Notes under the pieces: model-generated | Told to the model about the DNA's origin: nothing | Database searches by the model: none | Seen by the model: only the letters and a program-made list of their open reading frames with translations | Shown here: positions 1 through 64,000 of the stretch, piece by piece | Layout: every line of letters starts with the position of its first letter | How positions within the stretch are numbered: the first letter of the stretch is position 1 | Program-made: the position numbers and the translations under genes | DNA from: a plasmid | Sequence record: CP147646.1 | Length of the DNA stretch: 64,000 nt | Direction: 5' to 3' (one strand)

Positions 1-820
1 GGAATACTCCCATAGTATTAGCATAGCCATATTCTGATAGTTTAAAGGCTTTTTCATAAAGATAATACATCAAAGTGCTTGTTGAATAATTTGGTCCACC
101 AGATGTTAGGAGCTGGATTAAGGCAAAACATTGAAATGAATTAATTGTTGTTATAACTGCAATATAGAGTGTAGTTGGTAAGAGACTCGGCCATTTAATT
201 TGCCAAAAAACTTGCATTTCATTGGCTCCATCAACACGCGCAGCTTCGCAAAGAGAATTATCAATATTTCCCATCGCCGCAATATATAGAATAATAGGTT
301 GACCAACTGAGGTCGTTAGCAAAATAATAATAATAGCAAGTAATGCCCAGTGCTTATCACCAAGCCAGCTAATATTCTGTTCAATGACATGACCTGATTT
401 CAAGATGTAATTTAAAATTCCGGACATAGGGTCATAAATCCATTTCCAAACAACTGTGACTGCAACACTACCAGTTACTACTGGCAAGAAGAAGACACAA
501 CGGTAGAAAGAGCGTGAAAAAACATTTTTTTCATAAGTATTGGCAGCAACAAAAAGTGAGAAGAAAACCACTACTGGCACAGAGCCAATCACAATGATTA
601 CTGTATTTATCAAGGATTTCATGAAAATAGAATCATGAAACATACGATTGTAATTAGCTAACCCAATAAAAGTGAACTGTGTCATAGAATAATTAAAAAA
701 ACTAGTGACAAAGCCCATAACCATCGGTGCAAAAACAAAAATTAAGAAAAATAAGAGAATAGGCGCTAGAAAAGCATAAGCTATCATCGTTTCCCTCATC
801 TTTAACTTATTAGTACGCAT
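1..820 (-). CDS. Sugar ABC transporter permease, N-terminal part only. Start ATG near 818-820 with an AGGAGA RBS; the ORF runs off the window start.
   Basis: Open minus-frame from ~820 to position 1 translating MRTNKLKMRETMIAYAFLAPILLFFLIF... with multiple TM segments, typical of MalF/UgpA-type permeases. Sits downstream of the solute-binding protein gene in the same operon. Confidence 0.65.
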   Translation of the reverse strand, partial: MRTNKLKMRETMIAYAFLAPILLFFLIFVFAPMVMGFVTSFFNYSMTQFTFIGLANYNRMFHDSIFMKSLINTVIIVIGSVPVVVFFSLFVAANTYEKNVFSRSFYRCVFFLPVVTGSVAVTVVWKWIYDPMSGILNYILKSGHVIEQNISWLGDKHWALLAIIIILLTTSVGQPIILYIAAMGNIDNSLCEAARVDGANEMQVFWQIKWPSLLPTTLYIAVITTINSFQCFALIQLLTSGGPNYSTSTLMYYLYEKAFKLSEYGYANTMGVF

Positions 821-907
821 ACGGTACTCTCCTTTACATCTTAACTTGACTAAAAACTCCTCTTCTATCCCAATATGTGATTGACCATAGAAAAGGAGTC
901 TCCTTAA

Positions 908-2224
908 TTATTTAGCTGCTTTTTTAATGGTATCATTTGCTTTTTGAGTAAAGTCTTTCAAAGCATCTGCTGGTTTTTCATCACCATTGGATACAGATTG
1001 AACCATTGGGAACCATAAGGTTCTCATTTCAGAAAATCCATCGATAGTGTTGTAATATGGTGAATAATATTGAGTCCATTTTGAAATCTTCATCATACGT
1101 TTATCACCTTTATAAAGATCCCCAAATGATGTTCTAACTGGGAAAGCACCTGTACGTATAACATCTTTTGGTCCCCATTTTTTATCATCAGCAATAAAAG
1201 TGATAAATTTCTTAGAGGCTTTTACTTTGTTTTCATCTTTATTATTAAAGACCGCAAAACCATTAACAAGGTATTCTAAATCTGGTTTTCCATCTTCTGA
1301 TGGGAATGGCACTTCAAGGTAATCCACTTTACTTGACTCTAATAATTTTGCTTGAGTTTTTGGTTGAGCTGGAGCCCATAGGATAGTGAAAGCAGTTTGT
1401 CCATTGGCGAAGTTTTGAATGTCAGCTGAGCCATCATACTGAGACCCATTCATCAAGTAGCCTTTCTTAATCCATTCAACTATTTTTTTCATTGATTTTA
1501 CAGAATTTTTAGTGTCAGTGGTATATTTTGTTACTTCTTTATCTGTTATTGGAGCACTATAAAGATTAGCAAAAAATGCACGTGGTCCTTGATCTCCTCC
1601 TTGCCCGTTTGCAAAGAATGAACCTGGTGTATAGCCTTTATTTTTTAGTGCTTTTAGTACTTTTTCAAAATCACTAGTAGTCCAACCTTCTTTTACAAGT
1701 TTCAAAACTCCTGCATCTTTAAGCATTTTTTTATTGAACGCCATATAAAATGGGGCAGAACTTATTGGATACATGTAGGCTTTATCGCCAGACTTAGAAG
1801 CTTGAATGATGTTCTTATTATTGACATCCTTAATAAATTGGTCTGTAAATAAATCATTCAAATCTGCTAATTTACCATTTTTACCATATTGAATAATTCG
1901 CCCTGGTGCATCAAAAAGCACATCAGGTGCTGTCCCTGCTTCAATTGCTGTAGTGATTTTTTCAGGTCCAGATGTGAAATCAATTGTCTCTAGTTTTACT
2001 TTTATATTAGGATTTTTCTTTTCAAAAGCCTTGATGACTTTTTTCTCATAAGTACCTACTCCATCCTTAGCCTTTTCTTGAGTAAAGGTTGGAAAAGCCC
2101 ACCACGTAATTTCGACTTTATCCTTCTCGGCAGCCATAACAGATTGACTACTGTCTACACAAGCAAACATTGATAATGCTGCAGCTCCGAGGCAAAAACC
2201 AATCACACTTTTTTTGATACTCAT
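908..2224 (-). CDS. Extracellular solute-binding lipoprotein of a sugar ABC transporter (sialic acid / amino-sugar type)
   Basis: 438-aa ORF with an N-terminal signal peptide plus Cys (LSMFAC...) lipobox-like motif and SBP_bac_1-like composition. Lies between nanE and a permease gene. Confidence 0.75.
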
Positions 2225-2270
2225 AACTATTCCCCTTTTTTATTTTTATTTTGATTTTTGAGTAACACTT

Positions 2271-2981
<711 letters not shown>

Positions 2982-3068
2982 TTATCTTTTTTAATTTTAG
3001 ATATCTACAAACCTTATTATATCTATTTTTAAAGCGTTTTCAATAATCTTTACAGACTTAGATTTTAG

Positions 3069-3082
3069 TTTTAACGTTTTGA
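3069..3082 (-). promoter_or_regulatory. Candidate catabolite-responsive element (cre) upstream of nanE
   Basis: ttttaacgttttga and its complement TCAAAACGTTAAAA match TGWAANCGNTNWCA at 12/14 positions, with the central AACGTT palindrome. Located in the nanE 5' region. Confidence 0.2.
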
Positions 3083-3183
3083 TTTAGTCACGGTTAACGT
3101 GAAAGTAGTTTCAGACTTATAGCTTAATCTCCTCAATTTAATAAAAATTATATAAGAACCTTGAAAGTCTATTCAAGGCATAT

Positions 3184-3211
3184 AAAAAAGAAGCCAAATA
3201 GCTTCCTTTTT
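3184..3211 (-). terminator. Rho-independent terminator downstream of sip, bidirectional in appearance
   Basis: GAAGC-CAAATA-GCTTC hairpin flanked by an A-run on one side and a T-run on the other. Lies immediately after the sip stop codon. Confidence 0.5.
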
Positions 3212-3215
3212 TATA

Positions 3216-4520
3216 TTATTTGTTAAATGATACGTGAACGTGGTCATAGTGGTTGGCAGTAACGCCACCACGATCTGGCATTGCATTCCAAGTATTAGCA
3301 GGTCCATAAATACTATTTGTATTTGAATAAAACTTTTGTTGCCAGATAACATATGAAATGTTATTTGCTGCCATATTTTGTGTAGAGTACTGTGCAACTT
3401 CATTACCAAGTGCTTGGTTTTTACCTACAATAAAGTCAACTGCTAAACCTTTACCATGATCACCTGGATCTCCCGCACGGTATGTACTGAATTCATTAAC
3501 TCCATAAGTTGACGCTACTTTTTCTTTATAAGCTGCAACATGAGGTTGGAGCCCTGCATTTTCAGGATGTGCAGCTACTGCATTTGTTGTTGAAGCTGGT
3601 TGTGCTACCGGTGTTGCTGTTGGAGCTTTTTGTGCTACCGGAACGCTCTTAACTTCAGTCGCTTGTAACTTACTGTCTGTAGCTGGTGAAGTCGTAGTCA
3701 CAGGAACTGCTGGAGCTGATACATGCTCTGGTGATGCACCAGTTTCTACTTTAGGAGTGACTACTTTAGCACTTGCCACTCTAGGGGCTGCTACAGTTCT
3801 TACCGGTGCTACTTTAGCTACTGGAGCTGGTGTTTCAGCGGCAACAGAAGCTGGTGATACTGTTGTTAACTGACTGACTGACGTCTGAGTTGGTTTAACT
3901 TCCTCTTTAGCTGCTGGAACTTCTGAAGTAATCGACTTCACAGGAGCTGGTGATACCTGTTCATTAGCTGCTACTTGACTAACAGCTTGCTCTTGTGCTA
4001 ATACTTCTTTTGATTTCAAAGCTGGCGCAGAAGAATATGTCTTCATTGGCGAAACAATCGTTGTTGCTGCTTCTGGTGTCATACCTTCCGAAATTGTATT
4101 GAGAGAAACTTTTTGGTCTGCAACAAAAACTTGATTGGTTTTCAAATCGACAGTAGCTGTTGTTTGACCAGCAGCATTTGTTGCTGGTGTTTCTATTTTC
4201 ATTGAAGTGGCAGTATGACTCTTCTGATCGTAAGTTACTGTCAGTGTTGTCTCAGGATAAATAAGATTGATATCTGCAATGTTATTAATTTTTGCTAAGA
4301 CATTCATATCAATTGACATTGCTTCTGAAATAACGCTTAGTGTATCACCATATTTCACAGTATATGATGATTTATTGTCTTGCTTTACCAAATCAGCCTT
4401 TACCTCTGAAACAGTACGTGCTGTCCACGTCGTATCTGTTTCTTGTGCTTGAACACTTGCGACTGATAATAGCGAAGCTGCCATTGTCGATGTCAATAGT
4501 ACCTTTTTATTCATTTTCAT
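3216..4520 (-). CDS. sip: Surface immunogenic protein Sip: LysM domain, Ala/Pro/Thr-rich linker and a C-terminal conserved domain
   Basis: 434-aa ORF with signal peptide (MKMNKKVLLTSTMAASLLSVASVQA) and a LysM motif (YTVKYGDTLSVIS). The C-terminal block (YRAGDPGDHGKGLAVDF...) matches my recollection of GBS Sip. ATG start verified. Confidence 0.8.
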   Translation of the reverse strand: MKMNKKVLLTSTMAASLLSVASVQAQETDTTWTARTVSEVKADLVKQDNKSSYTVKYGDTLSVISEAMSIDMNVLAKINNIADINLIYPETTLTVTYDQKSHTATSMKIETPATNAAGQTTATVDLKTNQVFVADQKVSLNTISEGMTPEAATTIVSPMKTYSSAPALKSKEVLAQEQAVSQVAANEQVSPAPVKSITSEVPAAKEEVKPTQTSVSQLTTVSPASVAAETPAPVAKVAPVRTVAAPRVASAKVVTPKVETGASPEHVSAPAVPVTTTSPATDSKLQATEVKSVPVAQKAPTATPVAQPASTTNAVAAHPENAGLQPHVAAYKEKVASTYGVNEFSTYRAGDPGDHGKGLAVDFIVGKNQALGNEVAQYSTQNMAANNISYVIWQQKFYSNTNSIYGPANTWNAMPDRGGVTANHYDHVHVSFNK

Positions 4521-4666
4521 TGCTTCAATTCCTATTTCCTTTTTATTAGTCCGAGACTATAATATCACACTTTACTGGACTATAAAATTATTTTCAGACG
4601 GTTTAAAGAAATTGTACTTAGTTAATAACAAAACTGTCATTTAAAACAATGAATCAATACCTCAAA

Positions 4667-5566
4667 CTATTTGTAAAGCAGTTCTTGACTGTTGTCAACG
4701 CGAAGCCAAACTGAACTACCATTAGCAAAGCGTGTCTTAGCCCAAGTTAAACCAGCTGTTCCTTGGATGGGTTTTTCTACAGTCTTAAGAGTTTTAGGAT
4801 TAAAGATAAAGTAACCACCTTTTTGAAGAACCTGGTCAGCTGTCAAATTACCATTAGCATCAACCTCATCAATTTCTGATGCTGGTATACCATTATCGTT
4901 CCAATCAAACCCAGTCGGCGTTAGGGTGTTATTTTTGACTAACCAAACACCATTAACCTTTTGTAATTCATCTACTCGATACACTTTTAATTTACTAGAT
5001 TGATTCTGTACAGGAGCTGATTGTAATGGCTTAATGCTTGGAGCTGATGCTTGCGTTTTTCCACTAAAGGTCGCAACGTTAGCAATTAGTGACGTTGGAT
5101 TGATACGTCCATGGAAACCATTTTGAAAATTAGGGTTAGCTGGTAAAAATTCAAAATGAAGGTGAGGTCCCGTCGCCATACCAGTTGCTCCTACGTAACC
5201 GATGATATCTCCTTGTTTGACTTTTTCCCCAGTCCTAGCCACCACACGTGACATATGAGCGTAACCACTATGCATTCCATCCGCATGTTGAATCATGACA
5301 CAATTTCCTGCTAAGTCTGTCATCCAAGAAAAGTTGGCTCCAGCTCCTGCAAATTTCACAGTACCATCTGCCACTGCCCTAATAATCGTTCCAGTCGGAA
5401 CAGCATAATCCACCCCACAATGTCCAGGATAACCATTGAAACCTGTTGTAATTCTACCATTATCAATTGGACGGACATAAGTATCCGCTAAAACTCGGGA
5501 ACCCGCAGATAAAACCATACCACCTAAAACAACTAAGGAACTTGCCTTAACTAACCATTTATTCAA
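4667..5566 (-). CDS. Secreted M23 (lysostaphin/zoocin A-like) peptidase with a C-terminal wall-targeting domain
   Basis: 299-aa ORF with signal peptide, an HxxxD...HLH M23 core (YAVPTGT..., GPHLHFE) and a C-terminal domain of zoocin-A-like length. Confidence 0.7.
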   Translation of the reverse strand: MNKWLVKASSLVVLGGMVLSAGSRVLADTYVRPIDNGRITTGFNGYPGHCGVDYAVPTGTIIRAVADGTVKFAGAGANFSWMTDLAGNCVMIQHADGMHSGYAHMSRVVARTGEKVKQGDIIGYVGATGMATGPHLHFEFLPANPNFQNGFHGRINPTSLIANVATFSGKTQASAPSIKPLQSAPVQNQSSKLKVYRVDELQKVNGVWLVKNNTLTPTGFDWNDNGIPASEIDEVDANGNLTADQVLQKGGYFIFNPKTLKTVEKPIQGTAGLTWAKTRFANGSSVWLRVDNSQELLYK

Positions 5567-5647
5567 GAAAAACCTCCAAATAGAATTAATATAATGAAGT
5601 GCTCAAACACTTGCAATTAACTTATTCGAAAATTTAAATCAAAATAT

Positions 5648-5676
5648 CAAAAAAAGTACTCACCTTGATGAGTACT
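5648..5676 (-). terminator. Rho-independent terminator after purH
   Basis: Perfect 8-bp stem AGTACTCA/TGAGTACT with a 6-nt loop, followed on the minus strand by a T-run. Confidence 0.6.
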
Positions 5677-5758
5677 TAGGAGGTTTAATAAAAAGAAAAG
5701 TTTTTAGGATATACGTAGTATACCTGAGTTAACTTAAGAAAACCTAAACTACTATTTT

Positions 5759-7306
5759 TTAATGTCTAAAATGTCTCACGCCTGTGAAGATCATGGTCAA
5801 GCCATGTTTGTTTGCGGCGTCAATAGATTCTTGATCACGAACTGAACCACCTGGCTGGATGATTGCTTTGATGCCTGCGGCAGCTATTTCTTCAATGTTG
5901 TCCGCAAATGGGAAGAAGGCATCTGATGCTAGAACGGCACCGTCAAGGTGGTCCTTAGCCTGCTCGATAGCAATCTTGACTGAGCCGACACGGTTGGTTT
6001 GACCTACACCCAGTCCAAGCGTCATGTGATCGTTAGTAATAATAATCCCGTTAGACTTAACATACTTGATAGCCTTCCAGGCAAACTCAAGGGCAGTCAC
6101 CTCTTGTTCTGTTGGCTGGCGGTCTGTCACCACTTGCCAGTCAGATGGATTTTCAGCCACAACGTCTTGGTTTTGCACCAAAAGTCCACCAACTACGCCA
6201 GTGTACTCAGCTTCCACTTCGCTGGCAGCTTGGGCATCAAACGGCAACTCAAGGATACGCAAGTTTTTCTTTTTATTTGTGAGAATAGCTAGCGCTTCTT
6301 CTGAGTATGATGGTGCGATGATGATTTCCAAGAAGATAGGGTGCATCTTCTCAGCTGTCGCTGCGTCAACTTCACGGTTAAGGACAACAATTCCACCAAA
6401 GATTGAAACTGGATCAGCTTCATAAGCGTAATCCCAAGCTGTCTCAATATCATCAGCCTGTCCGATACCACATGGGTTCATGTGTTTGAGGGCAACAACC
6501 GTTGGACTGTCTTTGAAATCGCGGATAATACGGATTGCTGCATCAGCATCACGGATATTATTGAAGGACAATTCTTTTCCATTGAGCTGTTTAGCTGAAG
6601 CGATTGAGTAGTCTGTTGGTAAGGCTTTTTGGTAGAAATCAGCGTCTTGCTGTGGATTTTCTCCGTAACGCATAGCCTGTTTAAGATCATAAGTGATGGT
6701 CAATTTTTCAGGCTTAGCCTCTCCCACTTGAGCTGTGAAGTACTCAGCAATCAAAGCGTCGTAGGCTGCCGTATGACGGAAGGCCTTAGCTGCCAAGCGT
6801 TGACGAGTTTTAAATGTCGTCTGACTAGCGTCAGCCAATTCTCCCAAAACAGTGGCATAGTCAGCTGGATCAACCACAACGGTTACGCTAGCGTGGTTTT
6901 TAGCAGCTGAGCGAAGCATTGATGGACCGCCGATGTCGATGTTTTCCACCGCCAAATCGTTGGTCACGTCTGGGCGAAGGATAGTCTCCTTGAAGGGATA
7001 GAGGTTGACAACCACGAGGTCAATCAACTCGATGTTGTTGTCCTTAGCAGCCTGAAGGTGGCTGTCAGCGTCGCGACGAGCCAAAATCCCACCGTGAATG
7101 TTTGAGTGGAGGGTCTTAACACGACCATCCATCATTTCTGGGGAGCCAGTTACATCGTCAATAGCAATGGTCTCAACACCAGCATCGTCAAGGGCAACCT
7201 TAGTCCCACCAGTTGAGATAATATCCCAACCCAAGTTTTTCAATTCTTTTGCAAAGTCAATAATTCCTGATTTGTCAGAAACTGAGATTAAAGCACGTTT
7301 AGTCAT
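5759..7306 (-). CDS. purH: Bifunctional AICAR transformylase / IMP cyclohydrolase
   Basis: 515-aa ORF with an MGS-like N-terminus and AICARFT domain. Last gene of the pur cluster. Confidence 0.9.
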
Positions 7307-7325
7307 GAGTTCTCCTTTTCTTACT

Positions 7326-8078
7326 TCAATCTATTTCATAGGCTATGTATTCATGAGAAAATTCATAACCGAGTTTTTCAGATAAATTCAATGAAGTCCT
7401 TGTATGAGCATCCCAGCTAGGATAAATTCCCTTATCTAAACAAGTTAGTATCAACTGAGCTGCAACTATTGTTGCTAAACCACGCCGACGAAAATCTGGA
7501 TGCGTATCTACTTCTATCTCGATCCCATTTTTATAGGTTGAATAAGATGAAGCTCCTGCAATGATATTCCCCTGATAATATATAACATAACCTATACCTT
7601 GTTTTTTATAGTACTGATAAGTAGCGTAATTTGCTACTAAATCCTGTGACCATTCCTTTTCTAAGCAAGAGTTGTAAACTTTCTCATCAATAACACGTAA
7701 TTCAAAACCATTTGGCAACTGAGTAACAAACTTCTCTAACCTACTTCGCTCAAACAAAGTATCTTTTTTCGTCGCATAACGCTTAAAAGAATGGGCATTC
7801 TGGCCATAAGTTGATTCAATCAAATCTGACCATCCTTTATGCTGAGGAACAAGGATAATATCCTCCCCAGAGCAAACTTCTAGTAGAAATAAAGTAGGCT
7901 GACCTGCTAGAAAGCCAAAAGATGATTTCCTTCCCAATTTTGCCAAAGAAGATTTTGGTTGGTCTAAACTATCTACAAAAACTTCTCCCATAATACCTTG
8001 GACACACGACCAGATTATGGTCTCGTCCCAATCACCAAAAATAGACTCTACTATCTCTAAATTTTTCACTAGTTTCAT
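7326..8078 (-). CDS. GNAT-family N-acetyltransferase inserted between purN and purH
   Basis: 250-aa ORF. The C-terminal half has an acetyl-CoA binding motif (RRRGLAT..., Q/RxxGxG/A type). Confidence 0.55.
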
Positions 8079-8100
8079 TAGCTTATTATAACAAATTTTA

Positions 8101-8649
8101 CTATTTTCTCTTTATGCCCAAACTATCCAAAACATCTGGATAGAGTTGATATTCGGTTTCATGGATGCGGGTTTCAAAGCTTTCTAGGCTATCGTCTGCT
8201 AGGCGTGGCACGCGCACTTGTTGGATGACCTGACCGGTATCCACACCAGAGTCCACCCAATGGATGGTCACACCAGACTGGTCAACACCTGCCTCCCAAG
8301 CATCCTTGATACCGTGAGCACCTGGAAATTCAGGCAGATAGGCTGGGTGAATATTGATGATACGCCCTTCATAGGCTGAGAGCAAGGTTTCTCCGACAAT
8401 CTTCATGTAGCCCGCCAGACAGACCAAGTCAATCTCGTGTTTGTCCAACAAATCAACGACGGCTTGCTCGTAAGCCGCCTTATTCTCAAACTCTTTGAGT
8501 TCAAAAGCGAAGCTTGGAATGGCTAAGTTCTGAGCACGCTCTAAAACATAGGCATCACGATGATCTGAAAAGACAAAACTAACTGGAAACTGCTCTGCTA
8601 TGACCTGAAAGTTGGAACCATTAGCAGAAGCAAAAACAGCGATTTTCAT
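8101..8649 (-). CDS. purN: Phosphoribosylglycinamide formyltransferase
   Basis: 182-aa ORF with the formyl-transferase core (SANGSNFQ... HPAYLP). Confidence 0.85.
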   Translation of the reverse strand: MKIAVFASANGSNFQVIAEQFPVSFVFSDHRDAYVLERAQNLAIPSFAFELKEFENKAAYEQAVVDLLDKHEIDLVCLAGYMKIVGETLLSAYEGRIINIHPAYLPEFPGAHGIKDAWEAGVDQSGVTIHWVDSGVDTGQVIQQVRVPRLADDSLESFETRIHETEYQLYPDVLDSLGIKRK

Positions 8650-8815
8650 ATTCGATACAAAGGGATGATTCGGCTTGCCGAAAAATTTCTAGAAAAATAG
8701 GAAAACGAACAACGACGCTTGCGTCTAAGTCGTTTTATCTTTTTTCCCAGAAATTTAATCCCGTGTTCAGTTAGGCAAACTAACTAAACACTCCTTTCTT
8801 ATAAAATTTAGTGAC

Positions 8816-9838
8816 TTATTTAATCACCACACTATCGTCTGCTTTCTTGATGATACGACCGATTTCATAAACTGGTTCGTCCAAGAGCTCTTTGACGCGG
8901 TTAACATTTTCAGGACTAACAGCTAGCATAAGACCGACACCCATATTGAAGATTTCAAACATTTCTTCGTGCTTGATGTCACCATATTTTTCAAGCGCCT
9001 TGAAAATCGGAAGTACTGGCACCTTATCCTCATCGATTTCCGCAGCCAAATCATCCGCAAACATACGAGGAACATTCTCGATAAAGCCACCACCCGTGAT
9101 GTGGCCGATACCGTTGACTAGTTCTTCCTTGATTAATGGCAGAGCTGCTTGAACATAGATACGAGTTGGCTCAAGAAGGACATCCTTGAGTTGTTTACCT
9201 TCAAGCTCTGGAAGCAGCTCTTTACCAGTATAGTCAGCAAAGACACGACGCACCAGCGAATAACCGTTTGAGTGGATACCACTTGAAGCAAGTCCCAAAA
9301 GAATATCGCCTTCCTTTACTTTGGAACCATCAATGAGCTGAGATTTTTCAGCCACACCAACAGCAAAGCCAGCAAGGTCATAATCATCTTCGCCATACAT
9401 CCCAGGCATTTCAGCGGTCTCACCTCCAATGAGTGCTGCTCCTGCTTGAACACAACCTTCTGCAACGCCAGAAACAACTTCTTCAAGTTTGACTGGGTTA
9501 TTTTTTCCTGTCGCAATATAATCTAAAAAATATAATGGCTCAGCACCTGCTGCAATAATATCATTGACACACATGGCAACACAATCTTGGCCTATGGTGT
9601 CATGCTGTTGATATTTAATCGCAAGCATGAGTTTTGTGCCAACACCGTCTGTTCCTGAAACCAAAATAGGCTCTCTAACTCCTGTTTTACTCAAGTCAAA
9701 CACCCCACCAAAGCCACCTAGAGCTCCCATGACTCCCGCACGTTCTGTACGAGAAACGTGTTTTTTTATTCTTTCAACCACTTCATAACCAGCTTCAACA
9801 TCAACACCAGATTTTGCATAAGCATTTTTTTCAGACAT
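8816..9838 (-). CDS. purM: Phosphoribosylformylglycinamidine cyclo-ligase (AIR synthase)
   Basis: 340-aa ORF with the AIRS N- and C-domains ([12 protein letters not shown]...). Confidence 0.9.
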
Positions 9839-9865
9839 GTTTTCTCCTTATATAATTAGCAGAGC

Positions 9866-11320
9866 TTATTTCACTTTTTGAATATAAAAACTTGTTTCTT
9901 CTTCTAAACTTCTGAGGTATTCTTCTTCATAATCATAAAGCGGTGTTGGATAATGTCCATCAAAGTAAGCTACGCATAAACCACCATTTGGTGCTTTTGT
10001 TTCGAGTCCAATTGATTCAATCAACCCATCTAGTGAGAGATAGGTCAGACTATCTGCGCCAATAATATCACACACTTCGTCAGCAGCGTGATTTGCTGAA
10101 ATTAATTCTCGTCTTGTTTGAATATCAATACCATAAAAACAAGGATACTTTAATTCTGGACTAGCTATAGCAACATGTACTTCACTAGCTCCTGCTTCTC
10201 TTAATAATCCGACAATCCTTCTAGAAGTCGTTCCTCTTACAATTGAGTCATCAATCATAACAACGCGCTTTCCTTTGACAACACCAGATACCGCTGATAG
10301 TTTCATTCGAACACCTTGTTCCCTTAATTCTTGTGTCGGTTGAATAAAGGTTCGCTGCGTATACTGATTTTTTACAAGACCCATCTCATTTGGTAATCCG
10401 GATTCTTCAGCAAAGCCCATAGCAGCCGATAAGGACGAATTTGGGACACCAATTACAATATCAGCATCCTGTTTAAATTCTTGTGCAAGACGCTTTCCCA
10501 TATTTTTTCGAGCCGTATGAACATTAACACCATGTATAGTTGAATCCGGCCTTGCAAAATAGACATATTCCATCGAACAAATTGCCAGTTGCGTTTCATC
10601 AGTATAACGATCACATTGAATACCACTATCGTCTATAAGGATAACTTCGCCAGGTTCAACATCTCTAACCCATTTTGCGCCTACCACCTCAAAAGCACAG
10701 GTCTCACTGGAAATAACCCAAGCACCATTTTGCATTTGTCCAATTGACAAAGGACGAAAGGCATTAGGGTCAAGAGCAGCAATTAATTTATCTTCTGTCA
10801 TCAGTAGATAGGCGAAGCCTCCCTTTACAGTGCTTAAAGCTTCTTTTACCTTCCCCATAAAACTTGGGTTATGGCTTCGACGAATCAAGTGCATCAAAAT
10901 TTCAGTATCTGAGGAGGCATTGAAAATTGCACCTTGCTTTTCTAATTCTTTCCTTAAAGAAATAGCATTTGTCAAATTACCATTATGGCATAAAGCAAAT
11001 TGCCCGTCATGAAATTTATAAAGAAAAGGCTGAATATTGCGAATATCTGCAGAACCTGCAGTAGCATACCGAACATGTCCAATAGCCGCATTCCCAGTTA
11101 AATTATCTAATTCAGATTGATTCTTAAAAACTTCAGAAAGGAGCCCAACATTTCGATAACCATAGAGTTTCCCATTATCATTCGAAACAATACCAGCACC
11201 TTCTTGACCGCGATGTTGAAGGCTATGAAGCCCAAAGTAAGTGACTTGAGCTGCCTGAGGATGCCCCCAGATACCAAAGACTCCACATTCTTCATTTAGA
11301 GATTTTACTTCGTATGTCAT
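9866..11320 (-). CDS. purF: Amidophosphoribosyltransferase
   Basis: 484-aa ORF with an N-terminal Cys (CGVFGIWG) Ntn glutamine amidotransferase domain and a PRTase domain. Confidence 0.9.
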
Positions 11321-11553
11321 TCTTTTTTCCTAATTCTTTTTGTATCTCATCTTAAGTAGCTTTGATGATTTTCTCAATTTTGGATCTATCGTCACCAATG
11401 CCAACATCAAAATAGAAAATCTATCAAGCTATTTTCAAGCTAATCATTGAGTCTTAGCCTCAACGGCTCCCAAATACCACTACGACAGAAAGATACAGTT
11501 AAGCTCGCTTCGCTCTTGTTTCCTTATCTGTTTTATGAAAAAATTTGAAAAAA

Positions 11554-14500
11554 TTATTTTCCTGTAAAATATTTTACTGCACTAGCAAACAAGGCTTGGT
11601 CTTTGTTACCAGGGATATTTTGGAAGAGGCCGTCTTCCCAGCGTTCTGAGTGCCCCATCTTACCGATGATTTGACCATTCTTGCTGGTAATCCCTTCGAT
11701 GGCATTGACAGAGCCATTTGGATTGTATTTAGAATCCATAGATGGTTGTCCGTCAAAGTCCACATATTGGCTCCAGATTTGACCATTGTCTCTTAGCTCT
11801 GCAAATTCAGAAGCGCTGACAACAAATTTACCTTCACCGTGTGAAACTGGGATGGCATGAATATCGCCGACCTCAACTCCTACCAACCAAGGTGAGTTGG
11901 TATTTGCGATACGAGTCTCCACCATCTTGGCAACGTGCTGGTTGGCATCGTTATAGAAGAGGGTTGGACTTGTCTCACCAGCTTCCTCGAAATTTCCGTA
12001 TGGAAGAAGACCTGATTTAACAAGGGCTTGGAAACCATTACAGATACCGATGATAAGGCCACCTTTTTCGATGAAGCTGTCAATAGCTGCGCGAACCTTC
12101 TTGTTAAGCAAGATATTGACGATAAACTTAGCAGACCCATCTGGTTCATCCGCTGCTGAGAATCCTCCAGCAAAGAAGATGATATTTGCCTTAGCAATAT
12201 TAGCGACCATTGTGTCAACTGAGTCAGCAATAGCAGCCTCATTCAAGGTTACAAATGGTACCAAGTTGACACTAGCTCCAACCTGTTCAAAGGCCTTAGC
12301 TGAATCATATTCTGAGTTGGTACCAGGGAAGACTGGAATGTAAACCACTGGTTTTTCAATTGTTTCCTTAGCCTTGATAACAGTATCTGATACCACAGCA
12401 GGAACTTCTTCAAGAGCGTCTGCCTGTTCAAACTCTGTTGGGTAAACCTCTTCCAATTTGCCTTCGAAGACTGATAGAAGGCTTGCCCCAGCAAGGTCAT
12501 TTCCATTGACAGTAAGTGTAAAGGCTGCCTGAGTTTGACCGATTTTCACCGAGTCAGCAATTTCCTCAGCTGATGTAAAGACAAAGCCTCCGAGTTGAGC
12601 TGTCAAGCTACTGTCAAGCTCTGCAATTTCAACAGAGGCCCCGATACGGTTACCAAAAGTCATGAGAGCAAGACTTTCTAGGACACCACCGTATTTAACA
12701 GCTGAAGCAGCAGTAATCTTATGTTGAGCTTGAATAGTCTCGAACTGGCTAAAGTTAGCCTTGATAAGGTCAAAATCAATATCTTCTGAAATAGCTTGAC
12801 CTGGAATGTAGTAGATATTCTCACCAGCCGCTTTAAACTCAGGAGAGAGAACCTTGCGGCTGTCCGCTGTTGTCACACCGAAAGCTACCAAGGTTGGCGG
12901 TACTGTCAATTCTTCGAAAGTACCAGACATAGAGTCCTTACCGCCGATTGATGGCAATCCAAGTTGAATCTGAGCCTCAATAGAACCAAGAAGAGCTGAT
13001 ACTGGCTGATCAAAACGCTCTGCCTGTTTATCCATACGCTCGAAATACTCTTGGTAAGAGAAACGTGCACGAGACCAGTCAGCACCCGTTGCTACCAAGC
13101 GAGCTGTCGCTTCAATGACAGCATAGGCAGCACCGTGGTAAGGTGACCATTCTGCAATATAAGGATTGTAACCTTGAGCCATAACAGATGCAGTTGTTGT
13201 GACACCGTGTTGAACTGGCAATTTTTGAACAGAGCTTTCTGTTGGTGTGATTTGGTAACGGCCACCGATTGGGTGGTTAACGGTTGAGCGACCAACAGAT
13301 GAGTCAAAGATAGTTTGGAGACCTTTTTGACTAGCGTGGTTGAGGTCAGACAAGACCTTAAGCGTATCCGCTTCAAGTGTCTCTGCTGATGTTGTGCGTA
13401 CCTCTGGAACTGTCAAGTCTTTGTCAACGACTTTAGCATCAACAACGACACGGACACCGTTGGTATCAAGGAAACGGCGTTCCAAGTCAACAATTGTTTC
13501 ACCATCCCAAGTCATGACAAGGTTTGGTTTTGCAGTAATAGTAGCAACCACAACGGCATCGATATTTTCCTTGTTGCAGGCTGCGATGAAGGTATCCACG
13601 TCACTAGGACGAACAACGACTGACATACGCTCTTGTGATTCTGAGATTGCAATTTCAGTACCATTAAGACCTTGGTATTTAAGCGGTACCTTGTCCAAAT
13701 CGATTTCAAGACCGTCAGCCAATTCACCGATGGCAACACAGACACCACCTGCACCGAAGTCATTTGATTTCTTGATTAGGCGAGTGACATTACCATCACG
13801 GAAAAGGCGTTGAATCTTACGTTCTTCGATGGCATTCCCTTTTTGTACCTCTGCGCCAGCTGTTTCCACAGATTCAACCGTTTGAACCTTAGATGAACCT
13901 GTCGCACCGCCGACACCGTCACGACCTGTTTTACCACCGAGCAAGATGACCACATCGCCTGCTTCTGGTTTTTCACGAACCACATTTTCCTTAGGTGCAG
14001 CACCAACCACAGCTCCAAGCTCCATGCGTTTGGCTACAAAGCCAGGGTGAAAGTACTCACGCACATAAGTTGTCGCAAGCCCAATCTGGTTACCATATGA
14101 AGAATAGCCGTGCGCCGCAGTTTTAGAAATAACCTGTTGCGGCAATTTACCAGCACGTGTTTCCGCAATCGGAGTCGTAATATCGCCTGCGCCTGAAATA
14201 CGCATAGCCTGATAAACGTATGAACGTCCTGACAACGGGTCACGAATGGCACCACCGATACAAGTTGCTGCGCCACCAAATGGCTCAATTTCTGTTGGGT
14301 GATTGTGAGTCTCATTCTTAAACATGAGGAGCCAAGGCTCTTTTACACCATCAACATCTACTTCAATTTCAACTGAGCAGGCATTGATTTCATCTGAGAC
14401 TTCCATATCATCCAGTCGTCCATTGGCACGTTCATAACGACCAAAGATAGTCGCCATATCCATAAGTGTCTGCGGCTTTTCAGAACGACCAAGTTCATCA

Positions 14501-15279
14501 CGCATGGCGATATATTTGTCATAAGTCGCCTGCAATTGTTTTTGGAATTTAGAAGCTGAAAAGTCGATGTTTTTCAACTCAGTTTCAAAGGTTGTGTGAC
14601 GGCAGTGGTCTGACCAGTAAGTATCCAAAACTTTCAACTCAGTTTCAGTTGGCACACGCCCGATTGATTTGAAATAATCTTGGATGAAGAGAATATCATC
14701 GACCTCCATAGCCAAGCCCTGCTCTGCCTTATAGGCCGCAAAATCGTCAGCCTTATAAGTTTCAAAGAAATCAAGACTAGGGATTGTCTTATCAGACACA
14801 GAGAAAGCCTGCTCTTCAAGCGGCAAGGTAATGTCCTTGAAACGTGAATCAACAGGATTCAAAAGATAGTTCTTAACGGCTTCAAGCTCTGCTTCTGCAA
14901 TATCCTTATTGACCAAGTAAAGCTGGGCTGTATTGACCTTAACCTGACTGTCACTTCCAAGCAATAGCAAAGCTTCTTGCGAACTAGCAGCACGTTGGTC
15001 AAATTGACCAGGAAGCGCCTCAATGGCAAAGAAGGCAACCTTATCAAGCTCCGCAGTGATTTCAGTTTCCGTCAAAAGACAGTCTGTCACCTGCTCAGAG
15101 AAAATATGCTTCTCAGCACGCGCCAGCAAATCCTCAGCCAAATTGAAGACATCATAGACCTGCACAATACGCAAATCCTTCAAAGAAGTCAGTTGTAGAT
15201 TATGCGTCAACTCTTTCACAAGACTAGCCGATTTAATGTCAAAGTCAGCCTTTTTCTCAACAAAAATACGTTTATTCAT
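11554..15279 (-). CDS. purL: Phosphoribosylformylglycinamidine synthase, large single-chain form
   Basis: The track ORF is 1266 aa but begins at a TTG. The conserved N-terminus MNKRIFVEKK starts at an internal ATG (track start minus 75 nt), giving about 1241 aa as expected for streptococcal FGAM synthase. C-terminal GATase domain present. Confidence 0.85.
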   Translation of the reverse strand: MNKRIFVEKKADFDIKSASLVKELTHNLQLTSLKDLRIVQVYDVFNLAEDLLARAEKHIFSEQVTDCLLTETEITAELDKVAFFAIEALPGQFDQRAASSQEALLLLGSDSQVKVNTAQLYLVNKDIAEAELEAVKNYLLNPVDSRFKDITLPLEEQAFSVSDKTIPSLDFFETYKADDFAAYKAEQGLAMEVDDILFIQDYFKSIGRVPTETELKVLDTYWSDHCRHTTFETELKNIDFSASKFQKQLQATYDKYIAMRDELGRSEKPQTLMDMATIFGRYERANGRLDDMEVSDEINACSVEIEVDVDGVKEPWLLMFKNETHNHPTEIEPFGGAATCIGGAIRDPLSGRSYVYQAMRISGAGDITTPIAETRAGKLPQQVISKTAAHGYSSYGNQIGLATTYVREYFHPGFVAKRMELGAVVGAAPKENVVREKPEAGDVVILLGGKTGRDGVGGATGSSKVQTVESVETAGAEVQKGNAIEERKIQRLFRDGNVTRLIKKSNDFGAGGVCVAIGELADGLEIDLDKVPLKYQGLNGTEIAISESQERMSVVVRPSDVDTFIAACNKENIDAVVVATITAKPNLVMTWDGETIVDLERRFLDTNGVRVVVDAKVVDKDLTVPEVRTTSAETLEADTLKVLSDLNHASQKGLQTIFDSSVGRSTVNHPIGGRYQITPTESSVQKLPVQHGVTTTASVMAQGYNPYIAEWSPYHGAAYAVIEATARLVATGADWSRARFSYQEYFERMDKQAERFDQPVSALLGSIEAQIQLGLPSIGGKDSMSGTFEELTVPPTLVAFGVTTADSRKVLSPEFKAAGENIYYIPGQAISEDIDFDLIKANFSQFETIQAQHKITAASAVKYGGVLESLALMTFGNRIGASVEIAELDSSLTAQLGGFVFTSAEEIADSVKIGQTQAAFTLTVNGNDLAGASLLSVFEGKLEEVYPTEFEQADALEEVPAVVSDTVIKAKETIEKPVVYIPVFPGTNSEYDSAKAFEQVGASVNLVPFVTLNEAAIADSVDTMVANIAKANIIFFAGGFSAADEPDGSAKFIVNILLNKKVRAAIDSFIEKGGLIIGICNGFQALVKSGLLPYGNFEEAGETSPTLFYNDANQHVAKMVETRIANTNSPWLVGVEVGDIHAIPVSHGEGKFVVSASEFAELRDNGQIWSQYVDFDGQPSMDSKYNPNGSVNAIEGITSKNGQIIGKMGHSERWEDGLFQNIPGNKDQALFASAVKYFTGK

Positions 15280-15401
15280 ATAAGATACCAAGTCCGACAA
15301 GGGAGCGACTGAAAAATAGGAGGATATCTGAAATTGAGATTTCAGTAAGCCCAATCTTTTTTCTGAGTTTCCCGAACGGATTCAATTCCTTCCTCTTCTA
15401 A

Positions 15402-16106
15402 TTACAATGCTATCAACTTCTCAAGTACAACTTGATAGACATCGGTCAAGCTACCAAGATCTCTACGAAAAACATCCTTGTCCATATGATTTCCTTCAGC
15501 ATCCCATAGACGGCAGTTGTCAGGTGAGAACTCATCAGCCAAGATGATTTTGCCATCCTTGTCAAATCCGAACTCCAACTTGAAGTCAATCAAGTTAAGC
15601 CCAATCTGAGCAAACCAATCTTTCAAGAGTTCATTAATACGGCGAGTCTCTCCTTTCAGATAAGCAATTTCTTCATCATTAACAATACCCAAAAACTTCA
15701 TATGCTCATCATTGATAAAAGGATCATTCAGATCATCATTTTTGTAGTAAAATTCCACAATTGGAGTTTCAAGAACGCGTCCTTCTTCCACTCCAAAACG
15801 TTTTGAAAATGAGCCTGCTGTCACATTCCGTAATACCACCTCAAGTGGAATAATATCAACTTTTTTATTCAATTGTTCGTTTTTTGAAATTTGCTCAATA
15901 TAATGTGTCACCACACCAGCCATATTTAATTTCTCAAAAATAAGAGATGAAATCTGATTATTTAGTGCTCCCTTGCCATCAATAGTCTCCTTACGAGCTC
16001 CATTCAACATAGTAGCTTGGTCTTTATAGACCGTTCTAATCACATTTTCATCTTTTGTACTATAAATATCTTTCGCTTTTCCTTTATAAATAAGCTGGTT
16101 AGTCAC
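15402..16106 (-). CDS. purC: SAICAR synthetase
   Basis: 234-aa [18 protein letters not shown]... The start codon is GTG (the sequence reads caaGTGACTAAC). Confidence 0.9.
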
Positions 16107-16200
16107 TTGATTATTCGCCTTTCTCTTATTTTAAGAGTTATTCTAACACACAACATTATCTAATACAACAAAAACTTTATTTAAAATCAAAAAAAAGAAG

Positions 16201-16215
16201 AAACGTTCGTATTTT
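16201..16215 (-). promoter_or_regulatory. Candidate PurBox (PurR operator half-site) upstream of purC
   Basis: The minus strand reads AAATACGAACGTT, matching the Gram-positive PurBox AWWWCCGAACWWT at 11/13 positions, about 100 bp upstream of the purC start. Confidence 0.3.
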
Positions 16216-16229
16216 CTTCCTTTTTATTA

Positions 16230-16469
16230 TTACTTATGTTCAATGATATAATCTAATAGTTGTTGGACGCTTGACATGTGTTCGACAGCCTCATCTGGAA
16301 TCTCTAGATGAAACACATCTTCCAAATTGATAATAAACTCTGTTAAAGCGATAGAGTCAATTGCTAAATCATCATGTAACGATGACTCTGGTGTGATATC
16401 TAACTGTGGGTCACCAAGTTGCTGCCTTAATAATTCCAGCATCTTTTCAAAAACTTCATCTCTTGACAT
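16230..16469 (-). CDS. acpP: Acyl carrier protein homologue co-transcribed with plsX
   Basis: 79 aa starting at the internal ATG (MSRDEVFEKM...) with a GGAG RBS. DSIA motif for phosphopantetheine attachment. The track ORF has an upstream extension. Confidence 0.7.
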   Translation of the reverse strand: MSRDEVFEKMLELLRQQLGDPQLDITPESSLHDDLAIDSIALTEFIINLEDVFHLEIPDEAVEHMSSVQQLLDYIIEHK

Positions 16470-16479
16470 GAGTTCACTC

Positions 16480-17472
16480 CTATTCATCTGTAAAGGCATC
16501 AACTAATTGATCAACTACTTGAGTTTCCAACATTGTACGAACTTGCTTCAAAGTAGAATAAACAGCTTTAGAATCACTTGATCCATGGCATTTTACTATT
16601 GGAGCTTTTAAACCAAAAAGAACCGCACCTCCCGCGCTTGAATAGTCCATACTATCTTTTAGCTGATACAGGCTATCTTTTAATAGAAGTGCTCCTAATT
16701 TAGCTTTCACGCCACCTGATTTAATTGAAGATTTTAGACTTCCCATAATATTCATAGCTGTACCTTCCATTGTCTTTAGAACAGCATTTCCAGTAAAACC
16801 ATCAGTGACAACAATATCTGCTACACTAGACATCAAATCACGTGCTTCAATATTTCCAATAAAATTAATAGAAGGCTCTGCTGCTAACAGTTCATAGGCT
16901 TCTTTATGAAGAGAATCGCCTTTTGTTTCTTCCGTTCCGTTATTTAAGAGACCTACACGAGGAACTTCAATACCACGGACATTTTTTGCATAAAACGACC
17001 CTAAAATAGCATATTGATGAAGATGAGAAGCTGTGTTTTCTGCATTAGCTCCTAAATCAAGCATATCAAAACCCACACCATCTAACGTAGGCATAGTTGA
17101 CATTAAGCCTGGTCGATCAACACCTTTTATACGTCCTACTACAAACAAACCAGCAGCTAATAAAGCTCCTGTATTCCCTGCAGAAATAAAGGCCTGTGCA
17201 ACACCATCTTTGACTGCCTTAGCTCCTAAGACCATCGAAGACTGTTTTTTACGACGAACAGCTTTAGCAGGCTCATCATCAGAATTAATTTTTTCTTCAG
17301 TATGAATAATACTAACTCGCTCCGTTACTGTTAAATATTTCTCAATTTTTTTCTGATCGCCATAGAGTTGTACTTCAATATCACTAAAATCTGAAATAGC
17401 TTGATTAACACCCTCTACAATAGCTTTGGGAGCGTAATCTCCACCCATAGCATCTACAGCAATTTTCTTCAT
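16480..17472 (-). CDS. plsX: Phosphate acyltransferase PlsX
   Basis: Conserved start [12 protein letters not shown] preceded by a GAGGAG RBS. The track ORF has 5 extra N-terminal residues. Confidence 0.9.
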
Positions 17473-17549
17473 GAATGAACTCCTCATAAAAACTTAGTGG
17501 CTATATTATAGCATGTTTCTTTATTTTTTTCACAAGAAGGCAATAATAG

Positions 17550-18428
17550 CTAATATCTAACAGATACTTTCACTCTTTCCAAAGAAAAGTATGCTAAACA
17601 ACCTACTAATATCAAAGAACATAGTACTCCCCCTTCAAAACCAAAATCCCCACCACTCCAAATAGCAAAGCTAGAATTTTCAGTAATTCTAAAAAGAGAA
17701 ACAGGAGAATACCCCCCACTAACCTTATTACCTAATACACATCCCATAGTAAAATTCCATGCAGTATGAACTCCTGTAACAAAAAGAATATTTTTGGTCA
17801 TATTAAAAAGAATAGAAAAAATAATACCAAGTAAAAATAAATTAAAAAGTGCTATTGCTGTGATACCATAGTTTCTAAAGTGGATAAAGGAAAACAACAT
17901 AGAATTGCATAAAACACCTGCAAAACTACCTTTAAATTTGGTAACTGTTGTCATAACATATCCTCTAAATAAAATTTCCTCTGTCAAGCTTTGGATAAAG
18001 TATGCAAGTAATAAAAAGAAAAAAGGTCCAAAAGAAAAGGAATTGCTGGAAGAAATTTCCACAAAACCTGATAACCAGTGGCAAATATAAATAAAAAACA
18101 TCAGTAAACTACCAGTAATAAATCCTGAGATCGTTGTTAAAACATTATTATCTTTAGTAAATCCCAAGGAAGTAAAATCCCTTTTTTGAAAATAGATTAA
18201 AAATAGTAAAATACTTGCCAAAATAGGAATAAATAGTAAAAGCGCAATGTATAAATTGAATTTATAATCATCAGGTAGCAATTTTACTACAAGGCGTCTA
18301 CTTACAATGATGCCGATAACTTGAATTAGAACTGCACCAATAACTGGCACAAACCAGTTAGCAAAAAAGAGTTTATTGGTAATGTATAATGTTTTTTTCA
18401 TCTCAAATATCCTAAAAATTAATTCCAT
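17550..18428 (-). CDS. CPBP-family intramembrane metalloprotease (CAAX protease / Abi-like)
   Basis: 292-aa polytopic membrane protein with EExxxR...FxxxH...HxxxN motifs (EEILFRGY, FIHFRN, HTAWNF). Start uncertain, M1 or M10. Confidence 0.65.
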   Translation of the reverse strand: MELIFRIFEMKKTLYITNKLFFANWFVPVIGAVLIQVIGIIVSRRLVVKLLPDDYKFNLYIALLLFIPILASILLFLIYFQKRDFTSLGFTKDNNVLTTISGFITGSLLMFFIYICHWLSGFVEISSSNSFSFGPFFFLLLAYFIQSLTEEILFRGYVMTTVTKFKGSFAGVLCNSMLFSFIHFRNYGITAIALFNLFLLGIIFSILFNMTKNILFVTGVHTAWNFTMGCVLGNKVSGGYSPVSLFRITENSSFAIWSGGDFGFEGGVLCSLILVGCLAYFSLERVKVSVRY

Positions 18429-18490
18429 ATTAGTTTATCCTAATATTAAAAAAAAGAACATGACACTAATGTCATGTTCCTCTTTACAAC

Positions 18491-19252
18491 TTAATCTGAT
18501 TTCATAATACTTCCCCAACTAGACAAATCATCAATAAATTTTTTACTTTTAAGATGAATCCCTACATATTCATCGTAAATCATGTCCAAAAATTGACGAA
18601 TTTTAAGTTTCATCTCAGGTTTCACAGAAATTGTTTGTAAATCATCAAATTGAATTGACTGAAAACGATTGATTAAGTACAGCATATTAGGATCTAGGTG
18701 GTTTCTTCTCTCGTCTTTATAATAATGGTTTGGACATAATAATCCAGAATATTTGTGTGAAAAATCAAAAGGTAATCCTGCCCTATGACAAAAAACACAA
18801 TCATAAAAATTTAAAGCAACACCGAACCTCTCTAGTAGTTGTACTTCAAAAATATTCGTTAGAATCTCATAATCTAAACCGTCCTCAATCAATTCTAACG
18901 TTTTCTTTAGGAAAATAAATAATTGAGCATCCGCTACATTATCACTAATAGCCACATCAGCCAAAGAAGTAATATAACTCGCATATGACAACTTAAACAA
19001 GTCTGAATTGGTTTCTTGAAATGCTAAAACTTCTTTATAATCATCAATATAAGAAAGACCATTATCATTAATTTTTAAAATAAAATGAGCAATAGTCAAA
19101 GGTTGGAGCACAGCATTGAATTTTGACTTTGAAGCATGCTTTACAAAAAACATTCTTTTCCCCTCAGTCTCCGTAAAGATTTTAACTAATTTATCGTCTT
19201 CACGATAATTACGATTATACAAAACGAGACCGTATGTTTGACTAACCCTCAT
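18491..19252 (-). CDS. recO: DNA repair protein RecO
   Basis: 253-aa ORF with an OB-fold N-terminus and a Cys-rich zinc motif (CVFCH...CPNH). Confidence 0.85.
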
Positions 19253-20417
19253 ATGATTCCATAAAAACTTTCAATCTAGCCATTGCTGTTTCAATAACTT
19301 CCATACTAGCAGCATAAGAAAGACGTATATACCCTTCACCATATTTACCAAAAGCCACCCCTGGAATAATAGCTACAGCTTGTTGATAAGCAAAATCCTG
19401 ACAAAACTTGAAAGAATCCTGTGGATAACTATCAGGTATTTTAGCAAAGATATAAAAAGCGCCGCTCGGTTTAATTATTTTGAAACCAAGTTTAGACATT
19501 TTATCAATGATATAATCTCTACGTTTAATATATCCTTGACGCATAGGTAACGTATCATTTTTACCCACAGATAAGGCTTCTACCCCAGCAAATTGCGAAA
19601 TAGTACTAGCAGCTGTCACCATGTATTGATGACTTTTAATGATTTGAGCAGTAGATGCTTCAGGAGCATACACCAATCCAACTCTCCAACCAGTCATAGC
19701 ATGTGATTTTGATAAGCCATTAATTAAGATAGTTTGGTTAGGTAAATATTCTGCAATTGAAACATGTTGCTGACCAGTGTAAGTTAACTCAGAGTAAACT
19801 TCATCACTAATAACAAAAATATCATATTTTTTAAGGACTTCAGCTAATGCAGCAATTTCTTGCCTTGAATAGGTAATACCTGTAGGATTAGTAGGATAAT
19901 TAAGTAAAACAGCCTTTAATTTTTCACCTTGTTGGATAATAGCCGTTTCTAACATTTCAGGGGTTAGTCTAAAGTCATTTTCTCTAGTATCAATTTCTAC
20001 GATATCAGCTCCTACAAGGTTAACTATTGGCTCATAGCCTGGATAAGCGGGGGCAGGTAATAGAACAACATCACCAGCTTCTAAAATAGCTATAAGAGAT
20101 GCAGACAGAGCTTCTGTGGCACCTATCGTAACCAAGATCTCACTATCAGGGTTATAAGTAAGATTATATTTATCCTTTGCAAAATCTGCAGCAGCTTGCC
20201 TTAGAGCTAATAAACCGCTCATACCAGTATAATACGATTGATTCGCATCAATAGCTGATTTAGCTGCTTCTTTAACATGATCAGGAGTGGTAAAATCTGG
20301 TTCTCCAAGAGTTAATTTTACCATTCCAGGTATATCTGAAATAGATTGATCAAACTGACGAATTAAGGAGACCTCTATTCTATCTAAGTACTTATTAAAT
20401 CGTTTCTCTAATGTCAT
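19242..20417 (-). CDS. PLP-dependent class I/II aminotransferase (aspartate/aromatic type)
   Basis: Core begins [11 protein letters not shown] at an ATG with an AGGAGG RBS. The [10 protein letters not shown] motif holds the PLP lysine. The track ORF carries a spurious 37-aa extension. Confidence 0.8.
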
Positions 20418-20524
20418 CATAACCTCCTGATAAGAAATAATATATTTAATTATACAAGAAAAATAATTTGTGTCCAGTTTTCCGTCATTAAATGATAAAA
20501 AACCTGTTAATAACAGGTTTTTTA

Positions 20525-21493
20525 TCATTTTAGTTTATTCATTTCAAATAATGGTGATAAAGGACGTTTCTCGTGAATACGGATAATAGCTTCACCAATC
20601 AATTCCGCAATTGAAATTTGTTCAATCTTATCAATCAAACGTTCTTCAGGGAGGTAAATCGTATCTAACACAATTAATTTTTCAATAGCTGAATTTTGAA
20701 TATTATCCAAAGCCGGCCCTGATAAAACAGGGTGAGTACATGAAGCATAAACAGCTGTTGCCCCTGCTTCAGCTAAAGCGTCTGCAGCATGGCAAATAGT
20801 ACCTGCAGTATCAATCATATCATCAATTAAAATACATTTTTTACCTTTGATATTACCAATAATATTCATTACTTCAGATGTATTCATTTTAGTAACACTA
20901 CGGCGCTTATCAATGATAGCAATCGGTGTCTTTAAACACTGTGCCAGCTTACGTGCACGTGTTACGCCACCATGATCAGGACTAACGACAACAACATCAT
21001 CACCAACTAATCCCTGACGATCAAAGTAATCTGCAATAAGGGGAGCCCCCATAAGGTGATCAACGGGAATATCAAAGAATCCCTGAATTTGAGCTGCATG
21101 TAAATCAACTGTTAAAAGACGATCAACACCAGCAACTTCTAGCATGTTCGCAACGAGTTTCGAAGTAATAGGTTCACGAGAACGTGCCTTGCGATCTTGA
21201 CGAGCATACCCATAGTAAGGCATTACCACACTAACAGACTCCGCACTAGCACGCTTTAAAGCATCAACCATAATTAAAATTTCCATCAAATTATCATTAA
21301 CTGGTGAGCTTGTTGATTGTAAAATAAAAACATGATGGCCACGAATAGACTCTTCAATATTAACTTGAATCTCACCATCAGAAAATTGGCGAACTGTCGA
21401 TTGACCTAGCGGAATTCCAATCGTCTGAGACACTTTTTTCGCTAGTTCTTTGTTTGATGACAGTGCAAACAATTTTAAATTAGAATAAGACAT
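20525..21493 (-). CDS. prs: Ribose-phosphate pyrophosphokinase
   Basis: Start [11 protein letters not shown] with a GGAGG RBS and the PRPP-binding loop (DDMIDTAGT). Confidence 0.9.
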
Positions 21494-21573
21494 GATTTCC
21501 TCCAAAACTTTAGTCCTATACCATTTTAACGCTTTTTACACAATTTTTCAATCCAAAATAAACCATACCTAAT

Positions 21574-21608
21574 TAATAAACAAAAAGGAGACCACGAAAG
21601 ATCTCCTT
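21574..21608 (-). terminator. Rho-independent terminator after pcsB
   Basis: AAGGAGA / TCTCCTT 7-bp stem with a 10-nt loop, followed by TTTTGTTTATT on the minus strand. Confidence 0.55.
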
Positions 21609-21616
21609 AGTATTCA

Positions 21617-22942
21617 TTAATTTGGGTAAATATAGTAAACAGAGCCAGAAGCACTAGGGTTAAATGAACCACGGTAATTGCCAATGCTCATATTTCCAGC
21701 ATAGTTTGATTCCATAACTTGGATAGATGAATTGTTAGCCACTGACGTTACTACTGCAACGTGCCCGTAACCACCACCATCATATGGCCAAACAGCTACT
21801 GCACCAACACGAGGGGTAGTTCCTACAGAATAACCAGCTGCACGTGCACTAGCACCCCACTGATTAGCATTTCCCCAATAGTTACCAACCCAAGAAGCCA
21901 TTGACTTAGCTCCCCAAGTACATTGTCCCATTGGGTATGTGTTACTTGAATCATAACTTCTGACAACAGGTTTTGATACCGCTCTAGGTGTTGAAGAAAC
22001 AACTGCTTTAGGTGCTTCAACTGCTTTAGTTACTACAGAAGGTTGAGTAACTTTTGGCTCATTAGTAGCTGTAGCTGTAGTTTTAGCAACAGTAGTTGCC
22101 GAAGAAGTAGCCGTAAGATTAGAAGGCTTTATTTCAGTTCTCGGTTGTGTTTGAACTGTTTCAGTAGGAGCTGTGGCAGACTCAACTTGTGCTGCTGCCT
22201 GTGCTTTTGCTACAGACTCAGCTTGTGCTTTCGCTTCAGCTACTGCTTGTGCTTCAGCTGCCTTACGCGCAGCTTCCTCAGCTTGTGCTTTTGCCTGAAT
22301 TAAAGATGCTTTTTCATTTTGGACTGTAGTCAATTGAGCAGATAACTCTAATTGAGCTGCTTCTAATTGTGCTCTTTGTGTTGCTAAGGCTGCTTTATTA
22401 TTTTCGATAGCTTGCTTGTTAGCTGCTACAGTATTTATAGCATTTTGATTTTCAATTTGTTTAGCTTCTAAGGCTGCTTTGTCAGCCTCTTGTTGTGCTA
22501 ACATCTTTTCATTAGCTGAAACAACCTCACGAATAGCAACAACACGATTAACAGCATCAGATACTGATTTCGAATTTAAAATAGTATTAATATAGTTAGT
22601 CAAGTTACCCTTTTGAGCACTACGAACTTGCTTTTTCAAAGATTCGTTACGTGCAACAATTTTATTAGAAAGAGTTTGAATCTCTTGACCTAACTGCTGA
22701 GATACTGCCTCAAGTTGAGCATTTTGCGCTTCTAATTCTGATTGTTGAGACTCTAAAGCACCAACTTGTCCTTTAATAGCAGTCACCTGGTTTTGTGCTG
22801 CTGCTTGTTGCCCTGATAAAGTATTGATTACTGAATCAGTAGCAGCAATTTTCGAGTCAAAGTCATCAGCGTTTACTGTTACGGCAGCAGTTCCAAGAGT
22901 TACTCCACTCACAAGGACTGCTGATAATATTCTTTTTTTCAT
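21617..22942 (-). CDS. pcsB: Secreted coiled-coil + CHAP peptidoglycan hydrolase PcsB (cell-separation protein)
   Basis: 441-aa ORF with signal peptide, a long Ala/Gln/Glu-rich coiled-coil region and a C-terminal CHAP domain (CTWGA...H...). Confidence 0.85.
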   Translation of the reverse strand: MKKRILSAVLVSGVTLGTAAVTVNADDFDSKIAATDSVINTLSGQQAAAQNQVTAIKGQVGALESQQSELEAQNAQLEAVSQQLGQEIQTLSNKIVARNESLKKQVRSAQKGNLTNYINTILNSKSVSDAVNRVVAIREVVSANEKMLAQQEADKAALEAKQIENQNAINTVAANKQAIENNKAALATQRAQLEAAQLELSAQLTTVQNEKASLIQAKAQAEEAARKAAEAQAVAEAKAQAESVAKAQAAAQVESATAPTETVQTQPRTEIKPSNLTATSSATTVAKTTATATNEPKVTQPSVVTKAVEAPKAVVSSTPRAVSKPVVRSYDSSNTYPMGQCTWGAKSMASWVGNYWGNANQWGASARAAGYSVGTTPRVGAVAVWPYDGGGYGHVAVVTSVANNSSIQVMESNYAGNMSIGNYRGSFNPSASGSVYYIYPN

Positions 22943-23136
22943 TTTTATTAAACTACTCCTTTACGATAAGACATTAAATATTTTACCAAAAAATTCACGA
23001 AATTATATTACGTCATTGTTACATTTATATTTGAAATCAACTATTTCTAAATGAACCATAATCAAATCTAGAAAACGATAACCTTCTTCTATTCACTCTA
23101 TCAATATAATTACTCCATAGTGAAACTAAAAGAGAA

Positions 23137-23161
23137 ATAAAAAAAGAGTATAATTACTCTT
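23137..23161 (-). terminator. Rho-independent terminator at the end of the tRNA operon
   Basis: AAGAGTA-TAAT-TACTCTT hairpin followed by a T-run on the minus strand, about 15 nt after tRNA-Ser(GCT). Confidence 0.55.
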
Positions 23162-23177
23162 AAAATTATAATATTTA

Positions 23178-23265
23178 CGGAGAATAAGGGATTCGAACCC
23201 TTGCGCCAGTTACCCGACCTAACGATTTAGCAAACCGTCCTCTTCAGCCTCTTGAGTAATTCTCC
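23178..23265 (-). tRNA. tRNA-Ser(GCT)
   Basis: Hand-folded cloverleaf: acceptor GGAGAAT, long variable arm, anticodon loop TTGCTAA. No encoded CCA. Confidence 0.75.
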
Positions 23266-23278
23266 AAATTAATATTAA

Positions 23279-23352
<74 letters not shown>

Positions 23353-23386
23353 AAGCAAATGCTTGGTTTTACTTTTATGTAAAGTA

Positions 23387-23457
23387 AGCGGGTGACGAGA
23401 ATCGAACTCGCGACAACAGCTTGGAAGGCTGTAGTTTTACCACTAAACTACACCCGC
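23387..23457 (-). tRNA. tRNA-Gly(TCC)
   Basis: GCGGGTGTAGTTTAGTGG...CTTCCAA... cloverleaf with anticodon TCC. Confidence 0.75.
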
Positions 23458-23476
23458 TAAAAACTTATATAATAAA

Positions 23477-23549
23477 TGGCGCGAGACGGAATCGAACCGC
23501 CGACACATGGAGCTTCAATCCATTGCTCTACCAACTGAGCTACCGAGCC
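23477..23549 (-). tRNA. tRNA-Phe(GAA)
   Basis: GGCTCGGTAGCTCAGTTGG...TTGAAGC... cloverleaf with anticodon GAA. Confidence 0.7.
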
Positions 23550-23551
23550 TA

Positions 23552-23625
<74 letters not shown>

Positions 23626-23635
23626 ATATCTTTAA

Positions 23636-23725
23636 AGGAGGATGTGGGATTCGAACCCACGCACGCTTTTACACGCCTGACGGTTTTCAAGACCGTTCCC
23701 TTCAGCCGGACTTGGGTAATCCTCC
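23636..23725 (-). tRNA. tRNA-Ser(TGA)
   Basis: GGAGGATTACCCAAG... with a long variable arm and anticodon loop CTTGAAA. Confidence 0.7.
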
Positions 23726-23740
23726 ATATAACAAAAAATA

Positions 23741-23814
23741 TGGACCTTGTAGGACTCGAACCTACGACCGCTCGGTTATGAGCCGAGTGCTCTAACCAGT
23801 TGAGCTAAAGGTCC
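23741..23814 (-). tRNA. tRNA with CAT anticodon of the Ile2 (lysidine) type, likely to be annotated as Met by default
   Basis: GGACCTTTAGCTCA...CTCATAA...GGTCGTAGGTTCGAGTCCTACAAGGTCCA closely resembles the Bacillus tRNA-Ile(CAU) body rather than elongator Met. Confidence 0.55.
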
Positions 23815-23833
23815 AAAGTCTCAATAAAATAAA

Positions 23834-23907
23834 TAGCGGCGGAGGGGATCGAACCCCCGACCTCCCGGGTATGAACCGGACGCTCTAGCCAGCTGAGCTA
23901 CACCGCC
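23834..23907 (-). tRNA. Elongator tRNA-Met(CAT)
   Basis: GGCGGTGTAGCTCAGCTGGCTAGAGCG...TTCATAC...GGGGGTTCGATCC, a classic Firmicutes elongator Met body. Confidence 0.7.
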
Positions 23908-23922
23908 ATAAAAATATATCCA

Positions 23923-23996
23923 TCGGGAAGACAGGATTCGAACCTGCGACACCTTGGTCCCAAACCAAGTACTCTACCAAGCTGAGCTACTTCCCG
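23923..23996 (-). tRNA. tRNA-Pro(TGG)
   Basis: CGGGAAGTAGCTCAGCTTGG...TTTGGGA... with anticodon TGG. Confidence 0.75.
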
Positions 23997-24003
23997 AAAA
24001 ATA

Positions 24004-24077
24004 TGCACCCTAGAGGAGTCGAACCTCTAACCGCCTGATTCGTAGTCAGGTACTCTATCCAGTTGAGCTAAGGGTGC
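24004..24077 (-). tRNA. tRNA-Arg(ACG)
   Basis: GCACCCTTAGCTCAACTGGATAGAG...CTACGAA... with anticodon ACG. Confidence 0.75.
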
Positions 24078-24088
24078 TAAATATTATA

Positions 24089-24173
24089 TGCCGAGGACCG
24101 GAATCGAACCGGTACGATGTTTACCATCGCAGGATTTTAAGTCCTGTGCGTCTGCCAGTTCCGCCACCCCGGC
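24089..24173 (-). tRNA. tRNA-Leu(TAA)
   Basis: GCCGGGGTGGCGGAACTGGCAGAC...CTTAAAA... with a long variable arm. Confidence 0.75.
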
Positions 24174-24181
24174 CTCTAACA

Positions 24182-24253
24182 AGCGAACGACGGGGTTCGA
24201 ACCCGCGACCCTCACCTTGGCAAGGTGATGTTCTACCACTGAACTACGTTCGC
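24182..24253 (-). tRNA. tRNA-Gly(GCC)
   Basis: GCGAACGTAGTTCAGTGGTAGAAC...TTGCCAA... with anticodon GCC. Confidence 0.75.
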
Positions 24254-24286
24254 ACTAAAGACACTATTTATCCTATAAAATTGTAA

Positions 24287-24359
24287 TGCCGGCTACATGA
24301 CTTGAACACGCGACCCTCTGATTACAAATCAGATGCTCTACCAACTGAGCTAAGCCGGC
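24287..24359 (-). tRNA. tRNA-Thr(TGT)
   Basis: GCCGGCTTAGCTCAGTTGGTAGAGC...TTTGTAA... with anticodon TGT. Confidence 0.75.
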
Positions 24360-24369
24360 AATCTACTAA

Positions 24370-24451
24370 TGCGGGTGAAGGGACTTGAACCCCCACGCCG
24401 TTAAGCGCCAGATCCTAAATCTGGTGCGTCTGCCAATTCCGCCATCCCCGC
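24370..24451 (-). tRNA. tRNA-Leu(TAG)
   Basis: GCGGGGATGGCGGAATTGGCAGAC...TTTAGGA... with a long variable arm. First gene of the tRNA operon. Confidence 0.75.
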
Positions 24452-24467
24452 TTAACAACATAATAAA

Positions 24468-24496
24468 TTATATCAACTTATCATATTGTTGTCAAT
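24468..24496 (-). promoter_or_regulatory. Consensus sigma-A promoter driving the 14-tRNA operon
   Basis: The minus strand reads TTGACA, a 17-nt spacer, then TATAAT. This is a perfect -35/-10 about 10 nt upstream of the tRNA-Leu(TAG) 5' end, immediately after the stop of the hydrolase gene. Confidence 0.6.
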
Positions 24497-24497
24497 A

Positions 24498-25424
24498 TTA
24501 TTTTTCATATTTTTTCAAAAAACTAGAGATACGTTTCTCATATTTTTCTGGCTCTGTTTCAAAAGATTTCGCATGTTTTGCCCCTTTTACAATATAAAGC
24601 TCTTTCTTACCTGCTGTAGCTTTATAGTTGTCATAAACCATACTTGTTGGAACAAAATTATCCTTATCACCATGAATAAAGAGGGCTGGTAAATTATTCT
24701 TTTTCAATTGTTCGACACTACTTGCTTGTCCATACGAAAAACCTGCTCTGATTTTAGAAATTGTTGAAACTTCATATAAGAGTGGGAAGGCTGGTAAACC
24801 ATACATCTCTTTAGCCTGAAATTTTAATTCATCCCAAACACTAGAATAACCACAATCTTCAATGATATTAACAACCTGACTAGGTAATTTTTCACCACTA
24901 GCCATCATGACTGTTGCTCCACCCATTGAAACACCAAATAAAGTAATTTGGCTTGATGGATTCTTATCCACTATCATTTCTGTCCATTTGATAATGTTCT
25001 CGCGGTCGTTCCAGCCATAGCCTATCAACTGCCCATGACTTTCACCATGTGCAATGTTGTCAGGCATAAGAACATTGTATCCTAACTTATGAAACAGCCA
25101 ACCATATGCCTTCATATTCTCTTTGCTATTCGCAAAACCATGAACGACAACAACTGTCTTATGAGTTTTCTTAGCAGCAGGAACATACCAAGCAACTTGC
25201 TTTATATTTTGGTTTGTCATTTCTATTTTTTGCTTTAATAGCTTATCAAAGGATTTATCATAAGCATATAAAGAGTTTCCAGGCTTACGTTGACCATTTG
25301 AAATAAAGGATTTATCATCTCGAACTTGGGCAACGTGGAAAAAATAAAAACTAGCTGCTACACTAATTAAAAACAAAATAACAACAATCATTTTAATAAA
25401 CTTTGATAATCGAATCTTTTTCAT
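24498..25424 (-). CDS. Membrane-anchored alpha/beta-hydrolase (S9/esterase-lipase-like)
   Basis: 308-aa ORF with an N-terminal TM segment, a GVSMGG nucleophile elbow (GxSxG) and a downstream HGDKD...H triad context. Confidence 0.65.
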   Translation of the reverse strand: MKKIRLSKFIKMIVVILFLISVAASFYFFHVAQVRDDKSFISNGQRKPGNSLYAYDKSFDKLLKQKIEMTNQNIKQVAWYVPAAKKTHKTVVVVHGFANSKENMKAYGWLFHKLGYNVLMPDNIAHGESHGQLIGYGWNDRENIIKWTEMIVDKNPSSQITLFGVSMGGATVMMASGEKLPSQVVNIIEDCGYSSVWDELKFQAKEMYGLPAFPLLYEVSTISKIRAGFSYGQASSVEQLKKNNLPALFIHGDKDNFVPTSMVYDNYKATAGKKELYIVKGAKHAKSFETEPEKYEKRISSFLKKYEK

Positions 25425-25491
25425 GCAACCTATTATACCTTATTTTTAGAAAAAGAAAAGAGCTAATGATACTTTGATAGTGAAACTATCT

Positions 25492-25527
25492 AAAAAAATA
25501 AAATCGCCTCCTAATACTGGGAGGCGA
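25492..25527 (-). terminator. Rho-independent terminator after pyrG
   Basis: TCGCCTCC / GGAGGCGA 8-bp stem followed on the minus strand by TTTTATTTTTTT. Confidence 0.6.
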
Positions 25528-25532
25528 TAAAG

Positions 25533-27137
25533 TTATTTCATATTTTCAACTGCTGCTGTTACAAAAGCTGTGTAAAGCTCTTCAGCATGGTTAGGACGTG
25601 ATTGTAGTTCTGGATGGTATTGTGCTGCAACAAAGAATTTTTTCTCTGGTAACTCAACAACTTCCATCAAACGATTATCCGGTGATACCCCTGAGAAGAC
25701 AAATCCAGCAGCCTCAAATTGCTCACGGAATTTTGTATTAAATTCATAACGGTGACGGTGACGACGTTGGACAACTTCTTGATTATTATAAGCTGCCGCA
25801 GCTCTTGAACCTGCTTTCAATTTACATGGATATAGACCAAGGCGAAGTGTACCACCCATATCTTCAATATCGATTTGATCACGCATGATATCAATGATTG
25901 GGAACGGTGTTTTAGGGTCAAGCTCTGCTGAATTAGCTCCATGAAGGTTTAAAACATTACGCGCAAATTCGACACAAGTTAGCTGCATTCCGAGACAAAC
26001 ACCAAGCATTGGAACATCATTTTCACGTGCATAGCGAATTGCTTCAATTTTACCCTCACTACCTCTTTGGCCAAATCCACCAGGAACGATGATACCATCT
26101 GCATCTCCGACAAGTTCTTTAATATTATCTTCTGTCACTTCAGCAGCATTTACCCATTTTAGGTCAATAGCAACATCGTTGACGTACCCTGAGTGCTTAA
26201 GGGCCTCCACAACTGAAAGGTAAGCATCAGGTAATTCAACATATTTACCAACCAATGCAATTTTAACTTTTTTCTCAAGGTTCATTACTTTATCAACCAT
26301 TGCTGACCATTCTGTCATATCAGCAGCAGGTGTCTCAAGCTTCAAGTGATCACAAACAATTTGATCCATATTTTGAGCTTGCATGTTAAGTGGAATTTGA
26401 TAAATATGGTCAACATCAAGGGACTCTATAACAGCCTCTGGTGCAACATCACAAAATTGTGCCAATTTATTCTTAATACTTTGACCTGCTGGTTGCTCTG
26501 TACGGATAACAAGCATATTAGGTTGGATACCTAGGCCACGTAACTCTTTAACAGAATGTTGAGTCGGTTTTGTTTTCATTTCGCCGGCAGCCTTTAGGTA
26601 TGGTAATAACGTTGTATGAATGTACATAACATTATCAGAACCAACATCTGCCTTCATTTGACGAAGTGCTTCTAAAAACGGAAGGCTCTCAATATCTCCA
26701 ACAGTACCGCCAACTTCAGTAATAATAACATCTGAATCTGTAGTTGTCGCAGCACGTTTGATTTTTTCTTTCAAAGCATCCGTAACGTGTGGGATAACTT
26801 GAACAGTTGCACCAAGGTATTCTCCACGGCGTTCTTTTTTAAGAACTTCACTATAAATCTTACCCGTTGTAACATTTGAATACTTGTTTAAGTTAATATC
26901 AATAAAACGCTCGTAGTGTCCAAGGTCAAGGTCAGTTTCTGCACCATCATCTGTAACATAAACTTCCCCATGTTGATAAGGGCTCATTGTCCCTGGGTCA
27001 ATATTAATATATGGATCAAATTTTTGAATTGTCACCTTTAGCCCACGGTTTTTTAGTAAGCGCCCAAGACTTGCTGCAACAATCCCCTTACCAATAGAAG
27101 AGACCACACCACCTGTAACAAAAATATACTTTGTCAT
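25533..27137 (-). CDS. pyrG: CTP synthase
   Basis: 534-aa [17 protein letters not shown]... with an N-terminal synthetase domain and a C-terminal GATase domain (GVCLGMQ). Confidence 0.95.
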
Positions 27138-27300
27138 TAAAAACTCCTTAAATTAAATGTTAATCTAACAGTTAGTTTACGGGTAAAACCCAAAACACAT
27201 GATTGATAAATAATACCAGCTTCTCTAGTCAAAACTAGTAGAAACTATCTGATCAAGGGCCTACTCAGAAAACTATCTGGAACCATTCTGTATCTTTCCC

Positions 27301-27333
27301 AAAAACAAAATAGCCCCCTATCACTAGGGAGCT
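27301..27333 (-). terminator. Rho-independent terminator after rpoE
   Basis: AGCTCCCTA-GTGA-TAGGGGGCT imperfect hairpin followed on the minus strand by TTTTGTTTTT. Confidence 0.5.
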
Positions 27334-27409
27334 TTATCTGACCTCATAAGAGGTGCCCGAATAATAGTTTAAACTATATCTGACTATTTGTCAAATACAA
27401 AATCCCCAT

Positions 27410-27985
27410 CTAAACCTCTTCTTCCTCTTCTTCCTCTTCTTCCTCTTCTTCGTTGATTTCTACATCCTCATCTAAATCTTCATCAGGAATGATTTCATTA
27501 ATCTCAGAATCATACGATTCTACCTCTGATTTTTCATCGTCAGGGTTTTCTTCATCATATTCTAAACTTGGTGTTTCTTCTGTGAAATCTTCATCTTCTG
27601 GATCATCATCATTGTAATCAATAGCATCTTCATCACCATCCATGAAAGCATTGACACGTTTCTTCTTACGTTTTGGAGCGCCATCTTCATCTTCTTCAAG
27701 AGTGATGATTTCCTCGTCAATTTCATCGATAGCATACCATGAACGAAGTCCCCATTTGTTTTCGCCAAGTGGAATAAAACTTCCGTCTGTATTCAAATCT
27801 GAATAGAAAAATGGCAATGACTCACGGATTGCTGAGTCAGATTTTCCAAGGTAGGTTTGAATATCATTTACCAAATCGCTGAAGTACATTTCGTTATCAC
27901 GACCACGTTGCTCTAAAATAGCGCGAGCAACTTCAATCATCGAAAGTTCACTTTTTTCTTGCCCAGCAAATACTTCTAATTCCAA
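27410..27985 (-). CDS. rpoE: DNA-directed RNA polymerase delta subunit
   Basis: 191-aa ORF with an N-terminal HARE-HTH-like delta domain and an extremely acidic C-terminal tail ending in a poly-Glu run. Start codon TTG/ATG uncertain by 1 nt. Confidence 0.85.
27415..27451 (-). repeat. Tandem (CCTCTTCTT)x4 nonanucleotide repeat encoding the poly-Glu C-terminus of RpoE
   Basis: Direct reading: cctcttctt repeated four times, in frame, encoding about 12-13 consecutive Glu residues. Confidence 0.7.
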
Positions 27986-28123
27986 AGTTATTCTCCTTAA
28001 TTGTGTAAGACTATCATTTTGTTTAGCAATATTCTTTATAGATAGAAAATAGATAAGTCATATTTTCAAATTTTCGCTATTTACTATTTTACGCTATTTT
28101 TAGCTATTCGTCAAAAGAATAAT

Positions 28124-28153
28124 CACAAATAAAAAGACTGGGAAGCCCAATCT
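28124..28153 (-). terminator. Rho-independent terminator after tig
   Basis: AAGATTGGG / CCCAGTCTT stem with one G-U pair, followed on the minus strand by TTTTATTT. Confidence 0.45.
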
Positions 28154-28173
28154 TTTCAAAATTTAATAAGCAA

Positions 28174-29457
28174 TTATTTTACAGTAGCTGAGCTAGTGAT
28201 AACGTCAACCGCTTTTTTCATTGCAATATCATGTTTAAGCATATCTGCTGAAAGTAGACCGCGTACTTGGTCAGCTTCCATATTATATTCTGAAGCAAGA
28301 TCTGTGATTTCTTTTTCGATTTCTTCATCTGTTGCTTCAAAGCCTTCTGCAGCTGCAATTGCTTCAATAACAAGGTTAGTTTTAACGCGTTTGTCAGCAT
28401 CTGCTTGGTATTGCTTATGAAGGTCTTCTTCAGTTGTACCTGTTAATTGGAAGTACATTTCTGGTGAAATTCCTTGACGTTGCATATTACCCATGAACTC
28501 ATTCATAGCACGATGTACTTCATCATGGACCATTTCTTCTGGTAATTCAACAATTTCTGCATTGGCAACAGCTAATTCGATTGCTACACCTTCAACTGCA
28601 TCATCAAATGCAATTTCTTTTGCTGATTCTAGCTCTTTGCGATATTTCGCTTTCAACTCATCAAGTGTTTCAACTTCATCATCAATATCTTTTGCAAGTT
28701 CATCATCAAGTGCTGGAACTTCTTTAGTTTTTACTTCATGAATTGTTGTAACAAATTTAGCATCTTTACCAGCAAGATCTTCTGCTTGATAATCTTCTGG
28801 GAATGTTACATTAACGTCTACAGTTTGACCAGCTTTAGAACCTACTAATTGTTCTTCAAATCCTGGGATAAATTGACCTGAACCAAGTTCAAGTGAGAAG
28901 TTATCTCCTTTACCACCATCAAATTCAACACCATCAACTGAACCTACAAAGTCAATAACAACTGTATCACCTTGTGCTGCTTCACCATCTTTAACAGTCA
29001 ATTCTGCAAGGTTGTTACGCTCACGTTCAACTTTAGCATCAACTTCTTCATCTGAAACTTCTTTTGAAACATCAACTTCTACTGAAAGGTCTTTGTAATC
29101 CCCAAGTTTAACTTCTGGTTTTGTAACAACTTCAGCTGTCAACTTCCAATCTTGACCTTTTTCCATTGATACAACATCAATTTTTGGTTGAGCAACAACG
29201 TCTAAACCAAGTTCTGCAACAGCTGCTTCGTAAGCCTTTGGCAACACTAAATTCAATGCATTTTCGTAGAGTGCTTCTTCACCAAATTTTTGGTTGAAAA
29301 CTGTACGAGGCATATGTCCTTTACGGAATCCTGGAACGTTCAAATCTTTTTTAACTTTGTTGAATGCTTGATCAAGAGCTGGCTTGATCTCATCTTGACT
29401 AATTGTAAATGTGATAATACCACGGTTTGTAGCTTTATTTTCAAATGATGTAGACAT
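28174..29457 (-). CDS. tig: Trigger factor
   Basis: 427-aa ORF with a ribosome-binding N-domain (GFRKGHMPR signature), an FKBP PPIase domain and an acidic C-domain. Confidence 0.95.
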
Positions 29458-29613
29458 TAAGTCATTTCTCCTTAAAATTATTTAGATACAGTTTAGTTTA
29501 CCATAATTTAAAACGTTTTACAAAGTTTTTATGCAAAAAAGAAGCTTTAAACTGCTTAACGATAAGCTTTTAAAATACTTGCTCTATGGCTTTTTTTTTA
29601 CTAGACTATTACT

Positions 29614-30456
29614 ATGATTACTTTAGAAAAATTTATTGACCATCTTAATGTAGAGGAAGTTTTATTTACTTTCTTCACCAAACTAATATCAATCTTATTA
29701 TTAATCATTGCATTCGTTATCGTTAGGCAAGTCATCAATTATCTTTTCGAAAAGACTGTTAATCGCTCACTCGCCTTTTCTAGACAAAAAGTAGCTCGTC
29801 AAAAAACATTAGCTAAACTTTCTCACAATGTTTTAAACTATACCCTTTATTTCTTTCTATTCTATTGGATTTTAAGTATATTGGGCGTTCCAATTTCTAG
29901 TTTATTAGCTGGGGCTGGTATTGCTGGGGTTGCTATTGGACTTGGTGCTCAAGGCTTCTTATCAGATGTTGTCAATGGCTTTTTTATTCTGCTAGAAAAC
30001 CAATTTGATGTTGGTGATATTATTAATGTTGGTGCTGTATCAGGCACTGTTACTAATGTTGGGATACGCACCACACAAATTCATGATTTCGATGGAACCT
30101 TACACTTCATTCCTAATCGTAATATTACAATTGTCAGCAATAAGTCTCGTAGCAATATGCGTGCTCAAATTGATATTCCTTTATTTGTTCATACAAACCT
30201 TGATCAGATTTCTGATATTGTAACAAAAATCAATGAAGAGTATGTTTCAAAACATCCTGCTATCGTTGGAGAGCCTACTGTTTTTGGTCCTACAACCAAT
30301 GCTAATGGTCAATTTGTTTATCGTATTAATATCTTCACGCAAAACGGTGCTCAGTTTGACATCTATGCTGAATTTTACAAACTTTATCAAAAAGCTATTC
30401 TTGAAGAAGGTATTGACTTACCAACATACAATTTCTCCAATAACCACTCTCGTTGA
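29614..30456 (+). CDS. Small-conductance mechanosensitive channel (MscS family)
   Basis: 280-aa ORF with three N-terminal TM helices followed by the MscS beta-domain signature (GDIINVGAVSGTV...IRTT...D). Only plus-strand gene in the chromosomal part. Confidence 0.8.
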   Translation: MITLEKFIDHLNVEEVLFTFFTKLISILLLIIAFVIVRQVINYLFEKTVNRSLAFSRQKVARQKTLAKLSHNVLNYTLYFFLFYWILSILGVPISSLLAGAGIAGVAIGLGAQGFLSDVVNGFFILLENQFDVGDIINVGAVSGTVTNVGIRTTQIHDFDGTLHFIPNRNITIVSNKSRSNMRAQIDIPLFVHTNLDQISDIVTKINEEYVSKHPAIVGEPTVFGPTTNANGQFVYRINIFTQNGAQFDIYAEFYKLYQKAILEEGIDLPTYNFSNNHSR

Positions 30457-30492
30457 GATAAACAATAAACCTCTGCATAGCAGAGGTTTATT

Positions 30493-31062
30493 TTAAAATT
30501 TACGGATTGGATCGCTCGTATATCCTGCTCTAGCACCGCCAATTAATTTAGGACGACTAGCTAGTGCTGTAACGTGTGCCCCTCCCAACTCACGACTAAT
30601 TGGAATCAAGGGAACTTGTACTCTCTTGATATGCATTCCAATAGAAGTATCTCCAATATCAATTCCAGCATGTGCCACAATTTCTTCAACCTCAACTGGT
30701 GATGTCATCAACTTAAAAGCTGCAACCTGACCACTACCGCCAGCATGTAGATTAGGAACAACATTAACGACTTCCAACTGTTGACGTTCAGCCAATTCTG
30801 CTTCAACAACCAACGCCCTATTAACATGTTCACAACCTTGAACTGCTAAATAGATGCCGCGTGAATGTAACTCTTTGAGGATAACTTCAACGATAATTTC
30901 ACCAATTTCAGAACTAGAATTTTTTCCAATTAAACCACCAGAAACCTCACTAGATGATAGACCTAGTACAAAAATTTGACCTTTTTTAAGAGCACTACGC
31001 TCAATAATATCAACTACAATAGCTTTAGTTTCCTGCTTTAACTTATTATAATCTAGTATCAT
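30493..31062 (-). CDS. UPF0340-family protein (DUF436, YwlG-like)
   Basis: 189-aa soluble protein whose conserved core matches my recollection of the UPF0340 family. First gene downstream of the ECF-S/kinase genes. Confidence 0.5.
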
Positions 31063-31523
31063 TTCTTCACTCTTTCTAGAGACTTATTAAGAGCAAAACC
31101 AACGACCATACCAACCATATTTTGCATAATATTGCCAGGAATATCTGGTAAAACAGCTCCCCAACCATACATCAATCCACTAGCTATAGCATAACCTAAT
31201 ACCATAACAAGAGTTGCACTAATAAGACCTAAAAGACGTCTTCTACCTGGTAAACCCGCTAAATACCCTTGCGCCCCATGAATCAATAAACTAAAGAACA
31301 TCCAATTGGGATAACCTTTCAATAAATCAATTAAAAAACCAGCTAAGGCACCTACCACAGCCCCTTCTTTTTTGCCAAAGTAAAAGGCAGCAAAGAATAT
31401 TCCAGCATCTAGTAATGTCAAAAAACCTGTTGGTGTCGGAATACTTATAAACATCCCCAATACAATAGATATAGCTGTTACAATTGCCAATTGAACCAAT
31501 TGACTAGTTTTCTCTTTCCTCAT
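31059..31523 (-). CDS. ECF-transporter substrate-specific (S) component, probably a vitamin-B6/HMP-type transporter
   Basis: 154-aa protein with 5 TM segments and small Gly-rich helices. Start overlaps the kinase gene and the stop overlaps the next gene by 4 nt, indicating translational coupling. Confidence 0.55.
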
Positions 31524-31532
31524 TAAAATCTC

Positions 31533-32291
31533 CTAAAAATGTTGGACAACTCCGTACTTATCCGATGCTTTAATAGCTTGATAGACGAAACCTTTAGACA
31601 TTTTGACTGCATCTTCTACATTTTTACCCATAGCTAATTGGCTGGCAATACTTGACGCAAATGTACATCCAGCACCTGTATTATTGGCATCTACTACAGG
31701 AAAAACATAGGTTTCAAAACGTTCACCATCATAGTAAAGGTCTGTAGCCTCTTCAGCATTTAAACGGTTGCCCCCTTTGATAACAACATGTTTAGCCCCC
31801 ATATCGTAAAGTTTCTCAGCAGCAATTTTCATTTGATCTAAGTTTTCAATTGAAAGACCCGTCAATAATTGAGTCTCTACTAAATTAGGAGTAATCACAT
31901 CAGCATATGGGAAAAACGCAATTAGCTGCTCACGTAATTGGCTAACTTCTAAATCATGATTTTCTTTACAAACTAAGACTGGGTCTAAGACTACTGGACA
32001 TTCTTGTTTTGATTTTACAAATTCCAAAACAACTTGTGCTGTTTCTACATTGGGAAGCAATCCTAGTTTAATAGACCCAAACTCTACATCTTTTAAACTT
32101 TCTAGTTGCTGCTTTAGTATAGATGCCTCTATAGGAATGACTTCAAACCCTTTATCTGACATTGCTGTTAAGCATGTTACTGCCACAAAACCATGTAATT
32201 TATTAACAACGTAAGTTGCTAAATCTGCATGCAAGCCGCCGCCAGAGAAAATATCATTTCCTGAAATTGCTAAAACATTCCTCGTCTTCAT
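31533..32291 (-). CDS. Pyridoxal/pyridoxine/HMP kinase (PdxK/ThiD ribokinase-like family)
   Basis: 252-aa ORF with GGxxAD...NTGAGCTF(A)S motifs, a ribokinase-like fold and a Cys lid. Confidence 0.75.
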
Positions 32292-33030
32292 AAATAATCT
32301 CCTTCAAATATAAACCATTTCCTGCCGCAGTTGGACCTGCTAAATCCCGATTTTTAGCCTGTAAAATTGTTTTGATTTGGCTAATAGGCATGCGTCCATT
32401 ACCAATTTTTAGCAGGGTACCAACCATATTACGCACCTGTTTATACAAAAAACCATTTCCTGTAAAGGTAAAAATTAAAAGATTTTTAGACGCTTCAAAC
32501 TGAATTTTCGCATCAAAAATAGTACGTACTTTATTTTCTACACTCGTACCTGAAGCAGTAAAGCCTGTAAAGTCATGGGTGCCTACTAAATCTTTAATAG
32601 CTTCTTGCATAAGCTCAATAATGACAGGATAAGGGTAATGTGTTGCATAGTTTCTCATCATAGGATTTTTCGGCCTACCGATATCTACTAAAAACTCATA
32701 AGTTTTAATGTGTTTATCATATCGACAATGAAAATCATCAGACACTTGCTCTACTTTAACAATATCAATATCGTCTGGACACTGTGTATCTAAACCAAAG
32801 CGTAATTTTTCTACATCACGCGCCTGTGGTAAATCAAAATGAATAACTTGTCCATAAGCATGAACACCAGCATCTGTGCGACCAGCACCATAGATTATCA
32901 CATCGTTCCCGCTATTTAGGCGCTTAAGAGTTCTCTCAATTTCTTCTTGAACTGTCCTACAATTTGGTTGTCTTTGGAAGCCTGAAAAAGCTGAACCATC
33001 ATAAGAAATCTGTGCCTTATACCTTGTCAT
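32254..33030 (-). CDS. truA: tRNA pseudouridine(38-40) synthase
   Basis: 258-aa [25 protein letters not shown]... with the catalytic Asp motif [11 protein letters not shown]. The 3' end overlaps the kinase gene start by 38 nt. Confidence 0.9.
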
Positions 33031-33100
33031 GGGTTTATTTTACCACCTTTCATTTATGAAAACTATAATATCTATTTTAAACTGTCCCCCTACAATTATA

Positions 33101-34348
33101 CTACAACGATCCCAAGAACTGCTTTAAGCAGGAATCATTTTTTACTTGTAAGAGAGATTGATGCGATTTTTGACAAAAATAATTTTCCAAAGTATCGCCG
33201 TATTGCCGTAATATTTTGAAGTTATCGAGTTTCGAACAATCAAATAATACACTATCGTGATGTAAACTATATGGGGGTAGATTAGGGTGATCAGCTAAAA
33301 TAGATTTTGAATTTGCAAGGTCTTTCTGATAACGATATTTCAAATATTGACTATTCTTAGCATAAAGGCCATTTTCAATATAAAGCGCTAATGCTTTTTG
33401 TAAAATCAGATTAGTATCATAATCCATCAACTTCTTGTAAGCCATAAATGTTGATTTTAAAGCTTGTGGTAAACAAATCGCAGCTAATCTTAAAGCAGGG
33501 AAAATAGCCTTTGAAAAAGATTTTAGATAAATAACACGCCCGTGAGTATCATAATAATGTAATGGTGACTGACTTGCAAAATCAGACATATAGTCATCTT
33601 CCACAATATAAACATCATACTTCTCTGCCATCTCTATTAATCTTTTCATCTCTACCGGATTATAGGATGTTCCCAAAGGATTATGCATGCGAGGTATAAC
33701 ATAAAAAAACTTAATTGATTGTGTCTGGAAAATCTCCTCTAAGCGCTGAAAATCAATTCCATGAGTACCTCGAGGAATAGTTTCATAGGGTAAATTTTGT
33801 GTTTTGATTAGTTCAATCATACGAGGATAAGTCGGTTCTTCTATTAAAACTCGAGATTTTCGATTTGGAAAGGTAACCTGTGTCAAAATAAATAATGCCT
33901 GTTGAGTACCAGCCGTAATAACAATATCATCAAGGGGAACATAGACCCCTGTTTCTTCCATTAATTTAGCCACTGCTTTACTTAAATCAAGAAGACCTTC
34001 TTGACGATAGTAATAATTGAAAAGGTAATCTTCCCTACCAATAAGGGTCTCATTCAAACACAATCTAAAATCATCATAAGCTATATTTGCAATCTCAGAG
34101 TTTGGTAAACTAACCCCTTCTTCAACTTCCTCTTGATGAGAATCAAAGACGTAATAGCCTGACCTAGGCTTTGCATAGATATAATTATCAAAACGCAATT
34201 CCATCAAAACTCGTTGCACTGTATCTTTGTTACAGGAAAATTGATTAGCTAACTGTCTTATAGATGGTAGGCGATCTCCTGGAGCCAACTTACCATTTTG
34301 TATAGAAGCTATCAAATATGAGCGAATCTCTTCAACTTTGGTTACCAT
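33101..34348 (-). CDS. MocR/GntR-family regulator (wHTH plus aminotransferase-like PLP domain), PdxR-like
   Basis: 415-aa ORF with an N-terminal GntR HTH (PSIRQLANQFSCNKDTVQRVL) and a C-terminal fold-type I aminotransferase domain (SFSKAIFPALRLA Lys). Adjacent to the B6-kinase/ECF-S genes. Confidence 0.75.
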   Translation of the reverse strand: MVTKVEEIRSYLIASIQNGKLAPGDRLPSIRQLANQFSCNKDTVQRVLMELRFDNYIYAKPRSGYYVFDSHQEEVEEGVSLPNSEIANIAYDDFRLCLNETLIGREDYLFNYYYRQEGLLDLSKAVAKLMEETGVYVPLDDIVITAGTQQALFILTQVTFPNRKSRVLIEEPTYPRMIELIKTQNLPYETIPRGTHGIDFQRLEEIFQTQSIKFFYVIPRMHNPLGTSYNPVEMKRLIEMAEKYDVYIVEDDYMSDFASQSPLHYYDTHGRVIYLKSFSKAIFPALRLAAICLPQALKSTFMAYKKLMDYDTNLILQKALALYIENGLYAKNSQYLKYRYQKDLANSKSILADHPNLPPYSLHHDSVLFDCSKLDNFKILRQYGDTLENYFCQKSHQSLLQVKNDSCLKQFLGSL

Positions 34349-34465
34349 AAAAATTGTCCCCCTACAATATTAGATTCATTGTACTGTAAAATTTAGGTTC
34401 AAGCAATCCCTCTAGCAATAACTACAAAAAAGTCTAGAATACTTTCGATTCTAGACTTTTATTTT

Positions 34466-35581
34466 TTAATCAACATCTAAAGCATCTTTGACTTTATCAA
34501 AGAAACCTTTCTTCTTCGGATGTACCATCTTATCTCCACTTGCCTCTGCAAAAGCGTGCAATGCCTCTTTTTGAGCATCATTCAATTTAGTAGGAGTTAC
34601 GATGTTAACAGTAACATGCTGATCACCTTGTCCACCCCCTCGAAGTTTAGGGGCACCTTTTCCGCGAAGACGGAACGTTTTTCCTGTCTGAGTACCAGCA
34701 GGAATTGACATTTCTACCGCTCCATGGACAGTAGGTATATCAATTGTATCACCCAAAGCAGCTTGGACAAAGCCAATATTCAAAGTATAATAAATTGTTG
34801 ATCCATTACGCTCAAACTGTTGGCTTGGGAGAACGTTAATAATAACAAAGAGATCACCATAAGGACCACCATTGAAGCCAGCTTCTCCTTGTCCTGTTAA
34901 ACGAATTTGTTGCCCAGTTTCAACTCCTGCAGGTATTTTAACTGATACTTTATGCGTCTTCTTCTCATGACCAGTTCCATGACATGTTGGACATTTCTCT
35001 TTGATTTCTTGACCACTACCCTGACAAACATCACAAGTCACTTGGCGACGCATTGTTCCTAGAGGTGTTTGTGTATCAACATTAATCACACCCGAACCAT
35101 GACACTTTTGACAAGTCACAGGGCTAGTACCTGGCTTAGCTCCACTTCCTGAACAAGTATGACATGATGACTCCCGATTATAAGATACTTCTTTTTCAGC
35201 TCCAAAGATAGCTTCTTCAAAACTTAAATTAACACGATATTGTAGGTCATCTCCTTGACGTGGTGCATTAGGATTGCGCATCCCTCCTCCACCAAAAAAG
35301 CTTGAGAAGATGTCTTCAAAACCACCAAAGCCACCACCATCGAAGCCACCAAAACCGCCATTTGCCCCAGCAGCGCCATATTGATCATAGGCAGCACGTT
35401 TTTGTGTATCACTCAAGGTTTCATAAGCTTCTTGAACCTCTTTATATTTTTCCTCTGCTCCCGCTTCCTTATTAATATCTGGATGGTATTTCTTAGACAT
35501 CCTACGGTAAGCTTTTTTTATTTCGTCCTGAGAAGCATCTTTTGAAACGCCAAGACGATCATAAAATTCTGTATTGTTCAT
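34466..35581 (-). CDS. dnaJ: Chaperone DnaJ
   Basis: 371-aa ORF with a J-domain (HPD), a G/F-rich region, four CxxCxGxG zinc-finger repeats and a C-terminal domain. Confidence 0.95.
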
Positions 35582-35869
35582 TATCTAATCCTTTATATTT
35601 TGTTCATATACTACACTTGAAGAGATTAACAATTATTCTTGCCCAGTTACAGCTCTAAATAGTTAACATATATATGACACTTAATAAAACAGACGGAGCG
35701 AGGCGCCCCGCCTATTTATTATTAATATGTTTTTATTTAGTGATAGCGAAATTAGCTTATGTAATCTGAAACTTATCTAGATTATTGAGCAACCCCTATC
35801 ACGAAGAACTTTACTATGCTAGTATAGTTTTCATGCTTATATTCAAATGAATCTGAACAATATTAATAA

Positions 35870-37735
<1,866 letters not shown>

Positions 37736-37879
37736 TTATTTCAATTTATCTTAGTAAGCACTCGAATTATTTTACTTCCAATTCTAAGCAATCACTATAG
37801 TTTAATCAGCAAGCTGAATAGCTTCTAACTTGCTATCTAGTTTACTGTCATTACGGACAAAAACGAAAACTCATTTACC

Positions 37880-38452
37880 TTAGTTATAGACAACTACCAT
37901 CGCTGGTCTTAGCAGACGCTCGTGCAATTTATATCCCTTTTGAAAGACTTCTGCAATGCTATCGGCTGGATGTTCATCATCGGCTGGGAGGGTCTGAACT
38001 GCCATATGAAAGTTGTGGTCAAATGAGTCGACTTCTACTTCTTCTACGCCTTCTTCCTTTAGTGCTTGAATAAGGCTATCACGAGTCATTTCTAAACCTT
38101 TTTTAACATCATCTGTCAACCCTTCAACAGCCAAGGCACGTTCTAGATTGTCAAGCGATGGTAAGATTGCTTTTGCCAGATCCTGAGAACGATAGCGTTG
38201 AAGTTGTTGACGTTCTTCACTAGAGCGACGCTGTATATTCTGCATTTCTGCATGAGCACGCAAGTATTTATTTTCAAACTCATCAGCACGCTCGTTTGCG
38301 AGTTCTAACTCTGATTTTTCAGGAATTTCTTCAATAACTTCCTCAACTATCTCTTCAGTTTCAGTGGCTTCCACTTCTTCCTGTAAATCGTCTTTTTTAA
38401 TTTCTTCTGACACTGAGTGCCTCCTTTTAAATAACTTATTGAATACTGCCAT
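37880..38452 (-). CDS. grpE: Nucleotide exchange factor GrpE
   Basis: 190-aa ORF with an acidic N-terminus, coiled-coil and GrpE C-terminal beta-domain. Lies between hrcA and dnaK. Confidence 0.9.
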
Positions 38453-38454
38453 TA

Positions 38455-39489
38455 TCAGTGAACTTCATAATGGTTAGAATTTAGGTATCGATAATAATCA
38501 CCTAATTTAGCAGCCAATACCTTTCCGATAATGTTTACCAAACTAACAGACCTACGATAATCCATATCAATAGGACCAATCAAACTCAGGAGTCCAAATC
38601 CACGGTAAGGAATCAAAAATTTGTGAGTTAAAACTGACACATCTGCAAGTGCGGCTTCTTGACTATCTGCCACTTGGACAGAAGCCATCTCACTCTCTTT
38701 CAGACCTTGCCTCAAAGAAATTGCTACTTGCTGCTCATTATCCAAAAACTGATACGTTGATAGATCTGAATATGTTAAAGAATTTACCTTGCCAGCTACA
38801 AATACCGTTTCCAAAAACAGCTCTGAAAAAACATAATCAAATAGTTGTAAAACATTATCCGTAGTTACAAAATACTTCTGAACGATCTGAGGAATTTCTG
38901 TCCTCAACTTATAATGAATATCCATGACACTACCATCCAGCAAGCGCTCCTCTACGATAGCTTTAAATGCTATCAAGTCACGTGTCAAAAAGTTTCTTGG
39001 AATAGCAAACTGCACTGTCACTGGCTTAGATTCATCTAAAGTCATGACTGCTAGAGCATCATGGTTGCTAAGCTGAACAACATCAAACCCTGTCAAACGT
39101 TGACGAGCTGGCTCCACATCTAAAATAACGGATGTATAGCCCGTCATCTCCGATAAAATATGACTAGCTTTTTGAAGCATGTCTTCTAATTTGAATGCTT
39201 CAAAGTCAAAAGCTTTTATAACATGATAAATATCTTGCTCATCAATACTATCTAGTCTAAGGGAGTGCTCTACAAAATACTTAAAACCAGCTGGACTCGG
39301 CATCCGTCCACTAGAAGTGTGTGCTTTTTCCAATAACCCCAACTTCTCTAGTTTTGCCATATCATTACGAATAGTGGCGCTACTAGAATCAATCGTTCTC
39401 TGTAAAGCTTTAGACCCTACTGGTTCATGAGTTTGTGTAAATAACTCAACGATTAAATTCAAAATATCATTTTGACGTTGTGTAATCAC
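38455..39489 (-). CDS. hrcA: Heat-inducible transcription repressor HrcA; start reassigned to an in-frame GTG
   Basis: The track ORF starts at an ATG that lies inside the second CIRCE element. A GTG 48 nt downstream gives the conserved N-terminus (M)[14 protein letters not shown]..., is preceded by GAGAGGGG, and yields 344 aa. Confidence 0.8.
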
Positions 39490-39520
39490 AAAAACATCAC
39501 CCCTCTCGGTCTTTCTGAAA

Positions 39521-39547
39521 TTAGCACTCTTACACATCGACTGCTAA
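39521..39547 (-). promoter_or_regulatory. CIRCE element 2, with one mismatch
   Basis: TTAGCACTC-TTACACATC-GACTGCTAA against the consensus TTAGCACTC-N9-GAGTGCTAA. Lies downstream of the second promoter and upstream of the hrcA GTG. Confidence 0.65.
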
Positions 39548-39557
39548 CTATGATTTT

Positions 39558-39585
39558 ATTATACTCCTTTTTAAAAGATAGTCAA
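39558..39585 (-). promoter_or_regulatory. Second sigma-A promoter of the hrcA operon
   Basis: The minus strand reads TTGACT, a 16-nt spacer, then TATAAT. Lies between the two CIRCE elements. Confidence 0.5.
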
Positions 39586-39602
39586 GGAAAAAACATCAAA
39601 AA

Positions 39603-39629
39603 TTAGCACTCTTATTCAAAGAGTGCTAA
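39603..39629 (-). promoter_or_regulatory. CIRCE element 1, perfect
   Basis: TTAGCACTC-TTATTCAAA-GAGTGCTAA is an exact match to the HrcA operator consensus. It overlaps the predicted transcription start of promoter 1. Confidence 0.8.
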
Positions 39630-39631
39630 TA

Positions 39632-40207
39632 TCACTTATCATATCTTGTTAAATCATACAAATCAATGATTTCCGTCATTTTTTTAGCGTACTTTTTGTC
39701 ATTATCAAAACCACTATCTTGTAATTTTTGCACTAAAGTTTTTGGATTTTTAACAGACACCATTATAGTATATGAATCTTTTTTGCCTGTCGCTCCAGAT
39801 TTTATATGAGCAAGGTAATCATACATTGAATACTTCCAAGATTTATAATGAGTAAATTGCTTTTCCTGTTTTTTTCCTGTACTACTATCATTTAAGGTAA
39901 TTGAGGGCGTTCCTGGTTCTGCAAGCAAACCAAACAGATTATGATACTTATTAGCTAATATTTTCTCTCCGAAATCAGAATCCAAAGCCGCCTGTGCAAT
40001 AATAAATGAAGGACGAATACCGTACGACTTTCCTAGATCTTGCGCATCTGGCACAATTTTTTGTATAAATTCTTCTTTGGTGTAGGTAACACTCTGCCTA
40101 GAATTAGCATCTACTTTTCCCTTATGGTTTAAAAGCGGAAAAAGAATAAAGAAAAAGAAAATAAAAGTAACAACAATAAAATTTAGCAAGGAAAAACGTT
40201 TCCTCAT
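39632..40207 (-). CDS. Membrane-anchored N-acetylglucosaminidase-domain protein (mannosyl-glycoprotein endo-beta-GlcNAc-ase / FlgJ-like)
   Basis: 191-aa ORF with an N-terminal TM segment and a glucosaminidase-domain motif (IAQAALDSDFG...NNLFG-like). Confidence 0.55.
   Translation of the reverse strand: MRKRFSLLNFIVVTFIFFFFILFPLLNHKGKVDANSRQSVTYTKEEFIQKIVPDAQDLGKSYGIRPSFIIAQAALDSDFGEKILANKYHNLFGLLAEPGTPSITLNDSSTGKKQEKQFTHYKSWKYSMYDYLAHIKSGATGKKDSYTIMVSVKNPKTLVQKLQDSGFDNDKKYAKKMTEIIDLYDLTRYDK
39638..39666 (-). promoter_or_regulatory. First sigma-A promoter of the hrcA-grpE-dnaK-dnaJ operon
   Basis: The minus strand reads TTGATT, a 17-nt spacer, then TATGAT, overlapping the last codons of the upstream gene. 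Confidence 0.5.
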
Positions 40208-40956
40208 TGGTTATTCTCCTTTAATAAAGTTATGTATTCTTCTAATGTTAAATGATGTTTGACCATATATTTTGCAGACTCTACCCCAACATAGCGGTAA
40301 TGCCAATCTTCATAACCTACCCCTGTTTCTGCTGTTTTACCATCCGGAAACCGTAAGACAAAACCATATTGTGGAGCTATCTTTTTCAACTGACTGACTA
40401 CTCTAGGATCGCTCTCATTCAAAGAATCTACAGTACTCATATCCATCGCTAATCCAGTCTGGTGTTCACTAGCACCTGCAGGCTGAGAGTAAGTTTTTAC
40501 CAACTTTTCTGCTTGTCCCCTCGTCAAATTAGGGTTACTAGTCATCTCTTGAGTAACATAAGAATTGAACAACTTCTCCTGATAGGCAACACTACGATAA
40601 CCCGAAATTAAATGTTCTCGTGAATCAATTGCTCTAGCAGCCTCTAAAAACTGAGTAGCTTGCTTCGTAATACGTTTATCCAAATAAATATTTTCAACAG
40701 GCACCACATCTGGACTTAATTCTTCATGTTTATGGTCACGATTGACCAAAATCAAGTTCCAATCTTTTGATGATACAGCTGGTAATCGTAATTTCTTATT
40801 TCTTTTTTGAGAGGATGTCTTTTTTATATCCTCATTCCTCAACTTTTGAGATGATGATTGTTGACTGTTAGGCTTCAATAAAGCAAAAAGACTAAAGCAT
40901 AGTATCGCAAGTAGAACACCAACTAAACTGAATCGGATAATTTTATTTTTTTTCAT
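40204..40956 (-). CDS. D-alanyl-D-alanine carboxypeptidase, VanY / peptidase M15B family
   Basis: 250-aa ORF with an N-terminal TM segment, the SxHxxGxAxD motif (SEHQTGLAMDM) and ExxH (EDWHYRY). Confidence 0.75.
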   Translation of the reverse strand: MKKNKIIRFSLVGVLLAILCFSLFALLKPNSQQSSSQKLRNEDIKKTSSQKRNKKLRLPAVSSKDWNLILVNRDHKHEELSPDVVPVENIYLDKRITKQATQFLEAARAIDSREHLISGYRSVAYQEKLFNSYVTQEMTSNPNLTRGQAEKLVKTYSQPAGASEHQTGLAMDMSTVDSLNESDPRVVSQLKKIAPQYGFVLRFPDGKTAETGVGYEDWHYRYVGVESAKYMVKHHLTLEEYITLLKENNQ

Positions 40957-41645
40957 TGCAATGTTTTTTCTAAAATTTCTCTTCCTTTTTCTCGATAGGA
41001 CATATCCCCAATAGATTGAATAGAAAATGTTCCATCTTCAAAATCAACGACTGAGACACTACCATTATCTAAGCCTAAACTACGAGGGGTACTATGGTCG
41101 ATTAACCATAAAAAAGTCGCAATAGTCATCCCATGACTGACAACAATCGCATTACCTCCCCCAATATCCTCTATTTTTTTAGCTATAGCAGTGAAGCCTG
41201 ACAGAATACGGTTACTCAATATTGCCCACGGTTCTGCCCAGCCAGCCGTATCAACTTGACAAATCAAATTAGCAATTTCTTCGTGTGTCAAATGGCTCAT
41301 ATCTCCGTTTGAAACTCGAGGCAGAACGCCATTAAAAAGGTCGCCATCATATCCTCCATCCAAACTACCAAAGCACCACTCGCGGATTCGTTTATCTCTC
41401 GTATAGGGAATATTTTCTTGTTGCACTTCCCTGAGAATAATTTCCATAGTTTGTAAAGTACGTCCACTATCACTAGAAAAAGCCTCTTTAAAACTAATAT
41501 TTGAAGCCTTTAGTCCCCAACCAAGCTCTTTAATCCCGAGTTCTCCAAAAGTAGTTAAAGGAGTATCACTCCACCCCTGAGCACGACCAATTGTATTAAA
41601 CATTGTTTTACCATGACGAGCGATATATAAACGAACTTTACTCAT
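40953..41645 (-). CDS. Histidine phosphatase superfamily protein (phosphoglycerate mutase-like)
   Basis: 230-aa ORF with the RHG catalytic motif at the N-terminus (YIARHGKT) and a second His motif (VSHGMTI). Confidence 0.75.
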   Translation of the reverse strand: MSKVRLYIARHGKTMFNTIGRAQGWSDTPLTTFGELGIKELGWGLKASNISFKEAFSSDSGRTLQTMEIILREVQQENIPYTRDKRIREWCFGSLDGGYDGDLFNGVLPRVSNGDMSHLTHEEIANLICQVDTAGWAEPWAILSNRILSGFTAIAKKIEDIGGGNAIVVSHGMTIATFLWLIDHSTPRSLGLDNGSVSVVDFEDGTFSIQSIGDMSYREKGREILEKTLQ

Positions 41646-41838
41646 ACTGACACCTCACAAGCATTTTATTATATTATAACAAAAAAGAACCTTAATATGG
41701 TATCATTTGCTATCATTGCCCAATCACTTGATAAATCAACATTTTACAACCTTACATTATCTGGTCAATTACACTGATTTTAAAAACAACGTAGTAAATA
41801 ACGTAGTAATTTTTGCGCTGGGGAGCATCTGATTTTTG

Positions 41839-41859
41839 GACTTGGAAAAGTCTTTTTTT
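41839..41859 (+). terminator. Plus-strand Rho-independent terminator with no annotated plus-strand gene upstream
   Basis: GACTT-GGAA-AAGTC hairpin immediately followed by T7 on the plus strand. In the minus orientation the hairpin is not followed by a U-run. Confidence 0.4.
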
Positions 41860-42040
41860 ATTTATCTAATTCCATCAACACTTCTTCCACTTTTTCCTCT
41901 GTCGCAACTTCCCACAATCTTACAGGCTCACCAGGTAACACATAATCAAATATCTTTCCGTTCTTACGCACAACCATCACTGTATCACTGCTGATATATC
42001 CTTTTTCAATCGCTTCTTTAAACTCATCTATATATAACAT
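41858..42040 (-). CDS. Small conserved hypothetical protein, 60 aa
   Basis: ATG start with a strong GGAGG RBS and a TTGTCT-17-TAAAAT promoter upstream. No recognizable domain. Confidence 0.55.
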   Translation of the reverse strand: MLYIDEFKEAIEKGYISSDTVMVVRKNGKIFDYVLPGEPVRLWEVATEEKVEEVLMELDK

Positions 42041-42144
42041 ATTTTATCCTCCTACTTATCTATTCGATAAAAAATCCCCAAAATAGACAATTTTAAATTT
42101 TTCTGTTCTGATAGACAAAAAGATAAATATTTTAAAAAAAAGTA

Positions 42145-42173
42145 TTGACTTTATATAGTACATGTATTATAAT
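42145..42173 (+). promoter_or_regulatory. Strong sigma-A promoter for the 41-aa peptide gene
   Basis: TTGACT, a 17-nt spacer, then TATAAT, followed by AAAGGAGG 6 nt before the ATG. Confidence 0.55.
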
Positions 42174-42196
42174 TAATATATAGAAAGGAGGAAGAT

Positions 42197-42322
42197 ATGA
42201 GGATATCAGAAATTGCTGATTTGCTTACTTCAATCGGAACTCTGTTGGTTGGTATAGCAAGCATAATCACAGCAATAAAAAAAGAACCTAAAAAGAAAAA
42301 CCGGCCACGGAGATTCAAATAA
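42197..42322 (+). CDS. 41-aa hydrophobic/basic peptide, candidate type I toxin (Fst/Ldr-like)
   Basis: Unlisted ORF (41 codons): MRISEIADLLTSIGTLLVGIASIITAIKKEPKKKNRPRRFK. A single 19-aa TM helix plus a Lys/Arg tail, consensus promoter and RBS, and a stem-loop (GGGGCTCAAGCCCC within an AGTAGT/ACTACT outer stem) right after the stop. Confidence 0.45.
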   Translation: MRISEIADLLTSIGTLLVGIASIITAIKKEPKKKNRPRRFK

Positions 42323-42457
42323 GGTTCTAGTAGTAGTTTGGGGCTCAAGCCCCTTGCCACTACTGATAGTATATCATATCTAAGACAAATATGAAATATT
42401 TGATTATTTTCGCAATTTGTTTAGTTGTATTTTACTTTATTAACAAGGATGATTGAA

Positions 42458-42628
42458 ATGGATAAAGAATTAACACCTCAAGAAAAAGCAAATAAAAAGT
42501 GGGCAGAAAACAATAGAGAACATAGAACCTATCTATCAAAACGATCTACTGCTCGTAGTTTTATTAACAAAAATGCTACAAAAGAAGACTTATTAGAATT
42601 AAAACAATTAATTGAAAGCAAACTCTAG
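42458..42628 (+). CDS. Small basic helical protein, 56 aa, function unknown
   Basis: ATG with an AAGGA RBS 9 nt upstream, translating MDKELTPQEKANKKWAENNREHRTYLSKRST.... Followed by a bidirectional terminator. Confidence 0.4.
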   Translation: MDKELTPQEKANKKWAENNREHRTYLSKRSTARSFINKNATKEDLLELKQLIESKL

Positions 42629-42639
42629 ACACACAAAAA

Positions 42640-42663
42640 AACCGCCCTCAATAGAGAGCGGTT
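42640..42663. terminator. Bidirectional Rho-independent terminator between the 56-aa ORF (plus) and csbD (minus)
   Basis: AACCGC, a 12-nt loop, then GCGGTT, flanked by an A-run on one side and a T-rich run on the other. Confidence 0.5.
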
Positions 42664-42668
42664 AATAT

Positions 42669-42869
42669 TTATTTCAGTTTTTCTTTGACAGCATCTACTG
42701 CCTCTTCAACAGCATCTTTAGCATCATCTGCTAGTTCTTTGCCTTTAGCAATTGTTTTTTCAACAAATCCTTTTGCTTCTAACTCTTTATCACCGGTTAT
42801 TTTGCCAAAGCCTTCTTTAGCACCACCTTTTGCTTGATCTAATTTTGATTTTAGTTTTTCTTGTGACAT
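42669..42869 (-). CDS. csbD: CsbD-family general stress protein
   Basis: 66-aa ORF with the KxKGxxKExxGKxTGD...EAKG motif typical of CsbD. Strong GGAGG RBS. Confidence 0.75.
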
Positions 42870-42924
42870 AATGTGCCTCCTTATTATTTTTATTCTATGG
42901 TAACATTTTGATTATTTCTAGGCA

Positions 42925-42965
42925 AATAAAAAAGCAAGAACCGCTAGTGTCAGGCGATTCTTGCT
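42925..42965 (-). terminator. Rho-independent terminator ending the HATPase/STAS two-gene operon
   Basis: AGCAAGAA / TTCTTGCT 8-bp stem with a 17-nt loop, followed on the minus strand by TTTTTTATTT. Begins 14 nt after the stop of the 99-aa gene. Confidence 0.55.
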
Positions 42966-42978
42966 AAATAATATGCAC

Positions 42979-43278
42979 CTATACTGTAATCTGCCTACTT
43001 ATTTCAAAACTAAATCGTTGTTTTATTAAATCATTTATTTGTTTTGTTGAATTTACAATTTTTAGTTGACTTTTAATATGATTAAAATCATAGTAAGACA
43101 ATAAATTGATAAAAGCAGAGTTTACAAAGGACGAACTTACTTCGCTAATTCCTGCGAACGAAACAGTCACGACTGTATCTGTATAAAAATAAGATTTCAA
43201 TTGTTCAAATAAAATCTCTCCCGCCTTATTATCGTTAGAAAAATTCTTTGCTAGTTCTTTGACAGTTAACGTTACCAT
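42979..43278 (-). CDS. Small STAS-like protein (DUF4325-type, anti-sigma-antagonist-like), second gene of a two-gene accessory module
   Basis: 99-aa ORF. The block TVVTVSFAGISEVSSSFVNSAFINLL resembles STAS/DUF4325 cores. Its ATG overlaps the TGG-TAA end of the upstream gene (ATGGTAA), indicating translational coupling. Confidence 0.55.
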   Translation of the reverse strand: MVTLTVKELAKNFSNDNKAGEILFEQLKSYFYTDTVVTVSFAGISEVSSSFVNSAFINLLSYYDFNHIKSQLKIVNSTKQINDLIKQRFSFEISRQITV

Positions 43279-44168
43279 TCGAATTCTTCCTCCTCTTCTA
43301 AATCATATAAATTGTCATTCGATACATCTATTCGAATTTCAAAAAAAGTACCAGGATATGATTCCTCAGACGAATAACTTTGAGTAATTTTATTATCTGA
43401 TACCGAGACTATACCACAATTAGATATAATTGTAAAGTTCCCGACTTTGTTAGTAGTTAAAGTATTTACAATATTAGAAAGCCCTGCCCCTCTATTTTGA
43501 GGTATAGTTTCTGCAGAAACACCCTCTTGAAGAGCGAATTCTATTAACTTGTTGTCAGGCTCATCCTTTTTAAATTTTCGCTTTATAGACTGAGGGATTC
43601 CTATTCCGAAATCAGATACTGCTATTACAATCTCCTTGTTCTTGGGATAGTATTGCCCAAAAATACATCCCTTAGATTCCTTAGAATGATCTGCAATATT
43701 ATTAAAAATTTCGTCAACCGCTACACAAATAGAACTAAACTCATTTGTTCTGCCAGTTTGCTTTTGTAACCAATTCTTAAAGTCTGTTACCTTCCATTGA
43801 GCTATTTGTTCAGTGTTAATAAATTTAATTTCAAAAGTAGTCGGGCGCAGTTCCGGCTCTTTATAAACCAATTTATCAAACACTTTAAAAAAGCCACAAT
43901 CTACTAGATACAACATAGCTTGCCTTTGACGTTTATTTAAAGAGCTTTCTTCGCATATTAACCACTTGATGTTTGCATCTTTTCTTTTTGTAGCAAAAGT
44001 TAACATATTATATAACGAAATTACTCCACTAGGTTCCGCAAACTCAATGTTTCTCATATCTACTGTAAGTGTCCTGTTATCACTTAAAGCAAGTAATCTA
44101 TTGAAATTGGTAACGATTTTCGTAATGTTATATTTGTTTAAATTCTGAGGAAGAACTAGATTATTCAT
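43272..44168 (-). CDS. GHKL / HATPase_c ATP-binding protein (RsbW/SpoIIAB-like kinase fold) with a weakly STAS-like N-terminal half and a DLEEEEEFEW C-terminus
   Basis: N-box EIFNNIADH, G1 box DFGIGIP and G2 box RGAGLSNIV are all present. The track ORF starts at a TTG; an ATG 9 nt downstream (MNNLVLP...) is the likely start. Own promoter directly after the lysin terminator. Confidence 0.6.
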   Translation of the reverse strand: MNNLVLPQNLNKYNITKIVTNFNRLLALSDNRTLTVDMRNIEFAEPSGVISLYNMLTFATKRKDANIKWLICEESSLNKRQRQAMLYLVDCGFFKVFDKLVYKEPELRPTTFEIKFINTEQIAQWKVTDFKNWLQKQTGRTNEFSSICVAVDEIFNNIADHSKESKGCIFGQYYPKNKEIVIAVSDFGIGIPQSIKRKFKKDEPDNKLIEFALQEGVSAETIPQNRGAGLSNIVNTLTTNKVGNFTIISNCGIVSVSDNKITQSYSSEESYPGTFFEIRIDVSNDNLYDLEEEEEFEW

Positions 44169-44199
44169 TGATAACAACTTTCTTTATAATAGCGAAACT

Positions 44200-44228
44200 A
44201 TTTTACTATTTTTATAAAGAGATTTCAA
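44200..44228 (-). promoter_or_regulatory. Sigma-A promoter for the HATPase/STAS module
   Basis: The minus strand reads TTGAAA, a 17-nt spacer, then TAAAAT. It sits between the lysin terminator and the module start. Confidence 0.45.
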
Positions 44229-44235
44229 TATTTCA

Positions 44236-44263
44236 ATAAAAACAGCCCCCGCAAAGCGAGGGC
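44236..44263 (-). terminator. Rho-independent terminator after the prophage endolysin gene
   Basis: GCCCTCGC-TTT-GCGGGGGC stem-loop followed on the minus strand by TGTTTTTATT. Confidence 0.6.
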
Positions 44264-44332
44264 ATTTGTCTTATCTTAAGGAGTTTTACCTCCATAATTT
44301 TTTGCTACCGACATTTATGTCGCTCTGTTGGT

Positions 44333-45667
44333 TTACATATCTGTTGCATCAATTAAGTAAGCATCTTCTACCCATTGTTCGGATTGCGGTGCATTAATAC
44401 GTGACCAACCGTTTATTTTTTCGTACACTCTCACACGAGTACCCGCTTTGATAAACTCTTTATCGGTGCTACTTGCGTTTGGTTTAGATTCTACGTAATA
44501 ATCTGTGCTTAGAGTCGCTTCGTAGTACGGCGTATTTGAGTTATCTAGCTTAGTATTAACATCTAAACGCTGATTAAAGCTAACTGCTTCTTGCGGTTTA
44601 TCTGCTTTTGGTACAGTCACTTGGCTATTGTCGTCAGCTAATAAAACGACATTTTTATCTAGTCCCCCAGCGACTCCGACGCTTGTAAATTGCCACCAGC
44701 GCACGCCGTCCATTGATGGGAAATAGTCCCAAAGTGGGTCTTTTCGTACTTCGTAGTCTGGATAACCAGCTATCCAAATGCTGTTTGGGTACTTAGCGAT
44801 AATTTGCTGATAATCAATATTATTAAGCGTAAATGGCTTATAGCTGTAGTAAACAGGCTTGTAACCAGCGCTAGCGATTTTATCCATAAATGCAATAACT
44901 GCGTTTGTGTTAGCTTGCTTGTCTGCGCTTGCGGAATCTTCATAGTCAATGACTAAGTATGATACTTTTTTGCTTGGTAAGTTAGACAAAAATAAGTCTG
45001 CTTCCCGTTGCGCTAAAGCACTATCACCGCCAAAACGTCCAAAGTGGTAATAGCCAATTGGGTCGCTTGTGTTTGCTTGTTGTTGATGCCTATCAGACAG
45101 CCAAGCGAGCGACTCAGATACTTTGATAATCGTTTTAGTAGTGCCAGCTTGCTGACAAGTAGTGGTTAAGTCTGCTTGTTGATAAGCTGATACATCAATA
45201 AAATAATCGCCTTTATTTAGTCCTATATTACCTGTAACAGTAACTGCATTTTTAAAAACTTTTGGCCTAAAGGCAGTTGGGTATGTTGCGGAGTATGGGA
45301 TTTTTACAATATTGTATGCGCCATTAGCACCGCCTTGATTTTGCCCCAAAAACCAGCCATATCCGCCTCCTGCATCGCTGTCAAAAATTGCTACATGACT
45401 GTAAGGCGTTACACCGTCAACAACCATAAAAATAGCAACATCACCAGCTTGCATAACTTCCACTTCATCAAAATAGTTTAAGATACCATTTTCGTGACGT
45501 TGCTCCCATATATCCCTTGCGTATCCTGTATTTGTACAGTTTGCGTATGGCAGTCCTAGATACTTACAGTAATCTGCGTAGCCATCCCAACATTGTGCAC
45601 CGAAAGACCCATCAATATCATAAGCGTTACCATTTGACCTGCTTTTATATTCTTGATAAGTTGCCAT
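44333..45667 (-). CDS. Phage endolysin with CHAP endopeptidase, GH25 muramidase and a C-terminal SH3b-like wall-binding domain (B30/PlyGBS type)
   Basis: 444-aa ORF with an N-terminal CHAP Cys/His (QCWDGYADY...SHVAIF), a central GH25 region (FIDVSAYQ...) and a C-terminal SH3-like domain. Confidence 0.85.
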   Translation of the reverse strand: MATYQEYKSRSNGNAYDIDGSFGAQCWDGYADYCKYLGLPYANCTNTGYARDIWEQRHENGILNYFDEVEVMQAGDVAIFMVVDGVTPYSHVAIFDSDAGGGYGWFLGQNQGGANGAYNIVKIPYSATYPTAFRPKVFKNAVTVTGNIGLNKGDYFIDVSAYQQADLTTTCQQAGTTKTIIKVSESLAWLSDRHQQQANTSDPIGYYHFGRFGGDSALAQREADLFLSNLPSKKVSYLVIDYEDSASADKQANTNAVIAFMDKIASAGYKPVYYSYKPFTLNNIDYQQIIAKYPNSIWIAGYPDYEVRKDPLWDYFPSMDGVRWWQFTSVGVAGGLDKNVVLLADDNSQVTVPKADKPQEAVSFNQRLDVNTKLDNSNTPYYEATLSTDYYVESKPNASSTDKEFIKAGTRVRVYEKINGWSRINAPQSEQWVEDAYLIDATDM

Positions 45668-45784
45668 TTACTCCTCCTTTCCAAAAAGTAAATAAATCGG
45701 ATAACTAAAAAAAGCAACCACTGCAAGCGGTATGTACAGTATTGCTATTGCTAGTACCATTGCTATTTTAGTGATTGCACGCAT
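45668..45784 (-). CDS. 38-aa hydrophobic peptide between holin and endolysin (second small lysis-cassette membrane peptide)
   Basis: Unlisted ORF MRAITKIAMVLAIAILYIPLAVVAFFSYPIYLLFGKEE with an AGGAGG RBS. Its stop TAA directly abuts the lysin ATG (GGAGGAGTAAATG). Confidence 0.5.
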   Translation of the reverse strand: MRAITKIAMVLAIAILYIPLAVVAFFSYPIYLLFGKEE

Positions 45785-45792
45785 GTCCCCTC

Positions 45793-46047
45793 CTATTTTT
45801 TTGGCTCGTGGTAAGTCAATGCTTGCTCACTGTCTGAAAGACCTTCGGTTGTTGGGTCTGTAACAATACCTGCAATAACAAGTACTGAAAACACACTATT
45901 AACAACTACTAACAATTTATTACCTAAATCACTAAGTTCAAGTGTATAACCAAAAACATTTGCAACTGCTTGTACAACTAAAAATATTGCTGGAATAATT
46001 GCTGACCAAAATGCTTTGTTTTTAATTCTTACTTTCCAATTAATCAT
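45793..46047 (-). CDS. Phage holin
   Basis: 84-aa ORF with two TM helices and a charged C-terminus, immediately upstream of the lysin. Confidence 0.75.
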   Translation of the reverse strand: MINWKVRIKNKAFWSAIIPAIFLVVQAVANVFGYTLELSDLGNKLLVVVNSVFSVLVIAGIVTDPTTEGLSDSEQALTYHEPKK

Positions 46048-46048
46048 G

Positions 46049-46351
46049 TTATTTCTCCTCTTTTTCTAGACGACCAATGCGGTCACTCATATAAGACATC
46101 TCCTTTTGGACAACACCAATGGTCTGAGAAATGTCCTGTAACTGTTCTGTATTTTTATCTAAGTGACCTTTGAGCCACTCTTCACGTTTGTTAGATTCTG
46201 ATTTTGATTGGTCATGGAAATCCATTAGCTTTTTCTCACGCTTATCAGACGTTCGCACCAGATAACCAACCACAATCATAAAAAGCAAGATAAAGAGAAT
46301 AGCCCACACAAATTGTGATTGAGCGATTCTTTCTGCTTGTTCTACTGTCAT
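46049..46351 (-). CDS. Phage membrane protein, XhlA/haemolysin-like, holin-associated
   Basis: 100-aa ORF with one N-terminal TM segment and a C-terminal coiled-coil. Sits in the lysis cassette. Confidence 0.5.
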   Translation of the reverse strand: MTVEQAERIAQSQFVWAILFILLFMIVVGYLVRTSDKREKKLMDFHDQSKSESNKREEWLKGHLDKNTEQLQDISQTIGVVQKEMSYMSDRIGRLEKEEK

Positions 46352-46363
46352 CCGACTACCTCA

Positions 46364-46522
46364 CTAACTTGCTAAAATTTCAGCAAGTAATTCTTCATCG
46401 CACATAATTGCAAGTTGCTCTTTTGTTTTGTTATTAATAAACTCTGAAAATCCCTTTTTAACAAAACTTGACCAAGCCATACGTCCATAATATAAGTCAA
46501 TCGCAAATAATTTAATCATCAT
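46364..46522 (-). CDS. Small phage protein, 52 aa
   Basis: Starts at tandem ATG ATG (MMIKLF...) with an AGGAAGAAGGG RBS. The track ORF extension upstream is likely spurious. Confidence 0.4.
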   Translation of the reverse strand: MMIKLFAIDLYYGRMAWSSFVKKGFSEFINNKTKEQLAIMCDEELLAEILAS

Positions 46523-46550
46523 ATCTATCCCTTCTTCCTGTAAAAAAATT

Positions 46551-46877
46551 CTAACCAATAGCAATAAGATCTTCATCTTTTAAAACCTCTTTTGCGTAAA
46601 GCGTACTTATCAGATTGATAAGTGTTTGTGTGCCTGTTGATGTTGATGTACTTAGTTCAGTCATTTTTTCAGACTGAGCTTTATCTTTATACTTTTCGTC
46701 GTAAAATATCTGCTCACACTTTTCAAGTGTTTCTGCAAAAGATTTATTATCAAAGTCAACTGGTAAGTCAAAAGTTAAGTTACCTCTTACGTGAGGTAAA
46801 TCAACTGCCACAATTGCATTAACTTTTGCAATGCTTTTATCTTCTAACATTACAGGATATTTGTTTAAAATTTCCAA
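46551..46877 (-). CDS. Phage structural or accessory protein, 108 aa
   Basis: TTG start with a GGAGG RBS. Conserved position between the fibre gene and the lysis cassette in streptococcal siphophages. Confidence 0.45.
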   Translation of the reverse strand: MEILNKYPVMLEDKSIAKVNAIVAVDLPHVRGNLTFDLPVDFDNKSFAETLEKCEQIFYDEKYKDKAQSEKMTELSTSTSTGTQTLINLISTLYAKEVLKDEDLIAIG

Positions 46878-46890
46878 TAGTTTTCCTCCT

Positions 46891-48903
46891 TTAAATTGTC
46901 CACTGAATTTGACCTTTTACGTTAACAGTCCATTTTGACGGATTAAACCACAGAATACGACCGTCTGCGCTCACTTGAACATTTAAAACATTGAGTTGTA
47001 TAGTCCAAGCCGTTACTGCAAACATCATGTCGCTAGGTATCAAATTCGTAGGCATAGAGCCAACCGTCAACTTATCTATGCCATTCGTCGCAAAGTTGTA
47101 CTTAACGGTGACTGTACTGCCTGTCTGCCTATAACTAAAACCATTGCCGATTGACTGCCAGCCTGAGTCTATCGTTGTAGGCAAGCTATCTTTTTTAGCG
47201 TACTCACTCCATGTGCTCCAAGCACCGTTTTCCAGCAACCGCGTAAATATAGTTTTATTTGTACGGTCGTAAAATTGTTGATAAGCATAGTTTGCCGTCT
47301 GGTGTCTTACAACTGTTACGTACCCAGGACCTGCCCCTACAGGTCTATTATCTCCTTTAAAAACACAATAAAAGCCTGTATCTTGCAGAGTATTTAAATC
47401 CGTCGTATCATGCCTAAAAGAACCGCCGTTGTTAAGAGCGAGTTGTTTTTGTTGGATTGGCTTATCGCCACAATAAATATTACCATCAACATAAACATCG
47501 CCTTTGGCATCAATAATACCATGTTCCCAAATTTTCCCAAATGCAACACCAGAAGGTGCTTTAGTTACAAGTACAAACTCACTTGCAACTGGTTGGATTA
47601 TTGGTGTTGCTGACATTAGGTTATCACTCACCGAAATCTTAACAAGCCATGATTTTGACTTGTCATAAGTGCCGCCAAGATTTAAAGGGGCACCTGACAT
47701 TTGGGAAATTGTTGACCAGGTATTTGTAGCTGCGCCACTATCAACTGCATAGATACCAGTATTGTATGGTGCAACAGATACCGACATTTTGAGTTGGTTT
47801 TTTTGTATTCCACCAACTATAATTGGTGCAATCTTAACAAATGGCAAGACTTGTAAAATATCAGGATTTTGCTGAGACCTGACTACTTTTGCACTTGTAA
47901 CAATTGGTAAAAAATAATCAATAACATTAATTTTTGTGTCAACTGGTTCTGATGTTAGACCTCTGCTATCAGTTACCGTAGCTCTGATTGTTGCTGTTCC
48001 AACAAAATCCAACATATCAAAAACACTACCATTTCCAAAAATAGCTTTGCCTTTTTCAACAATTTCAGCATTATATGAGCTAATAGTTGAACCATTAGCA
48101 CCTGCCGAGTTACCAAAAGACACCTTTAATTTACTCATGTTCCTGACATAGTTATTGCCAGTTATCAAACTACCTGTCAGAGTGTTAGCATCAGATAAAC
48201 TAATACTTGCCAATATTGGCTTATATGCAGCAATGTCTGGCACTGTTGCAGTAAAGGTATACTTGTTCTCACCGATTTTTTGACTATCACTTGTAAATGT
48301 TTCTACAATCAAAGTTCCTGTACCACTTCGGTCATTTGGTATCAAGACAGACAGTGATGCAGGCAACGTCCATGAGTAAGATGTGTCAACTAAAGATGCA
48401 ATCGTGCCTGTTAGACCTTTAAAATCAAATTTCAATGTGTGTCTAAAAGTATCTGATTGTCTTTTGATAGTAATAGCAACTGCACTACCAATATTTCCGC
48501 TTGCTATTGTCGCTGTACTAGCACGCTTTATTGTTGGTAAGCTAACTGAATTTGTTACTGATGCCGACCCATAGTTGCTAAAATTGATAGGCAGCGTTAC
48601 CGTAACATTAAATTTTGGTTTTGATCCATAAGAGTTATGATTTATACGGTAGCTATATGTACCTAATTCTTTTGTCTGACCATAATTAATGTCTACGTTG
48701 ACACTCTCATTATAAGATTTGCCATCAACAACTATTGTCATTGTACGTTCGCCAGGGTAGTCAATATAACCATAGGAGCTAATTTTTTCGTAGACTTTAA
48801 CTGTGACCGTACTGTAATTACCAACTAAATTTTGTGTATAGCTTGTTCGTACATCTAATGTTAGATTGTTACCCCAAGTTCCACTAAATGTTGATGTTCC
48901 CAT
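46891..48903 (-). CDS. Putative tail fibre / receptor-binding protein
   Basis: 670-aa Ser/Thr/Gly/Asn-rich beta-type composition. Located after the Tal gene and before the lysis genes. Confidence 0.5.
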   Translation of the reverse strand: MGTSTFSGTWGNNLTLDVRTSYTQNLVGNYSTVTVKVYEKISSYGYIDYPGERTMTIVVDGKSYNESVNVDINYGQTKELGTYSYRINHNSYGSKPKFNVTVTLPINFSNYGSASVTNSVSLPTIKRASTATIASGNIGSAVAITIKRQSDTFRHTLKFDFKGLTGTIASLVDTSYSWTLPASLSVLIPNDRSGTGTLIVETFTSDSQKIGENKYTFTATVPDIAAYKPILASISLSDANTLTGSLITGNNYVRNMSKLKVSFGNSAGANGSTISSYNAEIVEKGKAIFGNGSVFDMLDFVGTATIRATVTDSRGLTSEPVDTKINVIDYFLPIVTSAKVVRSQQNPDILQVLPFVKIAPIIVGGIQKNQLKMSVSVAPYNTGIYAVDSGAATNTWSTISQMSGAPLNLGGTYDKSKSWLVKISVSDNLMSATPIIQPVASEFVLVTKAPSGVAFGKIWEHGIIDAKGDVYVDGNIYCGDKPIQQKQLALNNGGSFRHDTTDLNTLQDTGFYCVFKGDNRPVGAGPGYVTVVRHQTANYAYQQFYDRTNKTIFTRLLENGAWSTWSEYAKKDSLPTTIDSGWQSIGNGFSYRQTGSTVTVKYNFATNGIDKLTVGSMPTNLIPSDMMFAVTAWTIQLNVLNVQVSADGRILWFNPSKWTVNVKGQIQWTI

Positions 48904-48913
48904 TTCTCACCTC

Positions 48914-51900
48914 CTAACTATTCCTAATCGCTCTGATTACATTAAATAATGGATTTCTGTCATAGACTTCTTCAACAAAATTTCCAATCTGTATACGCTC
49001 TGTAAACAGACCATTCTTTATCGTTAAGGTATCACCTGTTAGTGTCATTTGAGCAACACCATTAGTAACAAAGGAGATGCTGTCATTTGATAGGAATAAC
49101 TTAGCTTTGCCATCTTTGTCACCAATGGCAATCCCCTCTTCACCAATCAATGTCTCGTTGTTGATAAAGCTAAATTTTGCACTTGCCTCACCTAAAAGTT
49201 GTTTAAACTCAGTTGTACGATCAAACAATTGAGCAATGTCGTTTGCAACTTTTTGCTTTTCGTCTATCGTATTTAAGTCATACCAAAGCTTCCACTTAGT
49301 TTCAACTTCGCTGAGTGTATGCTGCATAGCCTCAGCAATTGCATTTTCTCTTGCTATAGCAGTTCTTTCTTCAAGAGCTAGAATTTGTGCTCGGGTTAAT
49401 TCTTGATCAGCTTTTGAATCAAGATTACTTGCTTTATCAGCTTCTGACTCTTGCCAATCTCCAGATTTATTACCTTTGACAAGCATATATCCACCAGTCA
49501 TAAACCAACCTGCATCACTGGCAAGCATGGCAAAGCGTGGTTTTATTTTACCGTCTCTGAGCGGTACAAATGTAACTTTAAACATCTGGATATCTCTAGT
49601 GACATTTTCAATTATCGTCTCACGAGGTGTGTTACTTGTGATATGGTTTGCAAACAAGTCATACAAATAGAAGTACAATCTTCCAGCATTTTCTCTTGCT
49701 ATAGCAGCTGTAAAAGTGTATGTTACACCAGCTTTAACATCAAACTCGATAGTGTGACTAATCTTATTTCCAGACTTCCATTTCTTAAATTCAAATGGAT
49801 ATTCGCTGATTTTTATAGTCTCAAGTTTTGCACCTTCGGTAAACCAACTTCCAGAAAATGATTTTGTACCATCAAGTAAATTTTGAGTACCAACGGCAAC
49901 ATTAGCAGACATATCAGTCCACTTATAATCAAGATAGTTTGTTGATTGCTCTATACCAGTATAAGTTCCAATAAATCTTCTATTTTTAGACTCAGTTATA
50001 CTAAAATCAACTTTTCCATCTTCTGAATTAGCCCACGCTGTCCATGATGACTTACCATCATCGCCTTTTTCTCCATCTTCAGTATCTGTAAAGGATATTT
50101 GCGTACTTGCTACAAGTTCCTCATTTAAATATGCCTCAACTGTTATATTTAAAACGTGGTTAAAGTCGCTTGCTTTAACAATTAGCGATGGTCCGATATC
50201 AATTAGCGAGTCACCATTTTTATAAAAATAAACTGCTTCATAGTCTTTCCCGTTCTTTTGCAAGCTAGGAGTTAGGACAGATTCACCAGTGCCATTTTTA
50301 AAAGCGACACCATTCGAAGTAGCTAGTTTGATTTCGTATGGAATTGACTCATCGTATAGACGCAACATATCACTGATTAAATCAGAAGCTAACTGACTTT
50401 CTTTTTCGACAAAATTGCTGAATTTAGTTTTGTTAGAGCTGGGATTTGTTATGGATATTTCTTGCTCAACTACTCGTGCTGTCAAAATCAGCGGTGGCTC
50501 GTATCCGTCGTCCTGTATCCGCACAACATCACCAGGTTCTAAGTCAACATAGCCATCAACTTCGTATGTAATTGCTGGATATGCGTGTGCTTTTAAGTCT
50601 TTTAGACCTGTTGACATCAAGACTTCTTGACTATCAGTCTCGACTTCCATGTCTTTTCGTATCCAGTTGTCTCGTGTCTCATTACCGGTTAAAACAGATG
50701 GATAGCGGTCTCTTGAAAGTGGTGCGTACAAAAATCCATTTTTGAGATAGTACTCTACTTTACCGTTTTCATCTTTCCACTCTTTGTAGATATAGTTGTC
50801 AATATAGATGATTTGTTCTTCTTCATAGGTTTCTGTTCGCGCCTCTTGTACAACTTCTTCGTACGATATCTGTGTTCCACCAGTAACTTGCTGTGTTGTT
50901 GCCCCGTTAACAGACATTCCTTGCGCTATTTCACGTGGATAACATACTGTCTGCAATCCAGATGCGAAAGAGTTAATGTCATATGAGTTTTCGACAACAT
51001 ACATGCGGCCAACAAAGTTTTGCTCCAAAACAGTAACTCTGGTCTTGGACACACTCTTGATAATCCCTGTGTGCCCCCATTGTGTTGTATAAAACGGAGC
51101 ACCAAAATTTGCTTTAACATTATAGATACCGCCAGCTTGCAAGTTGCCAGCATTAGGCGACCTGTCTAGCTTCCAACCATACGCCCCCCAGTTATAGTCA
51201 GTACCGATTAAAGCAGCAGCCATCCCACCGCCAATGCGACCACGGATACCACCGATGGAACTATCAATCCAAGCTCCGTCTAACTTCTTAGCGTACCAAC
51301 CAGACAAAGCATAACACTGTCCTGAGCCGATTCTGCGACCTTTAAGTCTAGTAGCTTCATTTAGTGCTTGCATTGTCTTAGTAGCTCTTCTAGCTACGTT
51401 TACGGCTGTTATAGGCTGTACTGGTGTTTGCCACAGCTTATCAATCGTATTGAGGATATTTCCAGTTACTTTATTGATACCATTTCGGATATTAGTCATC
51501 AAATTTGTGTAGCTTTGATATCCTGCTGCTGCATAGTCATATTTAGCTCCACCAGCTCTAAAAAGCCCTTTTGTATAGTCTGCTATATTCTTTTTGCCGA
51601 CGACATTATAAATCCCTTGTTTTGCTAAAAGATAAGTGTAGTCTTTTAAAAAGTCGTCTACACTAGCATAGTGCATGTACGTTCCGCCCTCGTTTGCAGG
51701 ACGAGCCATACCAGTAGTGACTTTTACTCCGCTAGGACGTGTCTGTGCTCCACCTGTCATTCCTGACCAGTTGTTATCACGCCTACCGACAGTTGAGTCA
51801 CCCCAAAAGCTCTCTAAATAAAGTTGCGTGATGATTCCACTTGGCAAAATGTTGTATTGTACAGCGTAGTTTATAATCGCTTGTACGTTGGCTTTTTTTA

Positions 51901-52741
51901 TTGTGTGACCGTAATATTTAATATCGCCGCCTAAGTAAGTCTTGTTAGAGCCAACTGTCTTAGTGACTTTACGTGTAACAGGATTAGAGACAACACGCTC
52001 ACCTTTTACAGTCTTTTTACCGTAAGGACGTATTGCGTTATAAATCTGACGCTTATCAAGCTTTTTAGTAATACCAGCGATATTTTTTTGGTATCTCAAC
52101 ACTATGTCGCTGCGGTCACGACCTACGCCATAGGACACGCCCTCTTCGTATTCCTTGTACACATTTACAATAAACGCTTTAAACGTGTGATTGTTGTGTA
52201 ATTGAGTTTCAAATTCGATTTCTGCATCAAAATTATTAGCAATTGACAAAATACGAGCTAACTTAGTGTCTTGACCAGTCCATTCCAATGTCAGTTTTTT
52301 GTCCTTAACTTCGTTTGTGCCAATTGTCAAAGCACCCCAATTTAAAATATCAAACTGCACAAGATACTCTTCAAATGACATTGCTTTAGTTGCTTTATAT
52401 GCGTTGCAATACTCGTTTAGTAACTCTAAATTAAGATTTTCGCAATAGCAATGTATTGTTGTCTCTGTTTCCTCGACTCGCATGATGTTAAACAATTGTA
52501 CTTTATCTTTGTGTACAAAAGAAACAAATGCTTGATCGTTTAGTGCGTGATATTTGTGATTAAGTGGATTATCACCCAACAGCGATTTTTTATAAACAGA
52601 AAACTCAAATGCTGACGAACCAGTTGTGAGCTGTCTAGTCCACAAATCATCATAATAATTAAGTGCTCCTTGTCGCTCATTGTCTAAAAGCAAAACTGGA
52701 TGTAGTTTTGCGTCGTGTATTACTAGAGTTATTACAACCAC
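48914..52741 (-). CDS. Tail-associated lysin (Tal-like tail tip protein with internal glucosaminidase and CHAP domains)
   Basis: 1275-aa ORF with an N-terminal prophage-tail endopeptidase-like region, a glucosaminidase motif (...LYLESFWG...) and a CHAP-like Cys/His (CYALSGWY...HTGII). Confidence 0.65.
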   Translation of the reverse strand: MVVITLVIHDAKLHPVLLLDNERQGALNYYDDLWTRQLTTGSSAFEFSVYKKSLLGDNPLNHKYHALNDQAFVSFVHKDKVQLFNIMRVEETETTIHCYCENLNLELLNEYCNAYKATKAMSFEEYLVQFDILNWGALTIGTNEVKDKKLTLEWTGQDTKLARILSIANNFDAEIEFETQLHNNHTFKAFIVNVYKEYEEGVSYGVGRDRSDIVLRYQKNIAGITKKLDKRQIYNAIRPYGKKTVKGERVVSNPVTRKVTKTVGSNKTYLGGDIKYYGHTIKKANVQAIINYAVQYNILPSGIITQLYLESFWGDSTVGRRDNNWSGMTGGAQTRPSGVKVTTGMARPANEGGTYMHYASVDDFLKDYTYLLAKQGIYNVVGKKNIADYTKGLFRAGGAKYDYAAAGYQSYTNLMTNIRNGINKVTGNILNTIDKLWQTPVQPITAVNVARRATKTMQALNEATRLKGRRIGSGQCYALSGWYAKKLDGAWIDSSIGGIRGRIGGGMAAALIGTDYNWGAYGWKLDRSPNAGNLQAGGIYNVKANFGAPFYTTQWGHTGIIKSVSKTRVTVLEQNFVGRMYVVENSYDINSFASGLQTVCYPREIAQGMSVNGATTQQVTGGTQISYEEVVQEARTETYEEEQIIYIDNYIYKEWKDENGKVEYYLKNGFLYAPLSRDRYPSVLTGNETRDNWIRKDMEVETDSQEVLMSTGLKDLKAHAYPAITYEVDGYVDLEPGDVVRIQDDGYEPPLILTARVVEQEISITNPSSNKTKFSNFVEKESQLASDLISDMLRLYDESIPYEIKLATSNGVAFKNGTGESVLTPSLQKNGKDYEAVYFYKNGDSLIDIGPSLIVKASDFNHVLNITVEAYLNEELVASTQISFTDTEDGEKGDDGKSSWTAWANSEDGKVDFSITESKNRRFIGTYTGIEQSTNYLDYKWTDMSANVAVGTQNLLDGTKSFSGSWFTEGAKLETIKISEYPFEFKKWKSGNKISHTIEFDVKAGVTYTFTAAIARENAGRLYFYLYDLFANHITSNTPRETIIENVTRDIQMFKVTFVPLRDGKIKPRFAMLASDAGWFMTGGYMLVKGNKSGDWQESEADKASNLDSKADQELTRAQILALEERTAIARENAIAEAMQHTLSEVETKWKLWYDLNTIDEKQKVANDIAQLFDRTTEFKQLLGEASAKFSFINNETLIGEEGIAIGDKDGKAKLFLSNDSISFVTNGVAQMTLTGDTLTIKNGLFTERIQIGNFVEEVYDRNPLFNVIRAIRNS

Positions 52742-54255
52742 CTCTCTTCTAACAATAGTTCGATGTCAGGGTCTGTTGAAGAAAATTTAGACACATTGAT
52801 GACGAGTTCAGACTCACCCGGTGGAATAGATATTGGTTGAGAGCCTAAAACCATATCCTGCAGGGAGTCAATATCTTTAGTTTTGACTGTATCATTTTCA
52901 AAATTAATAACTACTTCATCGCCGGGTTGGTACTTGTTAACAATGTTGTTGTAATGAGACACTCCCATTTTTTCGAAATTAACTTTTTCAAACAGGTTGT
53001 AGTTGATATATTTAGAGCTATCGCTACATGTCCCCATCGCAAGATGTATCTTGCGGGATTTTTTCCCTTTAAGGGACGGAACAGTTACATGATGATGCGC
53101 ACCGTTAAAGTAAATACGAAACTTATCTTCTTCTCTAAAAATCTCAACCGCCCTGCTTCTATTCATCGAAAAAGGATTGTGATAATTTCTATCTGCCTGA
53201 AATTCAAACTGCTTATAAAATCTCCAACCAACACCGTCATCATCCAGAGCAAAGAAATTGTATTCTGCTTCAAAACCATTTTTTCGTTTGTAAGTTTCGA
53301 TTCCATACAGAAACTCGTCATTTCCTTCATCATCGATTCCTGTTACACAAAGCTTTAAAAAACCTTTTTGATCCTGCGCAGTAGCAATAAAAATCTGTTG
53401 CCACCACAAATGTTCATTGAGAGTATATTCCCCATTTGAATCAGGATTGATAATAAACGTTCGAGTCCCAACGTGCTCTGTGTAGCCAGGAGTAGTACCT
53501 CTATTTCCAATAACAACATATTCACCGCCTTTGCCAGAACCTAAGATGTTATCAATACGCATACGTTTAAGTTCTGTATCGAAAGAAGGTGGCATGTGAT
53601 TAAGTTTTGCGACGTTTGGCGCACCCTCCAAAGCTTTCGCTATCGCTTTTGAGTAATCAAAAAGGACTTCGTTACGATGCACGATAGTCCCGTCTTCTTC
53701 TTCCGATGATCCAAGTGCAAAAGCGCCCGTTTCATTTGCGATACCGATATAACCGTTTTCAGAGTTATGTTTAATTTTGATTATTGGATAAGCGTTAGTA
53801 TTACCATCATTTTGCAAATTAAAAATAAGCTTGTTGCCTTCTTGCGTATAGTCCGAAAACTTTTTATAAGTGATAGAGTGTGCAACACCGTCGGGTATGT
53901 AAAAAGTGATAACAGCCCTCTGATACCACCTTGCTACTTTTTCTGTCGAAATCTCACCTTGTGCAAGCCCGAGATAGTACTTATCTGGTTCATCTCCGAA
54001 CGTCATTTTTTTAGGCTTGTCAACATTTAACACACCAGCAAGTTCATGTTTTAATTGCTCGGTTAAAACGCCATTTATTTCTAGTGGCTCTATATGTACT
54101 TTGATAATTTTAGCGCCCGTCTTTATGCCACGAATAGCTGTACCAAGTTGAAACGTCTCATTCAACGACAATGTTCGTTCATTTCCTATAGACCGCTCAA
54201 CACGAGATATCCTAAAAAATTTAGACATGTCTACACCGTCATAAATAAATTTCAA
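52732..54255 (-). CDS. Distal tail protein (Dit) / siphovirus tail component
   Basis: 507-aa ORF directly downstream of the tape measure gene and overlapping the Tal start. Confidence 0.55.
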   Translation of the reverse strand: MKFIYDGVDMSKFFRISRVERSIGNERTLSLNETFQLGTAIRGIKTGAKIIKVHIEPLEINGVLTEQLKHELAGVLNVDKPKKMTFGDEPDKYYLGLAQGEISTEKVARWYQRAVITFYIPDGVAHSITYKKFSDYTQEGNKLIFNLQNDGNTNAYPIIKIKHNSENGYIGIANETGAFALGSSEEEDGTIVHRNEVLFDYSKAIAKALEGAPNVAKLNHMPPSFDTELKRMRIDNILGSGKGGEYVVIGNRGTTPGYTEHVGTRTFIINPDSNGEYTLNEHLWWQQIFIATAQDQKGFLKLCVTGIDDEGNDEFLYGIETYKRKNGFEAEYNFFALDDDGVGWRFYKQFEFQADRNYHNPFSMNRSRAVEIFREEDKFRIYFNGAHHHVTVPSLKGKKSRKIHLAMGTCSDSSKYINYNLFEKVNFEKMGVSHYNNIVNKYQPGDEVVINFENDTVKTKDIDSLQDMVLGSQPISIPPGESELVINVSKFSSTDPDIELLLEERWL

Positions 54256-57200
54256 TTTAGCATTCCTTTCATTCGATTATTGCGACTATTTCGTTGCGTT
54301 TGATAATTTGTAATGCGGTCCGCAACTTTAGCTACCCACTGACCGTCCTGTAAGTAAAGTTCTACTGGACGCTCTATTGCTTGTTCTGCAATGTCTAAAG
54401 CTTGCTCAATAACGCTGTTATCTTTAGTAGATTTTAAAACTGCAATCATTTCCTCAATCATCCAATACAACTTATCATCTGTTGTTGAAGTCACTGTGTT
54501 TTTAGGAAGTTCGCTCATTCGTTGCGTGATATTAGCAATCTTAGTGTTGTCAAAACCAATACCGTTTGCATATTTTGGTATTCCTAAGTCATACATGTAA
54601 TCACGAGTAGCACTTGCTTTCATGACTTTCGAACCACGAGGGAGTGGCAAGATAACGTCACGTCCATCTGGGATAAAAGATTGTCCGTTTGGTAATGTTA
54701 CTAACTCTTTATATAAAGAACCTTTTTGGTCGTTGACCATCGCAAGTCCACCAGGGTGGTAGTCTGTACCAACAGCGTATCCTGTTAGTTTGCTCCATAA
54801 GTCACTCGCAGTTTTTTTGATTGACGCCCAAATAGTGACATGTTTATCTTGCACACTATTTAATGTTCTTTGAGCGCTGTTAACTCCGGACAATGTTTTA
54901 TTAGCCGCTGTCACTTTGACTTCTTTTCCGACTAAGCTATTGATCGTTTTTTGTGCTTCATCTTTCCCTTTTTTTGTTAAGTTTTTAGCGAGTAATTTTT
55001 TTTCGTCTGGTTTTAAAGCATTCCAATTTTCAAGAGTTCGTGTTGCAACTCCTTTTTTATTCAGGAAGTCTTTGTTATCCCCTAAAATCCGCTTAACTTC
55101 TTCTGGCAAACTATTCCATATTTCTAAATGTTGCTTACTTTCTACTATAGCTTGAATACCTTGATGCCCATCAACAACTAACTCTTTCTCTTCTGGAGTA
55201 AGGGTATCCCATTTGCCAGTCTCTACAAGTACTTCTGCCATGGTTATCCGAGCGTTTGTTTCTAGGTTTGCGTTTTTAGCAATAAACTTAAGTCTGTCCC
55301 AGCCACCTTCCGCTTCAAGAGCCTTGGCTACTTCCTCTTTAGCATTGGTTTTTAACTTACCTGTTTTGGGATTCCAGACAAGTCCGTTCCACTGCGAATT
55401 AGCAAGCTTTTGGTCTTCTGTAGATTTCTTAGTGGTTCTAGCCCACATTGTATTCACTTCTTGCGCTTTTGAAGCCGCTTTGGTTGTCTTTGTCATCAAC
55501 TCTTCGTAAGACAAACCAAGCTCCTTCATTTGCTTTTTAACATCATTAACCATCGCTTGTTGCAATTGAGGGTCTAAATATTTAGCAGTACCTTTTAGCA
55601 ATTTCTTTTGAATTGCAGCGTAGCGCTTGCCGTAAGCTTCCATTTTTAAGTAATGGTCTGCTTCAAGTTGTTGTTGCTTCTTGTGTATCTCTTCGCGAGT
55701 TTTGACAGCCTCTTTGTCATTACCTTTTATAGAGTCGTAAACTTTTTTAAGACCACTTTTGAGTTTATTGTATGACTTATTTTCTGCTTTTATCCATTTT
55801 TCAGTAACTTCAAGAGCTTTGGTTAATTGCTGGCTATTCAATGAATTTAAATCGCCATTCATTGCTTTTACGATAGCTTTTTTCTCTTTAGCAGAGTAGT
55901 TCAATTTTGACAGTTGCACATTGATAAGCTCGTTTTGATTCGCTAATACAACAGCTTTTTCTTCTTCGGTTAATCTTCTGTGTTCATTACTAGCATTTTG
56001 ATAGATATTGATAACTTCATCAGACATCTGTTTAACATTCTCTACAGTTTGTCGGCTAGATTTTTTTATTTGGTCCATCGTACCTTGGCTAAAACCAAAT
56101 TGTTCTGCAAGTTTGATTTTTTCGCTTAAATCTTTATTTTCTAGCTTTTCAATTTCAGCAACTAAACCTTGGAACGCTGTCTTCACGGAGTTAACCTGTT
56201 CAGCTCCCCCTCTAAAGCCTTCCATTGATTGATTTGTTTGATCAACCTTATCTTTAAAGGATTGCAGTTCATTGGCTTGTACTTGACTAACTTTAGTCCC
56301 CCACTCTTGCGTACGTTGGTGCGCTTCGTAGGCTTTTTGAGCAAAGTATCCGACAGCAAGCGCAGCAGCTCCTCCTAGCACAACACCCCAAGTTACGGGA
56401 TTCCCTAGCAATGCTGCCGCTCCACTCATTCCAGTTAATGCAGTAGTTGCACCTTCCGCTCCAACTCCTAAAGCAGCAGCTCCAGTTTTTGCTGCTCCCA
56501 GACTCCCGGAGAGTGTGCCTAACGTTTCGCTTAATTTTCCTAGTCCTTGAATCGTTCCACCAATTACGCCAACGCCTTTGCCGAAGATTGACAATGCGGG
56601 TCCAGTTGCTGCTGCAATTAGTCCCCATTTTATGATTTGTTGTTGTTGCTCTTTATCCAGAGAACTAAATGCTTTTGCTAAGTCTGCAACGCCTTTAATA
56701 ATAGGTTTACCAGCTTCTAAACCGTCACGCAGTGCATCAATAAGAGGTCCACCAAATTCAATAGCGACATCATTAACTTGATTTTTTAGCATTTGTAATT
56801 TCGATGCTGTCGTTTCATAACGTTTGTTCGCTTCGTTCATTAAAGCTTTGTTTTCGCTAAAACCTTTATTAGCAGACTTGAAAGCATCACCTAGCAAGTC
56901 GCCAGCTCCTGCCAAACGTTGTAATGTATCAATTTCACGTACAGAATTGATATCCATGTCTTGCAAGTGAGCAGTTACGTCTTTCCCTTCTTCTTTAAAG
57001 CGTTTAAGACCTTTTACAAAATCAATAATCGCTTCTTGTGGATTTTTCTTCCATGACGCAGCGAATTCATCAGCAGACTTGCCGGCTATTTTCGCAAACT
57101 TCCATAAATCTTCTCCACCAGAAAGAACCTGTGTGTTTATTTTTTGCATGACACGACTAAACGCCGAACCACCAGCCTCTGCCTCGATACCAACCGAACT

Positions 57201-58193
57201 CATAGCAGTTGCAAGACCTAATATTTGAGGGTCTGTCAATCCTACAACTTTACCAGTGCCAGCTAAGCGAAGACCCATTTCAACAATTTCTTTTTCAGTT
57301 GTCGCAAAGTTATTTCCTAACTCAACGATAGAACTTCCTAGATTACTGTATTTTGATGGGTCCAACTGCGTGATATTAGCAAAACGAGCTAGTGCAGTTG
57401 CCGCTTCTTCTGATGATAAGTTAGTCGATTTCCCCATATCAATCATGACACGAGTAAATCCTAAGACATCCTTTGTCTTGATACCTAATTGACCAGCTGC
57501 TTCAGCAACGTGAGAAATTTCAGTTGTAGAAGCTGGTATCTCTTTAGCCATTTGTCTAATTCCTTTGGACAACATATCGTAAGAGTAGACAACTTTACCA
57601 TTTGAGTCTTTTACTTCGTCTACTGTCTTTTTGACGCCAGCAAAAGCATCTTCATAATCAACAGCAGCCTTAAGAGCATATCCAGCGCCAGCAACAATTG
57701 GTGCAGTTACTCCTTTTGTAAAAGCAGCACCAACACCAGATACAGAATCGCCAAATGACTTCATTTTTTTCCCAGCTTGCTCCGCAGCGTTACCAAAACG
57801 AGTAAAAACACTTGTTTCAGCGCCTAAAGCTTTGAGCCTACTTTGCAATTCTGAAACTTTAGCAGCTGTTTCCATCATCGCTGACTTAGCATTAATAAGT
57901 GCTTGTTTTTGGCTTGCTGTCGCCTTGTTGACATCGCCAATATTTTCTTTTAACTCATTATATTTTTGAGATTGTTTTTTTAGTAATTCTTGATAACTTT
58001 TTAATGCACCGCCAGTTTCTGTGTAGATAGCTTTTAAACCTTTAACTCTACTACCATGACCATTAAAACTATTTTCTACAGCCTTTAGAGAGTTATCTAA
58101 GGTCTTCATATAAGTTTTTAAATTTCTTGTATTAGACATAAAAGGTGATATGTCTAGTGTAGCAGTCGCTACTAAATCACCTATATTCCCCAT
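54252..58193 (-). CDS. Tail tape measure protein
   Basis: 1313-aa ORF with an alpha-helical/coiled-coil composition and Gly/Ala-rich hydrophobic stretches (GAGYALKAAV..., GAAALGVGAEG...). Follows gpG/GT. Confidence 0.8.
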   Translation of the reverse strand: MGNIGDLVATATLDISPFMSNTRNLKTYMKTLDNSLKAVENSFNGHGSRVKGLKAIYTETGGALKSYQELLKKQSQKYNELKENIGDVNKATASQKQALINAKSAMMETAAKVSELQSRLKALGAETSVFTRFGNAAEQAGKKMKSFGDSVSGVGAAFTKGVTAPIVAGAGYALKAAVDYEDAFAGVKKTVDEVKDSNGKVVYSYDMLSKGIRQMAKEIPASTTEISHVAEAAGQLGIKTKDVLGFTRVMIDMGKSTNLSSEEAATALARFANITQLDPSKYSNLGSSIVELGNNFATTEKEIVEMGLRLAGTGKVVGLTDPQILGLATAMSSVGIEAEAGGSAFSRVMQKINTQVLSGGEDLWKFAKIAGKSADEFAASWKKNPQEAIIDFVKGLKRFKEEGKDVTAHLQDMDINSVREIDTLQRLAGAGDLLGDAFKSANKGFSENKALMNEANKRYETTASKLQMLKNQVNDVAIEFGGPLIDALRDGLEAGKPIIKGVADLAKAFSSLDKEQQQQIIKWGLIAAATGPALSIFGKGVGVIGGTIQGLGKLSETLGTLSGSLGAAKTGAAALGVGAEGATTALTGMSGAAALLGNPVTWGVVLGGAAALAVGYFAQKAYEAHQRTQEWGTKVSQVQANELQSFKDKVDQTNQSMEGFRGGAEQVNSVKTAFQGLVAEIEKLENKDLSEKIKLAEQFGFSQGTMDQIKKSSRQTVENVKQMSDEVINIYQNASNEHRRLTEEEKAVVLANQNELINVQLSKLNYSAKEKKAIVKAMNGDLNSLNSQQLTKALEVTEKWIKAENKSYNKLKSGLKKVYDSIKGNDKEAVKTREEIHKKQQQLEADHYLKMEAYGKRYAAIQKKLLKGTAKYLDPQLQQAMVNDVKKQMKELGLSYEELMTKTTKAASKAQEVNTMWARTTKKSTEDQKLANSQWNGLVWNPKTGKLKTNAKEEVAKALEAEGGWDRLKFIAKNANLETNARITMAEVLVETGKWDTLTPEEKELVVDGHQGIQAIVESKQHLEIWNSLPEEVKRILGDNKDFLNKKGVATRTLENWNALKPDEKKLLAKNLTKKGKDEAQKTINSLVGKEVKVTAANKTLSGVNSAQRTLNSVQDKHVTIWASIKKTASDLWSKLTGYAVGTDYHPGGLAMVNDQKGSLYKELVTLPNGQSFIPDGRDVILPLPRGSKVMKASATRDYMYDLGIPKYANGIGFDNTKIANITQRMSELPKNTVTSTTDDKLYWMIEEMIAVLKSTKDNSVIEQALDIAEQAIERPVELYLQDGQWVAKVADRITNYQTQRNSRNNRMKGMLN

Positions 58194-58205
58194 TAATTCT
58201 CCTTT

Positions 58206-58723
58206 CTAGCCGAAAAGGAATGGGAACGCTTTGTCTAAAGTTGTTTCAACCACTTCTTCTTTTTCAGCAAAATCAGTTTCTAGCGCTTTTACCATCAACT
58301 CTATGTCTGATAAGCGCATTTTTTTAATATCTAAAATGGTATACCCATTTTTTAGTAAACTTTGAATCCACAAGAGCAGGTTGTCTTTAGCTTCTTGAGG
58401 AGTTATCGTTCCTTTTTTTCGTCTTCCTCTTTTTCTCCGCCTAAAGCGTCAACAAAAAGATCATTCAATTTGTCCAAAACAGTCATGTCTGACTGTTTTA
58501 AGTCATCGATAGTAAATTGATTTCCGTACATTTCAACAAACATTTGTAAGTATGATTCGTTTAATTTGCGATGCTCTTTTGCATCTAAGCGGTGTTCATC
58601 ACTGCTAAATACAGCGCTTTGTCTAACTTGGTGTTCAACTGCTAATAGATTATCTTCAACATTGATAAAATCTTTTGAAAAAGTCTTATCTACACCACCT
58701 TTTTTTAGTGTAATTTCGTACAT
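58206..58723 (-). CDS. Tail assembly chaperone pair gpG (58403..58723) and gpGT fusion produced by a -1 frameshift
   Basis: The 106-aa ORF ends ...GGEKEEDEKKER* through A_AAA_AAG at plus coordinates 58412-58418. The -1 frame continues KKGTITPQEAKDNLLLWIQSLLKNGYTILDIKKMRLSD...AFPFLFG* to about 58206. Confidence 0.6.
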
Positions 58724-58776
58724 GTTTCCCTCCTTATCAAAAAATAAAAGGCTGGATTTAAATCCAACCTTTTATA

Positions 58777-59400
58777 CTACAATGCGCTGTGGTCACTCGA
58801 TCCTAATCTTGAAGCGGAATTTGATACTGAGTTTTCCAATCCAGTTGCGCCATCAAACACAAGTTCTTTGAATTTTTTTAGCTCAAATCCATTCACTCCT
58901 TCACGACCGATGACAACTACATCACCATCAGTTCCACGAGCAACAAAGTTACCTGTTACTTTGTCTGGTTCTGGGTTAGGCGCACCTTCTTTTGTTTTGG
59001 TATCCATGCCAGGAATGTTAAATTTACCTTTTAGCAAGCCGACCCAAATCGCTTTGTCGTTTTCATCACTCGTTCTAAACATACAAGCAACATTGTTAGG
59101 CGTGAGCGATTTATTGTATTTTTCAATACCATTTTCTGCCTTTATACCAAAGAAAGCTTGCCGAGCTTCGGACGTCAAATCTAACACCTCAATTTCTAAT
59201 TTAGTTTCCGTAATACCGCCAGATAAAACAACATACGGTCCATCATCTGCCAAAACTGTCACTAACTCGTTGGTAATATCAAGTTTCGCTGCTTTCATCC
59301 CAGGCAATGACTTGACGCCATCTTTTTTTTCTTTTACTTTGTCATCATCTCCAAGCACTGCATACTGGAAATCACGTAGTCCAAATTTTACTTTTCCCAT
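58777..59400 (-). CDS. Major tail protein
   Basis: 207-aa ORF just upstream of gpG/GT. Confidence 0.7.
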   Translation of the reverse strand: MGKVKFGLRDFQYAVLGDDDKVKEKKDGVKSLPGMKAAKLDITNELVTVLADDGPYVVLSGGITETKLEIEVLDLTSEARQAFFGIKAENGIEKYNKSLTPNNVACMFRTSDENDKAIWVGLLKGKFNIPGMDTKTKEGAPNPEPDKVTGNFVARGTDGDVVVIGREGVNGFELKKFKELVFDGATGLENSVSNSASRLGSSDHSAL

Positions 59401-59415
59401 TTAGTTCCTCTTTTC

Positions 59416-59841
59416 TTAATAAAAATCAAAATAGCGGTATTTCCTTACATTCATTAGTAAGTCAATATCGCTATCTTTGTATCTTGGCTTTTCATTCGCG
59501 GTATATCTTTCAAAACCGCCTTTTTTTAAAACATCGTCTATACACTTCGCAATCTGGTCAGACTGAGAAGCCGTTTTACACCAAAAATTGATTGTAATAC
59601 GTTGTTCATTGCTAACCATATCATCATCCGCATATAGGGATGGTCCATCGTACGTCGTATTTATGCGCATAAATGGGGCTAGCTCTACTTTTTGTACATC
59701 AATTGGGTTGTCTGGTATATCGTAAGTAAAAATACCTTGTTCAAACCCATTTTTAAAAGGACCACCTCTGAGCTTATCCAACAACTCGTTCAATGTCCTA
59801 TCGTTTTTTAATAATTTATAAGCTGTTGTCTCAGCAATCAA
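59416..59841 (-). CDS. Tail terminator / tail completion protein
   Basis: 141-aa ORF between the neck genes and the major tail gene. Confidence 0.45.
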   Translation of the reverse strand: MIAETTAYKLLKNDRTLNELLDKLRGGPFKNGFEQGIFTYDIPDNPIDVQKVELAPFMRINTTYDGPSLYADDDMVSNEQRITINFWCKTASQSDQIAKCIDDVLKKGGFERYTANEKPRYKDSDIDLLMNVRKYRYFDFY

Positions 59842-60215
59842 AGCCCAAGTCCCTCCTTAACTTTTTGAGCGTAAATTTCTCTTGCTCTCGGCGTCATCTC
59901 ATTGATAGTCTTTTCCTCAAAGTCTTGTCCTTTTTGATAGATTGTCCCACTATTCGGGAAATGAGCGCGCCAACCAGTCTTTCGACCGTAACCGATATCT
60001 TTTGATATAATGCCGACGTTAGCTCCTTTGAAACCACTTGTCGTAGTATCATATTTCAATTTAGTATCATGAACTGAATAATCTATTGGTGTATTTCTAG
60101 ACAAAGCCTTTTCGAACTCCTCAGCAACCTGCGTAACCGCTCCTTTCGCAGCGTTAGGCGCTTTAACCTCAAGTTTAGTAAGATTATCCAAAATACCATC
60201 AAGTCCTTTTGTCAT
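59838..60215 (-). CDS. Neck / tail-component protein (HK97 gp10-like)
   Basis: 125-aa ORF in the head-tail joining block, with 4-nt overlaps to both neighbours. Confidence 0.45.
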   Translation of the reverse strand: MTKGLDGILDNLTKLEVKAPNAAKGAVTQVAEEFEKALSRNTPIDYSVHDTKLKYDTTTSGFKGANVGIISKDIGYGRKTGWRAHFPNSGTIYQKGQDFEEKTINEMTPRAREIYAQKVKEGLGL

Positions 60216-60559
60216 GACATGCTAACCCCGCTAATCATAGTAATATCTTTACCAGACTCGTCCAATTCAATTTTGTCAATCTTATATATACGTTTGTTAA
60301 AATCGACAAACATAGTGTTATCGATAGACAATTTAGGATTGTATCTGATTAAAAACGTTTTTGTATCTTTGTTTGTAGGCAAATCACTTGCATTTTGAAA
60401 TTTCGATTGATAATTAAAATCTCTCAGTTGCGTTTTTATAACTTCCGCCCAACAGGTATACAAATCTTCACGAATGTTGTCTACAACTTCACCATCTTCG
60501 TTTTGTCCGCCTGTTTGGTTAAAGATAGTAATTCTAACATTCATCTTCCGCGTTATCAT
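60212..60559 (-). CDS. Head closure / head-tail adaptor protein
   Basis: 115-aa ORF in the conserved position after the gp6-like connector. Confidence 0.45.
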   Translation of the reverse strand: MITRKMNVRITIFNQTGGQNEDGEVVDNIREDLYTCWAEVIKTQLRDFNYQSKFQNASDLPTNKDTKTFLIRYNPKLSIDNTMFVDFNKRIYKIDKIELDESGKDITMISGVSMS

Positions 60560-60858
60560 GCGTCACCACCCCTCAGTCTGAGTTGGTGGATAATGTTCAG
60601 AACACCGTTAGCAAGCGGATAGCGATTACTATCCGCAGATAGACCACGGTGATCGTATTCCTCCTTAACCTGTTTTTTTACAGCTAACGCAAATTTAGCG
60701 TGACCTTCAAACATTTCAGGAGTTGACCCATCATCTATTGCAAAACAAATTTGTTCTTGAGCAGATTCAATCATTTCCTCAATAATGTCATCTTCAAAAT
60801 CAAAATCTATCTTACAATAGAGTTTCACACTATCTAGCAGCTCTTTAGATACAGTCAT
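60556..60858 (-). CDS. Head-tail connector (gp6-like)
   Basis: 100-aa acidic helical protein MTVSKELLDSVKLYCKIDFDFEDD... typical of gp6/Phage_connect_1, immediately after the capsid gene. Confidence 0.55.
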   Translation of the reverse strand: MTVSKELLDSVKLYCKIDFDFEDDIIEEMIESAQEQICFAIDDGSTPEMFEGHAKFALAVKKQVKEEYDHRGLSADSNRYPLANGVLNIIHQLRLRGGDA

Positions 60859-60860
60859 AA

Positions 60861-61022
60861 CTATACCTCTTCAACGCCAGCCAGTTTTAACAAGTCTGCT
60901 TTTAGCGTCTTACCGCTAAAGTCAATATTTTGGCTTGTTAGATATTTTTTAATATCTTCAATGGTGCTGTCTTTGGTTGGTTTACCAACAACTGTAGCAC
61001 TGCTTACTTCTGGTTGCGCCAC
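60861..61022 (-). CDS. Possible 53-aa ORF between the capsid and connector genes, GTG start with a weak RBS
   Basis: Open frame VAQPEVSSATVVGKPTKDSTIEDIKKYLTSQNIDFSGKTLKADLLKLAGVEEV ending in TAG 2 nt before the connector ATG. No ATG is available. Confidence 0.25.
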   Translation of the reverse strand: MAQPEVSSATVVGKPTKDSTIEDIKKYLTSQNIDFSGKTLKADLLKLAGVEEV

Positions 61023-61035
61023 TCCCTGAGTGGCC

Positions 61036-62220
61036 TTATGAGGGCAATTGTTCTGGTTTGAATGTCACATAGTAGCCAGCTTTGTCATCAACTTTTGAAA
61101 CGCCAAAGCGAAGAACTGCTTGCAAGTATTGACCGTAGATTTCGTTATCTGCCCAACGAAGTCCAAGGTCTTTGCGGTCGGCGAATAATACACCACGTTT
61201 GAAATCTCCGACAAATGCTGTATCTTTACCTAAAACCTCATCAGCTAGCACAAAAACAGGTTTTCCGAGGAATACTTTCCCAGAAACAGAAGTGATTGAA
61301 TCTTGAAGTAGGTAACGACCATTCTTATCTTTTAATGTATCCATTGTTTGATAAAAGCTTTGAGATACAATAAATGACACATTGTAAGCAGGATCTAATT
61401 CAACGTTGAGAAGCTTCTTGATTTCATCCAAGTTTTTTACTGTCTTAGCTTCAAATTCCTTGAGAACTGTTGCGATAGCGTCGTTTGTTGTATTAACTTT
61501 CATTTGACCGATTGTCTCAGCAACAATACCAACCAAGTCTACGTCTGCATCGTCAATTGATTCTTGAGACAACGGGATAGCTCCGCGGTAAGTTTTAATT
61601 TCCCATGCGACGTTTGTGAATTGTGGCTTACCTAGTTTTGGATTTTTTTCTAATTCTTCAACGCTAACCATTTTTTCAGTCGCACGTTGCAAAACTGGCC
61701 ATTTCCCAGATGCTTTTTTAGCTTGGTGGATGCTTGTGAATTGTTTCAAATCAACAACTGTCTTAACTTCACGAGCTGGTGTGTAAAGGATTTCTTCACT
61801 AGAGACAGGTTTTACATCTGTTTTCTTAACACCGTCTTTTTTAGGTTCTACGGGGGTTGTCTCATTAATAGGCATAAGTACCTCATCTTTGCCTTCAAAA
61901 CGTAAAGAATCGTTTACGATTTTACCTTTCGAACGAATGAAATCATTCACACTTTCGCGATATGTTTTTTCCTCTTGTGTCACTTCTTTTCCTCCAATAT
62001 TTTCAGCACCACCAACTTCAACGCTAGACTCATATAATTTCAAGTCGTTTTCTGATTCAACTAATTTCGCTTTAGTAGCTTCTACCTCTGCTTTAACAGA
62101 ACGAGCAGTTTCTAAGTCATCTGATTCTAAAGCAGCTTTGACTTCTGCGGTTTTAGCAGCAATCACTTTGTTTAATTCAGTGATATCCGCTTTAATTTCT
62201 TCGATTTTTTCGTCAAACAT
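61036..62220 (-). CDS. Major capsid protein (HK97 fold)
   Basis: 394-aa ORF with an N-terminal coiled-coil delta/scaffold-like segment (IEEIKADITELNKVIAAKTAEVK...) followed by the capsid body. Downstream of the ClpP-like protease. Confidence 0.8.
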   Translation of the reverse strand: MFDEKIEEIKADITELNKVIAAKTAEVKAALESDDLETARSVKAEVEATKAKLVESENDLKLYESSVEVGGAENIGGKEVTQEEKTYRESVNDFIRSKGKIVNDSLRFEGKDEVLMPINETTPVEPKKDGVKKTDVKPVSSEEILYTPAREVKTVVDLKQFTSIHQAKKASGKWPVLQRATEKMVSVEELEKNPKLGKPQFTNVAWEIKTYRGAIPLSQESIDDADVDLVGIVAETIGQMKVNTTNDAIATVLKEFEAKTVKNLDEIKKLLNVELDPAYNVSFIVSQSFYQTMDTLKDKNGRYLLQDSITSVSGKVFLGKPVFVLADEVLGKDTAFVGDFKRGVLFADRKDLGLRWADNEIYGQYLQAVLRFGVSKVDDKAGYYVTFKPEQLPS

Positions 62221-62243
62221 TTTCTTCCTCCAATAAAAAGAGC

Positions 62244-62909
62244 TTATAGCCCTTGTAAAATTTCTTCTTTTTCGATTTCTAGCAACATGTTATTAATCTC
62301 TTGCTTACGTTTGCTTCTGCTTGCGTAATAGTCATCAATAACCGCTTGTGGCAACATTTGATTGTCAATGCTTGCTATAGCTTCAAACGACATCACTTCA
62401 TCTGCAAATCCGCTCTCAACAGCATCTTGTGCTGACATAAAAGTTTCATTCCGCATTAATTGCATGATTTCATCTTCTGATTTACCTGTTTTTGCAACAT
62501 AAGCATTAACAATGGCTTTATCGCTTGATTTAAGAGCGCTAGAAGCTTTGTCCAAGTCGTCGCTATTACCAGAAACCCAATTAAACAAAGCTTTATGTAC
62601 CATCATTTGAGCCGTTGGGCTCATGATGACTTTATCAGCCCCCATCACTGCAACAGACGCTGCACTCGCAGCCATTCCTGTGATTTCTGCGGTTACTTTC
62701 CCTTTGTAATTTCGCAGAGCGGTATATATTTCGCTACCAACAGTAACGAGACCACCATTTGAATTAACTTCCAAGATAATGTCGCTATTATCTTCTGGCA
62801 ATTTGTCAATAATGCTTTTAGCACTAACAGCCTCCATGCCATAATAGTCATAGACTTCTTGTGAATTATTAGCAATTAGTGGACCTTTAAGGTTTATTTT
62901 CTTTGGCAT
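62244..62909 (-). CDS. Prohead maturation protease (ClpP-like serine protease)
   Basis: 221-aa ORF with a ClpP-family Ser nucleophile context (ITGMAASAASV) and a His (MMVHKA), between the portal and capsid genes. Confidence 0.75.
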   Translation of the reverse strand: MPKKINLKGPLIANNSQEVYDYYGMEAVSAKSIIDKLPEDNSDIILEVNSNGGLVTVGSEIYTALRNYKGKVTAEITGMAASAASVAVMGADKVIMSPTAQMMVHKALFNWVSGNSDDLDKASSALKSSDKAIVNAYVAKTGKSEDEIMQLMRNETFMSAQDAVESGFADEVMSFEAIASIDNQMLPQAVIDDYYASRSKRKQEINNMLLEIEKEEILQGL

Positions 62910-64000
62910 TTACCTCACCCCTTTTCCCTTTGACTCCAACTTGATCTTGATATTCTTCTTTTTTATCCAAGAACACGTAATTGAGACTAGACTGGTACCT
63001 ATCCATGTTAGGGTCTTTTGATTTTTGCTTACCAAGTTCAACCAATCCTTGATTAGGTGTCAAAATTTGGTTATTAACCAATTTGACAATTTCATCGACA
63101 TTGCGACCCGTGACGCTTCGTGTATCGAATTCAACATGATACAGTCGCCTGTCTCCATCGTTAAGCGTTTTAAGCCCTATTTCGCTCGTTATAGCGTCAA
63201 AATAGAATGGCAAGTCATTTGTTACGTAATCTTCCATTAATTGCGCTACAGACTGATTAGGACTGTTTACGCCCAACTTATAACTTGGCACGCGCAACGC
63301 TTTTGCTATTTGAGCCGTACTAAAGTTATTACTTGTGATTAATTGCAATACGTTAGTATCAATTTCAAGTGGCGTATATTCCATTGTGCTGTCAAAAACT
63401 AGTGGACTCCCTCCAACAGATCCCTCACGCATTTTCTCAAAGTCTTGTCTTGCTCTTTGACGCGCTTCTCCACTTAATTGAGCACCTTTCATAGTTAAGA
63501 TACCACCAGAAAAACCATCTTTGAAGAATTTAATTAAGGTATTGATACCACCCGTTTGTAAGTCTATCTCATCGCCTAGCGATAATAGCGGAGACCTTCC
63601 GAGTATTGTGTCATGGCTGAAGAATTTCCAGTGAATAACATCGTGTGCAAAACATTTTATCTCTTTAGCAGTCAAAGTATCCGTAAATGTATAGATGATT
63701 TCGTGGTTTTCTGTTTCTTCAACAGTAGTTTCAGACGGTCTATAAAACTGAAATTGTAAAGCTTGACCAGTTTTAGGGTCTCGCAAGATACGAGAAAACG
63801 AATTACCTGTTAAAATTGCATTAACAGCCATGGCAAACTTCCATGTCCTAGCACTTGCGTTGTTTGTGGACTTTACATTTAATAGGTAGTTAATATCCTC
63901 ATCGTGGATAATATCCCCGTTTATATCCTTTTTAACGAGCGGAAAACGAGCTATATCACCAGCTATAATAGACGTAGCTGTCAAGACATCGCTATTTTTT
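62887..64000 (-). CDS. Portal protein. The N-terminus probably lies beyond the window; the track ORF starts at an internal Met at 63984.
   Basis: More than 365 aa directly upstream of the protease with a 23-nt overlap. The portal-protease-capsid order is characteristic of HK97-like modules. Confidence 0.6.
   Translation of the reverse strand, partial: KNSDVLTATSIIAGDIARFPLVKKDINGDIIHDEDINYLLNVKSTNNASARTWKFAMAVNAILTGNSFSRILRDPKTGQALQFQFYRPSETTVEETENHEIIYTFTDTLTAKEIKCFAHDVIHWKFFSHDTILGRSPLLSLGDEIDLQTGGINTLIKFFKDGFSGGILTMKGAQLSGEARQRARQDFEKMREGSVGGSPLVFDSTMEYTPLEIDTNVLQLITSNNFSTAQIAKALRVPSYKLGVNSPNQSVAQLMEDYVTNDLPFYFDAITSEIGLKTLNDGDRRLYHVEFDTRSVTGRNVDEIVKLVNNQILTPNQGLVELGKQKSKDPNMDRYQSSLNYVFLDKKEEYQDQVGVKGKRGEVNAKENKP

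Follow-up and report, generated by a model that had tools for sequence, protein, structure and literature searches.

A short stretch at the paratox end of an S. agalactiae (GBS) prophage carries the gene for a 41-aa membrane peptide, here designated ORF1, in an operon predicted to be run by the anti-CRISPR-associated repressor Aca13, which is an unexpected setting for such a gene. With a confidence slightly above even, we read this locus as a type I toxin-antitoxin-like sense/antisense cassette that fronts an Aca13-autoregulated operon.

In the mechanism we propose, a strong sigma-A promoter would produce a single mRNA spanning ORF1, ORF2 and aca13, and Aca13 (ORF3) would bind a repeat between the −35 and −10 elements and so throttle the promoter. 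A convergent promoter of the extended −10 type would drive a small RNA of ca. 87 nt, made of two stem-loops (SL1 and SL2) and a U7 tract, and able to pair without mismatch with the final ~48 nt of ORF1 and with its 3′ UTR. By analogy with SR6/yonT, RNase III would cut the duplex and the portion of the mRNA that carries ORF1 would decay; in addition, translation may be held down by a 5′–3′ pairing in which the AUG is hidden. The ORF1 peptide would insert into the membrane with its N-terminus out and its C-terminus in, as a single helix followed by a polybasic cytoplasmic tail, and would be expected to disturb it. We infer the antisense transcript of GBS, the RNase III-dependent decay of the mRNA, the toxicity and the biological role (prophage retention or action at the time of infection); in relatives of the system, rli48/rli98 are transcribed in Listeria (PMC3105390) and SR6 controls yonT (PMC5848175).

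Prophage context, operon layout and the Aca13 homologue

The window (the whole stretch of 64,000 nt that was analysed) is one end of a prophage of S. agalactiae. The region is 94–100 % identical to the right ends of many prophages of this species, including Javan5 (2603V/R) and Javan7 (A909), and on the minus strand the genes for phage structure and lysis extend from around position 64000 down to the lysin at 44333–45667. The 60-aa gene divergent from ORF1 is paratox (Pfam PF24313, E 1.5e-33). Its promoter (42118..42090), described in the first-pass annotation as well formed, does exist but is a 9/12 match to a sigma-70-like site. On the plus strand, the 41-aa peptide is the first of three cistrons, in the order ORF1-ORF2-ORF3, and no terminator was found between ORF1, ORF2 and aca13. 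The 41-aa ORF is called as a hypothetical protein in one record and is uncalled in most records of this region. The prophage end, the three-gene operon, the Aca13 homologue and the predicted operator in the promoter had all been missed in the earlier reading. The elements of the sense strand are the following.

42145–42173, plus strand: sense promoter, with −35 TTGACT (42145–42150), a 17-nt spacer and −10 TATAAT (42168–42173)
42155–42170, unstranded: predicted operator of Aca13, formed by the inverted repeat ATAGTACATGTATTAT that lies between the −35 and −10 elements
42184–42191, plus strand: Shine-Dalgarno (SD) sequence AAAGGAGG, 5 nt before the ATG of ORF1
42197–42322, plus strand: ORF1, 41 aa, MRISEIADLLTSIGTLLVGIASIITAIKKEPKKKNRPRRFK, a member of phrog_3399
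42277–42283, unstranded: A7 run in Lys codons of ORF1, which on the minus strand is the U-tract of the predicted antisense terminator; a frameshift hotspot
42391–42456, plus strand: ORF2, a 21-aa hydrophobic peptide, MKYLIIFAICLVVFYFINKDD, without SD and with its ATG inside the antisense −35
42458–42628, plus strand: ORF3, a 56-aa Aca13 homologue (phrog_2277) that starts 1 nt after the ORF2 stop
42640–42663, unstranded: terminator hairpin that also serves a convergent CsbD-like gene and at which the ORF1-ORF2-aca13 mRNA probably ends

The 41-aa ORF with a basic tail, the TTGACT-17-TATAAT promoter and the ribosome binding site that had been proposed for it are all present. The promoter matches the consensus at 11/12 positions and is the best site in the region, with a predicted transcription start near 42180. 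We compared 59 streptococcal copies (39 distinct) taken from genomes and IMG/VR, and both hexamers are conserved across the 39 distinct copies while the spacer is replaced between clades. ORF1 is intact and in frame in 36 of these 39 sequences, and encodes 41 aa in GBS vs 43 aa in oral streptococci, a difference that is in frame. Its pN/pS ratio is 0.22–0.24 for GBS vs oral streptococci and 0.06–0.08 within the oral clade, with synonymous sites near saturation between clades (pS ~0.8, pN ~0.18). Since it evolves under purifying selection and is nearly always intact, ORF1 is a real, selected gene.

The peptide has one hydrophobic helix only, at approximately residues 6–27 and with G14 and G19 invariant (Kyte-Doolittle maximum over 17 residues of 2.04, at residues 9–25), and a C-terminal tail with a net charge of +8. 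It thus has the size and type of a type I toxin, being shorter than 60 aa, hydrophobic and, by prediction, directed to the membrane. The helix-plus-basic-tail architecture that the first-pass annotation described holds, but the link that it drew to Fst, Ldr and TxpA is not supported: searches of Pfam, NCBIfam and PDB gave no match that would tie ORF1 to these families or to Hol-Tox. The profile of phrog_3399, a family of unknown function, matches the GBS peptide with E 4.8e-20 and the oral-clade peptide with E 9.4e-10. An exhaustive search of representatives with ORF1 gave seven matches, and a word-indexed protein search gave four GBS entries only, because small ORFs are rarely called; a full-text search found no paper containing the peptide sequences. 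Relatives down to ~45 % identity keep G14, G19 and the KKEP...RKFK tail, and most of them end in KFK. Natural frameshift variants occur at the A7 run (L048, L049 and P0004), and natural knock-outs are found in Listeria, as copies that lack the promoter and start of ORF1 and keep the antisense part. These inactivating variants (the L048/L049 frameshifts and the Listeria deletions) fit a gene with a potentially costly product. The second cistron, ORF2, is kept at 21–23 aa with a pN/pS of 0.2–0.66, and its MKY... peptide is present in all streptococcal lineages.

Comparison of ORF3 with the C-terminal Aca13 domain of AcrIIA32 (PDB 8ye6_B, residues 90–140) establishes their homology at the sequence level (E 2.4e-17 with the single sequence and 2.9e-25 with the profile). 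Three of the four DNA-contact residues of Aca13 are conserved, W99, R107 and S111 corresponding to W15, R23 and S27 of ORF3, and K92 is replaced by Q8. The AF2 model of ORF3 consists of three helices (pLDDT 87.6). Neither ORF2 nor ORF3 matched Pfam or NCBIfam, and PADLOC returned no match for ORF1 or ORF3. Aca13 binds inverted repeats situated between the −35 and −10 of acr-aca13 promoters and represses them (PMC12282945; PMC8934645), and the predicted operator at 42155–42170, the only such site in the window, occupies this expected position. The locus thus combines the two marks of acr-aca13 operons, an encoded Aca13 homologue and an inverted repeat, here a predicted operator, between −35 and −10. 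Phage Javan213 of S. equinus, whose cargo is unrelated, has the same inverted repeat (ATAATACATGTACTAT) in two promoters that flank aca13, and near-identical ones are present in phages of Listeria and C. tetani with a gene of the same ORF3 family.

The third gene of the operon varies among lineages. The ORF1-ORF2 cassettes of oral streptococci are followed by a different gene, similar to the N-terminal HTH domain of AcrIIA15 (E 2.8e-7), and these copies have a different palindrome (TCACGGnATACCGTGA) at the operator position; further lineages carry yet other regulators, so that the cassette is found with at least three kinds of Aca-type regulator. We count this joint change of third gene and palindrome in favour of the main reading. 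Because different lineages pair the cassette with different third genes and palindromes, ORF1, the predicted antisense gene and ORF2 form a mobile unit that occupies the 'acr slot' of Aca-type operons.

A predicted antisense RNA over the 3′ end of ORF1

The first-pass annotation had pointed to a possible convergent −10, TATGAT at 42364–42369. A conserved convergent promoter is there, but its place and sequence differ from those proposed: the −10 is TATACT at 42368–42373 on the minus strand, preceded by a TG extension at 42375–42376. The elements of the predicted antisense RNA and of the mRNA fold are the following.

42368–42395, minus strand: antisense promoter, with −35 TTCATA (42390–42395), a 16-nt spacer and the extended −10 TGATATACT (42368–42376)
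42329–42364, unstranded: SL1, a stem-loop GGGGC-TCAA-GCCCC inside an AGTAGT/ACTACT outer stem, directly after the ORF1 stop
42283–42328, minus strand: SL2, a terminator hairpin with arms at 42322–42328 and 42283–42289 (AGAACCU/AGGUUCU), followed by U7
42275–42361, minus strand: predicted cis-antisense sRNA of ~87 nt, with an alternative 3′ end near 42293
42374–42381, plus strand: UCAUAUCU, predicted long-range partner of the start-codon region of ORF1 (AGAUAUGA, 42193–42200)

The TG extension, the −10 and the −35, which overlaps the ATG of ORF2, are invariant across the GBS and oral clades, while the spacer varies without indels. The same promoter elements are also present in loci L110, L112, L113 and L115 and in the Listeria, C. 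tetani and SPbeta loci.

SL1 would serve both as the 5′ hairpin of the antisense RNA and as the 3′-UTR hairpin of the mRNA. As the earlier reading had stated for the stem-loop nested in AGTAGT/ACTACT, it is not a plain terminator: there is no T-run after it on either strand, and a terminator scan did not flag it. In relatives, its stem appears as GGGAGC/GCUCCC or GGGGG/CCCCC. SL2 is followed by a U-run on the minus strand only. Its base helix is paired in 93.9 % of the cells of an alignment of seven lineages, four of them new and reached via distant peptide relatives, with compensatory changes in two of its seven pairs (GC/CG/AU and AU/GC). None of 500 shuffles reached its covariation score, a score that derives from few independent events, and slid controls scored far lower. 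One of its pairs is a U-G that would be a C-A mismatch if the hairpin formed on the plus strand, and so fits the minus strand only.

Because a conserved convergent promoter is followed downstream by a covarying terminator hairpin, a short cis-antisense RNA over the 3′ end of ORF1 is well predicted in GBS, where it would overlap the last ~48 nt of the gene and the 3′ UTR. The prediction combines a promoter match with folds, and the same rules applied to SPbeta return SR6 as an RNA of 103 nt with an overlap of 63 nt, the published values being ~100 nt and ~65 nt (PMC5848175). In an Rfam search of the whole window, and in a permissive one of 41800–42700, the only matches were tRNAs and terminator-like noise, and neither RatA nor any other antitoxin family was matched.

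Fold predictions for the mRNA leave the SD of ORF1 unpaired. The pairing between the start-codon region and 42374–42381 recurs in every fold, with shuffle tests giving p ~0.003–0.01 in streptococci, 0.006–0.3 in Listeria and 0.25–0.34 in C. tetani. These values are suggestive of a 5′–3′ pairing that covers the start codon, and are statistically marginal outside streptococci.

Alternative readings and implications

Counted against the toxin-antitoxin reading are the lack of similarity of ORF1 to YonT or to curated type I families, the lack of detectable homology between the streptococcal and Listeria peptides, the small number of independent events behind the covariation of SL2, the marginal 5′–3′ pairing, the predicted open SD of ORF1 and its place in an Aca-controlled operon. 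The main rival, which we consider possible but unlikely, sees in ORF1, alone or together with ORF2, an early effector under Aca control that is not toxic; it would be a membrane peptide for anti-defence or superinfection exclusion in the 'acr slot', and the antisense RNA would only uncouple the expression of ORF1 from that of aca13 in the lysogen. It would agree with the Aca13-like ORF3 and the predicted operator in the promoter, with the unrelated cargo that the same operator drives in Javan213, and with the combination of the cassette with at least three kinds of Aca-type regulator. Anti-defence genes are usually found where ORF1 lies, in an Aca-controlled operon (PMC12282945, PMC13551039), and this speaks for a role other than that of a toxin. 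Genes driven by acr-aca13 promoters are regarded as candidate Acrs (PMC12282945), and Aca-regulated operons also encode other anti-defence functions (PMC13551039). Two candidates under acr-aca13 promoters were inactive against three Cas9s (PMC12282945). Inactivated copies of ORF1 occur in nature, however, and the full set of parts of a validated type I system is present, the antisense RNA being predicted; both observations speak against an early effector. To our knowledge, known Acr proteins are soluble, whereas a 41-aa single-helix peptide ending in a +8 tail is built like YonT and other type I toxins.

We assign a somewhat smaller chance to the idea that the cassette is an Aca-governed weapon used at infection time, and not an addiction module. 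The unrepressed promoter would deliver a burst of peptide in the first minutes after DNA entry, and two brakes would then end expression, Aca13 acting on the promoter and the antisense RNA on the mRNA; targets could be, for example, membrane-associated defence, competing phages or DNA uptake. If true, this idea would connect regulation of the anti-CRISPR type with a type I-like RNA switch and with small membrane peptides in Streptococcus, Listeria and Clostridium phages, and rli48/rli98 of Listeria would gain a function.

It is improbable that ORF1 is an ordinary small membrane 'moron' protein and escapes control at the RNA level because the convergent promoter has little or no activity in GBS. 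Such a promoter would be compatible with a −10 that reads TATACT instead of TATAAT, with a −35 that matches at 4/6 positions only and with the lack of an Rfam family match, but would not account for the invariance of the antisense TG extension, −10 and −35 next to a variable spacer, nor for a covarying hairpin and U7 placed exactly downstream; moreover, the Listeria equivalent is transcribed (PMC3105390).

We hold it very improbable that ORF1 and ORF2 are mainly leader or regulatory ORFs that set the translation or transcription of aca13, their peptides being unimportant. The 1-nt distance between the ORF2 stop and the aca13 start, the lack of an SD for ORF2 and the need for tight control of Aca levels (PMC13551039) would suit this role, but the amino acids of ORF1 are strongly conserved although its synonymous sites are nearly saturated, and many aca13 genes have no such cassette upstream.

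Finally, we give hardly any credence to the 69-aa minus-strand ORF (42151–42360) as the true gene, with ORF1 a chance open frame: it stays open in GBS and in the oral-B clade, but neither in the oral-A clade nor in L068. It is spurious, as the first-pass annotation supposed, because of these interruptions and because it lacks an SD and extends through the ORF1 sense promoter, and in addition the substitution pattern fits the plus frame and ORF1 matches phrog_3399.

If the toxin-antitoxin reading is true, the widespread, unannotated phrog_3399 and its Listeria and Clostridium counterparts would be added to the phage type I repertoire in important pathogens, rli48/rli98 would be assigned a role, and Aca-type repressors, which are markers of anti-CRISPR loci, would also govern an RNA-controlled membrane peptide. 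The locus is relevant to the search for Acrs by 'guilt-by-association', since part of the candidates found under acr-aca13 promoters may turn out to be toxins and not Acrs, and it bears on the way in which prophages adjacent to paratox are maintained in GBS or act at infection. Since the antisense −10 is intergenic, the model can be cleanly tested.

Comparison with known systems

Fst/RNAII (par), TxpA/RatA and BsrG/SR4 share with the GBS locus a small single-helix protein with a charged C-terminus and a convergent antisense RNA, predicted in GBS, over its 3′ end. Nevertheless, GBS lacks the shared bidirectional terminator of the par type, and the SD of ORF1 is predicted to be open, unlike that of many type I toxin mRNAs. 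In Pfam and NCBIfam, neither ORF1 nor six of its relatives had any match at E values of up to 10, whether to Fst, Ldr, TxpA/Hol-Tox or to another curated type I toxin family. Fozo et al. (PMC2887945) list a TxpA-like toxin for S. agalactiae 2603V/R, and a search for RatA in Javan5, the prophage of this strain that carries the module, gave no match. Matches to RatA and rli28 in GBS phages (PMC6064168) belong to a different locus, absent from the window, and the paper on 12/111phiA deals with a type II system, RelB/YafQ, and is not relevant here.

As in the acr-aca13 operons of Streptococcus prophages (PMC8934645, PMC12282945), the last gene in GBS is a standalone Aca13 homologue, an inverted repeat lies between the −35 and −10 of a strong promoter, and the cargo region is at the prophage end. 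The differences are that the GBS operon carries upstream two tiny hydrophobic peptides and an internal convergent promoter in place of a soluble Acr, and that K92 of the Aca13 DNA interface is a Q in ORF3. We detected no similarity between ORF1 and the Acr structures solved in PDB.

The module is syntenic in Listeria phages, where the region of the promoter and 5′ UTR is 84 % identical to that of GBS. Promoter and operator are nearly the same there, and the further parts are an ORF of 33 aa with a helix and a basic tail, a GC hairpin with the convergent TGTTATAAT beyond it, ORF2, again hydrophobic, and a gene of the Aca13 family. The antisense strand of the phage B025 locus is rli48 (Rfam RF01479, 171 bits), with SL1, a long hairpin and a U-run as in GBS; the Listeria hairpin is longer and covers nearly the whole ORF, unlike that of GBS. 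In an A118-like prophage of L. monocytogenes, rli48 and the sense RNA rli98 are a detected antisense pair (PMC4179725, PMC3105390); they are catalogued as sRNAs, and we found no toxin-antitoxin role for them in the literature examined. A C. tetani phage carries a further version of the module. Because the streptococcal and Listeria peptides show no detectable homology (hhalign probability of 3 %), and the rli48 model RF01479 has no match in 41800–42700 of GBS even at E ≤ 10, the link across genera rests on synteny, shared promoter sequence and a common architecture.

The par/Fst system had been offered as a model for this locus; the closest known layout is instead that of yonT/SR6/yoyJ from the B. 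subtilis prophage SPbeta, prophage-borne as the GBS locus is (PMC5848175; PMC2887945). Both yonT and ORF1 have a sigma-A promoter, a strong SD and a product with an N-terminal helix and a polybasic tail, and in both a GC stem-loop lies directly after the stop, with a convergent extended −10 (TGnTATAAT-like) just beyond. SR6 and the predicted GBS antisense RNA, of ~90–100 nt, consist of a 5′ hairpin and a terminator hairpin situated in the tail codons, with the U-tract coming from Lys codons. In both loci another small hydrophobic ORF, whose translation signals are poor, begins 12–23 nt past the antisense −10, and both mRNAs are polycistronic, a terminator being absent behind yonT as well as behind ORF1. 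The differences concern the size and charge of the peptides (41 aa with a +8 tail for ORF1 vs 58 aa with a +17 tail for YonT), the reach of the antisense RNA, which in GBS is predicted to end before the start of ORF2 and in SPbeta includes the RBS of yoyJ, and the downstream gene, an Aca13 homologue with a predicted operator in the promoter in GBS vs the unrelated YonU in SPbeta. Toxicity and RNase III dependence have been shown for yonT only. BLASTP gave no alignment of ORF1 with YonT at E ≤ 100, and YonU and Aca13 did not align. Because membership fails for Fst/Ldr/TxpA, for YonT and for rli48, we would not say of the GBS locus that it 'is a YonT' but, by analogy of layout, that it probably 'works like yonT/SR6'.

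Variant copies of the membrane peptide gene

The A7 run at 42277–42283, within the gene for the 41-aa membrane peptide (ORF1), is a natural frameshift hotspot. Loss of one nucleotide from this run leads to a 61-aa product in two related loci (L048 and P0004), and the gain of one nucleotide to a 31-aa product in another (L049); these length variants could represent either phase-variable inactivation or sequencing errors. A different type of alteration occurs in five Listeria contigs from IMG/VR (L102–L106), where unrelated sequence replaces the ORF1 promoter and approximately the first six codons, with retention of the rli48 part (the Listeria counterpart of the predicted antisense strand), ORF2 and the Aca13 homolog. 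These five contigs are "orphan antisense" versions.

Promoter and downstream genes of the operon

The ORF1 promoter and 5′ UTR (window 42115–42190) show 76–84 % identity to promoters of Listeria phages and of the B. subtilis phage phi105. The matching phi105 promoter (1463–1540 in L006) precedes an unannotated HicA ORF and HicB, and its spacer holds a palindrome of its own, ACACGTATTATAATACGTGT. This looks like a common chassis, a strong promoter with an operator in the spacer, that would be used by differing small modules.

At the other end of the cassette (junction at 42454–42460), a single nucleotide separates the stop codon of the SD-less ORF2 (TGA, 42454–42456) from the ATG of aca13 (42458), suggesting that aca13 is translationally coupled to ORF2. 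The gene situated 3′ of the cassette in the metagenomic relative L112 (483–869) codes for a protein of 128 aa. Its N-terminus is HTH-like and its C-terminal half acidic, and it may be an AcrIIA13-15-type fusion of Acr and Aca.

Cargo or defence slot and other regions outside the operon

Three minus-strand regions of the window lie outside the operon:

42979–44177, minus: two genes separating the lysin from the CsbD-like gene, one for a 99-aa STAS-like protein (DUF4325) and one for an ATPase-like protein of 301 aa
23178–24451, minus: host-side tRNA gene cluster (14 genes)
42041–42118, minus: region 5′ of paratox (gene at 41858–42040)

The first of these is a variable cargo or defence slot, because Javan5, a relative of this prophage in strain 2603V/R, has an Abi gene there instead. 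A PADLOC search of the slot returned a DrmA-like match alone, which was weak (E = 4.9e-6). The replication region of Javan5 contains a group II intron (10016–12011 in L109) that bears a reverse transcriptase gene.

The region 5′ of paratox contains a weak sigma-70-like site (TTGTCT-17-TAAAAT). It also has a T-rich tract and, after it, ATCGAATA, a sequence resembling the streptococcal SigX CIN-box, TACGAATA. Paratox may be induced by competence in this prophage; that of S. pyogenes is reportedly competence-induced.

Follow-up and report, generated by a model that had tools for sequence, protein, structure and literature searches.

The two genes that follow the endolysin gene of a temperate group B Streptococcus prophage, here referred to as A and B, are best explained as an insulated prophage moron that encodes a stand-alone kinase and its substrate, a signaling pair of the type known from CapK/CapS and VapK/VapS; this reading has a probability of roughly 55%. 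By analogy with its relatives, such a pair would probably act in trans and be activated by single-stranded DNA (ssDNA), and it would most likely serve to protect the lysogen, by superinfection exclusion or abortive infection, or to respond to DNA-damage stress. In the systems described in 2026, a GHKL kinase and a STAS protein convert a DNA-damage signal either into expression of an immune operon (CapKS) or into release of a toxin (VapKSC) (Chambers et al., EMBO J 2026, PMC13373217). CapK and CapS regulate CBASS, Bub, Thoeris, and similar operons, with CapKS homologs controlling the adjacent operon, and CapK/CapS pairs are frequently located just 3′ of restriction-modification (R-M) operons; VapKSC (PDB 9z7o) consists of the kinase VapK, the STAS antitoxin VapS, and the PIN toxin VapC (PMC13373217).

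All features of the module lie on the minus strand of the window, i.e., the whole 64,000-nt stretch of CP147646.1 that was analyzed (Table 1). The module starts just 3′ of the well-studied phage B30 lysin, and every part of the self-contained unit described in the first-pass annotation (promoter, A, B, and a strong terminator) was located. The module terminator had been overlooked by a consensus scan solely because its 9-nt loop exceeds the 8-nt limit of that scan. The start of A is assigned to an ATG codon in preference to the listed upstream TTG because the latter is too near the ribosome-binding site and the homologs begin at the ATG.

Table 1. Features of the A-B module and its upstream neighbor in the CP147646.1 window
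Feature	Coordinates	Strand	Remarks
Endolysin (CHAP + GH25 + SH3b)	44333..45667	-	Annotated upstream neighbor of the module
Endolysin intrinsic terminator (upstream module boundary)	44245..44263	-	8-bp stem (7 GC pairs), 3-nt loop, T-run
Predicted module promoter, sigma-70 type, TTGAAA-17-TAAAAT	44200..44228	-	Consensus match, 10 of 12 positions
Gene A, STAS-like + GHKL Ser-kinase (predicted), VapK/CapK homolog, 298 aa	43272..44168	-	Stop codon included
A, N-terminal STAS-like domain, residues ~1-118; F43 in the VapK F54 column	43815..44168	-	hhalign to VapK, pendrin STAS match, Pfam STAS in homologs
A, GHKL (Bergerat-fold) kinase domain, residues ~119-283; N, G1, and G2 boxes and basic hairpin K176/K178	43320..43814	-	
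A, acidic C-terminal tail NDNLYDLEEEEEFEW, residues 284-298	43275..43319	-	Low pLDDT
ATGGTAA, overlap of A stop and B start (translational coupling)	43272..43278	-	
Gene B, single-domain STAS (DUF4325), VapS homolog, 99 aa	42979..43278	-	
B, S49 and S50 codons, predicted phosphoacceptors at the N terminus of helix alpha-2	43129..43134	-	Alignment and conservation
Module intrinsic terminator	42923..42965	-	12-bp stem, 9-nt loop, U-tract; -23 kcal/mol, z = -3.9; hairpin at 42965..42933, then UUUUUUAUUU

Two of the initial claims on the setting of the module had to be toned down. It is more AT-rich than its surroundings, but only mildly so (GC content of 0.30 to 0.34 versus 0.36 to 0.42 in the lysin and tail genes and 0.33 to 0.40 in the host). 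It does occupy the lysin-distal cargo region but is not the last item before the attachment site, being followed by a CsbD-like gene, two small open reading frames, and paratox (41858..42040). The idea that this slot carries conflict cargo fits well with the sister streptococcal phages, in which it is filled by a gene for AbiD or a PBECR4 nuclease-like protein. The module is carried by 7 phages; the other 50 matched records cover <80% of the query, and most of them share only a flank. The exact B protein is recorded in at least 1,000 contigs. With its own predicted promoter and terminator, conserved flanking phage genes, and presence or absence among close relatives, the pair has the marks of a prophage moron, and these observations support its description as an insulated, moron-like two-gene unit. 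The slot is presumably comparable to the P2/P4 hotspots. The pair resembles morons and defense hotspots (P2/P4, streptococcal toxin-paratox regions) in having its own promoter and terminator, in being present or absent among near-identical phages, and in the swapping of cargo; those, however, are positional categories and not mechanisms.

Structure modeling and alignments confirm that A combines a STAS-like domain with a GHKL kinase domain in which all catalytic boxes are intact, and kinase activity is predicted. The complete N (E153/N157), G1 (D186-F-G188-I-G190), and G2 (R226-G227-A-G229-L230) boxes noticed at the outset show little or no variation in alignments of 34 and 110 sequences; in the latter set, the same is true of the catalytic residues E153, N157, H161, D186, G188, G190, G227, and G229. 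Although the scores of A against Pfam fall narrowly under the gathering thresholds (25.1 versus 27.4 bits for HATPase_c_2 and 23.3 versus 26.4 bits for HATPase_c), the GHKL fold is supported by the AlphaFold2 model (pLDDT of 88.7), which matches GyrB, Hsp90, MLH1, and SpoIIAB in Foldseek with probabilities of 0.97 to 1.0 and also matches MutL. The proposed STAS-like character of the N-terminal half is backed by alignment of the A-family profile with VapK over 274 columns covering both domains (hhalign probability of 99.8%, E value of 3.8e-29), by a pendrin STAS match (E value of 8e-3), and by Pfam STAS matches in A homologs. Direct BLASTP comparison of A with VapK gives 29% identity over 175 aa (E value of 2e-13). 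A single-sequence search of PDB gave marginal results, and family profiles were required.

Residues of A that could contact ssDNA are conserved to various degrees. F43, which falls in the column of VapK F54, a residue needed for VapKSC defense (PMC13373217), is aromatic in 101 of 110 A-family sequences, and the basic hairpin K176/K178 aligns with the K237/K239 loop of CapK. Counting against the preferred reading, this hairpin is variable in the A family (14 of 110 members have no basic residue in it), and the ssDNA-stacking W68 of CapK and F43 of A occupy different sequence columns. As the identity between A and VapK is only ~20 to 29%, an ssDNA trigger for A would be a transfer by homology.

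The initial assignment of B to the DUF4325/STAS family agrees with its Pfam match (PF14213; 41.8 bits versus the gathering threshold of 23, E value of 8.9e-11, profile positions 2 to 62 of 64). The predicted structure of B has the STAS fold; that Foldseek alone did not recognize it as STAS counts against the preferred reading. The B-family profile matches VapS (PDB chain 9z7o_A) with an E value of 9.5e-12, aligning S49 of B with S48 of VapS, and S50 aligns with S54 of CapS; the serines of VapS and CapS are experimentally defined phosphoacceptors (PMC13373217). Both S49 and S50 are at least 90% conserved, helix alpha-2 begins at residue 49 of the model, and these two serines are the predicted phosphoacceptors of B. 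The profile match extends as far as chain position 110 of 9z7o_A, which would correspond to native VapS residue ~92 if, as the chain length of 134 residues suggests, the chain bears an 18-residue tag. The B-family profile has no counterpart to the inhibitory C-terminal helix of VapS (native residues 94 to 116). Likewise, B ends soon after the STAS fold, carries no winged helix-turn-helix (wHTH) or other DNA-binding domain, and leaves the C-terminal ~90 residues of CapS unmatched.

Taken together, these comparisons indicate that A-B is clearly related to CapK/CapS and VapK/VapS, while the absence of a VapC toxin, of helix-turn-helix domains, and of a downstream operon places the pair in neither VapKSC nor CapKS. 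With VapKSC it shares the VapK layout (STAS-like plus GHKL domains in ~300 aa, no HTH) with homology over the full length, the order of kinase and STAS genes, the aromatic residue of A, and the acceptor serine of B. In contrast to VapKSC, the pair comes without VapC or any other third gene, B being followed by the terminator and then the CsbD-like gene; B stops short of the helix that blocks VapC; A has a conserved acidic tail ending in Trp that is not seen in VapK; and the stop/start overlap is usual in A-B, whereas the vapKSC operon of Nostoc, the only one inspected, has its genes 16 nt apart. Similarly to CapKS, the pair combines a GHKL Ser-kinase bearing a STAS-like domain with a STAS partner that has a serine ahead of helix alpha-2 (its phosphorylation is known for CapS), and several A-B loci are also found 3′ of R-M operons. 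However, A begins with the STAS-like domain, lacks the N-terminal HTH, and has no counterpart to the first ~70 residues of CapK, whereas B lacks the wHTH and is followed by a terminator and not by an immune operon.

The control of adjacent operons by CapKS homologs, along with the CsbD-like gene directly 3′ of the module, would suggest that A-B regulates transcription of its neighbor(s) in the same way. Such regulation is highly improbable and is largely refuted by the domain and neighborhood tests: B has no DNA-binding domain, a strong terminator separates it from the CsbD-like gene, that gene is unchanged in the AbiD-bearing phages that lack A-B, and the downstream genes are not conserved between lineages.

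The A-B branch comprises 484 clusters (at 50% identity) at E values of ≤1e-30 and is found in Firmicutes, Proteobacteria, Spirochaetes, Bacteroidetes, and Saccharibacteria. The two genes are paired, with overlapping stop and start codons, in essentially all 155 loci (114 clusters, or lineages) in which the DNA continues, and the −6 geometry seen in most of these loci bears out the translational coupling read from the ATGGTAA overlap. Clustering of the ±4 neighbors from the 114 lineages revealed no conserved third gene. The neighbors vary across the 114 lineages and include endolysins, integrases, holins, type I and type IIG R-M systems, PLD-SNF2 proteins, and others. The pair is often located at prophage ends or next to R-M genes: in 27 of the 46 lineages from viral contigs, it lies within 3 kb of a contig end, and some pairs in chromosomal islands are directly 3′ of R-M genes and beside other defense genes. 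A phmmer search of the 155 loci for VapC returned a single match, in a true VapK-type operon (L156). In one locus (L036), the A homolog is followed by a natural fusion of DUF4325 with a GHKL/NucS-like nuclease, an instance of the STAS module put to use in gating an effector.

Existing resources say little about the pair. As anticipated, PADLOC-DB v2.0.0 (2023) has no model for it, with B unmatched and A showing only a weak GHKL-domain match to DrmA; the NCBIfam search gave no meaningful match. In PHROGs, A and B both belong to families of unknown function; this and the lack of a PADLOC model count against the preferred reading. The literature on group B Streptococcus prophages and on DUF4325 gives no function. 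This literature only mentions a similar pair (a 293-aa protein plus DUF4325) in Francisella phage KIRK and the coupling of DUF4325 genes to PIN.4 nucleases. The suggestion that the system might be undescribed fits its absence from PADLOC-DB but not the existence of the CapK/CapS and VapK/VapS/VapC homologs (PMC13373217): the kind of system is already described, and the part that is still undescribed is its effector-less, tail-bearing two-gene branch. A possible link to MADS, prompted by PADLOC matches to mad2, mad3, and mad8 among the neighbors, was set aside; A and B match no mad model. The methods of the MADS preprint make Mad8 mandatory; homology with R-M components and with regulators places Mad1, Mad2, and Mad5 in the accessory set, to which Mad3 belongs solely on account of its unreliable detection.

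The first-pass annotation had also envisaged a partner switch that hijacks a sigma factor or another regulator. A and SpoIIAB do share the GHKL fold and its boxes, and B resembles RsbV and SpoIIAA, including the phosphoserine position at the N terminus of helix alpha-2. Nevertheless, a classical switch of the RsbW/RsbV or SpoIIAB/SpoIIAA type acting on a host or phage sigma factor is very unlikely. Next to the pair, the window has no sigma factor or PP2C gene, and such genes are likewise absent from the 25 most common Pfam families of the −1/+1 neighbors in the 114 lineages; RsbW and SpoIIAB lack the additional N-terminal STAS-like domain of A; and sequence similarity to these proteins is marginal (E value of 0.18). 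The pair is mobile and phage-borne, unlike those switches, and spans phyla with very different sigma factor repertoires. The nearest characterized relatives of A are VapK and CapK, which point to sensing of ssDNA or DNA damage.

Its phage-borne state and its homology to parts of host immune switches would also be consistent with a role in counter-defense, in which the prophage kinase or a STAS decoy disturbs host immunity of the CapKS or VapKSC type, for example as a sponge for the ssDNA signal or as a surrogate antitoxin or substrate. According to Dataset EV3 of PMC13373217, the genera with VapKSC operons include Streptococcus, Lactococcus, and Bacillus. Such a role is nonetheless unlikely: the same pair occurs in chromosomal islands right after R-M genes and beside other defense genes, the insulated unit with its own promoter is typical of morons expressed in the lysogen and lies outside the early lytic genes, and B lacks the helix through which VapS inhibits VapC.

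The acidic tail of A noted at the outset (EEEFEW) is a conserved feature of the family, with W298 present in 103, E294 in 92, and F/L/M296 in 101 of 110 sequences. It is missing from VapK, CapK, the Nostoc VapK, and the VapK-type protein of L156. The nucleotide sequence may account for part of this conservation: in 96 of 109 loci, the tail codons double as a Shine-Dalgarno-like sequence for B, and the TGG-TAA/ATG-GTA overlap alone already restricts the last residue, Trp. Of the acidic codons of the tail, 27% are GAT or GAC, which cannot serve as a Shine-Dalgarno sequence. The C-terminal tip of SSB has the pattern of an acidic run, a hydrophobic residue, any residue, and an aromatic residue with a free carboxylate, and we take the tail of A to resemble it.

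These features allow a different, rather doubtful explanation, in which the kinase itself would be the effector: free A would bind and thereby inhibit a conserved protein of the host or phage, in an anti-sigma-like manner, via its GHKL surface or the EEEFEW-COOH tail, and B would be the antagonist that restrains A until phosphorylated. A member of the SSB-binding replication and repair set is one candidate target, owing to the likeness of the tail to the SSB tip. Only the effector-less family bears the tail, whereas its tail-less relatives come with an effector (VapC), and the tail is predicted to be flexible (low pLDDT in the AlphaFold2 model); furthermore, the fold of A resembles that of SpoIIAB, which works through binding as well as phosphorylation, and the GAT and GAC codons also favor this explanation. 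The Shine-Dalgarno-like motif and the overlap argue against this explanation. In an extended and likewise tentative form, which seems rather improbable, A-B would be a new type of immune or stress module that is complete without an effector gene: upon sensing of ssDNA, the kinase would be released once B is phosphorylated. The SSB-like tail, displaced from the DNA-binding groove, would then engage a conserved replication/repair or transcription protein, so that the DNA metabolism of the phage or host would be arrested with no dedicated toxin gene involved.

Under the preferred reading of a stand-alone signaling pair, A and B would be transcribed from their own promoter in the lysogen and translated in a coupled manner, and B would dock on the GHKL domain of A. 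The ssDNA that builds up during DNA damage or phage replication would bind the groove between the STAS-like and GHKL domains (F43, K176/K178) and turn the kinase on; A would then phosphorylate B where helix alpha-2 begins (S49/S50), which could alter the binding partners of B or of the freed A. Because more than 100 independent lineages showed no cis-encoded effector, the output would have to come from A or B themselves or from a conserved factor that the host or phage encodes elsewhere. We infer that A acts as a kinase on B, that ssDNA is the trigger, that the pair is expressed in the lysogen, and that the outcome is defensive; the position, neighborhood, and homology of the pair suggest a possible role in defense or exclusion.

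A-B thus represents a sizeable sister branch of the CapK/VapK family, a bare two-gene cassette that resides largely on prophages and has no adjacent output gene. If it is functional, as its strict conservation argues, the A-B switch needs a third kind of output, and its discovery would extend the logic of STAS/GHKL signaling in phage-host conflict. For group B Streptococcus prophages, a functional pair would be a candidate lysogen-protecting locus, and it may affect how susceptible clinical and bovine strains are to phages.

The module consists of gene A, encoding a predicted 298-aa GHKL kinase with a STAS-like N-terminal domain, and gene B, encoding a 99-aa DUF4325/STAS protein, with the initiation codon of B overlapping the stop codon of A in the sequence ATGGTAA. 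The first-pass annotation had described A-B as a self-contained unit, and every element of that description (a predicted promoter, two genes, the overlap, and flanking terminators) has been located (see the table below); the endolysin terminator and the promoter-like site on one side and the hairpin 3' of B on the other suggest that A-B has its own promoter and is bounded by terminators at both ends. The module is indeed more AT-rich than the lysin and tail genes (GC content of 0.30-0.34 versus 0.36-0.42), but the difference is modest. The module does not lie directly at the prophage end, as the CsbD-like gene, two small ORFs, and paratox intervene. Paratox is usually the last gene in streptococcal prophages; judged by its position, the boundary between phage and host DNA falls between 41645 and 41858. 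A 67-aa ORF in this region, 42425..42628 (+), has no Pfam match; by eye, it resembles a cluster of small genes (c19, representative L126:7434-7616) that adjoin A-B modules on two unrelated viral contigs, with the common motif KA[NW]..N.EH..YL..RS.ARSFI. Elsewhere in the window, 14 host tRNA genes are clustered at 23177..24451 (-).

Features of the A-B module and its surroundings (window coordinates)
Feature	Position	Strand	Remarks
Endolysin	44333..45667	-	CHAP + GH25 + SH3b domains
Endolysin terminator	44263..44245	-	bounds module upstream
Promoter-like site, TTGAAA-17-TAAAAT	44228..44200	-	10/12 consensus matches
Gene A	43272..44168	-	298 aa counted from ATG
Gene B	42979..43278	-	99 aa
Module hairpin	42965..42933	-	12-bp stem, 9-nt loop, then U6AU3; -23 kcal/mol, z = -3.9 vs shuffles
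CsbD-like gene	42669..42869	-	66 aa; Pfam CsbD 46 bits; own terminator 42663..42640
Paratox	41858..42040	-	60-aa ORF; Pfam Paratox E 1.5e-33

Although A scores slightly below the Pfam cut-offs for HATPase_c_2 and HATPase_c, its assignment as a GHKL kinase is borne out by the complete set of GHKL boxes (E153, N157, H161, D186, G188, G190, G227, G229, and G273), which are invariant or almost so in sets of 34 and 110 homologues, and by the predicted fold. The AlphaFold2 model (pLDDT 88.7, pTM 0.87) comprises an N-terminal alpha/beta domain (approximately residues 1-118), the GHKL domain, and a low-confidence tail; its Foldseek matches include GyrB, Hsp90, MLH1, and the anti-sigma kinase SpoIIAB (1til_E, TM 0.64 on target). 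A classical sigma-factor partner switch is a very unlikely role for A-B. Judging from sequence comparisons, the N-terminal domain is STAS-like, as proposed earlier: the A-family profile matches the pendrin STAS domain (E 8e-3), and several A homologues have Pfam STAS matches. Protein B belongs to DUF4325, as suggested in the first-pass annotation (41.8 bits against a Pfam cut-off of 23); Foldseek alone returned no significant match for it. Its residues S49 and S50, each at least 90% conserved, lie at the start of helix alpha-2.

A PDB sequence search with B reached "Escherichia VapS" (9z7o), which led to the work of Chambers et al. (EMBO J 2026). In CapKS, CapK (HTH-STAS-GHKL) is activated by ssDNA and phosphorylates S54 of CapS (STAS-wHTH), which de-represses a downstream immune operon (PMC13373217); the K237/K239 loop of CapK is predicted to contact ssDNA. 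VapKSC, which guards against a phage, comprises VapK (STAS-GHKL), VapS (STAS with a C-terminal helix), and the PIN toxin VapC, with VapK F54, VapS S48, and VapC D28 all being required; phosphorylation of VapS S48 by VapK, releasing VapC, was proposed from mutants and AlphaFold 3, as VapK itself was not directly assayable (PMC13373217). The VapK, CapK, and CapS sequences used for comparison came from the supplementary files of that paper. In hhalign, the alignment of the A-family profile to VapK takes in both domains (274 columns, 99.8%, E 3.8e-29; BLASTP with A, E 2e-13, 29% identity over 175 aa). The B-family profile matched VapS (E 9.5e-12). In these alignments, B S49 corresponds to VapS S48 and B S50 to CapS S54, A F43 occupies the VapK F54 column (where 101 of the 110 members of the A family have an aromatic residue), and a hairpin after Q172 of A (K176, K178), variable within the A family, aligns with the CapK K237/K239 loop.

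Despite these similarities, A-B belongs to neither system. VapKSC has a third gene, vapC, whereas A-B has none, the terminator following B directly; B ends approximately where the VapS STAS domain does and so appears to lack the VapC-blocking helix. The next gene, CsbD-like, is unchanged in sister phages devoid of the module. While CapK carries an HTH domain and CapS a wHTH domain, A and B carry neither, and a CapKS-like transcriptional regulator is an extremely improbable reading.

The same architecture recurred among 155 related loci (79 one-genome-per-species contigs and 75 from IMG/VR), whose A proteins fall into 114 groups when clustered at 80% identity. Where the sequence extends beyond A, a DUF4325 gene of 92-112 aa comes next, mostly with the same overlap geometry (offset -6). 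A search of these loci for VapC homologues found only one, at L156, the most distant match, which has a VapK-type kinase; a weak match, Nostoc P0084, belongs to a genuine vapKSC operon, with Escherichia VapC matched at E 1.3e-47 by the third gene. Clustering of neighbours revealed no conserved family within four gene positions of A-B. Its immediate neighbours include endolysins, holins, integrases, YolD/ImpB, type I and IIG restriction-modification subunits, a PLD-SNF2 protein, and matches to DrmMI, capP, BnzB, AriA, PbeA, and MzaA. In Streptococcus gordonii DD07 (L012:89-7183, +), A directly follows a type I hsdR homologue plus two genes whose lengths (534 and 406 aa) are usual for hsdM and hsdS; A itself is broken into ORFs of 164 aa and 91 aa, apparently a frameshift or pseudogene, with B intact. 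In Paenibacillus ferrarius (L043:6867-7697, +), two DUF4325 genes, encoding 101 and 109 aa, come after a single kinase gene. Francisella phage KIRK encodes a 293-aa hypothetical protein and a 112-aa DUF4325 protein (Fhv_0046/0047) between the CI repressor and integrase (PMC7924643); this Gram-negative temperate phage probably has the A-B module too. In a whole-library profile search with the A family, 484 clusters (50% identity) passed E <= 1e-30 and 4835 passed E <= 1e-10. Most of the top 150 are about 280-315 aa long, with a few shorter and apparently truncated, and in most of these 150 the matched region extends to the protein C-terminus.

In an Ozemobacteraceae MAG (L036:6801-8981, +), the A homologue precedes a 727-aa fusion protein, possibly a kinase-gated restriction-like effector, in which DUF4325 is joined in turn to a HATPase_c_3 domain resembling PADLOC REase_II models, a coiled coil, and a nuclease domain of the NucS_C-like type. 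Together with PHROG 5816, apparently a combination of GHKL and DUF4325, this fusion suggests that the STAS module is reused for gating a variety of effectors, whether in cis or in trans, which would fit the modular picture of CapKS and VapKSC.

The C-terminus of A, NDNLYDLEEEEEFEW, follows a family-wide pattern of two acidic residues, F/L, any residue, and a terminal W (W298 in 103, E294 in 92, E/D295 in 93, and F/L/M296 in 101 of 110 members), which was not found in the four kinases compared, VapK, CapK, Nostoc VapK, and that of L156. The tail has a net charge of -8, against +3 for the remainder of A, and is predicted to be flexible (AlphaFold2 pLDDT about 53). Its codons at 43275..43319 are also the Shine-Dalgarno region of B, a geometry conserved across phyla, as compared in 109 related loci. 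A nucleotide-level constraint is one possible reading: GAG/GAA-rich codons form an SD-like motif for B in 96 of the 109, and the TGG-TAA/ATG-GTA overlap ties the last residue of A, W, to the first two of B, M-V. A protein motif is another reading, compatible with the first: 27% of the acidic tail codons are GAT/GAC, useless for an SD sequence, and the pattern is, to our eyes, reminiscent of the SSB C-terminal tip. In SSB, the tip binds partner proteins as well as the DNA-binding cleft of SSB itself. Presence of the tail correlates with absence of a linked effector, which is the most intriguing point. Kinase A and its tail might themselves be the effector, which seems unlikely.

Identical A-B modules are found in the GBS phages Javan39, LYGO9, JX01, phiGBSVK-E1_GBSInt11.1, and phiGBSVK-D_GBSInt8.1, and modules with about 97% identity in the S. 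dysgalactiae phages Javan132 and Javan140. The lysin record of phage B30 (PlyGBS; AY149214.3, 1488-1880, equivalent to window 43899..44291) extends, with no annotation there, through the A promoter and about 90 codons into A; B30 is therefore a probable carrier of A-B. One or both module flanks are present in further phages. In the inspected flank-sharing phages (L157-L160 and L002, equivalent to window 42970..44240), the lysin-to-CsbD slot holds AbiD (Abi_2, PADLOC AbiD 9e-45) in Javan35, Javan17, phiGBSVK-D_GBSInt3, and phiGBSVK-E2_GBSInt11.1, and a 179-aa PBECR4 nuclease-like gene (Barnase/EndoU/RelE-like) in Javan155; in GBS phages, the CsbD-like gene adjoins the slot with either A-B or AbiD. 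The slot looks like an exchangeable conflict-gene hotspot. A role of A-B as a phage anti-defense decoy is quite improbable. The exact B protein occurs on at least 1000 contigs, and in 27 of 46 IMG/VR lineages the module is no more than 3 kb from the end of its contig.

The reading that we favour, with a probability of roughly 55%, is that A-B is a stand-alone kinase-substrate switch acting on an unlinked conserved target. A would be activated by ssDNA or a related DNA-damage signal and phosphorylate B at S49/S50, and altered binding of B, or of freed A, would then act on that target, with lysogen protection as the likely benefit. The first-pass observation is confirmed as a whole; its interpretation as a possibly undescribed phage-borne partner switch is partly supported. 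"Undescribed" applies to the effector-less variant and not to the system type, first described in 2026. A-B is a new, effector-less form of that system type, and it is widespread.
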